DNA of 64,000 nt from Promethearchaeota archaeon. Its GTDB lineage: Archaea > Asgardarchaeota > Lokiarchaeia > Sigyniarchaeales > SOKP01. Each line of letters begins with the position of its first letter. The first letter of the stretch is position 1. Of the stretch, positions 1 to 64,000 are shown piece by piece. The DNA is taken from contig JAUVXW010000007.1 in the NCBI GenBank assembly GCA_030603385.1, positions 64,001 to 128,000 on the forward strand. Direction: 5' to 3'. Both the position numbers and the translations under genes were made by a program. The notes under the pieces were generated by a model that was not told the DNA's origin, ran no database searches, and saw only the letters and a program-made list of their open reading frames with translations.

Positions 1-1384
1 TACTAATTAAAAGTCCAGTGCCAGAGGTCAATGCCCCCAAACTATCTGCAAAGAAACTTAAAACTGCTATCAGAATACCATTTATGATTATGAGAGTGGG
101 TATATAACGTTTCAGTATTCTTTCTATAATTCTTTCAGAGCTTCTAAACCCTGGAACTTGCATTTGTGAGTCGATGATTTGTCCAGCGATATCGCGCGGC
201 GCTAAGCCACTTACTTCTACCCAAACCCGCCCAAGCATTATACATAACCCAATAAAAATTATCAGATAAAAAACAGCTCTAAAAGGATCTGATACTAGTT
301 GATCAATTCCTAGCGGTGGCGTAATTAGCCATATTAACCCACGTATTGGTATTAATTGTCCTCCCATGCCTGTTCCTGCTGATTGTGTATCAAATTCCCC
401 AAGTATGTTAATCCAGAAATCGGGAATAAGTCCACCATTACTCGCACGCATGCCAGAATCAGGACCAGCTACTAATTGCCCGAAGAAGAGAACATTTGCG
501 TATAGCGCATTAACCAATATCACGGGGATATTGGAGACATACAGCAGTTTCATGGGATATTTACCTTTGTAACCTCGATAGCCTCTATAAGTAAGAGGAA
601 TCTCAACACGTGTTGATTCAAACCAAACGACTACAACGAGTATGACAACAGTAGTTACAATACCTAATAATGACGGAAGTTGTTGCCTTATAGCAATATC
701 TCCTAAGTTAGTATTAGGATCACCATCAAATAACACTGAAAAAAATGCAATTATAATTCCTCTTGGTATACCATCTGGTCCTTCGATAAAACTGAAAGTG
801 TTCCAGAAGATTTGACCAGCGACACCCGCAGCGATAAACAAGGACACTCCACTACCAAGACCCCATCCTTTTTGAAGTAATTCATCAAGCAGGAGTATAA
901 CAATTCCCGAAAAAATTAATTGGAAAAAAATAAAAAATCCTCCTTGAATTCCAATATCCGATAAATTACCAAAAGCTCCTCCGAATAAGTAAGCAATAAT
1001 GTTAAAGATTGTTAGAAATACAGCAAGAACTTTTTGAGATCCACTAAATAATGCCCTATCATATGGATCAGCCATATCTACTTTGATAATTTTAGAACCT
1101 AAGAGTAATTGCATTATAAGTCCTGATGTTACAATAGGGCCTATACCTAGTTCTGTGAGTGTCCCTCTTTTACTTGCGAGAATTACCCGCAACCAATAGA
1201 AGTAATCTGTTGATTCCTTCATTTGGATCCCATATAGAGGGATATTTGACATGATTAAATAGATAATAAGTACGACAGCAGTCCAAATAAACTTTTCTTT
1301 AAAAGAAACCTCACGTTGGGGATTTTTGATTTCTGGCATGGCTCTTATAAACGGTGAAAAGAATTTTAGAAATTTGCCAGTCAT
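1..1384 (-). CDS. secY: Protein translocase SecY/Sec61alpha (3' end runs off window; absent from ORF track)
   Basis: Manual translation from ATG at 1384: MTGKFLKFFSPFIRAMPEIKNPQREVSFKEKFIWT...LASKRGTLTELGIGPIVTSGLIMQLL...LLDELLQKGWGLGSGVSLFIAAG...YPMKLLYVSNIPVIL; all are SecY/Sec61alpha signatures. Confidence 0.97.
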   Translation of the reverse strand, partial: MTGKFLKFFSPFIRAMPEIKNPQREVSFKEKFIWTAVVLIIYLIMSNIPLYGIQMKESTDYFYWLRVILASKRGTLTELGIGPIVTSGLIMQLLLGSKIIKVDMADPYDRALFSGSQKVLAVFLTIFNIIAYLFGGAFGNLSDIGIQGGFFIFFQLIFSGIVILLLDELLQKGWGLGSGVSLFIAAGVAGQIFWNTFSFIEGPDGIPRGIIIAFFSVLFDGDPNTNLGDIAIRQQLPSLLGIVTTVVILVVVVWFESTRVEIPLTYRGYRGYKGKYPMKLLYVSNIPVILVNALYANVLFFGQLVAGPDSGMRASNGGLIPDFWINILGEFDTQSAGTGMGGQLIPIRGLIWLITPPLGIDQLVSDPFRAVFYLIIFIGLCIMLGRVWVEVSGLAPRDIAGQIIDSQMQVPGFRSSERIIERILKRYIPTLIIINGILIAVLSFFADSLGALTSGTGLLIS

Positions 1385-1646
1385 TTTTTATCAACAACGA
1401 GAGTTTTTTTAAGTAGCTTTTTTTCAGTAAATTATAATAAATTTTTCTGAGGTTTTTTTTCAGTTTCTTTATTTTAAAGTAATTTTTAAAAAAATGAATT
1501 TTAAAAAAAGTTTTTGATTTAAGAAGTTCCTTCAAATTAGATTGTTTAAAAAACAGTAAATAAATACAATTTCCTAAAAAATTTTTATAAAAAAATAAAT
1601 AAAAAAATGGTTACTTCATTTAAATCTAATTTCAAAGCTCATACTT

Positions 1647-1934
1647 TTAAAAAAGGCTTCCTATTCCTGTAGGCTCTTCTTCAACTTCTTCTTCTTCCTT
1701 CTTTGCTTCCTTCTTTGCTTTCTTCTTTTCACTAGCTGGAGCAGCCATTATAGGCATTGAGCTTGCAGATTTAATGATATCCTCTATTTTTGTTCCTTTC
1801 AAGCCAGCAATTAGTTTCGTAATTTCAGTTTTATCAGCTTTCGCGCCAGCAGCAGTTAATACTTTTTCTACATTTGTCTCTGTAATTTTTCCTCCGACTT
1901 TGTGAAGCAATAATGCAGCATAAATACTTTCCAT
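1647..1934 (-). CDS. rpl12p: Ribosomal stalk protein P1 (L12p)
   Basis: MESIYAALLLH N-terminus, Ala/Lys/Glu hinge, C-terminal GIGSLF; SD GGAGG upstream. Confidence 0.97.
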   Translation of the reverse strand: MESIYAALLLHKVGGKITETNVEKVLTAAGAKADKTEITKLIAGLKGTKIEDIIKSASSMPIMAAPASEKKKAKKEAKKEEEEVEEEPTGIGSLF

Positions 1935-2007
1935 ATTTTTAAACCTCCTATTTATTATTTTTTATTTTAAATTCATTATTTTAATTGTTTAATAATAATT
2001 ATAAATT

Positions 2008-2907
2008 TCAGCCAAACAAACCTCCAATACCAACTTCTTCAGCATCTTTTTTCTCTTCTTCCTCTTTAGCTTCTTTTTCTTCAACTTTAGTTTCAGGTTC
2101 AGTAGAAACTGGTATTCCCTCTCCAAATATTATCGCATCCAGCGTATTAGCTTCAGATGCAGCTTTCCGAATATATTCTTCAGTCATACTTTCTTCAATA
2201 AAGGGCATTTCAAAGAGAATCGCGAGTGCTTCTCTATACCCCGTAGCGACATCCTGTTTGAATTGGTCTAAATCCATATATAGGACATCTTCTGGTATAA
2301 TTTCTCCATCGCTCCAAGCAAAATAAATTTTAATCAATGACTCTATTGGTGTTATACCAAGTTTTTTCAATACAGCGGCTTGTTTTACATTTACTAAATC
2401 ACCTACTTTATGCGTTCTTGTATCTTCACGAATATGTATCGTGTCATTCATTATTCTTGTAGGGAGTCTTAAAGTCATGTTTAATTCACTAATAACTTGA
2501 CCTGTTGGCAATCCAGTATCTCCAGCAGGTACCCAAATATCTACAGGTGTGATTTCATTTGGTTTTGCAGGAACCATCCATTCATGGTCATGGAAAATCT
2601 CTTTTAATTCTATTAGATCAAGATTCGTAAAAATAAGACTTGATTGACCAGGAATTTGCTCTGCTAATTCATCTAAATTTGACTTTTTTGACTCTTTTTT
2701 GTATTGTTCTATTGCACGAAGTTGTAGAGATTTTTTAGACATACGAAATATCGCTTTCCCCCTTAAAATTTTACGCATTGATTGAATTTGCATATCATTT
2801 ATATGAGAAACTTCTATAACAGCAACATTACTGTAAGTTTTAAATAATTCAATTAAATTATTTACTTCTTCTAATTTCCACTGAGGTATATGTTGTTTTT
2901 TAATCAT
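2008..2907 (-). CDS. rplP0: Ribosomal protein uL10 (P0)
   Basis: IPQWKLEEV start, VPAGDTG insertion domain, acidic tail ending GIGGLFG; operon position. Confidence 0.97.
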   Translation of the reverse strand: MIKKQHIPQWKLEEVNNLIELFKTYSNVAVIEVSHINDMQIQSMRKILRGKAIFRMSKKSLQLRAIEQYKKESKKSNLDELAEQIPGQSSLIFTNLDLIELKEIFHDHEWMVPAKPNEITPVDIWVPAGDTGLPTGQVISELNMTLRLPTRIMNDTIHIREDTRTHKVGDLVNVKQAAVLKKLGITPIESLIKIYFAWSDGEIIPEDVLYMDLDQFKQDVATGYREALAILFEMPFIEESMTEEYIRKAASEANTLDAIIFGEGIPVSTEPETKVEEKEAKEEEEKKDAEEVGIGGLFG

Positions 2908-2911
2908 TTTT

Positions 2912-3640
2912 TCACACCTCTATACTCTTTAAAAAATCTTCAGTTACATTAACTGGTTTTCCCATTGTAGATTTTAAATACATTGATTTAAAGTTATTGA
3001 ACTTATGTGGCATTTGATCTCCAATAAAATTTACTACTGTTTTCATATTTTCAAATAATTTATCAACTTCCATTGATTTCTTTCCTATTTTTATGAAAAT
3101 TATAGGCTGTTTTTTCATTTGCACACGAATTACCTTTTTATACCTATCAAAGGCAACCTTCAAATCATCCGGACTGGAAATTATTCCATAACCCGTAGGA
3201 AAAGGTTTTGGCATTTTACCTAAAGGCCCAAGAAATCTTGCGAGGTAACGAGCGACATCACGCATCATTTTATCTTCTACAACAAAAAACTCATACTTTT
3301 TTGCAAATTTCTTCTTATACTTCTTTTCTTCGTTATTTAATTTAATCAATCCATCTGAATCAAGAGTATCAACACCAATCTTTTTTGCTTCGAGTAATAT
3401 TTCGTCGGAAGCAATCACACATATATTAGGTTTATCTTTTACAATTACTTCATTTGAGAGGATAATTTCTTTATCAATTCTATTTTTTGGATCATTTAGA
3501 TTTACATCTTTTATATTAATGACAAGGTCAATTGACTCATCGAATTTTCTTATTTTATCTTTAAATCCGTCCTTTTTAATTACTGAAAAATCTATTGCTG
3601 CATTTAAAGATCTTCTTAACAATTTATCATCTACTTTCAA
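2912..3640 (-). CDS. rpl1: Ribosomal protein uL1
   Basis: RKFDESIDLVIN, LGPLGKMPKP, YLKSTMG motifs; TTG start. Confidence 0.97.
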   Translation of the reverse strand: MKVDDKLLRRSLNAAIDFSVIKKDGFKDKIRKFDESIDLVINIKDVNLNDPKNRIDKEIILSNEVIVKDKPNICVIASDEILLEAKKIGVDTLDSDGLIKLNNEEKKYKKKFAKKYEFFVVEDKMMRDVARYLARFLGPLGKMPKPFPTGYGIISSPDDLKVAFDRYKKVIRVQMKKQPIIFIKIGKKSMEVDKLFENMKTVVNFIGDQMPHKFNNFKSMYLKSTMGKPVNVTEDFLKSIEV

Positions 3641-3642
3641 TT

Positions 3643-4177
3643 TTATAATTCACCACTGATTTTATCGTCATATTCTCCATTTTCTATTCTTTTTTGAATT
3701 TCTCTGGGATCTTCTCCCTCAACAGTTATTCCAATAGATAACGCAGTTCCTAGGACCGTTTTAACAGCGATCTTAAAATTTTTGTCTAGAAATTTATCTT
3801 TCTTTGCTTCAACAACGTTAATAATCTGCTCAAGTGTGAGATTGCCAATTTTGTCTTCCGAGCTTGCTGGACTTCCTTTTTCTACTCCCGCTTCCTTAAG
3901 TAATAATGAGGCTGTGGAAGGTGTTTCAATAAAAATTTCAAATTGTTTTGTTTCTGTATCACATTCAATTCTGACAGGTACTGTTAAGCCTTTAAATACC
4001 ATTGTTTTTTCATTGATTACGTCAACTACATCTTTGATATTAATACCCGTTGGGCCTACAGCAGGTCCAATAGGTGGCCCTCCTGACGCATTTGAGGTTC
4101 AATCGAAACGATAATTAAAAATAAACACTCCCACCTGTCACAAGGGCTTTAACAATTACTTTTCCTTTTGTACTCAC
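3643..4177 (-). CDS. rpl11: Ribosomal protein uL11, split gene: exon 1 4177-4128, exon 2 4090-3643 (165 aa when joined)
   Basis: GTG at 4177 gives MSTKGKVIVKALVTGG(S); after a 37-nt insert the frame continues ASGGPPIGPAVGPTGINIKDVVDVINEKT into the tracked ORF 3643..4002 (VPV...TPSTASLL...VLGTALSIGITV). Confidence 0.95.
4091..4127 (-). other. Candidate 37-nt bulge-helix-bulge (BHB) mRNA intron in rpl11
   Basis: Insert TGTTTATTTTTAATTATCGTTTCGATTGAACCTCAAA; 4-bp central helix UGGG/CUCA, 3-nt bulges AGU and AAU, intron stem GUUUA/UGAAC; cutting after the 2nd nt of each bulge restores the frame. Confidence 0.85.
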
Positions 4178-4384
4178 ATAGTTTCACTTTTTTCCAATTA
4201 ATTTAGTTTAAGAAATATTCTAAAAGCAAAGAACGCGAAATTAAAAATAGGGTATTTAAATTCAATATCTATGTTATATCGAAACCGCATTAATTTGCGT
4301 CCTAAGTCAATTAAAAATATTATCTTAACTTAGTAAATATGAAAATGAACTAAAATTAAAAAGTTTTATTAAAATGAGAATGAT

Positions 4385-4573
4385 CTAAAATCTGCAACAA
4401 AGTCTTCGCCCATAATCAAAATTATGTTTTAAGTATTCTTCAGATAAGAAATTCATAATTGTGTCGTAATCTAATTTTACCTTTTCCACAATATCCTCAA
4501 TTTGAACTCCTGGAGTTGAGATCAATTTCAATATTTCCTTTTTTGTTTCTTCACTAACTTCTATTTCCATCAT
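4385..4573 (-). CDS. Small hypothetical protein, possibly HTH-like
   Basis: 62-aa ORF with coding-like composition directly downstream of cheB; ends RRLCCRF. Confidence 0.6.
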   Translation of the reverse strand: MMEIEVSEETKKEILKLISTPGVQIEDIVEKVKLDYDTIMNFLSEEYLKHNFDYGRRLCCRF

Positions 4574-4601
4574 CTATTAAAATTTGTTATAGTTAAAAAA
4601 T

Positions 4602-5744
4602 TTAATTCACAAAGTTAATCATTTTTTCTACAATTTTATAATTTGGTATGATCAGATCAGCAGCACCAGTTTCAGCAGCAACTTTTGGCATTCCATATAA
4701 TACACTCGTTTCTTCAGATTCTGCTATAGTTTTACCTCCTTTAGATTTAATTGCATGAAGCCCATCAACACCATCTCTTCCCATGCCAGTCAACAAGATA
4801 CCAAGTGTTTTTTCTTTATAAACCCTTGCTGTTGAGTAAAAAAGTACATCTACAGATGGTCTACAAAAATTTACAGGTTCACCCTCAAATGTTCTCACGC
4901 AAGGTTTTTCATTTTTAACAGTAACTTGCATATGCTTATCACCTGGAGAAAAGTATATTATCCCAGGTTGAATCTCTTCATAATTTAATCCAATTTTTAC
5001 ATCCATTTTGCAGATATCCCTTAAAGATGTTACAAATTGTCGCATAAATAGATGATTTAAATGTTGAACAACTAAAATAGGTGCGGGAAAATCTTTGGGA
5101 ACTTCGTTAAAGATTGTTCTTAATGTTCTAGGACCGCCAACGCTGGCTCCTATGACAATAACTCTAGTATCTAATTTCTTAATGGTAACTGGTGAGAGGT
5201 CTAGGAAATATTCCTCTGATCTTGATTCGATTTTTGGCTTTATTATCTTATTCGAATCTTCTATTTTTGTTGCTTTTAATTTCTGGCTTTGTGGTATGAA
5301 AATGTCTTTGTTCATTTGTCTCGTTTTACTGTCGATTTTATGTATTTTCGGAATCTCAATCATTAACACTTTAGATATTATCTTATCTCTAATTTTCGGT
5401 AGTTCATTTTTCCAAACGCCATTGGGTTTAACAATATAATCATAAGATTTTAAAATAATAGGAATATTAGTAGAATCCAGCGTTTTCGGGTTTTTATCAG
5501 TCAAGATAATAGTCTCAATTGGAAAGCTTTTCATCACAGGATAAAATTGTTTAACCCACTCCTCATTCTCAAATTCAATATCCAAAATTAGAGCATCTAG
5601 ACTTTTTTTCTCAATTATATCAATTGCTTCATTAGCATTTCTTACAAAATCAACTACTATTATATCTTTATGAGACCCAAGCATTTCAGAAAGAAAAGAC
5701 CTTCGAAATGCTGATTCCGAAGCAATTAATACTTTCTTTACCAT
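4602..5744 (-). CDS. cheB: CheB-family protein-glutamate methylesterase with N-terminal receiver domain
   Basis: IGASVGGP (Ser), VQHL (His), RPSVDVLF, LTGMGRDG (Asp), VLYGMP; receiver LDIE...YIVKP. Confidence 0.93.
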   Translation of the reverse strand: MVKKVLIASESAFRRSFLSEMLGSHKDIIVVDFVRNANEAIDIIEKKSLDALILDIEFENEEWVKQFYPVMKSFPIETIILTDKNPKTLDSTNIPIILKSYDYIVKPNGVWKNELPKIRDKIISKVLMIEIPKIHKIDSKTRQMNKDIFIPQSQKLKATKIEDSNKIIKPKIESRSEEYFLDLSPVTIKKLDTRVIVIGASVGGPRTLRTIFNEVPKDFPAPILVVQHLNHLFMRQFVTSLRDICKMDVKIGLNYEEIQPGIIYFSPGDKHMQVTVKNEKPCVRTFEGEPVNFCRPSVDVLFYSTARVYKEKTLGILLTGMGRDGVDGLHAIKSKGGKTIAESEETSVLYGMPKVAAETGAADLIIPNYKIVEKMINFVN

Positions 5745-5852
5745 TTTTGAAATCGTTTTTTCCTACTCTAAAGAAGATAATACAAATTTATATATATGTA
5801 GTTAAAAAAAAAACTATAACTATAAATAACAAATTAAACATAGGTATCAATT

Positions 5853-6524
5853 CTATTCTTCTAATATGACTTCATGTCTAATATTACCAATTTTTTCTAT
5901 AGATGCTTCAACAATATCGCCAGGTTGAATCGGACCTACGCCGCTTGGCGTACCTGTAGCGACAATGTCACCTCTTTCAAGAGTTAAAAAGCTTGAGATA
6001 TATTCCATTATTCTTGGAATTTTAAAAATCATATGTTTTGTGTTTGATGATTGCTTTACCTTCTCATTTATCTGTAATTCTATGTTTAGGTTGTGGGGAT
6101 CTTCGATTTCATTTAGAAGAACTATTTGAGGGCCAATAACTGAAAAAGTATCAAAATTTTTACTACGGTACCACGGTAAATTTTTGTTTCGGTCATAAAT
6201 TTGCATTTTTCTTGCAGTAATGTCTAGAAATATAGAATAGCCTTGAATATAATCAAAAGCATTTTCAGGTGAAATTTTTTTACATTTCTTTGATAGAATA
6301 AAAGCAAGTTCCACTTCATGGTCCACCCTGTTGAATTTATCATTTTCATATAGAATTCTGGGATAGATTATAGGTTTTCCATTAGTTATTAATGAGTTTA
6401 TAGTTTTTACAAAAAAAACAGGTTCAGTTGGTACGGGAGCATCAAATTCTTTAGCGTGTTCTAAATAATTTCTTCCTATGCATATTATTTTTGTTGGAGT
6501 TAAGTCTGTATCTCCTATTTTCAT
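5853..6524 (-). CDS. Fumarylacetoacetate hydrolase family protein
   Basis: KIICIGRNYLEH, DHEVEL, DITAR, KNFDTF, GDIVATGTPSGVG. Confidence 0.93.
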   Translation of the reverse strand: MKIGDTDLTPTKIICIGRNYLEHAKEFDAPVPTEPVFFVKTINSLITNGKPIIYPRILYENDKFNRVDHEVELAFILSKKCKKISPENAFDYIQGYSIFLDITARKMQIYDRNKNLPWYRSKNFDTFSVIGPQIVLLNEIEDPHNLNIELQINEKVKQSSNTKHMIFKIPRIMEYISSFLTLERGDIVATGTPSGVGPIQPGDIVEASIEKIGNIRHEVILEE

Positions 6525-6530
6525 AATTTA

Positions 6531-7211
6531 TTATTCTTCTCCTTCTAAAATTACTTTATTTGTAAGAGTACCAATATTTTCTATAGTTGCTTCAATTAAA
6601 TCTCCAGGGTTAACAGGTCCTATTCCCCCAGGAGTGCCTGTAGCAATAATGTCTCCTGGTTCCATTGTAAATAATTTAGTAATATATTCGAAAGTCTCGG
6701 GAATCTTAAATAGTAAATATTTAGTATTCGATGACTGTTTTATCTCATTATTCACCTTTAATTCAATATCGAGGTTATGAGGATCTCTGATTTCATCTAT
6801 ATTTTTTATTATTGGCCCAATCGGTCCAAATGTATCAAACGATTTAGAGCGAAACCATGGTTTTTGTGCTATAATATCTTTGGTTTGCATTTTACGGGCG
6901 GTTACGTCATTAAAAACAGCGTATCCTAAGATATGATCATAAGCGTCTTCAGCAGATATGTTTTTGCATTTATCTTTAACGATAAACGCCAATTCTACTT
7001 CATAATCCATCCTATTATATCTTCTATTATTATACAAGTATTTTGGGTAAATAATTGGTTGATTGTTTGTTATTAAACAATTCAGTGTTTTTGGAAAGAG
7101 CAATGGCTCTTTTGGTATTTCTAATCCAGTTTCTTCTATATGATCCATGTAGTTAGTGCCTAAACAAATGATTTTAGTTGGCTTTAATGTAATATCTCCT
7201 ATCTTTATCAT
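6531..7211 (-). CDS. Fumarylacetoacetate hydrolase family protein (tandem paralog)
   Basis: KIICLGTNYMDH, DYEVEL, NDVTAR, KSFDTFGPIGP, GDIIATGTPGG. Confidence 0.93.
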   Translation of the reverse strand: MIKIGDITLKPTKIICLGTNYMDHIEETGLEIPKEPLLFPKTLNCLITNNQPIIYPKYLYNNRRYNRMDYEVELAFIVKDKCKNISAEDAYDHILGYAVFNDVTARKMQTKDIIAQKPWFRSKSFDTFGPIGPIIKNIDEIRDPHNLDIELKVNNEIKQSSNTKYLLFKIPETFEYITKLFTMEPGDIIATGTPGGIGPVNPGDLIEATIENIGTLTNKVILEGEE

Positions 7212-7282
7212 AAAAGTGTACTCTACCTAAAAATGTATGAATAACCGATAAATTAAATAAATTTATATTACTTATAGATTTG

Positions 7283-7870
7283 ATGGAAAACAATAAGCTC
7301 ATGGATTCTTTACACTCTAAAGAAAAGTTAGAAGTAATAAATCAAATTAAAGAAATCTATAATTTTATTAGAATAAAGAAATTTTGTAGGTTAATTCCAG
7401 AAGTAAGAACCAATATAGCAGGAGCTTTACATGATCCAAAAACAAAGTCTGATGTTGCGGGAATTGATGGAAGGATAACAATAATTAATGGTTTGCCGAA
7501 GGCTGCAGGCGATATCAAATTTGGGGCTGCTGAACATACTGCTAGATTGCTTCTTTCAGCAAAAGAATTCGAAAATTCTGTTAATTTCGTCATGAATTTG
7601 AGATATAGCCCTGAAACGATAAAAGATATTCAGAAAAAAACAGATTTAGAATTAGAAGAAATTCTGCGAGAAAAAGAACCCAGAAAAACAAGAAATAAAG
7701 AATTTTCTACAATGCAGTGGTTAATTAAAGAGAGTATAAATAAGAAAGGAAGGATTCCGGATCTAATATGGGATAAAGGATCAATTGGTAAAGAACCAAT
7801 GATCCGTTTATTTGCTAAGAATTCAGTTGATATGATTCAAAAACTTAAAAAAATCGTCAAGTTGCTTTAA
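7283..7870 (+). CDS. thiN: ThiN-family thiamine-phosphate synthase domain protein
   Basis: LIPEVRTNI, VAGIDGRI, FGAAEHTAR, D.G..GKEPMI motifs. Confidence 0.85.
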   Translation: MENNKLMDSLHSKEKLEVINQIKEIYNFIRIKKFCRLIPEVRTNIAGALHDPKTKSDVAGIDGRITIINGLPKAAGDIKFGAAEHTARLLLSAKEFENSVNFVMNLRYSPETIKDIQKKTDLELEEILREKEPRKTRNKEFSTMQWLIKESINKKGRIPDLIWDKGSIGKEPMIRLFAKNSVDMIQKLKKIVKLL

Positions 7871-7944
7871 AGTCATAACCTAAACCTTTTAAATTAATAT
7901 AACTTATTTAGTAGAAAAAACACAACACTGTAGTTTTTATTGAT

Positions 7945-8502
7945 ATGAGTAACAATGAATCAAGTGAAAGAACATTTTCTCAGACATATATTACTAAAAG
8001 AGTTGCAACTTCAGCTATCATGGTAGGAGTTGGTCTTGTCTTAAGTTATTTAAATCCATTTGCTTATTTCACGATATTTGGAGCAAAGATAAATCCTTTC
8101 GCTCATATTATAAATGCAATTATGGGGGTTTTAGTTGGAACAACCTTTGCATTATTTACTGCTACAGCAATAGCAGCACTCAGATTTTCATTAGCAATAG
8201 GCTCAATTCATGCTTTTCATGGAGGGATGACTGGAGCGATTGTTGTTGGAATATTCGCATATCTATTATGGAAAAAAACACCCAAATATGTAAAACTTGC
8301 TGCCCTTTCTGAACCAATTGGAACAGTCTTTATAGGGGGAACAATAGCTCAATTAATTGCACCAATAGGAGGGATTGAAGGCTTATTTACTTGGTGGGGT
8401 TTATTTGCAGCTAGCTGTATTTCTGGGAGTATTATTGGTTTTGTAATTCTCTTAGCATTAAAGAAAGCAAATATCAATAGAGAAGATTTTTTCGAAGAAT
8501 AA
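7945..8502 (+). CDS. thiW: ECF transporter S component, ThiW-like (thiazole)
   Basis: Hydrophobic; NPFAHIINAIMGV, LRF..G(S)IHAF.GG, EPIGT motifs; next to thiN. Confidence 0.85.
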   Translation: MSNNESSERTFSQTYITKRVATSAIMVGVGLVLSYLNPFAYFTIFGAKINPFAHIINAIMGVLVGTTFALFTATAIAALRFSLAIGSIHAFHGGMTGAIVVGIFAYLLWKKTPKYVKLAALSEPIGTVFIGGTIAQLIAPIGGIEGLFTWWGLFAASCISGSIIGFVILLALKKANINREDFFEE

Positions 8503-8522
8503 GACAGTGTATCTTTGATTTT

Positions 8523-9110
8523 ATGAATTTTCCTGAAAATTTAAATTTTAATGACTTCATTGGTCACCATGTGTTATTATATGGAGAAACCAACACTAAA
8601 AAGACATATTATACTTCAAAATTTATTCAATTTCTTGTAGAGTCCAAAAAAGTTTTTCCAAATGACATTAGTATCTTAGATTTTGCCCCACCATTAAGTA
8701 CGATAAATAATTTGAAGATTGGAGGAAAAATTCAAGATTTCTATGAAAATAGTATGACTTGTAAGAATATTTTATTTAATGGAGAAATTATCCCACCTCG
8801 TCTGAACTCAAGTAATAAAACTGAACTATATCAAAACGCATGCGAAAATTTTAAGAAGACGTCAGAAATCCTTCATCTTTTTAAGAAAGATCCGACACCT
8901 ATACTGATCATTAATGATATTTCTTTATATCTCCATATCGGAAATGTAAAACTATTACTAGAGGCAATCAATAAATCTAATACCTTTTTCGGAAACTCTT
9001 ATTATGGTTCATCAATAAAATGTGATTATGCCACTCTATTTAGTTTGCGAGAAAAGCGACAAGTGGAATACTTAATAAAAAAAGTAGAAAAATCTTATTT
9101 CACTGGATAA
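8523..9110 (+). CDS. Hypothetical protein with degenerate P-loop NTPase-like motifs
   Basis: VLLYGETNTKKT (Walker A-like), ILDFAP, LIINDISLYL (Walker B-like). Confidence 0.6.
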   Translation: MNFPENLNFNDFIGHHVLLYGETNTKKTYYTSKFIQFLVESKKVFPNDISILDFAPPLSTINNLKIGGKIQDFYENSMTCKNILFNGEIIPPRLNSSNKTELYQNACENFKKTSEILHLFKKDPTPILIINDISLYLHIGNVKLLLEAINKSNTFFGNSYYGSSIKCDYATLFSLREKRQVEYLIKKVEKSYFTG

Positions 9111-9343
9111 GTTTTTTTAAATGAATTAATTTTAACAAAATAATTATATAACCAAAACTGCAGAAAAGCGCATAAAAACCATTTCTGCTTACCTATCTTA
9201 AGTTCATTATTTTAAATCACTTTTTTTAATTTCTATCTTGTGAAATTTGACCCGATCAAAAGATTTTTAAACTCTTATACAAATATGTTAATTATTTATT
9301 TGAGGATATAAATCCAACAGAATCCAATAAAGTGTGAATTAGA

Positions 9344-10537
9344 ATGTATGAATTAGATAATGATACAATAGTAGTGGTAGTTTCTGATGTACATGTTGGA
9401 GCTATGATAAATTATCATGCTATTTTTATTGAATTTTTAAAACAAGTATATCGAAATCCTAAAAACTTACAAGCGGTAATAATTTTAGGAGATTTCTTCG
9501 ATGTTATTATGGAAAGTGTCAGAGATTACTGTAAACGGTTATATTTCCCAGGACGATCTCGTGAGGGACATACGAAATCATTTATTTATATGGATGAGAA
9601 AACAAGAAATTATGATAAAATTTTTCTAGGATTGAAAAAGTTAATAGACAAGAAAATTCGAGTATTTTTTACCCTTGGGAATCATGAAATTAAAATAATT
9701 GGTAATTTAGAAAAATGGTTTTTCAAGCGAAAGAAGAAATTAGTAGAAGAATTAGAAAAATTCAACTTTAAATACACTAATATATTTAATCTGAAAAACA
9801 TATGGCAATACTTTATTTTAACCGCAGACGAGGGGAAATGGAAGCTAGGTTTTTATGATTCAAAAAAAGAAATAATTAACCAAAAGAAAGAAAATATTTA
9901 CTCTTTCGATAAAGTTCAAACACACATTGATTCATATAACTGCTTAATGACACATGGAATTCAATTTGAAACTTGGTTACGTAAATATGGGGGAGGGATA
10001 CCTTGGTATTTAGGCTTAAAATCTCCAGATGCTATTAAAGAAGTAGGAAATCTTCTCTATAATAAGGTGATTAAGTTAAGTATTAGGACAATAGATAAAG
10101 TATTCGATAGATGGCTATTTCAATCACGTAAATTTGTACAATACTTTTTAAAGATCTCACTCATCTCACCATTCCTAATTTTTCTTATGCTTTTTAACAA
10201 ATTGCTTAAGATGGTTCAAAGAAAAAGAGAAAGAATAAAAAATGAGACCTATATTACCCAAATAAAAAAAAAATTCATCCCAAAATTAGGAAAAATGGGA
10301 TATAATCGCAAATTTGATAATATAATATTTGGCCACACTCATAAAGATATAAAACTTAAAGAATATTTGAAATATAACGATAAAAGTAAACCCTGGAAAG
10401 CCACAATTGCCAATTCCGGTGCATGGCAACAAATAGACACACCTAGCTTAATTGAAATCAATGATAAAGGAGATCTCAAAGTTGTTAAATATTTATTAAA
10501 AGAAAAGGAAATCGAGTTCGAAAAAATCCTTCTCTAA
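9344..10537 (+). CDS. Calcineurin-like metallophosphoesterase with a hydrophobic segment
   Basis: SDVH, LGDFFD, GNHE, THG, GHTH motifs. Confidence 0.85.
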   Translation: MYELDNDTIVVVVSDVHVGAMINYHAIFIEFLKQVYRNPKNLQAVIILGDFFDVIMESVRDYCKRLYFPGRSREGHTKSFIYMDEKTRNYDKIFLGLKKLIDKKIRVFFTLGNHEIKIIGNLEKWFFKRKKKLVEELEKFNFKYTNIFNLKNIWQYFILTADEGKWKLGFYDSKKEIINQKKENIYSFDKVQTHIDSYNCLMTHGIQFETWLRKYGGGIPWYLGLKSPDAIKEVGNLLYNKVIKLSIRTIDKVFDRWLFQSRKFVQYFLKISLISPFLIFLMLFNKLLKMVQRKRERIKNETYITQIKKKFIPKLGKMGYNRKFDNIIFGHTHKDIKLKEYLKYNDKSKPWKATIANSGAWQQIDTPSLIEINDKGDLKVVKYLLKEKEIEFEKILL

Positions 10538-10706
10538 TTTTCATCAGTTATATTGAAATTTCATGGAAAAGATCTCCCTTCATACCATATTAGTATTAAT
10601 TTTAAAGCTTTAATTATCGTTGTTAATTTAGTAATATTTAAACTTAAGTTTATAATTTATGTCAAATTTAATAATCTACAATTAAATAATCAGTTTCTTG
10701 ATGAAT

Positions 10707-11366
10707 ATGAAGAAGTTAATTTTATTCGGACCACCTGGTGCTGGTAAAGGCACCTTTTCGGGCCAAATTAAAGATGTATTACCAGAAATAATTCATATAA
10801 GCACTGGAGATATCTTTAGGGAAAATTTTAAAAACGAAACACCCTTAGGACTAAAAGCTAAATCTTATATGGATAAGGGAGAGTTAGTTCCAAATGATGT
10901 AACTATTGAAATGGTTAGAGATAGATTAAATAAGAAGGATGTTGAGAAAAATGGATTTATTCTTGATGGATTTCCTCGTAATATGTCTCAGGCAAAAGCA
11001 TTAAGTGAAATTACTCAAGAAGATTTTTTTCTATTATTAGAAGTCAGCAGAGATATAATAACAAAGCGAATACTCGGAAGATTTAGCTGTAGTGAATGCA
11101 ACGAGATTTATAATAAGTATACATTACAACCTAAGGTACAAAAAGAGGAAAATAAATGGATTTGTGATAAATGCGGAGCTGAAATAGAATTTAAGCAAAG
11201 AAGCGACGATACAGAAGAAACTCTGAAAAATCGATTAGATACATATGAAAAAAATGCAAAACCTATAATTAAATACTATAAGAAAAGAGGAAAATTGAAA
11301 AAAGTGGATGCTACTGATACATTGAAGTATACTAAGGATGATATTAGAAATATAATAGGAATTTAA
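10707..11366 (+). CDS. adk: Adenylate kinase (bacterial-type, Zn-binding LID)
   Basis: GPPGAGKGT, HISTGDIFR, GFILDGFPR, CxxC...CxxC lid, QRSDD; start could be 10698-10707. Confidence 0.93.
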   Translation: MKKLILFGPPGAGKGTFSGQIKDVLPEIIHISTGDIFRENFKNETPLGLKAKSYMDKGELVPNDVTIEMVRDRLNKKDVEKNGFILDGFPRNMSQAKALSEITQEDFFLLLEVSRDIITKRILGRFSCSECNEIYNKYTLQPKVQKEENKWICDKCGAEIEFKQRSDDTEETLKNRLDTYEKNAKPIIKYYKKRGKLKKVDATDTLKYTKDDIRNIIGI

Positions 11367-11400
11367 ATCAATTTTTTTACCAATTTTTTATTAGTTTATT

Positions 11401-12153
11401 ATGAAATATAATATCTGTGTGCCGATACCGATTAAATTCGCAAATATCCTCGAGTTAAAATCAATAATAGCAAAATCATTAAGATCCGATCCTAATCTAA
11501 TTGAATTAAGATATGACTATATCGATGATGTTCAACAGATAACTCAAGGTTTTTTAAACGAATTGTTGGCTAAAGTTCAACTTAAAATTCCTGTCATCTT
11601 TACGTTTAGAAATCATAAAGAAGGTGGGAAAATGAAAATTGATGAAACAATACGTTTTGAAATTTTAAAAACGCTAGTTTTATCTCATCCTAACTATCTA
11701 GATATAGAAATGAACACAGAGAAAAGAATGTTAGGTGAAATAATTAATTTAGCCAATCAAAATGACGTAAACTTAATTTTCTCATATCATAATTTTGATA
11801 AAACACCCTCTTATGAGATAGTTTCTGATCAAATCAAAAATTTTTTAGATAGATTAAGAGAAGAATATGGATTAGATTCACAAAAAATGGAAAAAATCCT
11901 TTTAAAAATGATTTTTACAGCGCAAACTTTTGAAGACAATTTAATACCTTTAAAATTATGTAAAGAAATCTCAAAAGAGAATATAAAAGTAATTTCTTTT
12001 TGCATGGGTACTTTAGGGATCTTCTCAAGAATTTTATGTGTTTTAAATGGTTCATTTTTAACTTATGGTTCTATTGATGAGAAGACGGCTCCAGGACAAA
12101 TTGATATTACAAATTTAAGAGAAGCATTAAATGTGCTTCAAAAAATTGAGTAA
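11401..12153 (+). CDS. aroD: Type I 3-dehydroquinate dehydratase
   Basis: IELRYD, IFTFR..EGG, SYHNFDKTP, FCMG..G..SR, TAPGQ. Confidence 0.92.
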   Translation: MKYNICVPIPIKFANILELKSIIAKSLRSDPNLIELRYDYIDDVQQITQGFLNELLAKVQLKIPVIFTFRNHKEGGKMKIDETIRFEILKTLVLSHPNYLDIEMNTEKRMLGEIINLANQNDVNLIFSYHNFDKTPSYEIVSDQIKNFLDRLREEYGLDSQKMEKILLKMIFTAQTFEDNLIPLKLCKEISKENIKVISFCMGTLGIFSRILCVLNGSFLTYGSIDEKTAPGQIDITNLREALNVLQKIE

Positions 12154-12210
12154 ACTATTTTTGATTGACTATAAAATTTAAAAAAATAAGAAAACAAAAT
12201 AATTCTAATT

Positions 12211-12384
12211 TTAGTTTTTTTTAAAAAGATTACCGCAATCTCCACACTTCATTTTTCTTTTGTACACGGGAGTGCCTTGCATACTGTAGTAAAGCACGCT
12301 ATTCCTATCTGCTTCTTCATGAAGCTTGCGTGGATTTTCATTGCCACATTGAGGACATTTAACTCTTTTCCAACTTTCAGTCAT
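12211..12384 (-). CDS. Small zinc-finger protein, 57 aa (below ORF-track cutoff)
   Basis: Manual translation MTESWKRVKCPQCGNENPRKLHEEADRNSVLYYSMQGTPVYKRKMKCGDCGNLFKKN; two CxxCG knuckles. Confidence 0.8.
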   Translation of the reverse strand: MTESWKRVKCPQCGNENPRKLHEEADRNSVLYYSMQGTPVYKRKMKCGDCGNLFKKN

Positions 12385-12448
12385 TTTAAAAAACCTTAAC
12401 CCTTTTATAAAATATTTTAAATAATTAGTAGGTTCAATAAATTTAAAT

Positions 12449-12979
12449 TTAGGTTTTTAATCGAGTTTTTGAAACAATCTCTCTAACAATTACTTCAATA
12501 TTCTTGCCGGTCGTTTCAATAATAATCTCTGCTGCCGTTTTATAATAAGATAATCGAAAATTTAGAACTTCTTCTATTTCTTTTTTAGGATCTTCCTTAT
12601 TGATAAGAGGTCTAGTTTCTTTCCCATTTTTTATAACTCTTTTATAAATTTCTTCTATTGTTGCCTCTAATAAAACAATATGACAATTTTTTTTTAAGTT
12701 TTCAATATTTATCTGATTTAAAACTACTCCGCCTCCACATGACACTATTACGTTAGTAAGATTCGAAACTTTTTTACAAGCTACAATTTCATATTCTCTG
12801 AATTTTTTCTCCCCCTCTTCTGAAAAGATTTTTGGAATTGATTTTCCTGCCATTTCGATTATGATTTGATCAGTTTCTATGAATTTATAAGCATCTCCTA
12901 AATATTCTACTAATGCTTTGCCTATAGTAGTTTTACCAGTTGCCATAAATCCAATGAGAGCAATAGAATTTTTTGTCAT
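12449..12979 (-). CDS. aroK: Shikimate kinase (bacterial AroK type)
   Basis: LIGFMATGKTTIG, GE..FR..E, SCGGGVV, RPL. Confidence 0.93.
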   Translation of the reverse strand: MTKNSIALIGFMATGKTTIGKALVEYLGDAYKFIETDQIIIEMAGKSIPKIFSEEGEKKFREYEIVACKKVSNLTNVIVSCGGGVVLNQINIENLKKNCHIVLLEATIEEIYKRVIKNGKETRPLINKEDPKKEIEEVLNFRLSYYKTAAEIIIETTGKNIEVIVREIVSKTRLKT

Positions 12980-13031
12980 ATTTCTTCAGTTATTCTATTT
13001 AGATATATTATAAATAGGGAGATAATTCTTT

Positions 13032-13589
13032 TCATTTCTTCAATGAAAATCCATGCTTTCCAATAAATCCCTTTTCTAAACCAATATAATTACCTGATAT
13101 ATAGGCGAAAGTGTTAATTTTATCTGGATCGATATTGTCATTTTTAACGAATTTTGAATCAGAATGTACCGCAACCACTTCACCAAAATAACAAACGTGT
13201 GATCCTAGTTCTGTTCTCTGTATAACTTTGCATTCCATATTCCAAGGGAATTCTTTTACTAATGGAACTTGAACGACTGATCCTTTCTCTTTTGTCAAGT
13301 GTAACTCTTCCCATTTATTCACATCTCTCCCTGATCTTGTACCACAATAATCCATTTCTCGCATCTGGTTAATGGTCGGATAGTTAATAACAAATTCTCC
13401 ATGATTTTCTATTAATTGATAAGAATGGCGTCTAGGTTGTATAGATATTGCAATAATTGGTGGTTTTAAGCAAACTTTTCCAACATAAGCTAGAGTGATT
13501 AAATTTGCATCATCTCCAATTCCTACAGATATAACTGCTGCTGGCATAGGAAAAGCAGCGATCCCAGTACTTAATCTAATTTTATCCAT
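13032..13589 (-). CDS. Flavin reductase family protein
   Basis: PPIIAISI..RRHS, EFVIN.P, CGTRSGRDVNK, ECKV, GSH..FGEV. Confidence 0.9.
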   Translation of the reverse strand: MDKIRLSTGIAAFPMPAAVISVGIGDDANLITLAYVGKVCLKPPIIAISIQPRRHSYQLIENHGEFVINYPTINQMREMDYCGTRSGRDVNKWEELHLTKEKGSVVQVPLVKEFPWNMECKVIQRTELGSHVCYFGEVVAVHSDSKFVKNDNIDPDKINTFAYISGNYIGLEKGFIGKHGFSLKK

Positions 13590-13695
13590 ATTTAATACTT
13601 ACCTCACATTTCTGCTTACTATTAGCTAAATAATTATATATTACAATTTTTCTTAAACATATTATTAAATAAAATTTAAAACTTCTGCTTGCAAG

Positions 13696-14565
13696 ATGTC
13701 TGTTGGAAAAAGAATAACTTCACATACTAAGATTTTATGTGTCATAGGACACCCCGTTGAACATAGTATGTCTCCTACAATGTGGAATCCAGCTCTTCAA
13801 GAGCTTGAACTTGATTATATGTATGTAGCTTTTGATGTGCACCCAGATAGCCTTGAAAAAGCTATAAATGGCATACGATCACTAGGTATAACAGGTGTGA
13901 ATGTCACAATCCCTCATAAAAAAGCAGTTATTAAGTATATCGATGAGGTTGATCCAATTGCACTTAAAATAGGGGCTATTAATACGATTAAAAATGAAAG
14001 GGGGATTTTAAAAGCAAGAAATACTGACGCTGGTGGAGCAAAGAAATCTCTTTTAGATATAGGTTTTGATATCTCTGGAAAAGATATACTCATTCTAGGT
14101 TCAGGGGGTGTTTCTAGATCCATAGCTTATATTTTAGCAGATGAAGCCAATAAAATTGTTTTGACTGATTTAATTGAAGAAAGGGCAACATCAGTTGCTA
14201 GTGAAATCAGGGATAATATGAAAGTAGATATTGAAGGTAAATTAAACAATAGGGATAATATTGAGGAATATATAAAGAAAGCAGATATTCTTATCAATGC
14301 AACACCTATTGGAATGTATCCAAAAGTTGATGAAACCCCAATATCAAAAGATTTACTTCATGATGATCTTTTCGTATTCGATGTTATTTATAATCCTCTT
14401 GAAACCAGATTGATGAAAGAGGCAGCAGAGACGGGATGTGTCACACTAGGTGGTTTAGATATGCTCGTTAATCAAGGAATATTAGCATTTGAATGGTGGT
14501 TGAATAAAAAACCTAATAAAGATCTAATGAAGAATAAAATTATCGAATACCTTGGGTTGATATAA
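13696..14565 (+). CDS. aroE: Shikimate dehydrogenase
   Basis: GHPVEHSMSP, NVTIPHK, GAINT, NTD, INATPIGM, D.IYNP.ET, GLDMLVNQG. Confidence 0.95.
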   Translation: MSVGKRITSHTKILCVIGHPVEHSMSPTMWNPALQELELDYMYVAFDVHPDSLEKAINGIRSLGITGVNVTIPHKKAVIKYIDEVDPIALKIGAINTIKNERGILKARNTDAGGAKKSLLDIGFDISGKDILILGSGGVSRSIAYILADEANKIVLTDLIEERATSVASEIRDNMKVDIEGKLNNRDNIEEYIKKADILINATPIGMYPKVDETPISKDLLHDDLFVFDVIYNPLETRLMKEAAETGCVTLGGLDMLVNQGILAFEWWLNKKPNKDLMKNKIIEYLGLI

Positions 14566-15779
14566 TGGGCGAGAAGAGAAAACCTATAGTTTCAGTTGCT
14601 CGTAATATAGATATTTCAAAAGCAGTTCATGTTGCTCTTGATAAAATTGAAATTCCAAACCTCTCTGGAAAAACAGTTTTATTGAAACCAAATGTCGGTA
14701 GAGAAGTTGATCCTAAGCTAGGGATTAATACTAACCCAGAAGTCGTAGAAGCAATCTTTAATTATCTGAGAGATCGCTATGAAGCAAATTACTTAATTGG
14801 TGATTCTCCAATAATTAACACAGATACACAAAAAGCTTTTGAGCAATCAGGCTATAATAATTTATTAAAAGATGATGATCTTCAATTTATTGATTTAGAT
14901 GAGCTCACTCCGGTGAAGAAAGAGATTCCAAATGGAAAAATTCTAAAAAGCATAAGAATAACAGGCTATTGGCATGATTTTGATTATGTTATTTCTATAC
15001 CTGTGTTAAAAATGCATATGCATTGTGGAGCCTCGCTAAGTTTTAAAAATATGAAGGGACTGATATATAGAAGAGATAAAATCACCTTACACCACTTTCA
15101 AGCTCCAGAAATAATTAAAGAATTAAAAAAATCTATGAGTAAAATAAAAGAATTAGATATTGCTATAGCTGATCTTGGAAATATTATTTTTCCTGATTTG
15201 GCGATAATAGATGCTTCATACGCTCATGAAGGAATGGGGCCATCCTCAGGAAATCTTGTAAAATTAGATACTATTATAGCTTCAACTAATTCTTTAGCAG
15301 CAGATATAATTGCTCTCGCAATTTCTCAACCAGAATGGTCTCTTAAAGATGTTCCTCATTTAAAATTACTTTCAGAATTTATACTACCCTCAATTAACTC
15401 CTCTAGTGATATAAAAACAATTCCAGATGATATTAATGAATTTGTCGAACCTTTAGAACCCCCTCCAAAATCAATAACAATTAAATATAAAAATGTTAAT
15501 CTCATAGATATTGATTCTTGCTCTGCATGTTTATCAACAGTATTCAATTTATTGAAACATAATAAAGAATTTATTGATGAACATTATACTTCTGAAAAAC
15601 CTTTGAATTTAGCAATAGGAAATGGGATTAAAAAATCAGATCTTTATTCAGATACTTATCTTATTGGAAATTGTACATCAAATCAAAAAGAAAATGGGAC
15701 CTTTATACAAGGATGTACTCCTGTTGAATCAACAATCTTAAAAATGATTAAAGAAAAGTTAATGTCAGATCCTAAATAA
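14565..15779 (+). CDS. DUF362-family Fe-S protein
   Basis: VLLKPN, TNPEVV, PVLKMH, KNMKG, EGMGP, C-terminal CSAC...GNC...GCTP. Confidence 0.82.
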   Translation: MGEKRKPIVSVARNIDISKAVHVALDKIEIPNLSGKTVLLKPNVGREVDPKLGINTNPEVVEAIFNYLRDRYEANYLIGDSPIINTDTQKAFEQSGYNNLLKDDDLQFIDLDELTPVKKEIPNGKILKSIRITGYWHDFDYVISIPVLKMHMHCGASLSFKNMKGLIYRRDKITLHHFQAPEIIKELKKSMSKIKELDIAIADLGNIIFPDLAIIDASYAHEGMGPSSGNLVKLDTIIASTNSLAADIIALAISQPEWSLKDVPHLKLLSEFILPSINSSSDIKTIPDDINEFVEPLEPPPKSITIKYKNVNLIDIDSCSACLSTVFNLLKHNKEFIDEHYTSEKPLNLAIGNGIKKSDLYSDTYLIGNCTSNQKENGTFIQGCTPVESTILKMIKEKLMSDPK

Positions 15780-15929
15780 ACTGATTATTAAGAACAAAGA
15801 TTTACATGGTTTTAAAAAGTTTTTCGCTGAAGGATTAGAATACTCTAAAGAAGTTGACTATTTCTATAATTTTTATAAATATTTCAATCAATTTGTCAAA
15901 ATATTAAAAGAAGAAAAAGAAATTTAAAA

Positions 15930-16298
15930 TTATTCGGTACTAGTTCCACATAGAGGACAAAATCGAGCGGCTTCTCTTTGATTCAACTCAACCCCACAGT
16001 TATAACAGAATTTTGCTTTTTCCCCAACTTGTTGAGTTACTAAGACAGTTTTCTGATTCTGATTTTGGTTGGATGTAGTAATTAATTGATAATTTGAACT
16101 TGGATGAATATTATTTTGAGAATAGCAGACAGAATTACAATGAATACAACGAGGTCTCTTCTCTCTATCTAAATATATCGCAACATAAATTAATAAGCCA
16201 ATACCACCTGTAAATATAGCTAAGAAAATTGCTATTGCAACATTGAACTCCATCTTTTTTGTCTCTACATTCTTATTACATTGAGTACAATACATCAT
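15930..16298 (-). CDS. LITAF-like membrane Zn-ribbon protein with C-terminal double Zn ribbon
   Basis: CTQC-hydrophobic hairpin-CIHC, Gln/Asn linker, FCYNCG...FCPLCG. Confidence 0.75.
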   Translation of the reverse strand: MMYCTQCNKNVETKKMEFNVAIAIFLAIFTGGIGLLIYVAIYLDREKRPRCIHCNSVCYSQNNIHPSSNYQLITTSNQNQNQKTVLVTQQVGEKAKFCYNCGVELNQREAARFCPLCGTSTE

Positions 16299-16312
16299 TT
16301 ATCTTATCTCCA

Positions 16313-16365
16313 AATTTTTTTAGTTCTTTAATGATCTCTAATTTTTTTAGTTCTTTAATGATCTC
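16313..16365. repeat. Exact 26-nt direct repeat (2 copies, period 27)
   Basis: aatttttttagttctttaatgatctc at 16313-16338 and 16340-16365. Confidence 0.9.
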
Positions 16366-16438
16366 GAGACCAATTTTTGATAGGAATAAAATGCGAAATT
16401 AAATTAGAAAGGAGAATTTATCTATAGCTTAGATAAAT

Positions 16439-16822
16439 TTATTCTTCTGTAATTTTACTACCACAATTTGGACAAAATTTTGTTCCAGATTCTAATTTTT
16501 CTCCACATAATGGGCAAAAATTTGGCATTACTCCCTTTATTTCCTCAGATATGTTTCCTGGCGTAGGAGATAATGTAGATTGAGTTTGTATTTGAGGTTT
16601 ATATGCATATGATTTCTGAGATTGTGAGATTGTAATCTGAGTACCGCAATGTGCACACCTGTCTTCTTTTTTACTATAATACACAGCTAGATAAATAATT
16701 AAACCGATGCCTGCTGTAAAAATTAATAATATTATTGCTAAACATGCATCAAAATCTTTACGGGTTAACAAAACATTTTGGTTACATCTTGGACAAAATC
16801 CTGTTGGATTACTAGTCGGCAT
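16439..16822 (-). CDS. LITAF-like membrane Zn-ribbon protein with C-terminal double Zn ribbon (paralog)
   Basis: CPRC-hydrophobic hairpin (IFTAGIGLIIY)-CAHC, linker, FCPLCG...FCPNCG; ATG at 16822 preferred over TTG at 16861. Confidence 0.75.
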   Translation of the reverse strand: MPTSNPTGFCPRCNQNVLLTRKDFDACLAIILLIFTAGIGLIIYLAVYYSKKEDRCAHCGTQITISQSQKSYAYKPQIQTQSTLSPTPGNISEEIKGVMPNFCPLCGEKLESGTKFCPNCGSKITEE

Positions 16823-17034
16823 TTTAAAAATTAATATTTTATTTTCTTTAGAAATATTCAATATTTTTAATGTTTTTGGAACTGCTTTATTCTTTATTTA
16901 CAGTACAATGCTTTAGTTTGTTAAAAAATTAATAATCTAAGTTAATTAAGATTAAAACCAATAAGTCCTTATTGATTATTTAATTATTAGATTCATTTAA
17001 AATATCAATTGAAAACTATATATCTTAAATTATT

Positions 17035-17643
17035 TTGACGAAAAAACCCCTCTTCATCGTTTTAGATGGTATCGATGGTTGTGGTAGCACCACCCACAGT
17101 CAACTTCTTGCAGCATTTTTAGAGTATAAAAAAGATTTCAAAGTTCATTTAACCCATGAACCATCTAAAAGCGATATAGGAAAATTATTGAGAAAATTCT
17201 TGAAAAATGAGGAAATTCCCCCTACAACAGACGCGTTATTGTTTGCCGCAGACAGGGATCTTCATTACCATAACGAAATTAAGAAAAGACTTGATGATGG
17301 ATACATTGTAATCTCTGATCGTTATATAGAATCATCTATAATATACCAATCTATTCAATCTGATAGGATATCCATTGAGTGGATAAAACAGTTGAATAAA
17401 TTTATAGGGCATCCTGATTTAACAATAATTTTAGATATTGAGGCTAAAACTGCTTTAGCTCGGAAAAAAGAAAAAGATTTAGAGAAATTTGAAGATACTT
17501 CCTTTTTAGTTAAGGTGAGAAATCTTTATCTTTCTCGAGCCAAACAAGAAGGATATCATATAATTAGCTCAGATGATATTATCGAATTTGTCCAAGAAAA
17601 GATACAAAAAACGGTTTTGGACAAATTAAATACGCAAAATTAA
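17035..17643 (+). CDS. tmk: Thymidylate kinase
   Basis: FIVLDGIDGCGSTT, THEP, LLFAADR, SDRY..SS..YQ. Confidence 0.93.
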   Translation: MTKKPLFIVLDGIDGCGSTTHSQLLAAFLEYKKDFKVHLTHEPSKSDIGKLLRKFLKNEEIPPTTDALLFAADRDLHYHNEIKKRLDDGYIVISDRYIESSIIYQSIQSDRISIEWIKQLNKFIGHPDLTIILDIEAKTALARKKEKDLEKFEDTSFLVKVRNLYLSRAKQEGYHIISSDDIIEFVQEKIQKTVLDKLNTQN

Positions 17644-17669
17644 AATTTAAAATAATAAAACATAAATGA

Positions 17670-18932
17670 ATGATGAGTTATACAATTGCAGAAAAAATAT
17701 TATTAAACCATTCAAACCTTAAAAAAGTTATTCCAGGACAATTTATTGAATGTGAAATTGATTTAATAATGGTTCACGAGCAATTAGGAGGAAGAATTCA
17801 CAAAGAGTATGAAAAATTAGATATAGATTATGTGTGGGATCCGAATAAAATCTTTTTTATACTAGATCACTGGGTTCCTGCCCCTACAATTTCTGCGGCA
17901 GAAATGCATCAAGATTGTCGAATATTTGCTAAAAAATATAAATTTATACATAATATTGGGATGAATAGAGGAATTTGTCACCAAGTTTTACCAGAAATGG
18001 GATTCTCTAGACCTGGAATGCTAATAGTGGGTTCTGATAGTCATACAACTACATATGGGGCTTTTAATTGCTTATCTACGGGCATTGGTGCTACTGACGT
18101 ATCAGTCGTATTCGCAACAGGAAATCTATGGTTTAAAGTGCCAGAATCTTTTAAAATAAACCTTAAAGGCATGTTAAATAAAGGTATAATGTCGAAAGAT
18201 TTTATATTGAAATTAATAGGCGATTTAACTACTAAAGGTGCAATTTATAAATCTTTAGAGTTTCACGGTGATGGTGTAAAGAATATTTCTATAGATGGAA
18301 GGATGACTATCACAAATATGGTAGTAGAAGCAGGAGCTAAATTTGGAGTATTTTTACCAGATGATAAATTAACGAAGTGGTTAGAAGAAAGAACCGACAT
18401 ACCCTATAAGTACGTATATCCTGATAGAGATGCAGATTATGAAAAAGAATTTAACTATAATCTTTCAGAGATTACTCCTGTTGTTGCAAAACCTTCTAAT
18501 CCCGGTAATATAGCCAACGTTGAGGAAGAAGTGGGTATTGAGATTGATCAAGCATTTTTAGGTAGTTGTACTAATGGAAGAATGGAAGATTTCCGTATAG
18601 CTGCGAAAATTCTCAAAGGAAAAAAGATTGATCCAAACACACGATTAATTATAATCCCGGCTTCTACGGATATATATAAAGAAGCTTTAAAGGAAGGATT
18701 GATTGAAATTTTCATAAACGCTGGGGCGATAGTTGGACATTCTACTTGTGGACCATGTATAGGTGGTCATATGGGGGTATTAGGCCCTGACGAAGTTTGT
18801 ATAAGTAGTTCAAATCGTAATTTTGTGGGAAGAATGGGGGCCCCTAGCGCTCAAATTTATTTGGCTTCTCCTGCTACTGTTGCTGCTTCTGCTATAAATG
18901 GAAAAATAACAGATCCAAGGGAGGTATTGTAA
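17670..18932 (+). CDS. leuC: 3-isopropylmalate dehydratase/homoaconitase large subunit
   Basis: TIAEKIL, GICHQV, GSDSHTTTYGA, GSCTNGR, CGPCIG, NRNF.GRMG. Confidence 0.92.
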   Translation: MMSYTIAEKILLNHSNLKKVIPGQFIECEIDLIMVHEQLGGRIHKEYEKLDIDYVWDPNKIFFILDHWVPAPTISAAEMHQDCRIFAKKYKFIHNIGMNRGICHQVLPEMGFSRPGMLIVGSDSHTTTYGAFNCLSTGIGATDVSVVFATGNLWFKVPESFKINLKGMLNKGIMSKDFILKLIGDLTTKGAIYKSLEFHGDGVKNISIDGRMTITNMVVEAGAKFGVFLPDDKLTKWLEERTDIPYKYVYPDRDADYEKEFNYNLSEITPVVAKPSNPGNIANVEEEVGIEIDQAFLGSCTNGRMEDFRIAAKILKGKKIDPNTRLIIIPASTDIYKEALKEGLIEIFINAGAIVGHSTCGPCIGGHMGVLGPDEVCISSSNRNFVGRMGAPSAQIYLASPATVAASAINGKITDPREVL

Positions 18933-19436
18933 TTGATTGATAAAATTGAAGGTTATGCATATATTTTAGGAGATTATATCAACACAGATGATATTGTTCC
19001 AACTATTGCGTTAACCCTTAGAGATACCACTGAAATGGCTAAAAATACGCTGAAATACCTTCACCCGAACTTTGTAGGAATGGTAACAAAAAATAATATT
19101 ATTGTCGCTGGTGAAAATTTTGGAACAGGTAGTTCTAGGGAAGAAGCTGTTAACGTATTTAAAATTCTTGGAGTAAAAGCGATTATCGCAAAATCATTTG
19201 CTCGAATTTATTTTAGAAATTTGATTAATCTGGGCATTCCAGGAATTCAATTAAATTGGGATAAAAAAGATTTTTCTCAGGATGATCATTTAAAAATTAC
19301 ATTAAATAAGGGTCTTATATTTAACAAAACTAAAAATAAAGAAATAAATTTTAAGAAATTACCAGATTTTCTAACTAAAATATTAGAAGATGAAGGAATT
19401 TTAAATCAGTTAAAGAAGAAATTATTCAAAGGATAA
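18933..19436 (+). CDS. leuD: 3-isopropylmalate dehydratase/homoaconitase small subunit
   Basis: GDYINTDDIVP, AGENFGTGSSRE, SFARIYFRN.IN.G. Confidence 0.92.
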   Translation: MIDKIEGYAYILGDYINTDDIVPTIALTLRDTTEMAKNTLKYLHPNFVGMVTKNNIIVAGENFGTGSSREEAVNVFKILGVKAIIAKSFARIYFRNLINLGIPGIQLNWDKKDFSQDDHLKITLNKGLIFNKTKNKEINFKKLPDFLTKILEDEGILNQLKKKLFKG

Positions 19437-19438
19437 TG

Positions 19439-19975
19439 TCACATTAAACTTTCTATTTCTTTTTGGATTTCTTCAATACGTTTTCTAGATTTCAATAAAA
19501 TCTTACTTTTCCCATACTTTTGAAACCAACGATTAAATCTCTCTCTTATTGTAACTTCTCTTGTTCCAGCCATATGTTTATCTGCTAAACATATTATCTT
19601 TTCTTCTAATGATACTGGTAAAAAATCTTTTTCTGGCAGACCAAATCTCTTCGCATCTTCTACGTCTAAACCTCCCAAAATATGAGTTTCACAAATTTTA
19701 GCAAGTTTATCAGAAAAACCTCTGTCTCTTAAAATTTTTCCTCCGATTAGTGCATGTTTGAAGCCATGTGTTTTTGCTCTACCAATGTCATGTAGAAGTG
19801 CACCAATTTCAATTAGATTTTTATCTACTTCAACCTTAGTTATTTTATTTGCTATTTCTAAAGCTTTTTCTGCTACTTTTTCAGAATGCCGCCTAACTGA
19901 ATGCGGGATCTTTAATTTTTTAAGCAGATCGATTGCGTATTCACGATCTGGTAAAATTTCTTCTTTCTTAACCAT
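19439..19975 (-). CDS. HD-domain (HDIG) metal-dependent phosphohydrolase
   Basis: RRHSEKV, GALLHDIG, H...G, ETH, EEKIICLADK. Confidence 0.9.
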   Translation of the reverse strand: MVKKEEILPDREYAIDLLKKLKIPHSVRRHSEKVAEKALEIANKITKVEVDKNLIEIGALLHDIGRAKTHGFKHALIGGKILRDRGFSDKLAKICETHILGGLDVEDAKRFGLPEKDFLPVSLEEKIICLADKHMAGTREVTIRERFNRWFQKYGKSKILLKSRKRIEEIQKEIESLM

Positions 19976-20125
19976 TATTTTTTATAATTAATTAATTATC
20001 TTTAAATTTTAGTTATTAACAAAAATTAACGTTTCAATAATTATTATCCCTATACCAATAGAGAATGAGAATTTACGCAAGAACACTTTATGAAAGAATA
20101 ATACTGAATTTTAATTAAGCATATC

Positions 20126-20614
20126 CTAATAGAATTCCTCAAAGGGCCCACTAATTAATCCTCCAATCGAACCTCCTATAAACGCCCCTAACAGACCACT
20201 TATAATTCCACCTAAAGTTTCAGATAATTGTGTGCCTTGGAATAATGCCATCAAATCCTCACCAGAAACTATGCTTAAAATTATCCATAATAATATATCA
20301 ACAACTACTACTAGTAAACCTGCTATTATCCCTCTTCGCAAACCTTTTGCAATTGTACCACTAATATATCCTATAAAAAGCCATGCTAAAAGTTGGGCTG
20401 CGAAGAAACCTGAGACAGTTAAAGATCCAGTAAAAAACGCTATTATATCAAATTTAAAATTTGCTCCTATCAATAGTGCAGTTGCTTTTAGCAAATCAGT
20501 ATCAGCATAAATTTCGATTTGGTTAAAGATACTTTCCATATTAAAGAAAAACACACTTAAAAAGCTTAAAATAATTCCTATAAGAATCCCAAAAATCAAA
20601 CGGTAGGAAGCCAT
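20126..20614 (-). CDS. Hypothetical membrane protein
   Basis: About four Gly-rich hydrophobic segments. Confidence 0.7.
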   Translation of the reverse strand: MASYRLIFGILIGIILSFLSVFFFNMESIFNQIEIYADTDLLKATALLIGANFKFDIIAFFTGSLTVSGFFAAQLLAWLFIGYISGTIAKGLRRGIIAGLLVVVVDILLWIILSIVSGEDLMALFQGTQLSETLGGIISGLLGAFIGGSIGGLISGPFEEFY

Positions 20615-20837
20615 TGTTTAAATCAGCATAAATTTATTTATAATATTATAATTATGATTGAATAATAATTAAAATCATTTTTGCTATATTAATTCTTAAG
20701 TTCTGAATTAATTAGAAAGTTTCTCTTAATAAAATATTAAAGTTAAGATGTATTTAATCAAATATTCATAACTTTTTGAGAATTTTGTTATGGATTAATA
20801 GATTTAATAAAAATATAAAATAAATAAGGCTACTATA

Positions 20838-21647
20838 TTGGCTAAGAAGAAGAAAAAGACTGAAGAAAAAAGTGAAAAGAAAGAAGAGACCTTAGAAGAT
20901 TTTGAAGAAGAATTGGAAGTAGATTTTAAAGAAGATTTAGATCTTGAAGAAGAACTCGAGTTATTAGATACTGAAGACATCGAAGCTGGAATTGAACTAA
21001 GAGAAGAATTAGTTGATAAAGATGAGGAAAGAAAACAACTTTATTTAAGTTGTGGTATACACATTGGTACAAAATTATTAACCGGTGATGCTAGAAGATT
21101 TATTTATAGACAGACTAACTATGGGTTATACGTTATTGACTTAACTAAAACAGACGAAAGATTAAATATAGCAGCGAAGTTCTTAAGCAAGTATATTGAG
21201 GAAGGGAGTGACAGAGTGATAGTTACTTCTATTAGAAGATATGGAAAAGAACCAGTCAAAAAATTCTGTGAAGTTTTAGGGTGTAAATGTATTATTACTC
21301 GATTTATACCCGGAAGTTTAACCAATCCGCTTATAGACACGTATATAAAGGACGCGAGTGTCGTTGTAATTGTTGATCCACATGCCGATAAAGTAATTTT
21401 AAGAGAAGCGAAATTAGCTCGAATTCCTGTAGTATCTCTTTTTGATACTGATGATACCCTTGATGGCATAGATCTAGCAATTCCTGCAAATAATCGTGGT
21501 AAAAAAGCACTGGGATTAGCCTTTTGGTTCTTAGCTAGACAAATATTGTTAGAATTAGGGAAAATCGCGAGTGAAGAAGAATTTCCTTATGCGCTCGAAG
21601 AGTTCACCTCAAAAATAGTGCCTGTATATAGGCAAGAACAAAAATAG
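20838..21647 (+). CDS. rps2: Ribosomal protein uS2 with long acidic N-terminal extension
   Basis: GIHIGTK, GLYVIDL.KTDERL, RFIPGSLTN, DP.AD, IPANNRGKKAL. Confidence 0.95.
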   Translation: MAKKKKKTEEKSEKKEETLEDFEEELEVDFKEDLDLEEELELLDTEDIEAGIELREELVDKDEERKQLYLSCGIHIGTKLLTGDARRFIYRQTNYGLYVIDLTKTDERLNIAAKFLSKYIEEGSDRVIVTSIRRYGKEPVKKFCEVLGCKCIITRFIPGSLTNPLIDTYIKDASVVVIVDPHADKVILREAKLARIPVVSLFDTDDTLDGIDLAIPANNRGKKALGLAFWFLARQILLELGKIASEEEFPYALEEFTSKIVPVYRQEQK

Positions 21648-21901
21648 CCTGACCAATATATCTCATTTTTATTCCTTATTTAACACCCAAAATGTTAGGA
21701 AGTTTAGAGATATTGTTAAGAAAATCTCTTACTTGAGATCGACTGAAAAATCAAAAATTCTATTAATTATTAATTTCCCTGTTAAACAAGTTAATTTTTC
21801 TTATTAGAAAACATTTTAATCTTTTTAATTATTTATAATAAATTTTTAATCTTAAATCAATTAACTAACATAGTAATCAATTACAAATTTTAAGTGATTT
21901 A

Positions 21902-22678
21902 TTGAAAAAAATTATCTCATTTTCTGGAAAGGGTGGAGTTGGTAAATCTACTCTCCTCGTCTTAATGCTCAAATATCTACTTGAAAAATTTGATAATCTC
22001 GATATCTTAGTGATTGACGCCGATCCTGACGCAAACATCGGAGATCTCATCGGCAAAGAAATCCATTTTAAAGAAACTGTCAGCGGAAAAATGACGATCC
22101 TAAAGGATAAAATTCAGAAACGACAAATACCCCTCGACGTCTCGAAAGATCAAATCATCGAATCTGAAGTGTTTGAAGCCTTAATCGAGATGGATGACTT
22201 CGATATTTTAGAAATGGGGCGGGGGGAGGGTAGTGGTTGTTATTGTAGCGTGAATAACACCCTGAAACGCATTATTGACATATTATCCAAGAATTATGAT
22301 ATTGTCCTCATCGATTCCCCTGCAGGATTGGAACATTTCGCTCGAAAGACGGGTCGCAACGTTACTGATCTCATTATTGTGACTGATCCAAGCAAAATGG
22401 GGTTCCATACTATGGAACGAATAATTGAAGTAAGCAAAGAAGTAAACCTTCTCTTCGAAAATATCCTTATTGTTGGAAATAGATTTCCAGAAGACCTGAA
22501 AAACCTCTTAACTGAACGTGTGGAAAATATTAAGGAAAGAAACGTAAGATTTTTAGGATTATTGCCGAATGATGATGAAATCAGTAAAATGAATCTTGTT
22601 GGGGAAAATTTGTTACAACTACCCAGTGAGAGCAAGACATATAAAACAGCAAAAGAGCTATTTTCTGCCATTATTTAG
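21902..22678 (+). CDS. cooC: CooC-family Ni-insertion/CODH maturation ATPase
   Basis: GKGGVGKST, IDADPDAN, EGSGCYC (CxC), D.PAGLEH.R. Confidence 0.88.
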   Translation: MKKIISFSGKGGVGKSTLLVLMLKYLLEKFDNLDILVIDADPDANIGDLIGKEIHFKETVSGKMTILKDKIQKRQIPLDVSKDQIIESEVFEALIEMDDFDILEMGRGEGSGCYCSVNNTLKRIIDILSKNYDIVLIDSPAGLEHFARKTGRNVTDLIIVTDPSKMGFHTMERIIEVSKEVNLLFENILIVGNRFPEDLKNLLTERVENIKERNVRFLGLLPNDDEISKMNLVGENLLQLPSESKTYKTAKELFSAII

Positions 22679-22933
22679 GTTTAAAAAAAATTATGAAAAA
22701 GCAGTTAAATCTAAGTTTTCCTGCTTGAATGTTATCCAGTCGTATTTCTGTGAGTTTCTAACTTCCTTTCCTGTTATTTTCTTGTAATTTATTCTGATAT
22801 ATTCCTGAAACTCATCGTAATCTATTGTATGAGGAATTTAATTAAATACGATTAAGTAGGAAATTGACAAAATATTCATAGATCACTATTCTGAAATTGA
22901 ATTAGAAAAATATGAATATATCAATTTCTCAAG

Positions 22934-23437
22934 TTAATACAAAATGAAATTATTTCTCTTCAAACAACGGATTAAGGAACTCTTGACCTCATCATTTTTA
23001 TATAGACTGACAGCTTTTTGGGACTTTAAAATCGAATTGATACTTTTTTCTTTACATATCTGTTCAGAAATTCCTTCTATCCATAACTCAAGGATGTTGA
23101 TATTATCCAAAATGTTATAAAGATACTCTTTTTTAGAAATGTTGATTTGTTTTTTAAAAAGAACAGAGATCATCAAATCGTGACATCCCCCTCGAGCTTT
23201 TTTGTCTCCTATTGCAAAACAATGATTCAAAGAGACCGTTTTATCATGTTGTACATAACAATGGCTGAATGTGTCTCCATCTGTATGGAATTCCATCAAA
23301 TTTGTAATCTCATTTTCTGGGATGCCAATTCCTTTTTCTGGGATTCCAATTCCAAATTTGATCAACACAATTGGTCCAATTTTGATGTCAAAATAAGAAA
23401 TAACCATTTCATATGGTAAATCTATAATTTCAATCAC
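22934..23437 (-). CDS. Longin/uDENN-like domain protein (putative)
   Basis: SYFDIKIGP motif, F.H...LN..F.I..K.ARGG...MISV pattern typical of Asgard longin-like domains; short internal duplication GIPEK/GIPEN. Confidence 0.6.
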   Translation of the reverse strand: MIEIIDLPYEMVISYFDIKIGPIVLIKFGIGIPEKGIGIPENEITNLMEFHTDGDTFSHCYVQHDKTVSLNHCFAIGDKKARGGCHDLMISVLFKKQINISKKEYLYNILDNINILELWIEGISEQICKEKSINSILKSQKAVSLYKNDEVKSSLIRCLKRNNFILY

Positions 23438-23600
23438 TTTTAACCTAATCTCGTTTTATTAATTATTTTCTAATAAGAAATACTTCATTTTTTTATATTT
23501 TTAATTAATTTTTGTAAAAATTCGTAAAGGATAATTTGAGCAGAAAAAATGGCATCTTTACTCATATTTTTTTCTATATGGTTTCTTTAGAGGAGCTTAA

Positions 23601-24134
23601 TCAATGAACAAAAGTTCCTATAATTTCCCGAATTCTGTCGATATAATAGAAACTTTGATTAATAATATGTTTTAAATCAACAGAATCATAAAATGCAATT
23701 GTTAAAATAGCTGCTTTTCCTGCCCATACACAAATTATTTTACCTTTTGCAGAATTGACAAAAATTGATTGTAAATCTCCATGTTCACATTCAATTCCAA
23801 CACGTTCACTTAGTGATATTATTGCTGTTGTCATTGCCGCAACATGCATTTCATCCCAATCAGCTTCTGGATTAAAAACAATTGGAATACCGCCAACACC
23901 TATTAAGGATACATTTCTTACTCCTTCAATCAACTTCAGCATCTTTAAACAGGGGTAAATTTGTTCTTCTAATTTCTTATCAGTGTTAGTAGAAACTTCT
24001 TTAGACCACCTTGCTAGTGTTGTTTGACTCACATTAAACTTATTTTCGGTTTCATAATATGTATGATCTTTTAAAAATTCCAATATATTTTGCTTTTCTT
24101 CATTTGAATATCGTTTTCCTTGCATTTTGATCAC
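23601..24134 (-). CDS. HTH-Roadblock/LAMTOR2 fusion protein
   Basis: N-term KRYSNEEK...KFNVSQTTLARW (HTH); C-term GV..VSLIG..GIPI...VAAMTTAIISLSER...GDLQSIFV....G...AG..AIL (Roadblock). Confidence 0.8.
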   Translation of the reverse strand: MIKMQGKRYSNEEKQNILEFLKDHTYYETENKFNVSQTTLARWSKEVSTNTDKKLEEQIYPCLKMLKLIEGVRNVSLIGVGGIPIVFNPEADWDEMHVAAMTTAIISLSERVGIECEHGDLQSIFVNSAKGKIICVWAGKAAILTIAFYDSVDLKHIINQSFYYIDRIREIIGTFVH

Positions 24135-24149
24135 TATGAATAATAAAGA

Positions 24150-24244
24150 AGTATTAGTATATAAATCTATCTAAGTGTAGTTTAGAGATAGAGTGTTAGT
24201 AAGTATTAGTAAACCGATTTAAAAAATTAAAAATAGTGTTAGTC
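24150..24244 (-). promoter_or_regulatory. Promoter of HTH-Roadblock gene with repeated AGTRTTAGTA boxes
   Basis: TATA-like TTTATATA (minus strand, 24165-24158); + strand AGT(A/G)TTAGT at 24150, 24192, 24202, 24235. Confidence 0.5.
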
Positions 24245-24388
24245 ATTAACAATTTACGCTTAAAAAATCTAGACATTGTATCTACACAAAAATTTTGATT
24301 CCTTAACTGAAGAAAATATGTTAGATCTACAAAAAGATAATTCTTCTTATAAGGAAGCAAGAGAAATATTCGTAAAAATTATATGAAA

Positions 24389-25051
24389 TTAAATAAAATC
24401 ACTAATCCTTTTATTTCGAAAGCGTTTTTCTACTCCGCCTCTCATCCCAGGTAATTCAAAACACTTATCTGGAATCATCTTTTTATAGTAAGGTTGGTTC
24501 TCTCGTTCAGAAATAAACTGTGAATTATATAATGTCTCGAAGATTTGTTCACCAGAAAATTGGATATCATCGAAATATGGAATAAGAGGATGATTTTTAC
24601 TTACTTCTTCGACTACTGTTTTTAAAGGACTGTCAATCTCACGAATTTTCCCTCCTTCATCCATTGTCGAAGTTTTATGGTTATGTTCATTATATAGACA
24701 GACTATACAATCTGGCCATCTCTTATGGAAATAACCCAAGACACGGTCCATCACCTTATGTTTGAGGGATACTATTCCAAATAAAACCCCCCTATTATTG
24801 ATTTCTGTACGAGTAAATTGTATCGCTCGATAGGTTTCTTTAGAAATCTCACGCATCATACGATTAATCTTTTTTGCGATTAGAGTACCAGAATTACGTA
24901 AGATTACCTCTGGAATTTTATTAATCTGTTGGATAAGAGCAGGATAAAAGTTACAATGGCGGGGAAGATTATGAATTAATTCCTCACGTGAATGACCTCT
25001 AGCACACCCAACGACTTCCAGTGGATCTTTCTCCTTAATTAATTTTCTCAA
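24389..25051 (-). CDS. DUF4130-like putative DNA repair protein (TIGR03915-like partner)
   Basis: ETYRAIQFTR, H.V...YF..RWP, LYNSQFI.EREN...MIP pattern; 4-nt overlap with upstream radical SAM gene. Confidence 0.7.
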   Translation of the reverse strand: MRKLIKEKDPLEVVGCARGHSREELIHNLPRHCNFYPALIQQINKIPEVILRNSGTLIAKKINRMMREISKETYRAIQFTRTEINNRGVLFGIVSLKHKVMDRVLGYFHKRWPDCIVCLYNEHNHKTSTMDEGGKIREIDSPLKTVVEEVSKNHPLIPYFDDIQFSGEQIFETLYNSQFISERENQPYYKKMIPDKCFELPGMRGGVEKRFRNKRISDFI

Positions 25052-26376
25052 ACGATTTCCCTCTGTGAAACATTATCATTAATTATGTCGAAATACTTAT
25101 TTAAAGTCGTTTGATTATGTCCATTTATCAGGAGGTAAGGTTCAGCTCGTTTTAATACCACACCAACAGATTTAAGATCTTGCCGACGTTTAAATACAAA
25201 TTTCTTTGCTCGTAAATTTATTATACGTTTAGCAGATATAGGTCCAATTCCAGGAACAAGTAACAACTCTCGGTAAGAGGCCTGATTGGGATCTACAGGA
25301 TTACGATCTTTAAAATATTCACTTGCTAAATGCATTTTCGGGTCTCCTTTAGGTAAATTACCTTCTTCGTTAAATATTTCTTCCAAATCTTTTAATTTAT
25401 AATGGTAAATTCTTAATAGCCAATCACTTTGATATAGCCGATGTTCTCTTGCTAGTGAGGCTGCTTGTTTACCGGCTAGCGGTGTTCCTTCGATTGGAAT
25501 AAATGAAGAGAAATAAGCTCGCCTTAAATCAATTTCTCGGTATCCCCAATCGATTCTCTTAAGTAGGTCATAATCACTTTCATTTTCTGCAGCTCCCACT
25601 ACAAATTGGGTTGTCTGTCCACTATTGAGAATTGGAGCCTCATCCCATCGAAATTTTTTATAGCCATTTTCTCTTCGATCCTTAATCATTTTTTCTTGGT
25701 ATCTCAATTTGTAGTCTTGCTCAATATCTCTCAGTTCTTTAAGAGCTTGGTCATTATGTTTGATCCTAATCTGTTTTAACCAGCGTTGACGTGTTATAAT
25801 GTCATTATTAAAATCTTTTTGTTCTGCAATTTCTGCAAGATAATCTTTAGAAGAAGCTTCTGTATTGATTGAAATACGATCGGAAAGAGATATTGCTTCT
25901 TTAAGGAGATATTGACTTACACCAGGTAAACACTTAAAATGTACATATCCTCGAAAATTATATTTAAATCGAAGTAATCGAATTGCTTCTAACATTTCTT
26001 CGGTAGTTTTATCAGCACTACCACAAACAGCTGATGAAATAAATACTCCTTCTACAACATTCATCGAATAAAGTTTCATAAATGTACGAGCGTATTCTTC
26101 TGGAGTAAAACTCATCTTTCGCTTACAACTATGTGTAAAACAGTACTTACAATTATAAATACATTTGTTAGTATATAGAGTCTTGAAAAGACTCATACAC
26201 CGTCCATCAGGAGTATAACTGTGGCAAATTCCAGCGCTTGCTGTATTCCCAATCCAACTTTTTGTATCTCCAAAAAGTTTTGGATATTTATCGGTACGAC
26301 TAGAAGCCGTACTAGCACAAATATCATATTTAGAATTTTCTCCCAAAACACGAATCTTTTCTAAAGTTGACGGCAC
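25048..26376 (-). CDS. Putative DNA modification/repair radical SAM protein (TIGR03916-like) with C-terminal HhH
   Basis: KYDICAS, GICHSYTPDGRC, CIYNCKYC, GQTTQ, REHRLYQSDWLLR, LL.VPGIGP.SA. Confidence 0.9.
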   Translation of the reverse strand: MPSTLEKIRVLGENSKYDICASTASSRTDKYPKLFGDTKSWIGNTASAGICHSYTPDGRCMSLFKTLYTNKCIYNCKYCFTHSCKRKMSFTPEEYARTFMKLYSMNVVEGVFISSAVCGSADKTTEEMLEAIRLLRFKYNFRGYVHFKCLPGVSQYLLKEAISLSDRISINTEASSKDYLAEIAEQKDFNNDIITRQRWLKQIRIKHNDQALKELRDIEQDYKLRYQEKMIKDRRENGYKKFRWDEAPILNSGQTTQFVVGAAENESDYDLLKRIDWGYREIDLRRAYFSSFIPIEGTPLAGKQAASLAREHRLYQSDWLLRIYHYKLKDLEEIFNEEGNLPKGDPKMHLASEYFKDRNPVDPNQASYRELLLVPGIGPISAKRIINLRAKKFVFKRRQDLKSVGVVLKRAEPYLLINGHNQTTLNKYFDIINDNVSQREIV

Positions 26377-26578
26377 TTCTCTGTCAGCTAAATGGAATAG
26401 TATTCATTAATTTTGTTATAAGTCAATTTTTGATGATTACTTTATAAAAAGGAGGGGGCATATGGAATTTTCAAAATAACTTTAATGATCAATGTTTTGT
26501 TTATAAACAAACTTAAATCTATTTTTAGTTTATTCAAATTATATTCAATAAAAACTTATAAATAAGTCGGAATTAAGG

Positions 26579-28405
26579 ATGCAGAAGTATACGGGTGGAG
26601 AAATAATCTCCAAATATCTGATCAAAGAAGGAGTAAAATATGTTATCGGAATTTCGGGGCATGGAAACCTCCCTCTCGTCGATGCTTTCTTCAAAGATCA
26701 AGATAAGCTTACTTTAATTCAGCCGAAACAAGAAATGAGTGGTGTACATATAGCTATAGGTTATTATAGAATCACAGGGAAACCTTTAACAGTTTTTACT
26801 TCAATAGGACCAGGAGCAATTAATACTGCCATCGGAATTGCAGATGCATACGTGGATAGTATGCCTGTTTTAGTTCTTACAGGCGATACACACGTACATA
26901 TGAGAGGTAAAGGTGTTTTACAAGAAATTGAACGGAAAAGGGACTCAGATATGCTAAGAATTCTTGAACCAATCGTTAAACGAAGTTTTCAGGTTGATAC
27001 AGTAGGTCAATTACCCTCAATAATGCAACGAGCATTTAATCAAATGATGACGGGACGAAAAGGTCCAATTCATATAGATCTCCCTATAGATGTTCAATCA
27101 TATGCTATAAGTACTGAAATCCCTAATCCTATTAAACACAAATCTCAAGGGAGAATTTTCGGTGATCCTGAATTAATTACTAATGTTGCTATCCTCTTAA
27201 AAGAAGCTAAAAGACCTGTTTTACTATTAGGCGGTGGAGTTGTTTCGTCTGAAGCATTTAAAGAGGTTAAGAGCTTAGCTGAAAAGATTGGAGCTGGTGT
27301 CGTAGCTACGATGATGGCGAAAGATGCATTTCCAAATGATCATCCTCTTTTTTGTTGGGCTACTGGAAGCAAAGGAACTACTATTGGTTTAAAGATCACA
27401 TCCACTGCAGATTTAATACTTGCGATTGGTTGTAGATTTGCTGACGAAACAGCAAGTTCCTATAAAGATGGAGTAAGTTTTTCAATTCCACCCACAAAAT
27501 TAATACAGATTGATATTGATCAACATGAGATAGGTAAAAATTATCCTGTTGAACTTGGAATAACAGGTGATGCTAAAGCATGTTTAAGGCAAATTATTGA
27601 CGAACTAGGTGATTACAAAGAAGAATATGAAAAAACCGATTATTTCAAAGAAATCCAAGAAGAAAAGAAAAAATGGTTCGAAATTTTAAAAGAACATAGA
27701 AATAATAATAATAATAATCTCCCAAATCTTATGATTTCAACAGTTTTACAAGAAATTCGGCAGTTTTTCGATAGAGATACGATTTTTATTACTAGTTCTG
27801 GAAACGTTCAAGCTCAAATGATACAAGAATTGGAATTCTACGAACCAAAAACATGTATCACGGCGGGTGGTTTTTCAACTATGGGATATAGTGTCCCAGC
27901 GGGAATAGGAGCAAAATTAGGGTCAATTGATGTTGGAAAACCTGATCGTCAAGTGGTATCTCTTGTAGGTGATGGAGACTTTATGATGACAATTTCAGAG
28001 TTATCGGTTGCTGTCCAATTAGGATTGAAAAATATATTCTTTATTGTATTGAATAATTATGGGTGGATTGCAATCAAAGACCTTCAACAAGCCGCATTTG
28101 GTGAAGATCGAGGTTATGGTACAGCATTTGAAGATAAAGATGGAAATCCTTATTCACCTGATTTTGCCAAAATCGCTGAAGGTTTTGGTTGTTATGCTGA
28201 AAAAATCTTTGAGAAAAAAGAAATTATACCAGCTTTAGAGAGGGCAAGTAAATCAAACAAACCGGCGGTTATAGAGATTTTAGTTAATAGAACTTTTCCT
28301 TTTACAGGTTCACCAGCATTTGGTTGGTGGGACGTTCCAATACCCGAATATTTAGAAGATAGAAGAAGGAAATACGAAGAGGAGATTAAAGGAGAAAAAC
28401 TATGA
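26579..28405 (+). CDS. Thiamine-pyrophosphate enzyme, acetolactate synthase-like
   Basis: SIGPGAIN, GPIHIDLP, IQIDID, GFSTMGY..PAGIGAK, GDGDF...LNN. Confidence 0.9.
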   Translation: MQKYTGGEIISKYLIKEGVKYVIGISGHGNLPLVDAFFKDQDKLTLIQPKQEMSGVHIAIGYYRITGKPLTVFTSIGPGAINTAIGIADAYVDSMPVLVLTGDTHVHMRGKGVLQEIERKRDSDMLRILEPIVKRSFQVDTVGQLPSIMQRAFNQMMTGRKGPIHIDLPIDVQSYAISTEIPNPIKHKSQGRIFGDPELITNVAILLKEAKRPVLLLGGGVVSSEAFKEVKSLAEKIGAGVVATMMAKDAFPNDHPLFCWATGSKGTTIGLKITSTADLILAIGCRFADETASSYKDGVSFSIPPTKLIQIDIDQHEIGKNYPVELGITGDAKACLRQIIDELGDYKEEYEKTDYFKEIQEEKKKWFEILKEHRNNNNNNLPNLMISTVLQEIRQFFDRDTIFITSSGNVQAQMIQELEFYEPKTCITAGGFSTMGYSVPAGIGAKLGSIDVGKPDRQVVSLVGDGDFMMTISELSVAVQLGLKNIFFIVLNNYGWIAIKDLQQAAFGEDRGYGTAFEDKDGNPYSPDFAKIAEGFGCYAEKIFEKKEIIPALERASKSNKPAVIEILVNRTFPFTGSPAFGWWDVPIPEYLEDRRRKYEEEIKGEKL

Positions 28406-28429
28406 TGGTCAATTCGGAGAATAATATCA

Positions 28430-29272
28430 TTATAAATTTATGAATTCTAAAAAGATATCAATTAAATCTTGAAGAACTAAAGCCTTTGCGATATCTCCTT
28501 CTATAATTATCTTTCCCTCCATATAGGCAGACACAGGATTACCATTTATTAGTAATTCTGCAGAAGTTTTAAGGTTCATTTCTAAAATTAAATTAGGATT
28601 AGGTGCCTCTCCTTTGGACCATCCCATTCTATTATTGGCTATACGGATAATATAATTATCAAGATCAGTGATTTTCATTTGAATACTTAAATCTTCTTCT
28701 GAGATTATTTCTTTAGCTTCAGGATTGTTATTTACAAAAACTGTTAAAACCTCAAAAAAGAGGGGAACTTGTGATGGTTTGACATTAGATGGTCCCTTTA
28801 AATACACATTTATGAGATCTTTCATTGAATTGGCATCAATCACTCCTTTTTTATCTTGGTTGTCATTAACTTCTAATAATTCAAAAGCCAACTCTAAGAT
28901 TTCAATAAATATAATTACCTTAAGTATTTCCCCTTCAATTTTAAAAAATTCAGAGAAATAGGCGTCTAGAGGATCTACATGGCCAAGTAATAAATTAGAA
29001 ATCGTTTTTAGATTTGATTTTATAATAAAATCTGGAGATTTTAAAGTACCTTTATTAAATTCGGCATTTTTATCTTCTATAATAAGATGATATGGTTCAG
29101 CATCTTTAATTTTCACTATCATCTTTAGTTTATATCCTTCAATAAGTTTTTGAGCCTCCGGATTAGTATTGATAAAATCACAGAGTGTTTGAAATATAAC
29201 AGGAATATCGTCAATGCTAACGGCTTCAGCGCCTTTTTGTCTAATCTCAATTAACCTTTTAATGTTTTCCAT
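28430..29272 (-). CDS. Tandem SCP2 sterol/lipid-binding domain protein
   Basis: Two repeats ending DPLDAYFSEFFKIEGEI and NPVSAYMEGKIIIEGDI. Confidence 0.8.
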   Translation of the reverse strand: MENIKRLIEIRQKGAEAVSIDDIPVIFQTLCDFINTNPEAQKLIEGYKLKMIVKIKDAEPYHLIIEDKNAEFNKGTLKSPDFIIKSNLKTISNLLLGHVDPLDAYFSEFFKIEGEILKVIIFIEILELAFELLEVNDNQDKKGVIDANSMKDLINVYLKGPSNVKPSQVPLFFEVLTVFVNNNPEAKEIISEEDLSIQMKITDLDNYIIRIANNRMGWSKGEAPNPNLILEMNLKTSAELLINGNPVSAYMEGKIIIEGDIAKALVLQDLIDIFLEFINL

Positions 29273-29310
29273 TTTATATTGTTTTCAAATTTTTTAATTT
29301 ATTACATTAA

Positions 29311-30849
29311 TCAATATCTATAAATTGAAAATTCTTTATCTAATTTTTTTTTCAGACTTAATGGAAAATTAAATCTATTTGAATACAAGTCAAAAATCAA
29401 ATCATCAATTTTCTTTTGATGGTCTGTGTAATCATAATTTGGATTATATTCTTTATTTCTGATAATCTCATTGACTAATTTTTCAACAATTATTTTTGTT
29501 TCATTATCTGTTGAAATAATAGGTAAAGCCTGGATTCCTGTTATTTGAATACTATTGGTATTATTGATAATTCCTTTAGCTAGGTAATTATATAAAGAAC
29601 TATTCAACAATCCTAACATATATGGGGTTGTAATAGTTTTATCCCTAATTATAAATCCAATAGCTTTATTTGAGTCCCAATAGCATCCTTTTGGCATATA
29701 ACGTGCTGCTAATCTTGAACTTACACCACTAATTATAATACCCTCCTGTTCAAACGGTACATTCACGGGGATATCATAATTTTTTTTAGATTCTTCATCC
29801 CAATCTAATGCTTCTATAATTGGTCTATAATATTGTTCTGCTCCTCCTCTCTTTAAATAAGGCTTCCACCTTATTGATTCAAGGTCTTTTTTTAAAATAA
29901 TTTTATATTTTCGATTTGGATCAGATATTCTCTTATTTCTTCTCTTAAAAACCTCTGCTAATTCTGTTTCTTCAATAGCTGCTATGTATTTCCTATTATT
30001 ATGGGTATGCATTCCAATATATCCTTTCAGATAATTATCTAATTTAGGTGCATTTTCAAATAATTCAATAATTTCTTCTTCAACACCAATAAAAAATATG
30101 TTAAATGGTAAGGAATTATATTTCTTTTGTTCTGTTTCATTGACAATCTTTGGATCTCTGTAATCTTCCTCGCTATTTACTCTAGGAATTATCCTCATTA
30201 TATTTTTTTCCCTGATCTTTTTATTTTTTTGACCTGAGCATTTTGTTAAGATAATAATAGCTGCACTTGTGCTTACATTTTGACTAGAAAACAAATTTTT
30301 TGGTGCTAAAAGAATTTCATTAATCACACAGTTATTGAGAATAAATCTCCTTAGATTTTTATGGGTACTTAGAGTTAAAAATGAATCACTAGTTATAAAA
30401 CCCAATTTTCCACCCTCTTTTAAGCGCCAAATGCTATTTACAATAAACATAGCATATGTTTCATGAGCATTTATTTTCCCGTAAATTTTTCTTAGTTTTA
30501 CTTTGTTTTTACGAACATACGCACTTGCTTTATTTAGATATGGTGGGTTTCCAACAATAAAATCGAACTCATTATACGAATCAGGGTATAAAGCGATAAG
30601 TGTATCCTGTGCTTTAAAGGAAACTCCGAATTTTTCTATCTCTCCTTTAATACTTGCATTTATATCATACGTAAATATCTGGTAACTGTCAATCCCAAAC
30701 TCTATTAATTTATTTACGAAAATACCAGGTCCGACGCAAGGATCCAAAATTTTCTGATATTCTTTAATCTTCCCTAATCTTGAAATTATATATTCTACTG
30801 TTAGAGGAGGAGTAGTAACTACTCCTAAATCCTTCCTATTAAACTTGAT
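29311..30849 (-). CDS. Gamma-class N6-adenine DNA methyltransferase (TaqI/Eco57I-like)
   Basis: Frame extends 34 codons above the tracked TTG: LGVVTTP (motif X), ILDPCVGPGIF (I), VGNPPY (IV), LKEGGKLGFIT; C-terminal target-recognition region; probable ATC start. Confidence 0.87.
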   Translation of the reverse strand: MKFNRKDLGVVTTPPLTVEYIISRLGKIKEYQKILDPCVGPGIFVNKLIEFGIDSYQIFTYDINASIKGEIEKFGVSFKAQDTLIALYPDSYNEFDFIVGNPPYLNKASAYVRKNKVKLRKIYGKINAHETYAMFIVNSIWRLKEGGKLGFITSDSFLTLSTHKNLRRFILNNCVINEILLAPKNLFSSQNVSTSAAIIILTKCSGQKNKKIREKNIMRIIPRVNSEEDYRDPKIVNETEQKKYNSLPFNIFFIGVEEEIIELFENAPKLDNYLKGYIGMHTHNNRKYIAAIEETELAEVFKRRNKRISDPNRKYKIILKKDLESIRWKPYLKRGGAEQYYRPIIEALDWDEESKKNYDIPVNVPFEQEGIIISGVSSRLAARYMPKGCYWDSNKAIGFIIRDKTITTPYMLGLLNSSLYNYLAKGIINNTNSIQITGIQALPIISTDNETKIIVEKLVNEIIRNKEYNPNYDYTDHQKKIDDLIFDLYSNRFNFPLSLKKKLDKEFSIYRY

Positions 30850-30851
30850 TC

Positions 30852-32024
30852 CTAATCAGCACTCTTAGATTGTTTATTTAAATTAATATCAACTTCATTT
30901 AATAGAATTATATAAAACTGGGAGAGTTTTCTCAAAAGTGTTAAATCTATTTTATCCACATCATCATTAACAGAATGGATATAATTATAAGAGCTCTTAT
31001 CACCATTACCAACTCCTTGGAATTTCTTATTTGCAAGAAATAACCCGTCAGTATATGTACCAATGTAGAACCTTCGTGTTTTTTCTAAACTCATTATATC
31101 TTTATTTTCTAAAATATAATTGTTAGATTTAAAATATTTATTATTAAGGAGACCATGATCCCATAAGACTACTCTTTTAGCAATTGAATCAAAGTTGATT
31201 ATAAAAGTCTTATTTCTATCATAATGCTTAATATTTTTATAAAAATTTCTTATTCCCATAGTACCGGATTCTTCTGCACCCGTAAAAACGAAACATAAAT
31301 CATAATTTTTAAGCCTATTTTCTGGATCCGAATAATATTGTAGAATTTCTAACACGCAGGATATCCCAGAAGCGTTATCTATTGCACCTTTAGATTTATT
31401 ATTAGTGGTATTCAACCAGATTATTACAGTCGTTACACAATTAATAATTAAGATCAAAATAGCAAAAATATACAATAATAAAATATCTTCAAAAAAGACA
31501 AAATAATTGAGTATATTAATTAATAGGCATAAAGGAAAAGAAATTATCCAGATATAATATAATTGGATACGAATTTTTATTGAGAAAGCTTGTCCTTTTG
31601 AGTCTAAATGTGAAAATAAAAAAATATTATTGTCAGAGGTTCTATTCTTAAATTGAGATGGTATATTTACAAATAAATTTTGAGAATGATATTGCCGTCC
31701 TATTTTAAGTTTCTCTGGATTCCTTGTAAGTAAAATTAGAATTAAAATTAATATAAAAATTAGAAACAGATTAACTATCGTAAAAATCGGTTGAATATTT
31801 AAAAATATGACTACAAGGAGCCAACTTAATAATGATAAAGAAATTTTTGGATAGATTCTTGAATAGAATGTACTAAATGAGAATTCTTGAATTTTTGGAG
31901 TAAGATTTAGATCTTCTACTTTCTGTTTAGCTATGTTGAAACTTATTTTTTCAAATTTAGTTCCAGATAATCTTGGAAAAGAGAATTCTTTTAAATTTTT
32001 TAATATACGTGTTTCATCAATCAT
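30852..32024 (-). CDS. Membrane-bound M28-family peptidase
   Basis: SHLDSK, GAIDNASG, GAEESG, INFDS, YTD, IHSVND plus TM helices. Confidence 0.85.
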   Translation of the reverse strand: MIDETRILKNLKEFSFPRLSGTKFEKISFNIAKQKVEDLNLTPKIQEFSFSTFYSRIYPKISLSLLSWLLVVIFLNIQPIFTIVNLFLIFILILILILLTRNPEKLKIGRQYHSQNLFVNIPSQFKNRTSDNNIFLFSHLDSKGQAFSIKIRIQLYYIWIISFPLCLLINILNYFVFFEDILLLYIFAILILIINCVTTVIIWLNTTNNKSKGAIDNASGISCVLEILQYYSDPENRLKNYDLCFVFTGAEESGTMGIRNFYKNIKHYDRNKTFIINFDSIAKRVVLWDHGLLNNKYFKSNNYILENKDIMSLEKTRRFYIGTYTDGLFLANKKFQGVGNGDKSSYNYIHSVNDDVDKIDLTLLRKLSQFYIILLNEVDINLNKQSKSAD

Positions 32025-32035
32025 GGTTCAAATAA

Positions 32036-33703
32036 TTATTGTAAATATGCTCCATTTTTCGCAGAGCTTACTATTTTTCTATAAATGTTTAAGTAACCAG
32101 TTTTAAACCTTGGGTCAGGTCTTTCCCATTCTTTTAACCTTTTTTTTATTTCTTTGGGAGGGATTAATAAGTCTAATTTTCGATTATCAATATCAATTTC
32201 AATCTCATCCCCATCTTCTACAATAGCTATAGGACCCCCTTCAAATGCTTCAGGACATACATGTCCTATACAGGGCCCTCGCGTAGCCCCCGAATACCGA
32301 CCATCAGTAATCATGGCTACAGAATCACCTAATCCCATTCCTACGAGCATGGCGGCGGGTATAGATAATTCTCTCATTCCTGGAGATCCTTTCGGTCCCT
32401 CATAACGAATCACTAAAACTTCACCTGGTTCTACTAGATTAAATATTAACGCGTCTCTAAGTTGCTCCTCACATTCAAATACTCGTGCAGGTCCTTTATG
32501 ATGTCTCATTTTAGTATTTACAGCACTTTGTTTTATGATAGCACCCTCTGGGGCTAAATTTCCTTTTAAAACTGCTATACCTCCTTCACTAGCTATTGGA
32601 TCTTCAAAATTTCGAATTATATGGTAATCATGGATCTCAACGATGTCTAAATAATCTTTTAATGTAATTCCAAAAACATTTTTTGTAGATAAATCTAATA
32701 CACTTGATAACTTTTTCATTAAAACTCCAACACCACCTGCTCCATGAAATTCTGTGAGGTTATATTCTGAGGCTGGTTTGAATTTTGCCAGTAATGGAAC
32801 GGACTTACTTAAACTATCAAAATCAAAATGGTTTATGGATCCTCCAATCTCATGGGATAACGCACACATATGCAAAACCATATTTGTAGAACCTCCAAAA
32901 GATAAGGCGACTTTGATAGCATTTTCGATAGATTCAGGAGTGATGAGATCTAATGCTTTAACATCCTCCTCAACTAATTTCATAATGATTCTGCCGGATA
33001 ATTTTGATAAATTTTCTCGGTCCTCACTAATAGCACTCATTGTAGCACAACCAGGCAATGTAAGTCCCATAGCTTCTACAATACATGCCATTGTATTTGC
33101 AGTACCCATCATATTACATTCGCCAGGAGAACAGCATGTTTGAGATTCTATTAAAAAAAGCTCATCTTTAGTTAATTTACCTGCCATAAATTGACCAATT
33201 GCTTCTTTTATATCAGAGGTTACATAGGTTTTTCCTTTAAGAGGTCCATTTTCAAAAAATTTTGCTTCCATTATCCCTCCAGTTAAAAATACTGTAGGAA
33301 TATTACATCTAGCTGCTGCTAAAAGCATCCCTGGAATAATTTTATCGCAAGAACACAACATTACCATTCCATCAAAATTATATGCTTTAATAGTGCATTC
33401 AACTGAAGCTGCTATTACTTCTCTCGAGGGTAAAATAAATTTAGAAAAGTTACCTGAATTAGCGATTCCATCACAAGACGCTATTGTATTAAATTCCATA
33501 GGAGTGCCCCCCGCTTCTTTAACACCCTTTTTAACAAATTCAGCTAATTTCCGTAAGTGAATATGCCCCGGATTAATTTCATTCCATGAATTAACTATTG
33601 CGATTCTAGGTTTCTTTAGATCATCCGAAGAATAACCGCATCCATAATATAATGCTCTCTCATATACCTTTCTTGAATCTAATTCGTCTTGGTTTGCTGA
33701 CAT
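32036..33703 (-). CDS. ilvD: Dihydroxy-acid dehydratase
   Basis: [61 protein letters not shown]. Confidence 0.95.
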
Positions 33704-33829
33704 TGAGAATAATAAATTTAATTAATTAATGAAATTTGCTATGATATTCAATTTGCGAACTTTAATTTAAACATTTATAATGTTGATAATCATATTTTAT
33801 TTAATCTTTAAAAGACATCTTAATAATTC

Positions 33830-34591
33830 CTAAAATCTTAAAGATAAACAAGAAAGTCCCCCATCCATCTTTCTAAATTCAGTTATATCAAGTTTAAGTA
33901 CCTTACATCCTAGACTTGAAATTGAGTTTATTAACTTCTCATAACCATTTGCAAGTAAAACATAATTATTTACTCTTATACAATTAGCAGCATAACTCTC
34001 ATCTTCATCAACTTTGATTATATTATAATTTTGAAAAAGAGGATTATCTATAAATTCCCCTGAAACAATCAAGTTCTTGTCTCCAATATAAACTAATCCA
34101 GTTTTTAGGTGAATTACCTCTTTTAATTTAACTAATATACAAGAATATCCATATTTCTTTAAGATTTCTTTCAATTGTAATGCTCCTACTTTATTTGTTC
34201 GCTGAGAGATCCCAATGAAATATTGATCCTCTACTCTAAGAACATCGCCACCATCTAAAGTTCCCGGTTTTTCTATTGATTCTACATTTTCATAAAATTT
34301 ATCCAGAACTTTCCTTATTTCTATTTCTTCGCCTTTCCTGCTTGTTGCGCCTAAATTAGCAATAATGGCTAAATCCTCGTTGACAACTGCTGTATCTTCA
34401 ACAAACGTTGAATCTGGAAATCTATCATCTGTTTCTAATGTTAAAACCTTCAGTCCACATTTCCTTAATGCTTTAATGTAATCTGAATGCTGAATAAGAG
34501 CCTTATTATAATCAGGTTTTCCTAATTTTGATGAGGTTAAACCATATTGAAAGTTTTTTGAGACAGTTCTCACAATAGCATGCTTAAACAT
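33830..34591 (-). CDS. Dimethylarginine dimethylaminohydrolase (amidinotransferase family)
   Basis: PDSTFVEDTAV, SRKGE, LDGGDVL, HLKTG, EFRKMDGGLSCLSLRF. Confidence 0.92.
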   Translation of the reverse strand: MFKHAIVRTVSKNFQYGLTSSKLGKPDYNKALIQHSDYIKALRKCGLKVLTLETDDRFPDSTFVEDTAVVNEDLAIIANLGATSRKGEEIEIRKVLDKFYENVESIEKPGTLDGGDVLRVEDQYFIGISQRTNKVGALQLKEILKKYGYSCILVKLKEVIHLKTGLVYIGDKNLIVSGEFIDNPLFQNYNIIKVDEDESYAANCIRVNNYVLLANGYEKLINSISSLGCKVLKLDITEFRKMDGGLSCLSLRF

Positions 34592-34732
34592 AAGACCATT
34601 AAGAACTAAGTAATTTCTGCTAACTATAACTATATTTACCAGATTTTATTAATTTGAAAAGTCGGCTTAAAATTATAAATCTTCATAAATTCAAAATATT
34701 ATTGAGAAAATTATTTTTTAGGAGAAAGTCAT

Positions 34733-36508
34733 ATGAAAGTAATATTTATTCTATTTGATACATTAAATAGGCGTTTTTTGCCCCCTTATGGGAATAATTG
34801 GGTTCATGCACCAAATTTTAAAAGGTTAGCAGAAAAAACGGTGATTTTTGACAATTGTTATTGTGGGAGTTTAATGTGTATCCCTGCTAGAAGAGAGCTT
34901 CATACAGGGAGACATAACTTTTTGCACAGAAGTTGGGGACCTTTAGAACCATTTGATGATTCAATGCCAGAAATTTTAAAGAATAATGGTGTTTATTCCC
35001 ATCTTGTAAGTGATCATTACCATTATTGGGAAGATGGAGGTGCAACATACCATAATAGGTACAATTCATGGGAAATTGCTCGAGGTCATGAAGGTGATCC
35101 TTGGAAAGGAGAAGTAAGTGACCCTGACATACCTGAATCCGTACCTAATATGCGACAAAATTGGCCTCATTGGCGTCAAGATTGGGTAAATAGAAAATAT
35201 ATGCAAAGAGAAGAAGACCAGCCTCAGGCAGTAACTTTTAAACTAGGATTGGAGTTTATTGAAAAGAATCATACGGAAGATAATTGGGTCCTACATATCG
35301 AAACATTTGACCCACACGAGCCCTTTTTTACACAACAGAAATATAAAGATTTATATAAACATGAATATAACGGTCCTCATTTCGATTGGCCTAATTATAG
35401 TATAGTAACAGAAACTGAAGAGCAAGTACAACATATTAAAAAAGAATATGCTGCCTCGATAAGTATGTGTGATACTTATCTTGGCAAGATTCTCGATACA
35501 ATGGATGAGAAAAATATGTGGAAAGATACAATGCTTGTTGTTACAACTGATCATGGTTTTTTTTTAGGTGAAAAAGGTTGGTGGGCAAAGGCAGTACAAC
35601 CTATCTATAATGAAATTGCTCAAATACCATTATTTATATGGGATCCAAGATCAAATAAGAAAAATGAAAGAAGAAATGCTCTTGTACAAACCACAGATAT
35701 TGTTCCTACAATTCTTGAGTTTTTTGGGATAAAACGAACAAAAGATATGCAGGGTAAAGTTTTAAAAGAAACTATTAATTCAGATGCAAAAATAAGGGAA
35801 TTTGCGTTATTTGGAACTCATGGAGCTCATGTAAACATAACTGATGGTCGATATGTTTACATGAGAGGACCTACAAATCTTTTAAATAAACCACTTTATG
35901 AATATACACTTATACCTACCCACATGCGTGGATTTTTTTCAATTAATGAGTTGAAAACTATGGAATTGGCTGAAGCTTTTAATTTTACTAAAGGATGTAA
36001 GCTTATAAGAACTAACTCAAGATATAGATATGTAAATCCATATATTTTTGGGAGTTTACTTTTCGATCTTCAAATTGACCCTTACCAAGAAAATCCAATA
36101 GTTGACTCTAAAATTGAAAAAAAGATGATTAAGGCAATGGTTGAAGAAATGAAGAATAATGATTCCCCAATTGAACAATTCGAACGTCTTGGAATTCCTT
36201 ATGAGGGTGAAATTACAAATGATAATCTAGATTTAATGGAAAGTCGATCAGGGATGAAAGATAAGATCGGAGATACCGAATTTGTATGGATTAACAAAGG
36301 AAAAAGCATGTATTCTCTTATTTTGGGTTATCTTCCAAAACCTCTACAAAAGCAAATTAACTTACAACTAGAACAAGAGATTAAGAATAAAACTACTACT
36401 GAAATAGATGAAGATTTATTAGTGCAAATGTTCGAAAAATTCCTTCCTAAAAATTTTCTTCCACTATTTAGAACCATGGTAAAATTAGTTAAAGTTAAGG
36501 CAAAGTAA
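34733..36508 (+). CDS. Cys-type (formylglycine) sulfatase with C-terminal helical extension
   Basis: FDTLNR, CIPARRELHTGR (CxPxR), FDPHEPF, TTDHG. Confidence 0.92.
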   Translation: MKVIFILFDTLNRRFLPPYGNNWVHAPNFKRLAEKTVIFDNCYCGSLMCIPARRELHTGRHNFLHRSWGPLEPFDDSMPEILKNNGVYSHLVSDHYHYWEDGGATYHNRYNSWEIARGHEGDPWKGEVSDPDIPESVPNMRQNWPHWRQDWVNRKYMQREEDQPQAVTFKLGLEFIEKNHTEDNWVLHIETFDPHEPFFTQQKYKDLYKHEYNGPHFDWPNYSIVTETEEQVQHIKKEYAASISMCDTYLGKILDTMDEKNMWKDTMLVVTTDHGFFLGEKGWWAKAVQPIYNEIAQIPLFIWDPRSNKKNERRNALVQTTDIVPTILEFFGIKRTKDMQGKVLKETINSDAKIREFALFGTHGAHVNITDGRYVYMRGPTNLLNKPLYEYTLIPTHMRGFFSINELKTMELAEAFNFTKGCKLIRTNSRYRYVNPYIFGSLLFDLQIDPYQENPIVDSKIEKKMIKAMVEEMKNNDSPIEQFERLGIPYEGEITNDNLDLMESRSGMKDKIGDTEFVWINKGKSMYSLILGYLPKPLQKQINLQLEQEIKNKTTTEIDEDLLVQMFEKFLPKNFLPLFRTMVKLVKVKAK

Positions 36509-36541
36509 ATCAAAATGGAAGTTGCGTAGAATAATAAAAAA

Positions 36542-37750
36542 ATGAAATCTTTCTCATTATTGATAAAGCCAGTTTCAGCGGATTGCAACTTAAGATGCGA
36601 ATATTGTTTTTATATAGATCATCTAGATACTGTAGAAAAAAAACCTAGAATGTCAGAAAGTACATTAGAAACCATGATTGCAAGTTATATGCAGACCGAT
36701 CAAAACAACCAATATGCTTTTGGCTGGCAAGGAGGTGAACCCACATTATTAGGAATAAAATTTTGGGAAAAAGTTGTAGAACTTCAAACAAAATATGCAC
36801 CGCCCGGAGCAGTAATAAGTAATGGGCTTCAAACAAATGGAACTCTTATTACAGATGAATTAGCTAAATTTTTTGCGGAATATAGGTTTCTTCTTGGTGT
36901 GAGTCTTGATGGTCCCCGTTACCTCCATGACTTTTATAGAAAGACGATAGGTAATACACCTACACATAACTTAGTTATGCGTGGAATAGAACATTTGAAA
37001 AAGAATAAAGTTGAATTAAATATCCTTTCTTTAGTTAATAATAAAACTGTAAAGAAACCCTCCGAAATTTATCGATATTTGAAAGAACATGAATTCTATT
37101 ATCATCAATATATACCATGTGTTGAATTTGATGGAAATAGAAATCTAAAACCCTATTCAATTACGGGAGAAGACTGGGGAACATTTCTTTGTGAATTATT
37201 TGAACTTTGGATAAAAACTGATATAAATAAAGTCTCAATCCGTCTATTTGATTCAATTATCAATTATTTAGTACATGGGAATTATAGTGTTTGCTATATG
37301 GGAACTAATTGTTGTCAATATTTCGTAGTTGAATATGATGGTAGCGTTTATCCATGTGATTTTTTTGTACGGAAAGATTTGCTGTTAGGTAATGTGAAAA
37401 CAAATAGTTGGGATGATTTTGTAAATTCTTCAAAATATCATGATTTTGGTGCCCAAAAAGCAGAATGGAATGATACATGTAAAGATTGTCTATTTATTAA
37501 CATGTGCAATGGAGATTGCCAAATATTTCGATTTAGTAGATCTTTATCATCACATTCTTTAAGTATTTTATGTAAAGGATGGAAAAAATTTTATGTTAAT
37601 ACCCTACCTCGTTTTAAGATTATAGCTAATGCAATAAAAAACAATAAGGAAGTTAGTTCACCAATTCAGATTAAAGCAAAGAAAATCGGTAGAAATTCAC
37701 CATGCCCCTGTGGAAGTTTAAAGAAGTATAAAGATTGTTGCTTAAGATAA
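36542..37750 (+). CDS. Anaerobic sulfatase maturase (radical SAM/SPASM) with SEC-C tail
   Basis: KPVSADCNLRCEYCFY, WQGGEPTL, QTNG, VYPCD, CxxC..CxxxC, GRNSPCPCGS.KKYK.CC. Confidence 0.93.
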   Translation: MKSFSLLIKPVSADCNLRCEYCFYIDHLDTVEKKPRMSESTLETMIASYMQTDQNNQYAFGWQGGEPTLLGIKFWEKVVELQTKYAPPGAVISNGLQTNGTLITDELAKFFAEYRFLLGVSLDGPRYLHDFYRKTIGNTPTHNLVMRGIEHLKKNKVELNILSLVNNKTVKKPSEIYRYLKEHEFYYHQYIPCVEFDGNRNLKPYSITGEDWGTFLCELFELWIKTDINKVSIRLFDSIINYLVHGNYSVCYMGTNCCQYFVVEYDGSVYPCDFFVRKDLLLGNVKTNSWDDFVNSSKYHDFGAQKAEWNDTCKDCLFINMCNGDCQIFRFSRSLSSHSLSILCKGWKKFYVNTLPRFKIIANAIKNNKEVSSPIQIKAKKIGRNSPCPCGSLKKYKDCCLR

Positions 37751-37894
37751 AAATATTTTACTGAGTTCCTTAAATGCTCACTTAATTTATTTTACCTATA
37801 TGTAAATTTTAAAATAAAATTTTAAAAGTAGATGACATTGCATTCTGTAACTAAATGTTTTAAAAAAAAAAAAAAAATTAGGTTGATTAACAAA

Positions 37895-38320
37895 ATGGTT
37901 GACGAAAATTTAATAAAAGAATTAAAAGAAATGAGAGAAAAAGGTCCAAGCGCACCTTCTGATGCCCTTAAAATGTTCGAATTCATGAAGCAACTCGCAG
38001 CAGAAAACGATGAATTAAAAGAAGAATTAGAAGATATTGATACTGTGATTGTCCAAATGGAAGTAACTGATATAGATTTTAAATATTGGGTTAAATTTGG
38101 TGAAGGAATAGTTGATTATGGTGAAGGGGCGAGTGATGAAGTGAGTGTTACTATGAAAGCAACACAAGCAACTTGGACTGGATTGAGTGCAGGCGAGATT
38201 GATTCAACAAGCGCATATATGTCTGGAGACCTCGTCATTGAGGGAAATCTTCAGGATGCAATCGCCTTCGGTGAGATTCAAAGTCTCGCAACGGAACTTG
38301 GTGCAGAACTTTTAGAATAA
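37895..38320 (+). CDS. SCP2 sterol/lipid-binding domain protein
   Basis: GEIDSTSAYMSGDLVIEGNLQDA; ATG at 37895 preferred over the upstream poly-A-containing extension. Confidence 0.85.
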   Translation: MVDENLIKELKEMREKGPSAPSDALKMFEFMKQLAAENDELKEELEDIDTVIVQMEVTDIDFKYWVKFGEGIVDYGEGASDEVSVTMKATQATWTGLSAGEIDSTSAYMSGDLVIEGNLQDAIAFGEIQSLATELGAELLE

Positions 38321-38688
38321 ATCTTTTACTTTAGAAAAATACATTCTATAATTTTCTTTTTTTTTATTTCATTTAATCCTTGCATAGATTGTTAAAATTA
38401 AGGGAACTCACTGCTAAACCTTAAATTAATTAATATTTTCAATATTATCAGATATGCCTAATCTTATTTTTATTTTGTCGTGGTTTTTTAAAAATGTTAA
38501 AAAGTTTGATTGAAAATTGGGTGATATAGTAATTTTCCACTTTAAAGGCTTATTTAATTCACTTTTTCCTTCTAAATTAAATTGAAATTTGGTATAACAT
38601 AAAAGTTTTAAGAAATATTCTGATTTAATATAATAATCTTTTTGTAAGTGAAAGTAAGATCATTAACATCAATATATTTATTTAGATC

Positions 38689-39876
38689 ATGAAATCAGTT
38701 GAACGTGTAAAAGCAGCTCTTAATTTCTCAGGACCAGATAAGGCTCCAATTTGGAAGTTTAGCAGTGGAAGTGATGTATATTTTATGGTTAATATGCCCT
38801 CTAAACATTGGCGACCTGGACATTACGAAAATGAGAAAGGTTTATTTCCACATACCGGGAGTGATTTAATAATCAAATCAGGTGTGTGGAAATGGGATAA
38901 ACCTGAATGGGCAAAAGATCCAAAATATAAAGATTGGCTGAATATGCCAAGAGAAGAAATTGATGAATTTGGAACTATTTGGGTACGTGCGGGTATTAAC
39001 ACTATGGGACATCCTGGCAGACCTTCACTTACGGACTACGGCAATTTAGATGAATATTTTCAAAAAAATACCCCAAATTTCGATGAAGAAAGTAGGTATT
39101 CATTTTTTATTAAATTAAGTAAGGGTAGAGCACGTGAGAAATATCGCATGTGCTCTCTTAATCTTGGACCATTTCAAATTGCCAGTCAGATGAGAGGTTT
39201 TAATAGTTTTTTATTGGATCATTATAAGAATATAAATGAACTCAAGAAACTTTTAAAATATCTAACAGATATTTATGTAAACTATGAAAAAATGTGGGTT
39301 AAATATGGTGCAAATCCCCATGGATTTATATTATATGATGATTTAGGTGAACAGAAAGGACCTTTCTTCAGTCCAAAATTGTTTAAAGCGTTCTATGAGC
39401 CAGTATATAGACGTTTAATTGAAACTGCACATGAATTGGATTGTGATTTTCATTTACATTGTTGCGGAAAAATCGATGCAATAATACCATTATTAATTGA
39501 GTGGGGTCTAGATGCACTAGAACTAGATAGTCCTCGAATGACAGGGTACCCCGAATTGCATGAATTCAGAGGAAAAATCATGATGTGGGCTTGTGTAAAT
39601 ATTCAATCAACTTATACACTAGGTACACCAGAAGAATGTGAAAGAGAAGTCTGGCATATGGTCCGAAATCTTGGAACTCCAGAAGGAGGTTTTGGTGCTT
39701 ATTTCTATCCCCAGGCAGATCATATTCAAGCACCTAAGGTGAATATTGATGCTTTCACTAAAGGTTTAGAAAAATATGGTGTGTATGAAACCATACCCGA
39801 ACATTGGTGGACATATCCAATAGTAGATGAATGGAAATATAATAAAGTACCTCCATTACCTCCAGCCAAGCCATAA
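38689..39876 (+). CDS. Uroporphyrinogen decarboxylase family (MtaA/CmuA-like) protein
   Basis: MKSVERV.AAL, DEFG..W, RG, DDLG.Q..P..SP, HLHCCG, GTPEE. Confidence 0.85.
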   Translation: MKSVERVKAALNFSGPDKAPIWKFSSGSDVYFMVNMPSKHWRPGHYENEKGLFPHTGSDLIIKSGVWKWDKPEWAKDPKYKDWLNMPREEIDEFGTIWVRAGINTMGHPGRPSLTDYGNLDEYFQKNTPNFDEESRYSFFIKLSKGRAREKYRMCSLNLGPFQIASQMRGFNSFLLDHYKNINELKKLLKYLTDIYVNYEKMWVKYGANPHGFILYDDLGEQKGPFFSPKLFKAFYEPVYRRLIETAHELDCDFHLHCCGKIDAIIPLLIEWGLDALELDSPRMTGYPELHEFRGKIMMWACVNIQSTYTLGTPEECEREVWHMVRNLGTPEGGFGAYFYPQADHIQAPKVNIDAFTKGLEKYGVYETIPEHWWTYPIVDEWKYNKVPPLPPAKP

Positions 39877-40006
39877 AGATTTGATTTTATTTATATTTTA
39901 TTTATGATATTAATCATACTCTTTAAAGTAATAAAATCCCTTCGATTAGTAAGATTTTATTGGTAAGAATTCTTTTTTGGTTTATTAATAAATCAAATTG
40001 TTCATT

Positions 40007-40759
40007 ATGGCTAACAATCTCTTATGGGACTTATTTGTAGTATTAATTGCATATATTTACGTACTTCTAACAATCCTTATACCATTAACTCTATATAAAA
40101 AAGAAAAAATTTCCAAATTCTCCGCACGTAAAGCAATTCACATGTTCACAGGATTAGCAATTTTAAGTTCACCGTTTTACTTTTGGCCATTTTGGCCAAC
40201 TATTATTGCAGGAACTCTAATGTTATTTGTTTATTTTAGTTCAAAAGAATCAAAAGTAAAACAATTAAAAGATTTATATGATGCAATATCTGAAGAACAA
40301 GAAGAAGGTTTAAAGAGAGCTTTTCTTCAAGGTCCGTTTTTTTACTGTCTTTCAATTACATCTTTAGTTTTTATTTTTGGGCTTGTTGCTCCTGATAACT
40401 TTTATTTTCCTATCGCTGGAATATTGATAATGATCGTTGCTGATACTCTAGCTTCAGTTATAGGAAAACGTTGGGGAAAGATAGGAATAAGTTTACCTTG
40501 GACAAATTCAAAGAGAACTCTTGAAGGATCCGTGACTTTCTTTGTGACTGCTTTTTTGGTTTGTTTTATAGCTTTTTTCTTATTTGGTTTACTAATTCCT
40601 ACTCTTCAAGAACCATTATCTCTTGCTGCTATCGTAATATTTTCTTTAATCACTAGTGCACTTGCAACAATAATTGAATTAATCTCTCCCAGCACTCTTG
40701 ACGATTTAACAGTTCCCTTAGGCAGTACATTAATTATATATTTGTTAACTCTGCTGTAA
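40007..40759 (+). CDS. CTP-dependent isoprenoid-alcohol (phytol/dolichol) kinase family membrane protein
   Basis: ARKAIHM, ADTLASVIGKRWG, KRTLEGS, E......DDLTVP. Confidence 0.85.
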   Translation: MANNLLWDLFVVLIAYIYVLLTILIPLTLYKKEKISKFSARKAIHMFTGLAILSSPFYFWPFWPTIIAGTLMLFVYFSSKESKVKQLKDLYDAISEEQEEGLKRAFLQGPFFYCLSITSLVFIFGLVAPDNFYFPIAGILIMIVADTLASVIGKRWGKIGISLPWTNSKRTLEGSVTFFVTAFLVCFIAFFLFGLLIPTLQEPLSLAAIVIFSLITSALATIIELISPSTLDDLTVPLGSTLIIYLLTLL

Positions 40760-40828
40760 TTTTTATAAAGCTTCTTTAATTTTATTAAAGTAATCATTAA
40801 AAAAAGTAAGGAATCAAACCTATCTGTC

Positions 40829-42223
40829 ATGGAAAACATACAAAAGTCGTTTGACGTTATTGTGGTTGGAGCTGGTACAGGAGGTACCACTGCTGCGAGG
40901 TTCATTGCTAAAAAAGGTTTAGAGGTATGTTTAATTGATAGAAAACCAAGGGATAGAATAGGGGATAAAATATGTGGCGATGCTGTAGGAAACGAAATTT
41001 TCGGTCTTTTAAACATTAACCACCCTAAAAGTGAGGAACTATCTTGCCATATTAAGGGGATAAAACTATATTCACCAAATCTTAAGAAATGTCTAACTTT
41101 AATTGATCCAAAACAAGCAGGATATATTGTTAATAGATTGGAATTTGGTCAACGATTATTAAACGAAGCTATTGATGTAGGAATAAAACAGTTTTTAGAT
41201 AAAACTATGGCTTTAGATTTAATATATAATAATGGTACTGTTAATGGTTTAAAAGTTAAATTAGAAAATGGAGAAAAAAGTGAATTAAAAGCAAAACTAG
41301 TAATTGATGCTAGTGGTTTTTATTCTCCTATAAGAAAAACTATAAAGAGTTCTCTAATTGAAAAAAATATCTCTAAAGAAGATAGTTTATTATGTTATCG
41401 AGAAATAATTAAATTTTCACCAAAAGATCAAGAAGTACAAGATCCTGAATATATATCAATTATTCTTGATCAAGAAAAGGCTCCAGGAGGATACATATGG
41501 TATTTTCCAAAAAATGAATCCTCGGTTAACATTGGATTAGGAGCTTTTATGGCATACAAAGGAAAAGTAAAAGATTTTTACCAAAGAAATGTGTTTCAAG
41601 AATATATCAAAGCATCAAAATTTGAAACCATTTCTTCTGGTGGTGGTGTGGTTCCAGTAAGAAGACCATTATGGTCTTGTGCCGATAATGGTATTATGTT
41701 TGTCGGGGATTCGGCTTGCCAAGTGAATCCTCTTCATGGAGGTGGAATTGATCCATCAATGAGAGCTGGATACTATGCAGCTAATTCAGCAGTTAGTGCT
41801 ATTGAAAAAGAAGATTATTCAATAAATATGTTATGGGATTATAATCATTCCGTTATGACTAGCTTTGGTGCTGAATTTGCTGCTTTAGATTTACTAAGAA
41901 TAGTTCTTCAACACCTCTCGAATGATGACATAAATTTTGGTTTAGAACGCGATTTACTTAGCGGAGAGGAAATCTTAGAAATATCATCTAAAGGCGGATT
42001 AAACTTATCCTTAGTAAATATGGCAATTAAAGCATTTAAAGGAATTTCCCGTCCAAATTTATTATTAGATTTAAATTATCTTAGAATAAAAATGAATGAA
42101 ATATATAGACTTTATAAAACTTTTCCAGAAAATATAGCTAAATTTCCGGAATGGAAGGAAGATGTTATTGGAATTTATGATAAAATAAAAAGAATGATTG
42201 TTAATACTAAAAAAAGCAAATAA
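40829..42223 (+). CDS. Geranylgeranyl reductase (digeranylgeranylglycerophospholipid reductase family)
   Basis: VVGAGTGG, K.CGDA, APGGYIWYFPK, GDSACQVNPLHGGGI. Confidence 0.9.
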   Translation: MENIQKSFDVIVVGAGTGGTTAARFIAKKGLEVCLIDRKPRDRIGDKICGDAVGNEIFGLLNINHPKSEELSCHIKGIKLYSPNLKKCLTLIDPKQAGYIVNRLEFGQRLLNEAIDVGIKQFLDKTMALDLIYNNGTVNGLKVKLENGEKSELKAKLVIDASGFYSPIRKTIKSSLIEKNISKEDSLLCYREIIKFSPKDQEVQDPEYISIILDQEKAPGGYIWYFPKNESSVNIGLGAFMAYKGKVKDFYQRNVFQEYIKASKFETISSGGGVVPVRRPLWSCADNGIMFVGDSACQVNPLHGGGIDPSMRAGYYAANSAVSAIEKEDYSINMLWDYNHSVMTSFGAEFAALDLLRIVLQHLSNDDINFGLERDLLSGEEILEISSKGGLNLSLVNMAIKAFKGISRPNLLLDLNYLRIKMNEIYRLYKTFPENIAKFPEWKEDVIGIYDKIKRMIVNTKKSK

Positions 42224-42242
42224 ATATAAAGATGTGATATAT

Positions 42243-43061
42243 ATGGTCGATATTGTAATTGATGAATATATTGAAAAAAGCACTTATGAATATGTCCTTA
42301 AGAAAATTAATAATGAGGGTGCTTTACATTTCTCCTTAATTGATCCAGACCCTTTAAGACAAAGTCCAATGAAAGCCGCAAAAATGGCTAAATATGCTGA
42401 AGAAGCTGGTACTGATGCCATTTTAATTGGGGGAAGTACCGTTTTTGATCAGGCTTTTGTGGATAAGACAATATTAGCAATAAAAGAGAGAGTTAATGTC
42501 CCTTTAATCATTTTTCCAGGAGGAATAAGTAATATTTCTCAACATGCAGATGCTATTTTCTTCATGTCTTTATTAAATTCGTTAGATCCTTATTTTATTA
42601 TAGGCCAACAAGCTTTAGCTTCATATACAATAAAATCCTCTAATCTAGAATCCATATCGATGGCTTATTTAATTGTAGAACCAGGTGCAAGTGCGGGATG
42701 GATTGGTAATGCCAAACTATTACCGAGAAATAAACCTAAATTAACCACCGCTTATGCTTTAGCAGCAGAAATGATTGGATTTAAAATTATTTATTTAGAA
42801 GCAGGTTCAGGCAGTGAAAGAATTCCAAAAGAACATATTGAAATGTGTTCTAAGATTCTAAATATCCCAATAATTGTAGGTGGAGGAGTTAGTAATAAAG
42901 ATGATGCAAGATGTTTAGTTGAAGCAGGAGCTGATGTAGTTGTAATGGGAACATTTCTTGAGAATAATCTTTTAAGAGATAACGGAACATCGTTAAAGGG
43001 TATCATAGAGGAAATAAAAAATGCTGGAAAAACACAAAAGAAGAATTATCTTATAAAGTGA
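42243..43061 (+). CDS. Geranylgeranylglyceryl phosphate synthase
   Basis: HFSLIDPD, DAILIGGS, FPG, MSLLNS, YLEAGSG, IVGGG; ATG at 42243 preferred. Confidence 0.93.
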   Translation: MVDIVIDEYIEKSTYEYVLKKINNEGALHFSLIDPDPLRQSPMKAAKMAKYAEEAGTDAILIGGSTVFDQAFVDKTILAIKERVNVPLIIFPGGISNISQHADAIFFMSLLNSLDPYFIIGQQALASYTIKSSNLESISMAYLIVEPGASAGWIGNAKLLPRNKPKLTTAYALAAEMIGFKIIYLEAGSGSERIPKEHIEMCSKILNIPIIVGGGVSNKDDARCLVEAGADVVVMGTFLENNLLRDNGTSLKGIIEEIKNAGKTQKKNYLIK

Positions 43062-43088
43062 AATTCTTGTTTCGGGAGGAATTAATAA

Positions 43089-43964
43089 ATGAAAGTTAAA
43101 GACGCAATTGAAATACTCCGACCTCTTAACTGTCTTATGGGAAGTTTAACTGTTATCATTGGAATTTTAAATACAAGAATTGGAATCAACACATCTACTC
43201 TTATATTTAATATAATTTTAGGTATTCTGACGTACTTTTTTTTAGCAGGTTCAGGAAATGTTATAAATGATTATTATGATGTAGAAATTGACAAAATAAA
43301 TCGCCCTGAAAGACCAATTCCAAGAGGGTCAATAACTTTAAAACAAGCTAAGACTATATGGATAACCACAGCTCTTGTTGGTATAGTTATAGTGATTCTT
43401 CATAGTTTTCTATTTAATATTGGTTATCTAAATATAATCATGGCAATATTTATGGTATTTATTGGATGGTTATATGCTGCTTGGGGTAAAAAGAGTGGAT
43501 TTATCGGAAATATAATTGTTAGTATATCATTTTCTATTGGACTTATCTACGGAGCCATCTTAAATAATTCGGATGTGCCTTTTTATATATATTTCTTCTT
43601 TTTAACGTCATTCTTCCTTTTGCTTTCTCGAGAAATTATTAAGGGGTGTGAGGATATTGAAGGTGACAAAAATGAAGGAGTTAAAACTCTAGCTATAAAG
43701 ATTGGTATCAAGAAATCTACAAAAATTTCTATGATTTTTGCAATTTTAGCAATAGCATTCTTTACATTACCTTATTTTACTAATATTCTAAATCCTATAT
43801 TCTTCTTAATTTCTATGGTTTTCGGTCTAGGAGTTGTTCTTTATGCTGTAATTATAATGGCAAAACGTAATTTAGTAAGAAAGCATTTTAAAAAAGTTAG
43901 TTTAATCTTAAAATTAGGTGCATACCTTGGATTAATTGCTTTCCTCTTTGCAAGTTTTTATTAA
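43089..43964 (+). CDS. Digeranylgeranylglyceryl phosphate synthase (UbiA family)
   Basis: RPLNC, NDYYD.EIDKINRPERPIPRG, REIIK..EDIEGD...GVKTLA. Confidence 0.92.
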   Translation: MKVKDAIEILRPLNCLMGSLTVIIGILNTRIGINTSTLIFNIILGILTYFFLAGSGNVINDYYDVEIDKINRPERPIPRGSITLKQAKTIWITTALVGIVIVILHSFLFNIGYLNIIMAIFMVFIGWLYAAWGKKSGFIGNIIVSISFSIGLIYGAILNNSDVPFYIYFFFLTSFFLLLSREIIKGCEDIEGDKNEGVKTLAIKIGIKKSTKISMIFAILAIAFFTLPYFTNILNPIFFLISMVFGLGVVLYAVIIMAKRNLVRKHFKKVSLILKLGAYLGLIAFLFASFY

Positions 43965-45371
43965 TTCTAATACTCTATCAAAATTCTTCTTTTTGATTAA
44001 ATTAAACAAATTTTCCTTAACCTCTTGATTTATTTTGTTATAGGGGTATGTTTGAATTAATTTTCTAGTCTGAGTTAAACCTAAATATTTTCTAGTATAC
44101 TCAGCTTTGGAATATTTATACGTTGTGAGAAATCCACTATCTAACTTCTCCCTAAAAGTTTCTAATACAAAATTAAAATAATCTCTTAACAACTTCTGTT
44201 CATTTGGTATGATAACAGGTTCAAAAAATATTTGAATTGGATGAGTTCTATAAGTATTACCAGAAACATAAATTCCATTCACATTAAAATCTTCTGAAAC
44301 TATTCCTAACCCAACTCTTCCATTATAAGAGCCTGTATCAACTGTTCGAACATATAATATATTAGATTCTACTATACTTTTCATTTTATCATTTATTTGA
44401 AGTTTTAATTTAATGTATTGATTATTACGATAGTCATTTGCATCAATAACGTCTAATTTATTATTTCCTTTATTATTCAACACATCTTTCTTTAATAGAT
44501 AATACTTAACTATTAACGGTTTTAAAGCCTGATATTCTTCAAGAAACTCATCAAATTCTGAACCCGCACGATAATTAAATTCTGGTTTAAGTATATAACT
44601 CTTCTCTACTATCTTATCTTTTTTTCTAATTTTTATTCCACTAAATTCTATGATTTCAGATTTAGGGATTGGTTTCTTCTTGAAAAACCCAATACAGATA
44701 TTAGTTCCAGTATATTCGAAAATTTTTGTTTCAAAGATAAACATCTTATTAATATTATAGTATTTTAATAAATCCAAACGAAATTTATTCGAAACTGAAG
44801 CCCCAAATAGAAAATTGGAAGGGATAATATATATTAAATTTTCAATATTATTTCTTAAATCATTTATCATAGCAATTTGATAAAGATCCTGATACCCTTC
44901 GTTCTTTCCTTTAAAAAGTTTTAAATACCCCTGAGTCTCTTTATGCTTTCTGATATACCCTAAATATAAATATGGAGGATTTGTGATATGATATAATGGC
45001 AAGTGTTCATTTTTTAAAAAGATAGGGAAACTTTCTAAATTATTTCGAAGTTTTATGTTGTTAGAAGCGACCTCTGAAGGGATTCCATAATTTTTCGCAT
45101 TTTCTATGCATTTATCTACCATTTCTGGGTGAATATCAAATAGAAAAATATGTTCTTCAAAAAATTTTATCCGATTTTCAGAAGGAATTAAGTTCAATAC
45201 TGGTAAAATTAAATTCCCTTCCCCTGCATACAAATCAATCCATCTAAATTTCCATAATTTTTCTTTTATTTCAGGATATATATAATTTAAGGAAATATCA
45301 CTTGAAGTTAAATGGATACCATAAGATCTTCTATACATATTTTCCTCAAGTTCGTTTTTAGTATTTCCCAT
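43932..45371 (-). CDS. Gamma-class N6-adenine DNA methyltransferase
   Basis: YGIHLT (X), IDLYAGEGNL (I), ITNPPY (IV), DLY, IIPSNFL, IFEYTGT. Confidence 0.82.
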   Translation of the reverse strand: MGNTKNELEENMYRRSYGIHLTSSDISLNYIYPEIKEKLWKFRWIDLYAGEGNLILPVLNLIPSENRIKFFEEHIFLFDIHPEMVDKCIENAKNYGIPSEVASNNIKLRNNLESFPIFLKNEHLPLYHITNPPYLYLGYIRKHKETQGYLKLFKGKNEGYQDLYQIAMINDLRNNIENLIYIIPSNFLFGASVSNKFRLDLLKYYNINKMFIFETKIFEYTGTNICIGFFKKKPIPKSEIIEFSGIKIRKKDKIVEKSYILKPEFNYRAGSEFDEFLEEYQALKPLIVKYYLLKKDVLNNKGNNKLDVIDANDYRNNQYIKLKLQINDKMKSIVESNILYVRTVDTGSYNGRVGLGIVSEDFNVNGIYVSGNTYRTHPIQIFFEPVIIPNEQKLLRDYFNFVLETFREKLDSGFLTTYKYSKAEYTRKYLGLTQTRKLIQTYPYNKINQEVKENLFNLIKKKNFDRVLELIKTCKEESN

Positions 45372-45485
45372 ATTTCAATATAAGCAGTACACATACTTCT
45401 TATTAATTTTATCAAATTTTTTCTTTTAGAAAACTAATATGATTCATTTGCTTGAAAAATAAAAAAGAAAAAAATAGAATTGAAC

Positions 45486-46535
45486 TTAAATTTTGTATTT
45501 CTGTAGCTTATAAATATTATAGAAATTTTCTATAGTTAAGAGAGCCATACCTGTAATCACTAAGGTCATTATAGCTCTAAAAGTACCATAAAATTCTGGT
45601 GCAACTCCTATATTTTGAAATGTATCAGAAGGCTCGTCAACTACAATTATTGGAAATATTTCTGGGCGCATCATCATAATTACTGCGATCGAGATTGAGC
45701 TTAATTTGACAATTATAGTTATAACATGAATAATTTGATGAGTGTTAATTTGCCTATTTCCTATTAATCCACGTGTCATATCAAGAAAACCTTCCGTTAT
45801 TACAAATAAACTTCCAAATCGCACCAATAATAGAAACTCTGGATCTATTAATTTACTCAGACCCGGAATAGGCTGAATAAATAGAAATAGACCGATTGTT
45901 ATAAGAATTACGCCACCTATAATTTCTCCAACAGGTTTGATAAATGGTTTTAATGGCTTACCATTTTTAGTTTCATATGCTAAATCCCTTTCCTTTGCGA
46001 ATTCAACTTGCTTTTCTTGCTCTTTGAGTGATTTCTTCGATTTAAAATCTTCAGGGAAATATCCTTGCATTGATAATGCGACGAATATAATAGTAATTAC
46101 TGCAAAAGCACCAAGAAGCCCTGCTTGTAACCCTGTAGCAAGACTTTCAACAACCTCCTCCGCACTTACATTTTCAAAAATAACATTGATTATCGGAGTA
46201 ATGATATTGATTGCGATTATAACCAAAAATCCAATTATCAATACCTTTATATAAAGTGGCCAGAGTTCTTCTGTTATATATATTTTTGGCGTTCCTCGTC
46301 GTTTATATTCTTTTGCGATATTCTCTGGTGTTCCCATATGATCAATTGCTACCTGAACTGTTTCTAAAGTGGGCTGACCTGTTTTTGATAATTCTTCTGC
46401 CTTACTCCAGATGTGATCTTCAAATTCAGCCAAAATTTCCTTATGTTCCTTCTTTTCTTTTAACCAATCAGGTAATTTTGTTTTTACATTTTTTAAAAAT
46501 TCTTTTATTAAGCTTTCCATCTCTTTTTCACTCAT
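45486..46535 (-). CDS. Membrane protein with N-terminal HAAS-like domain
   Basis: EIL.E..DHI...AIDHMGTPENIAKEY then multiple TM helices; overlaps padR stop. Confidence 0.78.
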   Translation of the reverse strand: MSEKEMESLIKEFLKNVKTKLPDWLKEKKEHKEILAEFEDHIWSKAEELSKTGQPTLETVQVAIDHMGTPENIAKEYKRRGTPKIYITEELWPLYIKVLIIGFLVIIAINIITPIINVIFENVSAEEVVESLATGLQAGLLGAFAVITIIFVALSMQGYFPEDFKSKKSLKEQEKQVEFAKERDLAYETKNGKPLKPFIKPVGEIIGGVILITIGLFLFIQPIPGLSKLIDPEFLLLVRFGSLFVITEGFLDMTRGLIGNRQINTHQIIHVITIIVKLSSISIAVIMMMRPEIFPIIVVDEPSDTFQNIGVAPEFYGTFRAIMTLVITGMALLTIENFYNIYKLQKYKI

Positions 46536-47080
46536 TTTCTTAAACCTCTTGTGTTTAATTCTTGTTCAATATTAAATCCACAAATTGTACAAAATTTTAA
46601 TTCTAAATTAGAAAGATCGATTTTATTAGCACACATAGGGCAGTATAGATATTTATCCTGCTTCAAATTAACTTTAACATCAAATAGCGGAGCAATAGCT
46701 TCAGTTAACTTCGAATAAAAACCTACTAGATGGTTAAAGACTCTTTCGCCATATTCAGTCATACTATAAAATTTCTTTTTTCTCCCTGTTTCTTCTCTTC
46801 GAGATTTTATTATTTTTTCTCCTTCAAGCTTTCTTAATATTGGATAGAGTGTTCCTTCTTCAATAATTAACATCTCATTTGTTTGGTTTGTCAAATCTTT
46901 CAGAATTTTATATCCATGGAGTTCCTTTTCTTCTGATCGCATAATAATTGATAAGATGCAAAGAGAACTAATACCTCGGTTAATTTCTGTTTCTTGTTTT
47001 TCAACGTATTCCCTAAACTCTTGTGATGCAATTAAAACGTTTGAACCGTATTCTTTTACTCGTTTAATAATCGCTATCAA
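46532..47080 (-). CDS. PadR-family transcriptional regulator with C-terminal Zn ribbon
   Basis: HGYKI, EGTLYPILRKLE, RKKKFYSMTEYG; CPMC...CTIC; start position uncertain. Confidence 0.9.
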   Translation of the reverse strand: MIAIIKRVKEYGSNVLIASQEFREYVEKQETEINRGISSLCILSIIMRSEEKELHGYKILKDLTNQTNEMLIIEEGTLYPILRKLEGEKIIKSRREETGRKKKFYSMTEYGERVFNHLVGFYSKLTEAIAPLFDVKVNLKQDKYLYCPMCANKIDLSNLELKFCTICGFNIEQELNTRGLRK

Positions 47081-47101
47081 CTCATTTTGTGTTTTTATAC
47101 A

Positions 47102-47143
47102 ATATAGTATTTTATGAATACTATATCACGTATAGTATATAAA
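47102..47143 (-). promoter_or_regulatory. Putative PadR operator (inverted repeats) next to TATA box
   Basis: ATATAGTATT-N5-AATACTATAT (47102-47126) and ATACTATA-N5-TATAGTAT (47118-47138); TTTATATA on minus strand at 47143-47136. Confidence 0.65.
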
Positions 47144-47314
47144 TCTTTAGATTTTTAATACAGATTGTTAACTTATTGAGATCAAAACAAATATATAGAT
47201 ATAATATATAAATTAAATAAGAAAAACGGGTTAAGAATAACCTATATTCCGTTTTAACGTTGGAATAACTTTATTACTGATTGGATATTAATAAAACTAG
47301 AATAGAGGAATAAA

Positions 47315-48118
47315 ATGAGCGAAAAAGAATCTCATTTGCAGCGATTTAATAAATTCTATGTTAATTTTGTGAATCCGAAATTCATGAAAGTTAAACAAAA
47401 CAGTAAAAAGTTTTATGATAAGATAACTGAACCGAAAATTGTCAAAATTTCAATTTATGTGAGTTTAGCCACATTTTTACCAGGAATAATAATAGGCTTG
47501 ATCGTTGCCATAAATTATGGTCACCTTCCATATAGTGTATGGTTAAATTATATAAGTGATTTAGGGGCATTAAAGCATACTCCAGCACCATATATTTTAG
47601 ATGTAACTTGCGCTCTATCAGCAATTTTCATTGTTCCTTTAATTTTAAATTTAAGTCGGTTATATAGTTCAAATATGAGTGAGAATATAGATAATTCTAA
47701 ACGTACCCATTATATAAATAAATTTAGAAGAATTTTTGGGTATATGGGTGTATCATTTCTTTTTGTAGGAGTATTCGGGATGTTTTTTGTGGGAATATTT
47801 AGTTTAGATCGTTCTCCATTAAATGCTCATTATTTCTTTTCCACATTAACATTCGGGGGTTTTACATTCGGTGCTTTTTTCACAGGATTAGCAATTGTGC
47901 TTAAGAAAAAATTATTTCCTAAAGCAATTGGCTATTTTATGATATTAGGACCATCAATAGCAAGCATAATCTTTTTAATATGTCCAGAACCATTAACAAG
48001 ACAGTTTCTTGAATGGATTATGCTGTTTAGTGCGCTTGGATGGTACTATATTATCGTTTTTATCACTTTACAGAAACTTAATTCCTTACTATTCTTCAAT
48101 CCTAACTTTAAATGGTAA
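47315..48118 (+). CDS. DUF998-like membrane protein
   Basis: YS...NYISDLG, VGIFS.D...H, EW motifs; about six TM helices. Confidence 0.7.
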   Translation: MSEKESHLQRFNKFYVNFVNPKFMKVKQNSKKFYDKITEPKIVKISIYVSLATFLPGIIIGLIVAINYGHLPYSVWLNYISDLGALKHTPAPYILDVTCALSAIFIVPLILNLSRLYSSNMSENIDNSKRTHYINKFRRIFGYMGVSFLFVGVFGMFFVGIFSLDRSPLNAHYFFSTLTFGGFTFGAFFTGLAIVLKKKLFPKAIGYFMILGPSIASIIFLICPEPLTRQFLEWIMLFSALGWYYIIVFITLQKLNSLLFFNPNFKW

Positions 48119-48204
48119 TGAATTTCTTTCTAGATTTTACTTTATAATCGTAATTTTTATTTTATTATGTTATATACCTAGTTAAAAGGAGTCACAAATA
48201 AACT

Positions 48205-49035
48205 ATGGAGCTATCAAATAGTTTAGAAAAGAAGTTAGACAATATAATTTCGTTTTTAAGAGGAAAAAAGGTATTAGTAGCTTTTTCTGGAGGAGTTGAT
48301 AGCTCATTATTAGCTTTTCTTTCAAGTAAATATGCTAAAGAAACACTACTTATAACTGAAAAATCGATTCTCTATCCTGATGATGAAATTGAAGAAGCTA
48401 GTCAATTTGCTATGAAACATGACATTCAACATGTAATTATTACAAGGGATCCATTGAAAAATATTGATTTTCAATGCAACCCTTCAAATCGTTGTTATCT
48501 CTGTAAGACTGGTTTATATAATGAGATTCTTGAAATAAAAAGTTCTAGAAATTTTGATGTAGTTTTGGATGGCTCTAATATGGATGATCTTTCAGATTTT
48601 AGGCCAGGTATGCAAGCTTTAAAAGAATTAGAAATTTCCACACCCTATATAGATAACAACATAATTAAAGAAGAAATTAGGGAGATTTCTAAATTTTATG
48701 ATTTAGATGTTCAAGCAAAGCCATCAATGGCTTGTTTTTCTTCTCGAATTCCATATGGGCAAGTGATAAATGAAGAAAAATTAATTATGATAAGAGAAGC
48801 AGAAAGATTCCTAAAGAATACTTTCAATGTAAAACAATTAAGGGTTAGGTTACATGAAAATAACCTTGGACGAATTGAATTCTTACCAGCTGATCTTCCC
48901 AAAGTTTTAACAAGAGAAAATATGATAACAATTAAAAATAAGTTAAAAAAGCTTGGATTTACTTATGTTACAGTAGATATTGAGGGTTTTCGCTCTGGTT
49001 CTATGAATGAAGCTCTAAATTTAGACAAAAACTAA
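48205..49035 (+). CDS. larE: LarE-family ATP-dependent sacrificial sulfur transferase
   Basis: VAFSGGVDS (PP-loop), RCYLCK, DGSNMDD..RPG, KPSMACFSSRIPYG, GFRSGSMN. Confidence 0.9.
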   Translation: MELSNSLEKKLDNIISFLRGKKVLVAFSGGVDSSLLAFLSSKYAKETLLITEKSILYPDDEIEEASQFAMKHDIQHVIITRDPLKNIDFQCNPSNRCYLCKTGLYNEILEIKSSRNFDVVLDGSNMDDLSDFRPGMQALKELEISTPYIDNNIIKEEIREISKFYDLDVQAKPSMACFSSRIPYGQVINEEKLIMIREAERFLKNTFNVKQLRVRLHENNLGRIEFLPADLPKVLTRENMITIKNKLKKLGFTYVTVDIEGFRSGSMNEALNLDKN

Positions 49036-49038
49036 GGT

Positions 49039-50439
49039 TTAGTTTTGCTTTTTTATAAATTCAATTATTCTATTTCGTTTATTTATTGCACTTAAAGCAG
49101 CATTTTCGATACTATTTTCCATTTCTTCCTTTAACTCTGGTATTTCTTCTCCTACTTTTTGTTTTATTTTTGTATATGCTGACTCTCGAAATCTAGGTAA
49201 AATACTTTCTTGCTTATCTTCGGTATACACCATTTTAACTTGACTTGAATCGTCAACATGACCTATCTCAGCACAATTAATATTTATTTGTCTTAAGTCT
49301 GAAATAATGTTATTGGACACTTCTTTAGAGCAATAAATAAGTAGTGCATCTAATGATACCCCTAAATAATCAACATTTACTTTTTTGAGTAATTTCAGAA
49401 CATTAGGATTAACAAGTTTTCTCACTTCTTGTTCGTAAATGGTTACCCCACAATTTGCCTCATAGTTTATTTCATAAAGATCTCCTCTAAGACCTCCGTT
49501 TGTTACATCACACATAGCATGAATTTCATCAAGATAATCAGAACGTAATATTTTTTCACAAGCTTCAAGAAATTTAATATTCAAAGTCTCCTTTACAACA
49601 TGATGATTACCTGAATATATTGCTGTTGTCGTTATTGTTCCCCCTCCTGCACCTTCTGTCATTAATATTTTATCCCCAACTTCAATATTCCTCCTAGCTA
49701 AAACTCGATTACAAATTCCAACAGCACTAACGCCCCCAACCAAGCGGTTTCCAATAACCATATCACCTCCAATACGTAGTGTTGAACCTGCGGTAATTGG
49801 AACTTTTGCTAATTCTGAAATTGCTGAAATCCCCGCCATAAAATCGAATAACTTTCCTACATCAGCATCATCACCTAGATGTGTATCAATCATAATCGAA
49901 ATCGGTTTTGCACCTTTAACGTATAAATCTCTAAGGCATGCTCGAGTTACATGGAATCCACATATAAACGGGAAATCACTTAAACGAGAATGGATGCCTT
50001 CCATTTTTGAAACGATGATTAAATTTTTCTCGTCAAATTGAGTGTTTTTAAATCCCTGAACATCTTGTAGACGAACTGCTCCTGCATCATCTAAAGATTT
50101 AGGTGATAGATATGCTTTAGATTCTGTTTCTGATAAATCGGCTATTAATTTATGAACAAAAAAATCTCCGGAGCCCCTACAACCTACACCTTGATTGCCA
50201 ACTGAAACATTAGCATTATTTATATCTAAAAGCTCTCTAATAAATTGGTTGGAAACTCTACTAATATCACTGTTATAGCATTCTTCTAATATAGCTTTAG
50301 CATAGTTTAATGCTGAGATATCATCTATTGCTTTGAAATCTTGATATTCTTGTACAATCCTTTCAAGAATTTTTCTCTCAGAATATCCTTTTTTTATTAA
50401 ATTTCTCGTCAATCCTTCTAAATCGCTCAAATTGTTCAA
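49039..50439 (-). CDS. AIR synthase-related (PurM superfamily) protein
   Basis: GVGCRGSGDFFVH, LDDAG, EGIHSRLSDFP, GSTLRIGGD, DVTNGGLRGD, PRFRESAYT. Confidence 0.82.
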   Translation of the reverse strand: MNNLSDLEGLTRNLIKKGYSERKILERIVQEYQDFKAIDDISALNYAKAILEECYNSDISRVSNQFIRELLDINNANVSVGNQGVGCRGSGDFFVHKLIADLSETESKAYLSPKSLDDAGAVRLQDVQGFKNTQFDEKNLIIVSKMEGIHSRLSDFPFICGFHVTRACLRDLYVKGAKPISIMIDTHLGDDADVGKLFDFMAGISAISELAKVPITAGSTLRIGGDMVIGNRLVGGVSAVGICNRVLARRNIEVGDKILMTEGAGGGTITTTAIYSGNHHVVKETLNIKFLEACEKILRSDYLDEIHAMCDVTNGGLRGDLYEINYEANCGVTIYEQEVRKLVNPNVLKLLKKVNVDYLGVSLDALLIYCSKEVSNNIISDLRQININCAEIGHVDDSSQVKMVYTEDKQESILPRFRESAYTKIKQKVGEEIPELKEEMENSIENAALSAINKRNRIIEFIKKQN

Positions 50440-50543
50440 ATCCTTCTAAATTATTAAAAACTATGAATAAAAGTATATAATATATTTAAATTATTTTGAA
50501 AATTCTTATTTATAGTTGAAAGTTCTTTTATAAAAAAAGTAAT

Positions 50544-51554
50544 ATGACTTCTTTAAGAATTACAACACCTTGTCGGATACATCTTTCTTTAATAGATGAG
50601 AATGGCTATACTGGTAGAGTTGATGGGGGAATTGGTCTTATGTTAGACCGTCCTAATGTAGTATTTGAAGCTTCAAACAGTGCAAAAGAATTTAAAATTG
50701 AAGCTCATAAATATTATCGAGAATCGATTGAAGTAATAAATGAAATTGCTTCTAAAGTTTTTAAAACATTTAATATTAGTAATAAAAATTTTCACTTCAA
50801 ACTTAGAAGATATTTTCCTTCACATGTAGGATTAGGCTCAAAAACTCAATTATCTTTGGCAATAGCTTGTGCAATAACAAAATTAAAGAATCTTAATCGT
50901 TTAACTACTGAACAGTTAACCCAATTAGTAGAAAGAGGAGGCACTTCTGGAATTGGATGGAGGGGTTTTGAAACTGGAGGTTTTATTTTAGATGGTGGAC
51001 ATGATTTTGGAAAAGGTAAAGAGAAGGAAACTTTTTTACCATCATCAGCCACGTCTTCAGTTAATCCCGCATTGACTATTTCAAGACATAATATTCCTGA
51101 AAATTGGAGATTTGTTTTAGTAATACCTAATATAAGAAAAGGGGCATATGGGGATGAGGAAATAAGAGTTTTCCAAAATTATGCCCCAATTCCCAGAAGC
51201 GAGGTAAATGAGGTATCTCATCAGATATTAATGAAGATTATTCCAAATTTAATCAAAAACAATCTAAAGGGCTTTGGAGAAGGTTTAAAAAGAATTCAGA
51301 GCTTAGGTTTTAAAAGAATTGAAATTGAACTTCAACATGATATTGTTAAAAATCTTTTAAAATTTTTTGATAATTATGGTTTAAAAGCATATGGAATGAC
51401 CTCATTTGGACCTAGCGTTGTTGGAATCGTAGAATCCGATACAGAAGCAGATGATCTCTTAAAAGCAGTTCAAAAAAATCAAAAAAATCGAGGAGGTCAT
51501 ATCTATATCTGTAAACCGAATAATACTGGAGCAAAAATTGAATATATTGATTGA
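50544..51554 (+). CDS. mptG: Beta-ribofuranosylaminobenzene 5'-phosphate synthase (GHMP family)
   Basis: TPCRIHLSLID, RVDGG.G, HVGLGSKTQ, RGGTSGIG, GGFILDGGH, GMTSFGP. Confidence 0.9.
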   Translation: MTSLRITTPCRIHLSLIDENGYTGRVDGGIGLMLDRPNVVFEASNSAKEFKIEAHKYYRESIEVINEIASKVFKTFNISNKNFHFKLRRYFPSHVGLGSKTQLSLAIACAITKLKNLNRLTTEQLTQLVERGGTSGIGWRGFETGGFILDGGHDFGKGKEKETFLPSSATSSVNPALTISRHNIPENWRFVLVIPNIRKGAYGDEEIRVFQNYAPIPRSEVNEVSHQILMKIIPNLIKNNLKGFGEGLKRIQSLGFKRIEIELQHDIVKNLLKFFDNYGLKAYGMTSFGPSVVGIVESDTEADDLLKAVQKNQKNRGGHIYICKPNNTGAKIEYID

Positions 51555-51946
51555 TTCGAATGCCTAATGATAAAATATATTTTTCACCTGATTTAAGCGC
51601 AAGAGAGAGGGCGTGCTTTGAAACCGGTATTAAACTAGGTGCTCTTTATCATATTTTATCTGGAATTCCTATAAATTCAGATGAAAAGACCATTAGTTCC
51701 ATAGAAAGAGGATTTGAAGCAGCTATCTCATGTCAACCATTCGTTAAATCTGTTAGAATTGTTTTAGATAGAGACAAAATTATTGGTACCAAATTCACAG
51801 AATTTGATTATGACGAAATTACAGGAAAAATTATCCGCGCAGAAGTAGTTCTTAAATATGAGAATATTGAAGTAAGCGCAAAAATAGATTGGATTGAAGA
51901 AATGCAGTATCCTCTCATGTTTATTGAAAAGATTCAAGAAACGTAA
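51551..51946 (+). CDS. mptD: Archaeal dihydroneopterin aldolase
   Basis: RERACFE.GIKLGALYH..G.P, AISCQPFV, YPLM. Confidence 0.88.
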   Translation: MIRMPNDKIYFSPDLSARERACFETGIKLGALYHILSGIPINSDEKTISSIERGFEAAISCQPFVKSVRIVLDRDKIIGTKFTEFDYDEITGKIIRAEVVLKYENIEVSAKIDWIEEMQYPLMFIEKIQET

Positions 51947-51962
51947 TAGTCAAATAATAAGA

Positions 51963-52667
51963 TTAATCCATTAATTTACTTATATATTTATTTACTAATT
52001 CTATAGTTTTTAGTGCATTTTCATTTTTTCCAAATCTTTCAATATTTTCCACATGATCGATTATTTTTTCATGGACTTTAGAAAGAAGAGGTTGGTTTTT
52101 GTTTTCTTTGGCAATTTTTAAACGGGTTGCTAAAATAATTGTTTCTAAAGCTAGATTTTCTGCTCTGTTGAATAATTTACTCGATTCTTGAAATTTTTCA
52201 GAATAAATAACATCTAATTTAAACACTGGTATTGTAGTTTCTCCGAACTCATCTGACTTAGTTTTTTGAAATTCACGTGAAACCTCACCTATTAGAATTC
52301 CCCATGCCTTCTTTATATAAGGCACATCCAACACATGAGATTCTAAATATTTAAAATCATAATAATTTGAAGGAAAATCTATCAAACCAATAGGAGAATT
52401 TGGCTCTTTTAAAGCTGCTAGAGCATATAAATAAACATTATCAACGAAGTTAATAGCGATCGTACCGTATTCTTTAAGATTCTTATAGGTAGTCGTGCTA
52501 TAGAAAGGCGATATCTGAATTTGATCTCCCTCTATCATCCTAATACCCATACAGGAAGCATTAGGCTTAATATCTTTATCTTCTGCTGTTGTAGAATAAG
52601 TTGTAGCAATAATTTCATATAAATTATCTTTCTTCAACCCAAAATCTTGATAATCAAACATTTTCAT
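51963..52667 (-). CDS. DUF447-family protein
   Basis: YEIIATT, PNA.CMGI, STTYKNL, INFVD, NRAENLALE.IILATR. Confidence 0.8.
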   Translation of the reverse strand: MKMFDYQDFGLKKDNLYEIIATTYSTTAEDKDIKPNASCMGIRMIEGDQIQISPFYSTTTYKNLKEYGTIAINFVDNVYLYALAALKEPNSPIGLIDFPSNYYDFKYLESHVLDVPYIKKAWGILIGEVSREFQKTKSDEFGETTIPVFKLDVIYSEKFQESSKLFNRAENLALETIILATRLKIAKENKNQPLLSKVHEKIIDHVENIERFGKNENALKTIELVNKYISKLMD

Positions 52668-52735
52668 TTAATACTATTACTATTGTTATTTTCTTCATTT
52701 TGTCATTTTTAATTTCTCTATGGAAGAGTAAGAAG

Positions 52736-53614
52736 TTAAAGAATAAATTTGGTCACCTTAGGCCTTGTTTCAATTTCAGGGTAAATTTTCCCAGTAATAG
52801 GGGGAGAACTGTTGTATATTTCTTCAATATCTATTAATCCAAATTCAATATCTTCGACTTTTTGAATACTGGTAAAGGTTCCTTTTACAACTTGACTGGC
52901 CATATCGAAATTAGCACCAATTACAGCGACTTTTGAATTAACGGGAATCTGTAATAAATCTTCCTTCGAAGCTGCTAATGGGAAATATAGTCTATTATAA
53001 TCAACAGTATTTATTTGAAGATTTGGTATAATTAAAGGATAACCATCAGAAGAATCAATATATGCAATCGCTCTAACACCTATTGGATCTGAAAATAACT
53101 TATATCCTATAACATTTAATCGTTTCTCCTCTAGTCCGGTTTTTGCTTCTTTTCTAATAGTTCTAATAATTTTTCGTGGTATACTACTAGGTGGTAAATT
53201 TCTAATGGGAGTTACAGCAATAACCTTATTATAAAAGACTTTATAGACGTTAATATACGTAAAATAACGAAAAAACTCTGATCGATTAAAATAATCAAGG
53301 TCTTCTCCTTTGGTTTTAGTATGAGTAAAATCAGCTTTTACTTGAATAAATTTAAATGGAGGTTGTGCAGTCATATAAAAAATTCCTTGCTTTGGATTTT
53401 TTTGTACATTTTCCTTACTAGTACCAGCAAAAAATTGTCCCCATACTATTTGATCCCTACTTATCGCCCGATTTGATGTAATAATAGTAATATGGGGCCA
53501 TCCCCGTGAATCTATAGTTGAGACTAATTTTACCATTACATCTGGTTGAGTAAAATCAATAAGTTTATCTGAAAATTCAGGAACCCAACCTAATTTATTA
53601 TTATTTTCCCTCAT
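52736..53614 (-). CDS. Tandem pyridoxamine-5'-phosphate oxidase-like (split-barrel) protein
   Basis: KLVSTIDSRGWPHIT...SKENVQKNPK; second repeat AYID..GYP.IIP. Confidence 0.7.
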   Translation of the reverse strand: MRENNNKLGWVPEFSDKLIDFTQPDVMVKLVSTIDSRGWPHITIITSNRAISRDQIVWGQFFAGTSKENVQKNPKQGIFYMTAQPPFKFIQVKADFTHTKTKGEDLDYFNRSEFFRYFTYINVYKVFYNKVIAVTPIRNLPPSSIPRKIIRTIRKEAKTGLEEKRLNVIGYKLFSDPIGVRAIAYIDSSDGYPLIIPNLQINTVDYNRLYFPLAASKEDLLQIPVNSKVAVIGANFDMASQVVKGTFTSIQKVEDIEFGLIDIEEIYNSSPPITGKIYPEIETRPKVTKFIL

Positions 53615-53641
53615 AATTCATCAATTTATTTAATATTATTT

Positions 53642-54646
53642 TTAATCTACATTATCAACAAGATGGTGATCTTGATTTTTCATTATGTTTTCATTGCTTT
53701 CTATACTCCTTATCAGTCCAGACCAATGAGGATTTTTAACACCAGTAGATTCGGCAATATTGAGAAAATGTTCCATTTCTTCCTTTTTCATTAATAAAAC
53801 GTCTTTTAACGACCAATCTATATTTAATCTCTCATACTTTGAGACACAAAGGTTATTAAAAGAAAGAAGATCCCATCTTTCAGGAAAATTATTTAATTTA
53901 TTTACAATGAACTCTCCTATTCCTTTAAGATTTTCCTCAATAGCAGTATAAAGGGGGATAATTGGAGTTCTTATCCACATTTTTTTACCATTTCCTTTTA
54001 AATAATTAGAAATCCAAATAGCGTTTTCCAATATTGCTTCATTAGGTACTCCTGTAAATTCCTTATGCTTATCAGAATCTATATGTTTGATATCTAAAAG
54101 CACTAAATCTACATAGGGTAAAATTTGTTTATAAACCTTTTTAGAAGCATATCCACATGTGTCTACAGCAGTAGATATGCCATTTTCTTTACATTTTTTC
54201 AAAAAATCAGCTACAAAATCAGGTTGTTGTGTGGGTTCACCCCCTGAAACAGTTATTCCTCCATTAGATTCAGTGTAATAAACCTTATCTTTTTCAATTT
54301 CATAGAAAAGATCCTCTAACTTCCACCATCTACCTAACATATTTAATGCGGTAGAAGGGCATTCCACAACGCACTCTCCGCATTCAGTACATTTTTCTCG
54401 ATCAATATTCAGTCCATTCTTATCAAAGGATAATGCTTTTTGTTGACATGTTTCTATGCATGTCTTGCATCCAATACATTTATGCTTAAACCATTCAAGT
54501 TGAGGAATTTTAAGTATAGATTCAGGATTATGACACCATATGCATTTTAATGGACAATGCTTAAAAAACACAGTTGTTCTGATGCCTGGACCATCCTCAG
54601 TTGAAAATTTCTGAATTTGAAAAATTAAAGCTTCAGATGCAGCCAT
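53642..54646 (-). CDS. Glycyl-radical enzyme activating protein with ferredoxin insert
   Basis: IQKFSTEDGPGIRTTVFFK.CPLKCIWCHNPE, two CxxCxxCxxxC, SGGEP; ATG at 54646 preferred. Confidence 0.93.
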   Translation of the reverse strand: MAASEALIFQIQKFSTEDGPGIRTTVFFKHCPLKCIWCHNPESILKIPQLEWFKHKCIGCKTCIETCQQKALSFDKNGLNIDREKCTECGECVVECPSTALNMLGRWWKLEDLFYEIEKDKVYYTESNGGITVSGGEPTQQPDFVADFLKKCKENGISTAVDTCGYASKKVYKQILPYVDLVLLDIKHIDSDKHKEFTGVPNEAILENAIWISNYLKGNGKKMWIRTPIIPLYTAIEENLKGIGEFIVNKLNNFPERWDLLSFNNLCVSKYERLNIDWSLKDVLLMKKEEMEHFLNIAESTGVKNPHWSGLIRSIESNENIMKNQDHHLVDNVD

Positions 54647-54698
54647 TATCTTAAATTTTTTTAGTTTTAATAATAATTGTAAAATTAATAAAAAATTT

Positions 54699-57203
54699 CT
54701 ACATTCTATGAGATTCTCTTGCGATAATCTCATTTTGTAATTCTCTTCCAATAGCAGTAAAGTATGCGTTATAACCTGTTACTCTAACTAGAAGATTAGT
54801 ATAATTTTCAGGGTGTTTTTGGGCATCTTTTAACATCTCGACATCGAGTATATTGATTTGTAGAGCAGTACCTCCGTTTTCTACATAACCTCTTAAATAA
54901 GCTTTAAATTTTTCTTTATGCTCCGGATCTCTAATTATAGATGGATTAAATGTAATTGTATGACTTGCCCCATTAGGTAAATAATTAATATATTCTCCAG
55001 ATTCAATTTTACCTCCTAATGTCTTACCAACAGAATTAGTAACCGCAGTAGGTCCCTTCATATCAGCTCCATCGGTAGGACAAATAGCATTTGACAGAAA
55101 TGATCCATTATTTCGTCCATTTGGAGTAGCTATTGTATGACTAGCATCAGCTCCTGCCCAATAGTTCCATGATAACATTCCTGGACGATATCGATGGTTA
55201 GTTGGTGTTTTATAAATCCAACATTCTTCTGCCCATGTTTCCATTACCATTCTAGCTAGTTCATCAGCATCATCTTCATCATTTCCATATTTTAGAGCCT
55301 TATTCCTTAAGTATGTTTGCATTATCTCATTTCCTTTAAAGTCACTCATAATAGCATCCTTAATCTGCGCTATTGTATATTTCTTATCTTCATAAACTAG
55401 CTTTTTAATTGCTAATAATGAATCTACTGTTGTAGCAAAACCCACTCCTTCAACAGTAATAAATCTCAATTCAGGACCGCCATTTGTAATATCTAAACCT
55501 TGCTCTATACATCCCCGAACCATCGATGATAAGTATGGAGTACGAATAAAACCTCCTCGAAGTTCTTCGCACATATTATTCAAATCTACAGTATATTTAA
55601 TTATAAATCTGACTTGTTCTTTCCAAGCGTTATAAAATTCCTCCCATGTTTGAAATTTTTCAGTATCTCCCCTTTCTGGTCCGATTTGCTCGCCAAGTTT
55701 AGTAATAATATTATCCCCAGGCATATTTTGTCCATTCCACAATGTTAACTCTATAGATTTAGTTAAATTAGGATTGCAATTTACAGTTCCACTTCTATCA
55801 TTGCCTTGCATTGTGTTTTCCAAACAACCTACTACTCCATAATTCCAAGCTTCTTCTTTAGGTATGCCTTCTTTAATCATTCCAGCAATACTCCTCTCAT
55901 CAAAATTTAGAATGAATGGAGAACCCTGAGCTCTAGCAATCATATCTACTAAAATATCTAAAAGTTTATCAGGAGAATTTCTATGAATCCTTACATTCGG
56001 TTTAGGCTCAAGACTAGGGTACCACGAATCTATAACTTCAAGCATAGTATATGTAAGTTCATTTGTTAAATCCTCTCCATTTGGACCACACCCTGAGAGC
56101 GTTATAATTTGACCAAATGCTGATGTTATTCCCTGTTTACCAGCCTTGATCATTGCATCATATGTTGTATTACAATGAAACCAGAAACTACCTAAAATGT
56201 CTTTTGCAAACTCTTTAGTGATTTTTTTTTGCTCAATAACGTCTTTTTTGTACAAATCCCATAGGTATTGATCAAGTCTCCCAAAAGAAAGGCCTGCTCC
56301 AGGGTAAGATTCTTCAGCCATTACTAACATATGAATGAGCCAAACTGTTTGAACCCCCTGCCAAAAAGTCTCAGCAGGTTCCCATGGCACTCTTTCTAAA
56401 TTTCTTGACATTTGTTCAAGTTCTTGTATTCTTTCAGGTTTAAATGTATCTTCTTTTAATTTTCGACATTCTTCAGCGTACTTTTTTGCTAATTTCCTTG
56501 GAATTTCTGCTGAGATCATCATTGCCCTAAGTTCTTCTCCTTTTGAACCCCTTTTTTCCTCTTCGCTAAGGTTATCGTATGTCTTTCTAGCTTTTTCATA
56601 AATATGTTTAAATCCTTCTTTAACTACTGTTTCATAATCAGGTATAATATGACCTGATGTTGCTCCTAGATTTCCGAAACCAGATTTATGATATTTAAAA
56701 ACAGCTTCTCGATTTTTTATATTTTTTTTCCAATATTCTTTCGCTTCTTCTTCATTAAAACATTTACTTAATTGTGTATTAAATCTCCCACCTGCAATTA
56801 AATCATTTTCAGAAATAATTTCCTGAGGAATATAGTCAAGCATAACTTTTTCGAAAAATATTACTCTTCGTTCGGGTAATGATAATTCCCAAAAATCATC
56901 TGGTAATTCTATTGGTATAGCCATTGATCTAAAAGATGAAGCAAATACACCTTTATCATTTTTTCCCAAAATTTGGATATAACTATATACATCAGGAGAC
57001 ACATAAAAATCTCCCTCATGAAAAACAATATCCCAATCTGTTCCTGTTGTAAATGGCATATATTGGTTATTCCAACCTCGTTTTAATCCCTTAAAGTAAT
57101 AATTTCTAAGCCATTTAGAACGAGGAGAAAGATCATGAGGTTCAGCAATAGTAAATTTAGGCTCTTCTTTTCGATTATCTTGATTTCTATTAATGTTAAT
57201 CAT
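54699..57203 (-). CDS. Glycyl-radical enzyme (PFL2-like, substrate unknown)
   Basis: FGRLDQYL, single-Cys loop VVGCLEN, C-terminal LVRVTGYNAYF. Confidence 0.92.
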   Translation of the reverse strand: MININRNQDNRKEEPKFTIAEPHDLSPRSKWLRNYYFKGLKRGWNNQYMPFTTGTDWDIVFHEGDFYVSPDVYSYIQILGKNDKGVFASSFRSMAIPIELPDDFWELSLPERRVIFFEKVMLDYIPQEIISENDLIAGGRFNTQLSKCFNEEEAKEYWKKNIKNREAVFKYHKSGFGNLGATSGHIIPDYETVVKEGFKHIYEKARKTYDNLSEEEKRGSKGEELRAMMISAEIPRKLAKKYAEECRKLKEDTFKPERIQELEQMSRNLERVPWEPAETFWQGVQTVWLIHMLVMAEESYPGAGLSFGRLDQYLWDLYKKDVIEQKKITKEFAKDILGSFWFHCNTTYDAMIKAGKQGITSAFGQIITLSGCGPNGEDLTNELTYTMLEVIDSWYPSLEPKPNVRIHRNSPDKLLDILVDMIARAQGSPFILNFDERSIAGMIKEGIPKEEAWNYGVVGCLENTMQGNDRSGTVNCNPNLTKSIELTLWNGQNMPGDNIITKLGEQIGPERGDTEKFQTWEEFYNAWKEQVRFIIKYTVDLNNMCEELRGGFIRTPYLSSMVRGCIEQGLDITNGGPELRFITVEGVGFATTVDSLLAIKKLVYEDKKYTIAQIKDAIMSDFKGNEIMQTYLRNKALKYGNDEDDADELARMVMETWAEECWIYKTPTNHRYRPGMLSWNYWAGADASHTIATPNGRNNGSFLSNAICPTDGADMKGPTAVTNSVGKTLGGKIESGEYINYLPNGASHTITFNPSIIRDPEHKEKFKAYLRGYVENGGTALQINILDVEMLKDAQKHPENYTNLLVRVTGYNAYFTAIGRELQNEIIARESHRM

Positions 57204-57330
57204 TTAAAAGATCACAAATTGATATTTCCACTTGAAAATATATTTTAATATTTAATCTAACTAAAATAAAGCAAATTCAATTATAAAATTTTAAATTTAT
57301 AATTATTAGAAATTATTAGAAATTCTAATT

Positions 57331-57861
57331 TTACTTAAGTCTTGCTTCAGAAAGATGTAAATGATCGGTCTCTACTTCTACAAAAGCTTGGAATATTTCT
57401 TTTACTCGTTCATTTTTAGCCTCTGCTGCCGCCTGACCGTAAAATTTTATAGCTCTATCCTCTCTGCTATGGGATTCTTCTAGGTTTGGTTTATATTCAG
57501 AAGCACATTTGTCGTACTTTGGATATTTAACATTTTCCAGTTTTAAAATTTTCTTCCAAACTGAAGCATGTTCAGCTTCTACTTTAGCAAGAATTTTGAA
57601 TATTTTTTGACCATCTAATTCAGGAGTCTTTTTACTCGCACATTTATAAAAGATATTATTAGAAACTTCCACTTCTAAAGCTTTTTCAGCATTCGCTTTA
57701 TCTTTTTCATTTAATTCAACATCCCAAGCACCTGTATCATCATATTCTGTTGATTCTACAAAATATTTTTCGAAAGCTCCACAAAATGGACATCGACTTG
57801 GTGCTTCCTCGCCAATATACGCTTCTCCACATATTTTACAAACATAAACTTTTACAAAAAT
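57331..57861 (-). CDS. Reverse rubrerythrin-like protein (rubredoxin + ferritin-like)
   Basis: Frame extends above tracked GTG to KVYVCKICGEAYIGEEAPSRCPFCGA; two ExxH motifs (EAEH, ETDH); no in-frame ATG/GTG/TTG before the upstream TAA, so ATT/ATA start is likely. Confidence 0.88.
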   Translation of the reverse strand: MFVKVYVCKICGEAYIGEEAPSRCPFCGAFEKYFVESTEYDDTGAWDVELNEKDKANAEKALEVEVSNNIFYKCASKKTPELDGQKIFKILAKVEAEHASVWKKILKLENVKYPKYDKCASEYKPNLEESHSREDRAIKFYGQAAAEAKNERVKEIFQAFVEVETDHLHLSEARLK

Positions 57862-58067
57862 CTCTATCCACCCCTTTTACAAGAAATTTAAAATATATAT
57901 TAAGGTATTAAAAATTCCACAGTTTTTATATTTTTAACTTAATTTCTAAAAACAGATATTGTTAATTGTAAACTAAAAATAATAAACTTTCGACATATAG
58001 AAATATAAAAAAAAATAGGATAAAGAAATATTAATTTCTTATAACACATTAAAAAACTTGTCTGAAT

Positions 58068-59171
58068 TTGCCTGAAAAAAAACTGACTTGTCTTGGAATA
58101 GATCCAGGGTCGAAGAGTTGGGATTTCTTCGGTTTGGAGAATAAAAAAATAATCCTAGACACATCTTTACCCACTAAAGAATTGATAAATGATCCTCAAA
58201 AAGTAATTACTATCATTGATTCTGTCAAAAATCTTGATATGATGGTTGCTCCAAGTGGGTTTGGACTCCCTTTAAAAGATGTAAATGAAATAACTGAACA
58301 AGATATCTTTTTCACATTATTAAAATTTAACCAGAAAGCAAAAAACAAACTTATTGGTCTTGGAGAAGTTTTACGATTGATCAAAGCCCAAAATATACAT
58401 GGAGTTATTGTTCCTGGAGTCAAACATCTCCCTACTGTTCCTAGATATCGTAAAATTAATAAAATTGATATGGGTACTGCTGATAAAATATGTACAGCAG
58501 TAACAGGGATTAAAGATCAAATGGAACGGTTAAGTATTCCTCCTGAAAGTACAAATTTTATTATGGTTGAAATCGGTTATGGATTTACCGCTGTTTTAGC
58601 AATTGAAAACGGGCAAATAATTGATGGTATTGGTGGATCCAATATAATGGGTTTTAGAGCTTGTGGATCTCTTGATGGAGAATTAGCTTATCTAATAAAA
58701 AATATTCATAAAGATAATATTTATAAAGGTGGGGTTGCCTTCATTTCAGGTTATTCTGATTTAAGTTTAAAAGAAATTACATTATTAGCTGAGAAGGATG
58801 AACAAACTAAAACTGCCCTTAAAGCTTATATGTCAAGTGTAAAAAAAGCTGTTTTTGGCATTTCTTCATCTTTTTCACAAAAAAACAAAATAACAGAAGT
58901 TTTATTGGCTGGTAGAGGTTCAAATTTATCATTTTTAAAGGACAAAATGATCCACGGTTTGAGAGACGTTGCACCTGTAAAAATAATGAATTCATATAGT
59001 CAAATAGCAAAACGTGCTGCTCAAGGTGCTGCTTTCATTGCTAACGGGATTCTTGGTGGTGATTTTGAGCCAATAATTAACAACCTAAAAATTAAACAAG
59101 CTTCTGGCTCAATATTAGATGATATTTATATTCCATTTGAAAAAGAAAAGTGGATACGTGATTTAGATTAA
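58068..59171 (+). CDS. DUF1464-family (ASKHA/butyrate kinase-like) protein
   Basis: GIDPGSKSWD, APSGFGLP, PGVKHLPTVP.YRK.NKIDMGTADK, G.IIDG.GG, AAQGAA.IANG. Confidence 0.82.
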   Translation: MPEKKLTCLGIDPGSKSWDFFGLENKKIILDTSLPTKELINDPQKVITIIDSVKNLDMMVAPSGFGLPLKDVNEITEQDIFFTLLKFNQKAKNKLIGLGEVLRLIKAQNIHGVIVPGVKHLPTVPRYRKINKIDMGTADKICTAVTGIKDQMERLSIPPESTNFIMVEIGYGFTAVLAIENGQIIDGIGGSNIMGFRACGSLDGELAYLIKNIHKDNIYKGGVAFISGYSDLSLKEITLLAEKDEQTKTALKAYMSSVKKAVFGISSSFSQKNKITEVLLAGRGSNLSFLKDKMIHGLRDVAPVKIMNSYSQIAKRAAQGAAFIANGILGGDFEPIINNLKIKQASGSILDDIYIPFEKEKWIRDLD

Positions 59172-60747
59172 AATTTTAATAATCACCGGGCAAAATAGCT
59201 ATAACATAATAGAAAAGATAGTTGTTTCTGTAAAAGAACATAGAATAAATATAATTAAAGCACCTACATCAATTTCGGCGTTTCTAACAGAGCAAGAAAC
59301 ATCTTCAATTTTAGAAAAGACACAAATTTTTAACTATGATTTGGTCTTATTACCTGGTTTTGTCCAATGGGATTCATCGAAATTAGAAGAAAATTTTTTT
59401 ATTAAAATTAGAAAAGGACCTGAATTTGCTTCTGATTTACCAGTTATCTTAAAAAATCTAGATCAAATTGAGTTGTCAACCAACCTTCCAGCAAATAGAT
59501 TATTAGAGGTTTCTGGAGAAAGTGAATACCATGATTTTGTAAAAAAACAACTAATAATTGCAAAGGAAGAGCTAGGGTATCATACATTTTATATCAATAA
59601 AGAAAAATCCAATCTAATAATAGGTAGGTATTTACCACCACCAATAATAGCTGAAATAGTAAATTGTACAAATAAAGACAATGATAATATTCTCAAAAAA
59701 GTAAAGCATTATATCGATTCAGGGACAGACATTATAGATATTGGATGTATATCTAATAAACCTAATCCAGAAAGAATTAAGGAAATAATCGACTTAATCA
59801 GGTCTAAATATAATGTTTTAATAAGTATTGATTCTATGGATAGTAAAGAAATCAATGCAGCAATAGATCAAGATATTGATCTTATTCTAAGTCTAGATTT
59901 AGGTAATTACAAAGAATTCTTGAATCTCCCTAAGAATATTCCCATCGTTATTCTCCCTACTAATATGAAACAAGCATATTTTCCTAAAGAACCTGATGTA
60001 CGGGTTAAAAATTTGTTCAAATTGACTGAAATATTACAGAATAGCGGATTTCAAAAATTAATTGCTGATCCCTTATTAGAAACGCCTATCAGCCCGGGAA
60101 TATGTAATTCCTTAGAGACTTATTTTCTTTATAAAAAACAAATTACCCTTGAGAATTATAAAGGGTTTGAACTTCCCCTATTCTTTGGAATTTCAAATGT
60201 TGTTGAACTTATGGATATAGATTCGGTGGGAATAAATGGCCTTTTAGCTAGCATCGCTACGGAGCTAGATATTGGCATTCTTTTTACTGTTGAACACAGT
60301 ACAAAATTAATGGGAGGAGTAAGGGAGTTAAAAGAGAGTTTGAAATTGAATTATATTGCAAAATATAAAGAAACACCACCGATAAATCAAGGATTATCCG
60401 TTTTTAAGGCGAAAGGAAAAACTAGTCAAGAGACACCACATATAAATAAAAAAGGAGCGATCATAGTTGATTCTTTAAATCCTCAATATGATCCAGATGA
60501 GAAAGGGTATTTTAAAATTTATGTAAATCATTATTCTAAACAAATCTACATTTTACATTTTTCAAATACGCATAAACTATTAAATACAATGGTAGGAACG
60601 AATGCTGAAACGATAAGTAAAAAAATAGTAGAATTAAATATAACTGATCATGTACAGCATGTAAATTATCTTGGAAGGGAGTTAAGTAAAGCAGAAATAT
60701 GTTTGCAAACAGGAAAACCATACATTCAAGATGAAAAAATAAAATAA
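59167..60747 (+). CDS. Dihydropteroate synthase-like protein (TIGR00284-like) with C-terminal DUF4346-like domain
   Basis: Frame extends to ATT at 59167 (IKILIITG...), IIAEI, DIIDIG, SIDSM, IADP, GISNVVELMDIDSVGIN, D..GYFKI, H..YLG.EL.KAE...Y.QD. Confidence 0.85.
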   Translation: MKILIITGQNSYNIIEKIVVSVKEHRINIIKAPTSISAFLTEQETSSILEKTQIFNYDLVLLPGFVQWDSSKLEENFFIKIRKGPEFASDLPVILKNLDQIELSTNLPANRLLEVSGESEYHDFVKKQLIIAKEELGYHTFYINKEKSNLIIGRYLPPPIIAEIVNCTNKDNDNILKKVKHYIDSGTDIIDIGCISNKPNPERIKEIIDLIRSKYNVLISIDSMDSKEINAAIDQDIDLILSLDLGNYKEFLNLPKNIPIVILPTNMKQAYFPKEPDVRVKNLFKLTEILQNSGFQKLIADPLLETPISPGICNSLETYFLYKKQITLENYKGFELPLFFGISNVVELMDIDSVGINGLLASIATELDIGILFTVEHSTKLMGGVRELKESLKLNYIAKYKETPPINQGLSVFKAKGKTSQETPHINKKGAIIVDSLNPQYDPDEKGYFKIYVNHYSKQIYILHFSNTHKLLNTMVGTNAETISKKIVELNITDHVQHVNYLGRELSKAEICLQTGKPYIQDEKIK

Positions 60748-60775
60748 AATAGTTGTTGGCTATACTTTAATCCAT

Positions 60776-61063
60776 TTATACTATTTCAAAACAAGTTTTG
60801 AGATCCATACCTTTTTCCAATAAAGGTTGTAATTTCGTCATATTTTTTCCTAAATTAGCCATATGTGCCTTTATCGCATCTCCGTCTTTATATTTCTCAT
60901 ACCATACTATTGTATTTTCTTGATCTTTTACCGTGTGAGGAATATAAGCTAATAAACCTGGCTCGGATGCTCTTACTTTTGGCACAATTTCTTTCAAAAC
61001 TTCTTTTGCTTCTTCCATTTTACCTTCTTTAACGTGAATGGTCGCAATAATTGAAATTGTCAA
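60776..61063 (-). CDS. ABM/putative quinol monooxygenase family protein
   Basis: IATIHVKEGK, SEPG..Y, YEKY.D..A..AH. Confidence 0.85.
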   Translation of the reverse strand: MTISIIATIHVKEGKMEEAKEVLKEIVPKVRASEPGLLAYIPHTVKDQENTIVWYEKYKDGDAIKAHMANLGKNMTKLQPLLEKGMDLKTCFEIV

Positions 61064-61289
61064 ATACTTTATACCTCCAAATTAATGATGAAATTTATAA
61101 TGATAATTCAAATTTAAATGATTTCTAAAGTAAAATTGTAGCAGAGGTCAATTATAGTTTAAAAAAATTCAAGTAAGTTAATTTCACAAAAGGGAAAAAA
61201 TATATTTAAGAATGAAATCTTTAAAAAAATTGCTAAGTTAAATAATCCTATTGTTATAGTAATATAACTAAATTAAAAGGAAGGAAATT

Positions 61290-63146
61290 ATGATTCCAAA
61301 AAAAATGGAAAAGTTTCTTAACGAACGGTTACCGGAAGCTACTCTTAAAACCCATCTTAAAAAAGATAATGGAAAGTGTTATTTAGAATTTAGTAATGTA
61401 GATGAACATCTTTTATCCAGACTTGGAATAATTGTTGATAAATTAGGACCCTACCTCGTTTCATGCATTTGGGATGAAAAATCACCAATAGAAATTGGGG
61501 GTTATCTTGTAGTCGACAATCTAAGTATGGGTCAACCGAGTATGGGGGGAATTAGGATGCTACCTAATATAATACCTTCAGATATTCATAATTTAGCTAG
61601 AGGTATGACATTAAAAAATGCAGCAGCTAATCTTCCCTATGGTGGAGGGAAGTCTGGGATCGTTGCTGAGAGAGATATCACTATAGAGCATCGGAATGAA
61701 ATTATTCGTGGTTTTGCTAAATTAATACACAGATATATCGACATTTATTTGCCCGGACCAGATGTTGGCACTAATGATGCTGATATGAAGACTATTGCAA
61801 CAGAAAATGGTATAGATTGCGTTCTATCGAAACCTGCTGAGATGGGAGGTAATCGAATTGATGAGCTCGGTGCTGCTGCTGGAGGTGTGGTTATTGCATT
61901 ACAAACATTATTACAAATCATGCCTAGATTAAGAGTACTCTCTCAATTTGCTAATTTAGAAATTCCAGAATCTAATGATCTTAAAGTCTTAATTCAGGGT
62001 TTTGGTGCTGTTGGAGCGCATGTTGCTCGTATAATGAAAGAAAGAATTCCTGAAGCTAAGGTAATAGGCATAAGCGATTTAGAAGGTTACTTATTTAATG
62101 AATCTGGTTTGCCGATTAATGATCTTTTCAAATTATGGGAAGAAAAACGCCTAGTAACTAATAATTATTTTCAAGAAAAAATAATATCAGAAGGTTACAA
62201 ACACCCTACCAAATTTTCCACGAATAGAAATAATTTACTTCTTGAGAATGCTTTTTGTTTAATGCCTGCCGCACCTGTTTTTAATTATTTAGGCGTACGC
62301 CTATCTGAATCTCCCTCAATAACAGTTGACCGTATGGGTGACTGGGCGTTAATTGTAGAAGGAGCTAACACATACAGCCCAGACCCAAACAGAAAGGCTG
62401 CACGAACTCGAATGGAACAAATGGTATATAGAGAGAAAGGTGTAATGATCGCCAATGATTACTTAGTTAATTCTGGTGGCGTAATCTTTGCTGCTCAAGA
62501 ACATATTATTAAATCACCAGATTATTTACAAATACCTGAAGAAATGTTAGGTGATAGTAAAGCTGTAGAAAAATGGTTGAAAGATCATGCAAAAGATTTT
62601 TCTGAGCTGTCAAAACGACGCTTAAAAGCTGGAGAGGAATATAGAGAAGATGTTATTCATCACAATATGATTGAATTAGTTGATTTACTAGCAGCGAATC
62701 CAGATATGCTCCCTTCAACAGCAGCTGAACGCATTAGTCTTCAACGTTTAACCGCAAAGGAAAGTGAACGTACGGCAAAAGATATTATGATTTCAATACC
62801 AACTATTGATGTAAATAGCAGGATCCAAGACGCTGCTGCCCTAATGATTGAAAAAAATAGTGGAATAATCGCTGTACTTTCTCAAAATAAACTTGTAGGA
62901 GTAGTAACAGATTGGGATGTAACTTCTGCCGTAGCTTCTGATAGTTGTGATGTCGAACTTGAAAAAGTAATGACTAAGGATGTCATTTTGGCATCTCCAG
63001 ATTTTTCTATTCTAGATATTGTTCGAGAACTAGAGCAATATCAAATTTCTGCGATGCCTGTAGTGGAACAAGGAAAGGTTTTAGGTATGGTTAATTCGGA
63101 TCTGATAACACAACGCTATTTCTTAGAATATTTACAAACTCACTAA
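61290..63146 (+). CDS. Glu/Leu/Phe/Val dehydrogenase family protein fused to a CBS pair
   Basis: GGIRM, LARGMTLKNA, GGGKSG, GPDVGT, QGFGAVG, EGAN, NSGGV; C-terminal two CBS repeats. Confidence 0.9.
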   Translation: MIPKKMEKFLNERLPEATLKTHLKKDNGKCYLEFSNVDEHLLSRLGIIVDKLGPYLVSCIWDEKSPIEIGGYLVVDNLSMGQPSMGGIRMLPNIIPSDIHNLARGMTLKNAAANLPYGGGKSGIVAERDITIEHRNEIIRGFAKLIHRYIDIYLPGPDVGTNDADMKTIATENGIDCVLSKPAEMGGNRIDELGAAAGGVVIALQTLLQIMPRLRVLSQFANLEIPESNDLKVLIQGFGAVGAHVARIMKERIPEAKVIGISDLEGYLFNESGLPINDLFKLWEEKRLVTNNYFQEKIISEGYKHPTKFSTNRNNLLLENAFCLMPAAPVFNYLGVRLSESPSITVDRMGDWALIVEGANTYSPDPNRKAARTRMEQMVYREKGVMIANDYLVNSGGVIFAAQEHIIKSPDYLQIPEEMLGDSKAVEKWLKDHAKDFSELSKRRLKAGEEYREDVIHHNMIELVDLLAANPDMLPSTAAERISLQRLTAKESERTAKDIMISIPTIDVNSRIQDAAALMIEKNSGIIAVLSQNKLVGVVTDWDVTSAVASDSCDVELEKVMTKDVILASPDFSILDIVRELEQYQISAMPVVEQGKVLGMVNSDLITQRYFLEYLQTH

Positions 63147-63149
63147 TGA

Positions 63150-64000
63150 TTAATAAAATTTCAGAATTTTATATAAAGTATCTCTCTGAGCTGGTTTCTT
63201 GCCAGCTGCTTTAATTATTTTGATAATTTCTTCTGGAGCCAAATACTGACCAAATTCCGCTCCAGCACTTCTTGATATATTTTCCTCCATTAAGGTTCCC
63301 GAAAAATCGTTTACACCATAATTTAAAGAGATTTGAGCAAGACGAGGTCCAAGCTTTACCCAAGAGCATTGTAGATTATCAATGTAATTATTTAGAAATA
63401 TTCGAGACAAACAAAATAATTTTAAATCTGCTATCCCATAACTTGGTTTTAAGGGATGATCTTCTAATCTAGATAAAATGGGATTTTCTTTTACAAATGG
63501 TAAAGGTACGAACTCTGTAAATCCATTAGTCTCCTTCTGAATACTTTTCAAAACTTCTAAATGTTTAATCCTATCCTCCAGAGATTCAATATGTCCATAC
63601 ATTATAGTTGAAGTTGTTGGGATTTTCAGGTTATGTGCCATAGTGATAATATCAATCCATTGCTGAGTGGAAACTTTATTAGGGCATACAATTTTCCTAA
63701 TTTCATCAACTAAAATCTCTGCTGCCGTTCCTGGAATTGAATCTAATCCTGCTTTTTTTAGCTCTTTTAAGGTATTTTCTATTGAACTTCCATATAATTC
63801 CGACATGAAGTAGATTTCTTGTGGAGAAAATGCATGAGTATGCATATTTCTATCAATATTTTTAACCACTTTGAGAATATCTAAATAAAAATCAAATTTT
63901 AATTCAGGATTTATTCCACCTTGAATACACACTTCTGAGCAATTTGAATTTTTCGCTTCAAATACCCTATCTCTAATTTCATCTAAAGATAATAAAAATG
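63150..64000 (-). CDS. cofH: CofH (FO synthase subunit 2), 5' end runs off window
   Basis: EVCIQGG, HAFSPQEI, PGTAAEIL, TIMYGHIE, GFTEFVPLPF, Q.SWVKLG, GTLMEENISRSAGA, QRDTLY. Confidence 0.9.
   Translation of the reverse strand, partial: FLLSLDEIRDRVFEAKNSNCSEVCIQGGINPELKFDFYLDILKVVKNIDRNMHTHAFSPQEIYFMSELYGSSIENTLKELKKAGLDSIPGTAAEILVDEIRKIVCPNKVSTQQWIDIITMAHNLKIPTTSTIMYGHIESLEDRIKHLEVLKSIQKETNGFTEFVPLPFVKENPILSRLEDHPLKPSYGIADLKLFCLSRIFLNNYIDNLQCSWVKLGPRLAQISLNYGVNDFSGTLMEENISRSAGAEFGQYLAPEEIIKIIKAAGKKPAQRDTLYKILKFY

What the first reader, a model, noticed from the sequence alone, without database searches (positions are those of the whole stretch)
4072..4177. Ribosomal protein uL11 gene interrupted by a 37-nt bulge-helix-bulge intron
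Seen in sequence (minus strand): GTG...GTG ACA GGT GGG AG|TGTTTATTTTTAATTATCGTTTCGATTGAACCTCAAA|T GCG TCA GGA GGG CCA CCT ATT GGA CCT. Unspliced, translation stops after 20 aa (TAA at 4117-4115). Removing 4127-4091 gives ...ALVTGGSASGGPPIGPAVGP..., the conserved uL11 N-terminus with no gap, and a 165-aa protein. The junctions fold as a BHB: central 4-bp helix UGGG/CUCA, 3-nt bulges AG^U and AA^U, intron stem GUUUA/UGAAC (with inner hairpin AUCG-UUU-CGAU), and an imperfect exon stem UGAC/GUCA plus CCCUU/GAGGG. Established: archaeal tRNA-splicing endonuclease EndA cuts after the 2nd nucleotide of each bulge and RtcB ligates. Those positions are exactly the ones that restore the frame here. Archaeal mRNA introns are rare (cbf5 in Crenarchaeota is the classic case), and I know of none described in an Asgard ribosomal-protein gene. 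Inference: EndA/RtcB-dependent mRNA splicing operates in this lineage, and gene callers would mis-annotate such genes as truncated. Caveat: the exon-side helix is relaxed, with a G-G mismatch next to the 3' bulge.
Basis: partly seen in the sequence, partly recalled or inferred. Interest (0 to 1): 0.95.

Follow-up and report, generated by a model that had tools for sequence, protein, structure and literature searches.

The report
tRNA-type mini-intron splits Asgard uL11 gene
The only gene for ribosomal protein uL11 in this Loki-type Asgard archaeon is broken by a 37-base insert shaped like an archaeal tRNA intron, so its mRNA almost certainly has to be cut and rejoined by the tRNA-splicing enzymes. 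Papers I could find document this inside a coding sequence for one archaeal gene only (cbf5).

Summary
On the minus strand, rpl11 runs as exon 1 (4177-4128), a 37-nt insert (4127-4091) and exon 2 (4090-3643). Unspliced, it stops after 20 codons. Removing the insert gives a 165-aa uL11 with the invariant N-terminus. It is the only uL11 gene in the genome.

The insert is not an artefact: six independent public contigs carry it letter for letter.

Fifteen distinct relatives carry an insert at the same site. In all of them the 4-bp central helix pairs, including a U-A to A-U double change. Three more insert sites lie within the next 17 codons in other relatives. At every site the canonical bulge-helix-bulge cut positions restore the same protein. 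dN/dS of the spliced frame is 0.04-0.12.

The genome has two EndA paralogues and RtcB. It also has further such introns, for example two in the proteasome alpha gene.

Splicing of this intron in RNA is not shown. A metatranscriptome contig skips exactly these 37 nt, but a DNA scaffold from a 99.4% identical strain lacks the insert too.

I found no paper on such introns in Asgard protein genes. This scan has noted the same thing many times on other DNA, uL11 included.

Verdict: a real EndA-type mRNA intron (about 0.85), and a new member of a known kind.

The parts
4128..4177 (-). rpl11 (uL11) exon 1: GTG start at 4177-4175, 16 codons plus the first two bases (AG) of a Ser codon
   Evidence: It aligns base for base with the start of intron-less rpl11 in the same genus.
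4091..4127 (-). 37-nt BHB-type intron in phase 2. It carries the in-frame TAA (4117-4115) and shifts the frame by +1.
   Evidence: Six independent public contigs carry it identically. A 99.4% identical strain lacks exactly these 37 nt.
3643..4090 (-). rpl11 exon 2: the T of the split Ser codon, 148 codons, then stop TAA at 3645-3643
   Evidence: Pfam Ribosomal_L11_N and Ribosomal_L11. It is the only uL11 match in the genome.
4130..4133 (-). 5' strand of the central 4-bp helix (UGGG, exon 1)
   Evidence: It pairs with 4093-4096. The helix is paired in all 15 distinct orthologous inserts, with a U-A to A-U double change in 5 of them. RNAalifold recovers it.
4093..4096 (-). 3' strand of the central 4-bp helix (CUCA, near the intron's 3' end)
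4127..4129 (-). 5' bulge A4129 G4128 ^ U4127. The predicted cut is after the second base.
   Evidence: Cutting here and in the 3' bulge restores the frame. The cut rule is from PMC2738675.
4090..4092 (-). 3' bulge A4092 A4091 ^ U4090. The predicted cut is after the second base.
4097..4126 (-). Intron-side helix GUUUA (4126-4122) with UGAAC (4101-4097), enclosing the apical hairpin AUCG-UUU-CGAU (4112-4102)
   Evidence: Four of the five pairs show changes on both sides among orthologues.
4077..4147 (-). Span of the whole folded element. Its outer part is the relaxed exon-exon helix: G4135-C4088, UGAC 4140-4137 with GUCA 4087-4084, GCCCUU 4147-4142 with GAGGGC 4082-4077. G4134-G4089 and G4141-G4083 are mismatches and A4136 is bulged.
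   Evidence: Most of these pairs never vary because they are coding sequence.
2912..3640 (-). rpl1 (uL1), starting 3 nt after the rpl11 stop (operon context)
   Evidence: Pfam Ribosomal_L1.
2008..2907 (-). rpl10/P0 (uL10), the next gene of the operon
   Evidence: Pfam Ribosomal_L10 and RL10P_insert.
4020..4326 (-). Roughly 300-nt polymorphic cassette covering the promoter region, exon 1 and the intron sites. It differs strongly between the window and an otherwise 99.4% identical strain, and it carries different introns (site A here, site C there).
   Evidence: 20 mismatches in 131 nt at 4196-4326, 9 in the 52 aligned nt at 4039-4090 and 3 more at 4000-4038, against 9 in 1474 and 15 in 1895 in the two long blocks either side. 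The sequence of L122 is shown.

Best explanation
The 37 nt at 4127-4091 are a bulge-helix-bulge (BHB) intron inside the coding sequence of the single-copy uL11 gene.

In the pre-mRNA, the last bases of exon 1 (UGGG) pair with CUCA near the 3' end of the intron to form the 4-bp central helix. This leaves two 3-nt bulges on opposite strands, AG^U and AA^U. An intron hairpin lies on one side and a relaxed exon-exon helix on the other.

The two-subunit splicing endonuclease EndA cuts after the second base of each bulge, and RtcB joins the exons to make ...GGU GGG AG|U GCG UCA.... Only this spliced mRNA encodes the 165-aa uL11. Unspliced mRNA stops after 20 codons.

Shown here: the anatomy, its conservation and covariation, frame restoration, purifying selection on the spliced frame, and the presence of the enzymes and of sister introns. 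Inferred: that EndA and RtcB are the enzymes, and that excision occurs in vivo.
For: 1. Anatomy and frame.

2. Single copy. There is one uL11 match in a 94%-complete genome.

3. Real DNA. Six contigs from ENA, JGI and four Logan runs carry the identical insert and are at least 99% identical over 341 nt.

4. Same-site inserts. Fifteen distinct sequences carry a 28-37 nt insert at this site. The central helix pairs in all of them, as UGGG/CUCA, UGGG/CCCG, UGGG/CCCA, AGGG/CUCU or AGGG/CCCU. Overall 91% of cells are paired, against 37-58% when the partners are slid by 1-3 columns. No shuffle out of 500 reached the observed covariation score. RNAalifold finds the same helix unaided.

5. Other sites. 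Three further insert sites lie in codons 24-34 of relatives' rpl11: site B (31-36 nt), site D (28-30 nt) and site C (28 nt). In all 48 site-instances scored, the best-scoring register is the canonical one. Site D is a perfect hBHBh'. Cutting there gives the same invariant peptide ALVTGGSASGGPPIGP.VGPTGINIKDV in every intron-bearing allele whose gene start was read correctly.

6. Selection. dN/dS of the spliced frame is 0.04-0.12, the same as for intron-less alleles.

7. Empty site. A strain with 99.4% identical flanks has GGTGGGAG directly joined to TGCGTCAGG in its DNA. The insertion/deletion boundaries therefore equal the predicted cut sites.

8. Enzymes. There are two EndA paralogues of 198 and 200 aa and one RtcB. 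Asgard EndA is reported as (alpha-beta)2 with the L1 loop, the broad-specificity type that cuts relaxed BHBs (PMC5829648).

9. Same genome. The proteasome alpha gene is split by 32-nt and 29-nt BHB inserts, and its pieces match Pfam PF00227 positions 1-60, 61-96 and 99-189. iorB and a TFS-like gene also carry BHB inserts.
Against: There is no RNA-level proof for this intron. The RNA contig that skips the 37 nt comes from a different allele, about 96% identical. An intron-less junction also exists as DNA in a near-identical strain, so the skip may simply be an intron-less gene. A 26-mer of the spliced junction joined to this allele's own exon 2 was not found in JGI metagenome contigs.

The exon-side helix is weak. 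A G-G mismatch abuts the 3' bulge and only one or two pairs follow before a bulged base. The motif is therefore relaxed, not strict.

The window's own minimum-free-energy fold prefers a shifted register, by about 5 kcal/mol.

The substrate range of this EndA is inferred from the literature, not tested.
Confidence: 0.85

Rival explanations
1. The insert-bearing allele is a broken, untranslated copy. The population gets by on intron-less alleles, or uL11 is dispensable, and the BHB-like shape has no function.
For: Intron-less alleles do circulate in near-identical strains. No spliced RNA of this allele was seen. In bacteria uL11 can be deleted (my own knowledge).
Against: This is the only uL11 gene in the genome. 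The same allele turns up in six independent assemblies. The exon differences between those contigs and the window that I inspected (ACA/ACC, CCT/CCC) are synonymous in the spliced frame. Thirty-two of 80 distinct alleles in the group carry such inserts, with dN/dS of 0.04-0.12 measured across both exons. The pairing is kept by compensatory change, which a dead insert would not do.
Confidence: 0.06
2. The insert is removed from the RNA, but not by EndA and RtcB. Another nuclease and ligase, or self-cleavage, would do it.
For: The exon-side helix is relaxed. No enzyme assay was possible.
Against: The geometry is exactly the EndA substrate at four sites: a 4-bp helix, two 3-nt bulges, and a cut after base 2. 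At 28-37 nt the inserts are too small for group I or II ribozymes, and no Rfam family matches. EndA alpha/beta and RtcB are present.
Confidence: 0.04
3. Translational recoding: ribosomes hop over the 37 nt, as in phage T4 gene 60, without any RNA cutting.
For: The gap is short and structured, and a stop codon lies four codons downstream of the last full exon-1 codon.
Against: The join falls inside a codon (AG|U). There is no matching take-off and landing codon: GGG is followed by AGU, and the 3' end of the gap is CUCAAA. Bypassing does not explain 4-bp-helix covariation with 3-nt bulges at four different sites. It also does not explain DNA alleles that lack exactly these bases.
Confidence: 0.02
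4. Assembly or binning artefact: the 37 nt are not in the organism's DNA.
For: The window comes from a metagenome-assembled genome with 7% contamination.
Against: The identical insert and flanks appear in contigs from ENA ERZ27251131, JGI 3300024432 and four separate Logan runs. Orthologous inserts appear in 14 other distinct sequences.
Confidence: 0.005

Closest known systems
cbf5 (pseudouridine synthase) pre-mRNA intron of Crenarchaeota (Watanabe 2002; Yoshinari 2006; Yokobori 2009, PMC2738675)
   Same: A short BHB intron lies inside an archaeal coding sequence. The motif is mostly unconventional or relaxed and is cut between the second and third bulge residues by a hetero-oligomeric endonuclease. 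The gene is unreadable unless spliced, and the intron has been lost in some lineages.
   Different: The gene, phylum and scale all differ. cbf5 has one site, with gain in an ancestor and a few losses. rpl11 here has four sites within 17 codons and up to three introns per gene. Presence and absence differ between strains that are 99.4% identical. For cbf5, splicing was shown by cDNA and in vitro cleavage. Here it was not.
BHB intron in the 5' UTR of Haloferax volcanii HVO_1309 (PMC7714728)
   Same: An mRNA is an EndA substrate outside tRNA and rRNA. That paper states that cbf5 was the only other mRNA case known in 2020.
   Different: That intron lies in an untranslated leader of a euryarchaeon with the alpha'2-type enzyme. 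This one lies in the coding sequence and breaks the frame.
[quoted passage not shown]
   Same: The motif, the predicted enzymes and the size range (about 15-60 nt) are the same. In both cases the exon supplies half of the motif. Introns show repeated gains at many positions in Asgard lineages, and the EndA has a two-paralogue architecture.
   Different: The host molecule here is an mRNA. The exon half of the motif must also encode protein, so pairing is adjusted through synonymous sites. Neither paper reports Asgard protein-gene introns. The preprint never mentions mRNA, and PMC5829648 cites pre-mRNA BHB motifs only from earlier cbf5 work.
HAC1/XBP1 unconventional mRNA splicing in eukaryotes (IRE1 cleavage, ligation by Trl1 or RtcB)
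   Same: A short intron inside an mRNA is removed without a spliceosome. It is cut by a protein endonuclease at paired stem-loops and joined by the tRNA ligase. Splicing changes the reading frame (my own knowledge; RtcB-HAC1 is listed as reference 5 of PMC5829648).
   Different: The nuclease (IRE1, not the EndA/TSEN family) and the motif differ. That system is regulated by stress, and nothing here shows regulation.
Programmed translational bypassing (phage T4 gene 60)
   Same: A short structured gap in a coding sequence is absent from the protein.
   Different: That mechanism removes no RNA and needs matched take-off and landing codons. These features were tested here and not met.

Membership tests
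Archaeal BHB (splicing-endonuclease) intron | [quoted passage not shown] | tested here: met
   UGGG/CUCA with bulges AGU and AAU. The central helix is kept in all 15 distinct orthologous inserts, with compensatory change. RNAalifold recovers it.
Archaeal BHB (splicing-endonuclease) intron | Flanking helices on both sides (strict hBHBh') | tested here: inconclusive
   The intron-side helix is 5 bp and co-varies. The exon-side helix begins with a G-G mismatch, then one or two pairs, a bulged base and UGAC/GUCA. This makes it a relaxed form. Sites B and D in relatives have a strong exon-side helix, and site D is a strict hBHBh' throughout.
Archaeal BHB (splicing-endonuclease) intron | Cutting after the second base of each bulge yields the functional product | tested here: met
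   It restores the frame and the invariant uL11 N-terminus, giving 165 aa. An intron-less DNA allele has exactly this junction.
Archaeal BHB (splicing-endonuclease) intron | The host encodes EndA able to cut relaxed motifs, plus the RtcB ligase | tested here: met
   Two PF01974 matches, in ORFs of 198 and 200 aa, and one RtcB. Broad specificity is taken from PMC5829648 and was not measured.
Archaeal BHB (splicing-endonuclease) intron | The intron is absent from mature RNA, and a spliced junction or circular intron is detectable | tested here: inconclusive
   An RNA-library contig skips exactly 37 nt. It is a different allele, and the joined form also exists as DNA. The allele-specific junction was not found in JGI contigs.
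Group I, group II or spliceosomal intron | A ribozyme core or GU-AG/branch-site signals, and a size of hundreds of bases | tested here: not met
   The insert is 37 nt. No Rfam family matched anywhere in the window.
Programmed ribosomal bypass (T4 gene 60 type) | Identical take-off and landing codons flank the gap, with a stop right after take-off | tested here: not met
   The join lies within a codon and there are no matching codons at the two ends.

The most novel reading that the evidence does not exclude
The first 100 nt of rpl11 in this Asgard genus may be a hotspot of actively turning-over endonuclease-type introns. There are four sites, up to three introns per gene, and about 33 state changes on an 80-allele tree. 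A cassette of roughly 300 nt that carries different introns has been swapped between strains that are 99.4% identical.

This would mean that BHB introns in mRNAs are still being gained, lost and exchanged, by recombination with other alleles or with spliced RNA or cDNA. It would also mean that splicing of the first cistron may gate expression of the rpl11-rpl1-rpl10-rpl12 operon, tying ribosome output to EndA/RtcB capacity.
Probability: 0.25. Interest if true: 0.9.

Novelty: new member of a known kind. Interest (0 to 1): 0.8.

Why it matters
In the papers I could search, protein-coding introns removed by the tRNA-splicing machinery are documented for one archaeal gene (cbf5), plus one 5' UTR.

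Here an essential ribosomal protein gene of an Asgard archaeon, a close relative of eukaryotes, depends on such splicing. It does so together with other core genes in the same genome, the proteasome alpha gene among them. That makes spliceosome-independent mRNA splicing a routine part of gene expression in this lineage.

It also shows that standard gene callers truncate or mis-start these genes in public records, giving 119, 128 and 146 aa instead of 165. The 146-aa call starts inside an intron. This distorts gene-content and completeness estimates for Asgard genomes.

The strain-level presence and absence of these introns offers a rare natural system for studying how introns enter and leave protein genes.

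Tried and rejected
**RNA evidence.** The look-up of sequencing runs and read laying gave one RNA-library contig (run X1, 2415 nt, depth 562) that joins 4088 to 4126, with two ambiguous bases. This equals the predicted splice. I first read it as splicing and then rejected it as proof, for three reasons:
- The contig differs from the window at 24 places. Twelve listed differences lie at 4006-4057, and four unlisted ones probably lie within 31 nt of the joint.
- A DNA scaffold (L122) with 99.4% identical flanks has the same intron-less junction.
- Intron states differ even between near-identical alleles.

Runs X2 to X4 did not cover 4051-4320 at all, which says nothing either way.

**Junction search.** An exact search for a 26-mer of the spliced junction joined to this allele's exon 2 found nothing in JGI metagenome contigs.

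**Look-ups by product.** The window's 119-aa truncated product is not on record. None of the intron-bearing relatives' spliced proteins is identical to any of the 120 listed homologues. I could therefore pair no RNA contig with an intron-bearing DNA.

**Genome-wide scan.** The BHB scan with ORF-merging filters was not discriminating. For example, it gave 769 hits against 664 expected at random positions, because adjacent same-strand genes mimic split genes. A paralogue-across-junction test was also noisy, and only a few hand-checked cases were kept.

**Other checks.** Rfam and tRNA scans of the window found nothing.

**Ideas not tested.** Two ideas from earlier notes were left untested: that the junction fold mimics the uL1 binding site, and that splicing gates the operon.

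**Rejected readings.** I rejected translational bypass, a ribozyme intron, a pseudogene and an assembly artefact (see the rival explanations).

Full report
**1. What is there**

On the minus strand the window carries the usual archaeal operon: rpl11 (3643-4177), rpl1 (2912-3640) and rpl10/P0 (2008-2907). rpl11 does not read through. From GTG 4177 the frame gives 20 codons and stops at TAA 4117-4115. The rest of the protein lies in another frame from 4090 on, and it matches Pfam Ribosomal_L11_N (positions 10-58 of 58) and Ribosomal_L11. Taking out 4127-4091 (37 nt) joins AG|T into a Ser codon. The result is a 165-aa uL11 beginning VSTKGKVIVKALVTGGSASGGPPIGPAVGPTGINIK.

**2. Is it real DNA, and is it the only copy?**

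The genome (3.89 Mb, 58 contigs, 94% complete) has a single uL11 match. I looked up contigs that encode the exact upstream 62-aa protein. This returned six independent contigs that carry the identical 37 nt in flanks at least 99% identical: ENA ERZ27251131, JGI 3300024432 and Logan assemblies of four runs. Public gene calls on those contigs give a 119-aa L11, as an ORF finder does here. An assembly artefact is excluded as far as assemblies can show.

**3. Who is it?**

The closest genome records are metagenome-assembled genomes named Promethearchaeota or Promethearchaeia, the Lokiarchaeia-type Asgard archaea.

**4. Comparative anatomy**

I aligned rpl11 from 110 loci to an intron-less allele of the same genus. 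Among 80 distinct spliced coding sequences, 32 carry at least one insert. The inserts fall at four sites within codons 17-34:

| Site | Position in the peptide | Insert length | Alleles |
|---|---|---|---|
| A (this one) | after GG, inside the Ser codon | 28-37 nt | 13 |
| B | inside PPI\|GP | 31-36 nt | 11 |
| D | inside AV\|GP | 28-30 nt | 6 |
| C | inside the Asn codon of GIN\|I | 28 nt | 10 |

Combinations A+B, A+C, A+D and A+B+C occur. The 15 genomes I sampled from other families of the order all give one open frame across the whole match. The six of them that I aligned showed no such insert.

For each of the 48 site-instances I scored every register within 6 nt either way. In every case the best register is the canonical one: a 4-bp helix between the exon-1 end and the intron's 3' end, flanked by two 3-nt bulges. 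Cutting after the second bulge base restores the same peptide, ALVTGGSASGGPPIGP.VGPTGINIKDV, in every intron-bearing allele whose gene start was read correctly. Site D is a textbook hBHBh'. Its 6-bp exon helix is made from the two Gly-Pro codon pairs (GGACC/GGUCC).

**5. Covariation at site A**

I counted pairs on 15 distinct sequences (alignment A1).
- The central helix is paired in all of them. It occurs as UGGG/CUCA, UGGG/CCCG, UGGG/CCCA, AGGG/CUCU and AGGG/CCCU, which includes a U-A to A-U double change in five sequences.
- Four of the five intron-helix pairs show changes on both sides.
- Overall 91% of cells pair, against 37-58% when partners are slid by 1-3 columns.
- No shuffle out of 500 reached the observed score.

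These sequences are related, so the shuffle count is not a probability. The slid controls are the fairer comparison.

RNAalifold, given no structure, predicts the same central helix and the exon-exon stems. In the window alone, the minimum-free-energy fold (-26.5 kcal/mol, z = -3.2) uses a register shifted by three bases, and the BHB-constrained fold is -21.3. This is the expected penalty for two bulges that the enzyme holds open.

Across the whole genome, a looser version of this geometry occurs at 0.12% of position/length pairs. Finding it exactly where the protein alignment demands, at four sites, is therefore not chance.

**6. Is the gene alive?**

dN/dS between the window's spliced frame and other intron-bearing alleles is 0.04-0.12. 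This is the same as against intron-less alleles (0.06-0.08), although synonymous sites are near saturation. Exon 1 is conserved as protein. Synonymous exon sites change together with intron content. For example, GGT ATT AAT in intron-less alleles becomes GGC ATA AAY in site-C hosts, which builds the GCAU central helix.

**7. The machinery, and sister introns in the same genome**

There are two PF01974 (EndA) matches, in ORFs of 198 and 200 aa. One keeps a Tyr...His...Lys pattern and the other lacks the His. That reading rests on my inspection and on my memory of the family. There is also one RtcB. Published work puts Asgard EndA in the (alpha-beta)2 class with the L1 loop, the class that cuts relaxed motifs (PMC5829648; bioRxiv 10.64898/2026.10.13.758758).

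My own genome-wide scan was too noisy to count introns, but individual cases hold.
- Proteasome alpha gene (G000:C17): split by 32-nt and 29-nt BHB inserts. The three pieces match Pfam PF00227 at positions 1-60, 61-96 and 99-189.
- iorB (C46:6068): a 31-nt insert.
- A TFS-like gene (C4:232726): a 29-nt insert.

**8. RNA evidence, and why I do not count it**

One contig of a metatranscriptome run (X1, 2415 nt, depth 562) starts at 4201, about 20 nt downstream of a TATA-like run. It then skips exactly the 37 nt. It is another allele, about 96% identical, with differences clustered just 3' of the junction.

I then found a DNA scaffold, L122 from an ENA 'METAG' assembly, that encodes the identical uL1 protein. 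It is 99.4% identical to the window on both sides. It has GGTGGGAG joined directly to TGCGTCAGG, and it carries a 28-nt site-C intron instead. The joined form therefore exists as DNA, and the RNA contig may simply come from an intron-less gene. A search for this allele's own spliced junction in JGI contigs found nothing. Splicing of this intron in vivo remains inferred.

**9. What L122 does show**

First, the insertion/deletion has exactly the boundaries that the BHB cut sites predict. This is what intron loss or gain through an RNA intermediate would give, and it would be an odd coincidence otherwise.

Second, the two strains differ by a cassette of roughly 300 nt (4020-4326). The cassette covers the promoter region, exon 1 and the intron sites, and it is 15-20% diverged over much of its length (exon 1 itself differs little) within 99.4% identical flanks.

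Third, on a tree built from the 3' part of the gene only, intron states need at least 11 (A), 10 (B), 9 (C) and 3 (D) changes over 80 alleles. Pairs that are 95-97.5% identical downstream differ in intron content and are only 81-93% identical in the first 115 nt. The gene is short and the tree is weak, so these counts mix true gain and loss with recombination. Either way, turnover is fast.

**10. Literature and earlier notes**

Searches for BHB introns in Asgard protein genes found none. In the papers I found, cbf5 is the one coding-sequence case, and HVO_1309 adds a 5' UTR case. The 2026 Asgard preprint treats tRNA genes only.

This scan has noted the same phenomenon many times on other DNA: 715 notes in at least 117 genomes. 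That includes uL11 inserts at sites I identify as A, B and C, and other genes in this same genome. I used those notes as leads only.

**11. Verdict**

This is a genuine endonuclease-type intron in an essential mRNA (confidence 0.85). It is a new member of the cbf5-type kind, in a new gene and a new phylum. It is unusual for its multiplicity and its strain-level turnover. The missing piece is direct RNA or enzymatic proof.

Noticed in passing
L117:1194-1225 and L117:1338-1366 (G000:C17:41993-42024 and 42137-42165, + strand): The proteasome alpha subunit gene of the same genome is split by 32-nt and 29-nt BHB-shaped inserts. The three pieces match Pfam Proteasome at positions 1-60, 61-96 and 99-189.
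   Followed up: partly
L115:1069-1099 (G000:C46:6068-6098, +) and L116:1199-1227 (G000:C4:232698-232726, -): iorB (...ERVFGSE|MHGLAQRE...) carries a 31-nt BHB-shaped insert. A TFS-like zinc-ribbon gene carries a 29-nt one. Its spliced peptide aligns without a gap across the junction to a paralogue at 69% identity.
   Followed up: partly
window 4020-4326, compared with L122:1825-2110: A cassette of roughly 300 nt around the rpl11 promoter and 5' end is 15-20% diverged over much of its length (exon 1 itself differs little) between two strains whose flanks are 99.4% identical. It carries different introns (site A here, site C there), which looks like allele replacement by recombination.
   Followed up: partly
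window 4261-4287 (minus strand), and the same place in most related loci: A conserved element with an inverted repeat, GGTTTC(A/G)ATAT...ATATTGAA, lies about 85-110 nt upstream of the rpl11 start across the genus. It may be an operator or another regulatory site.
   Followed up: no
Apical loops of the rpl11 introns at sites A, C and D, e.g. window 4102-4112: Inserts at different sites share a TTTCGA(T/A)T-like apex (A: ATCGTTTCGATT; C: TATTTCGATTTTCG; D: CATTTCGAATT). The introns of the proteasome, iorB and TFS genes do not have it. The site-A insert also appears better conserved than synonymous exon sites: by eye about 82% identical to L061's, while dS is saturated. This may mean shared descent or movement of introns within the gene.
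   Followed up: no
P0013 and P0016 (146 aa); L120 and L121; L122:2112-2498; L130-L135: Public gene calls for these rpl11 genes are truncated or mis-started, at 119, 128 and 146 aa. The 146-aa proteins begin MKFGKGPAVGP, so the caller started inside the site-B intron.
   Followed up: yes
L123, L124, L129 (all start 381 nt before rpl1); L136-L139 (end at window 4137, 4229, 4325, 4343): Many public contigs of this population break at the edges of the polymorphic cassette or at single-base variants inside it (4023/4024). Several rpl11 5' alleles therefore coexist in the sampled sediments.
   Followed up: no
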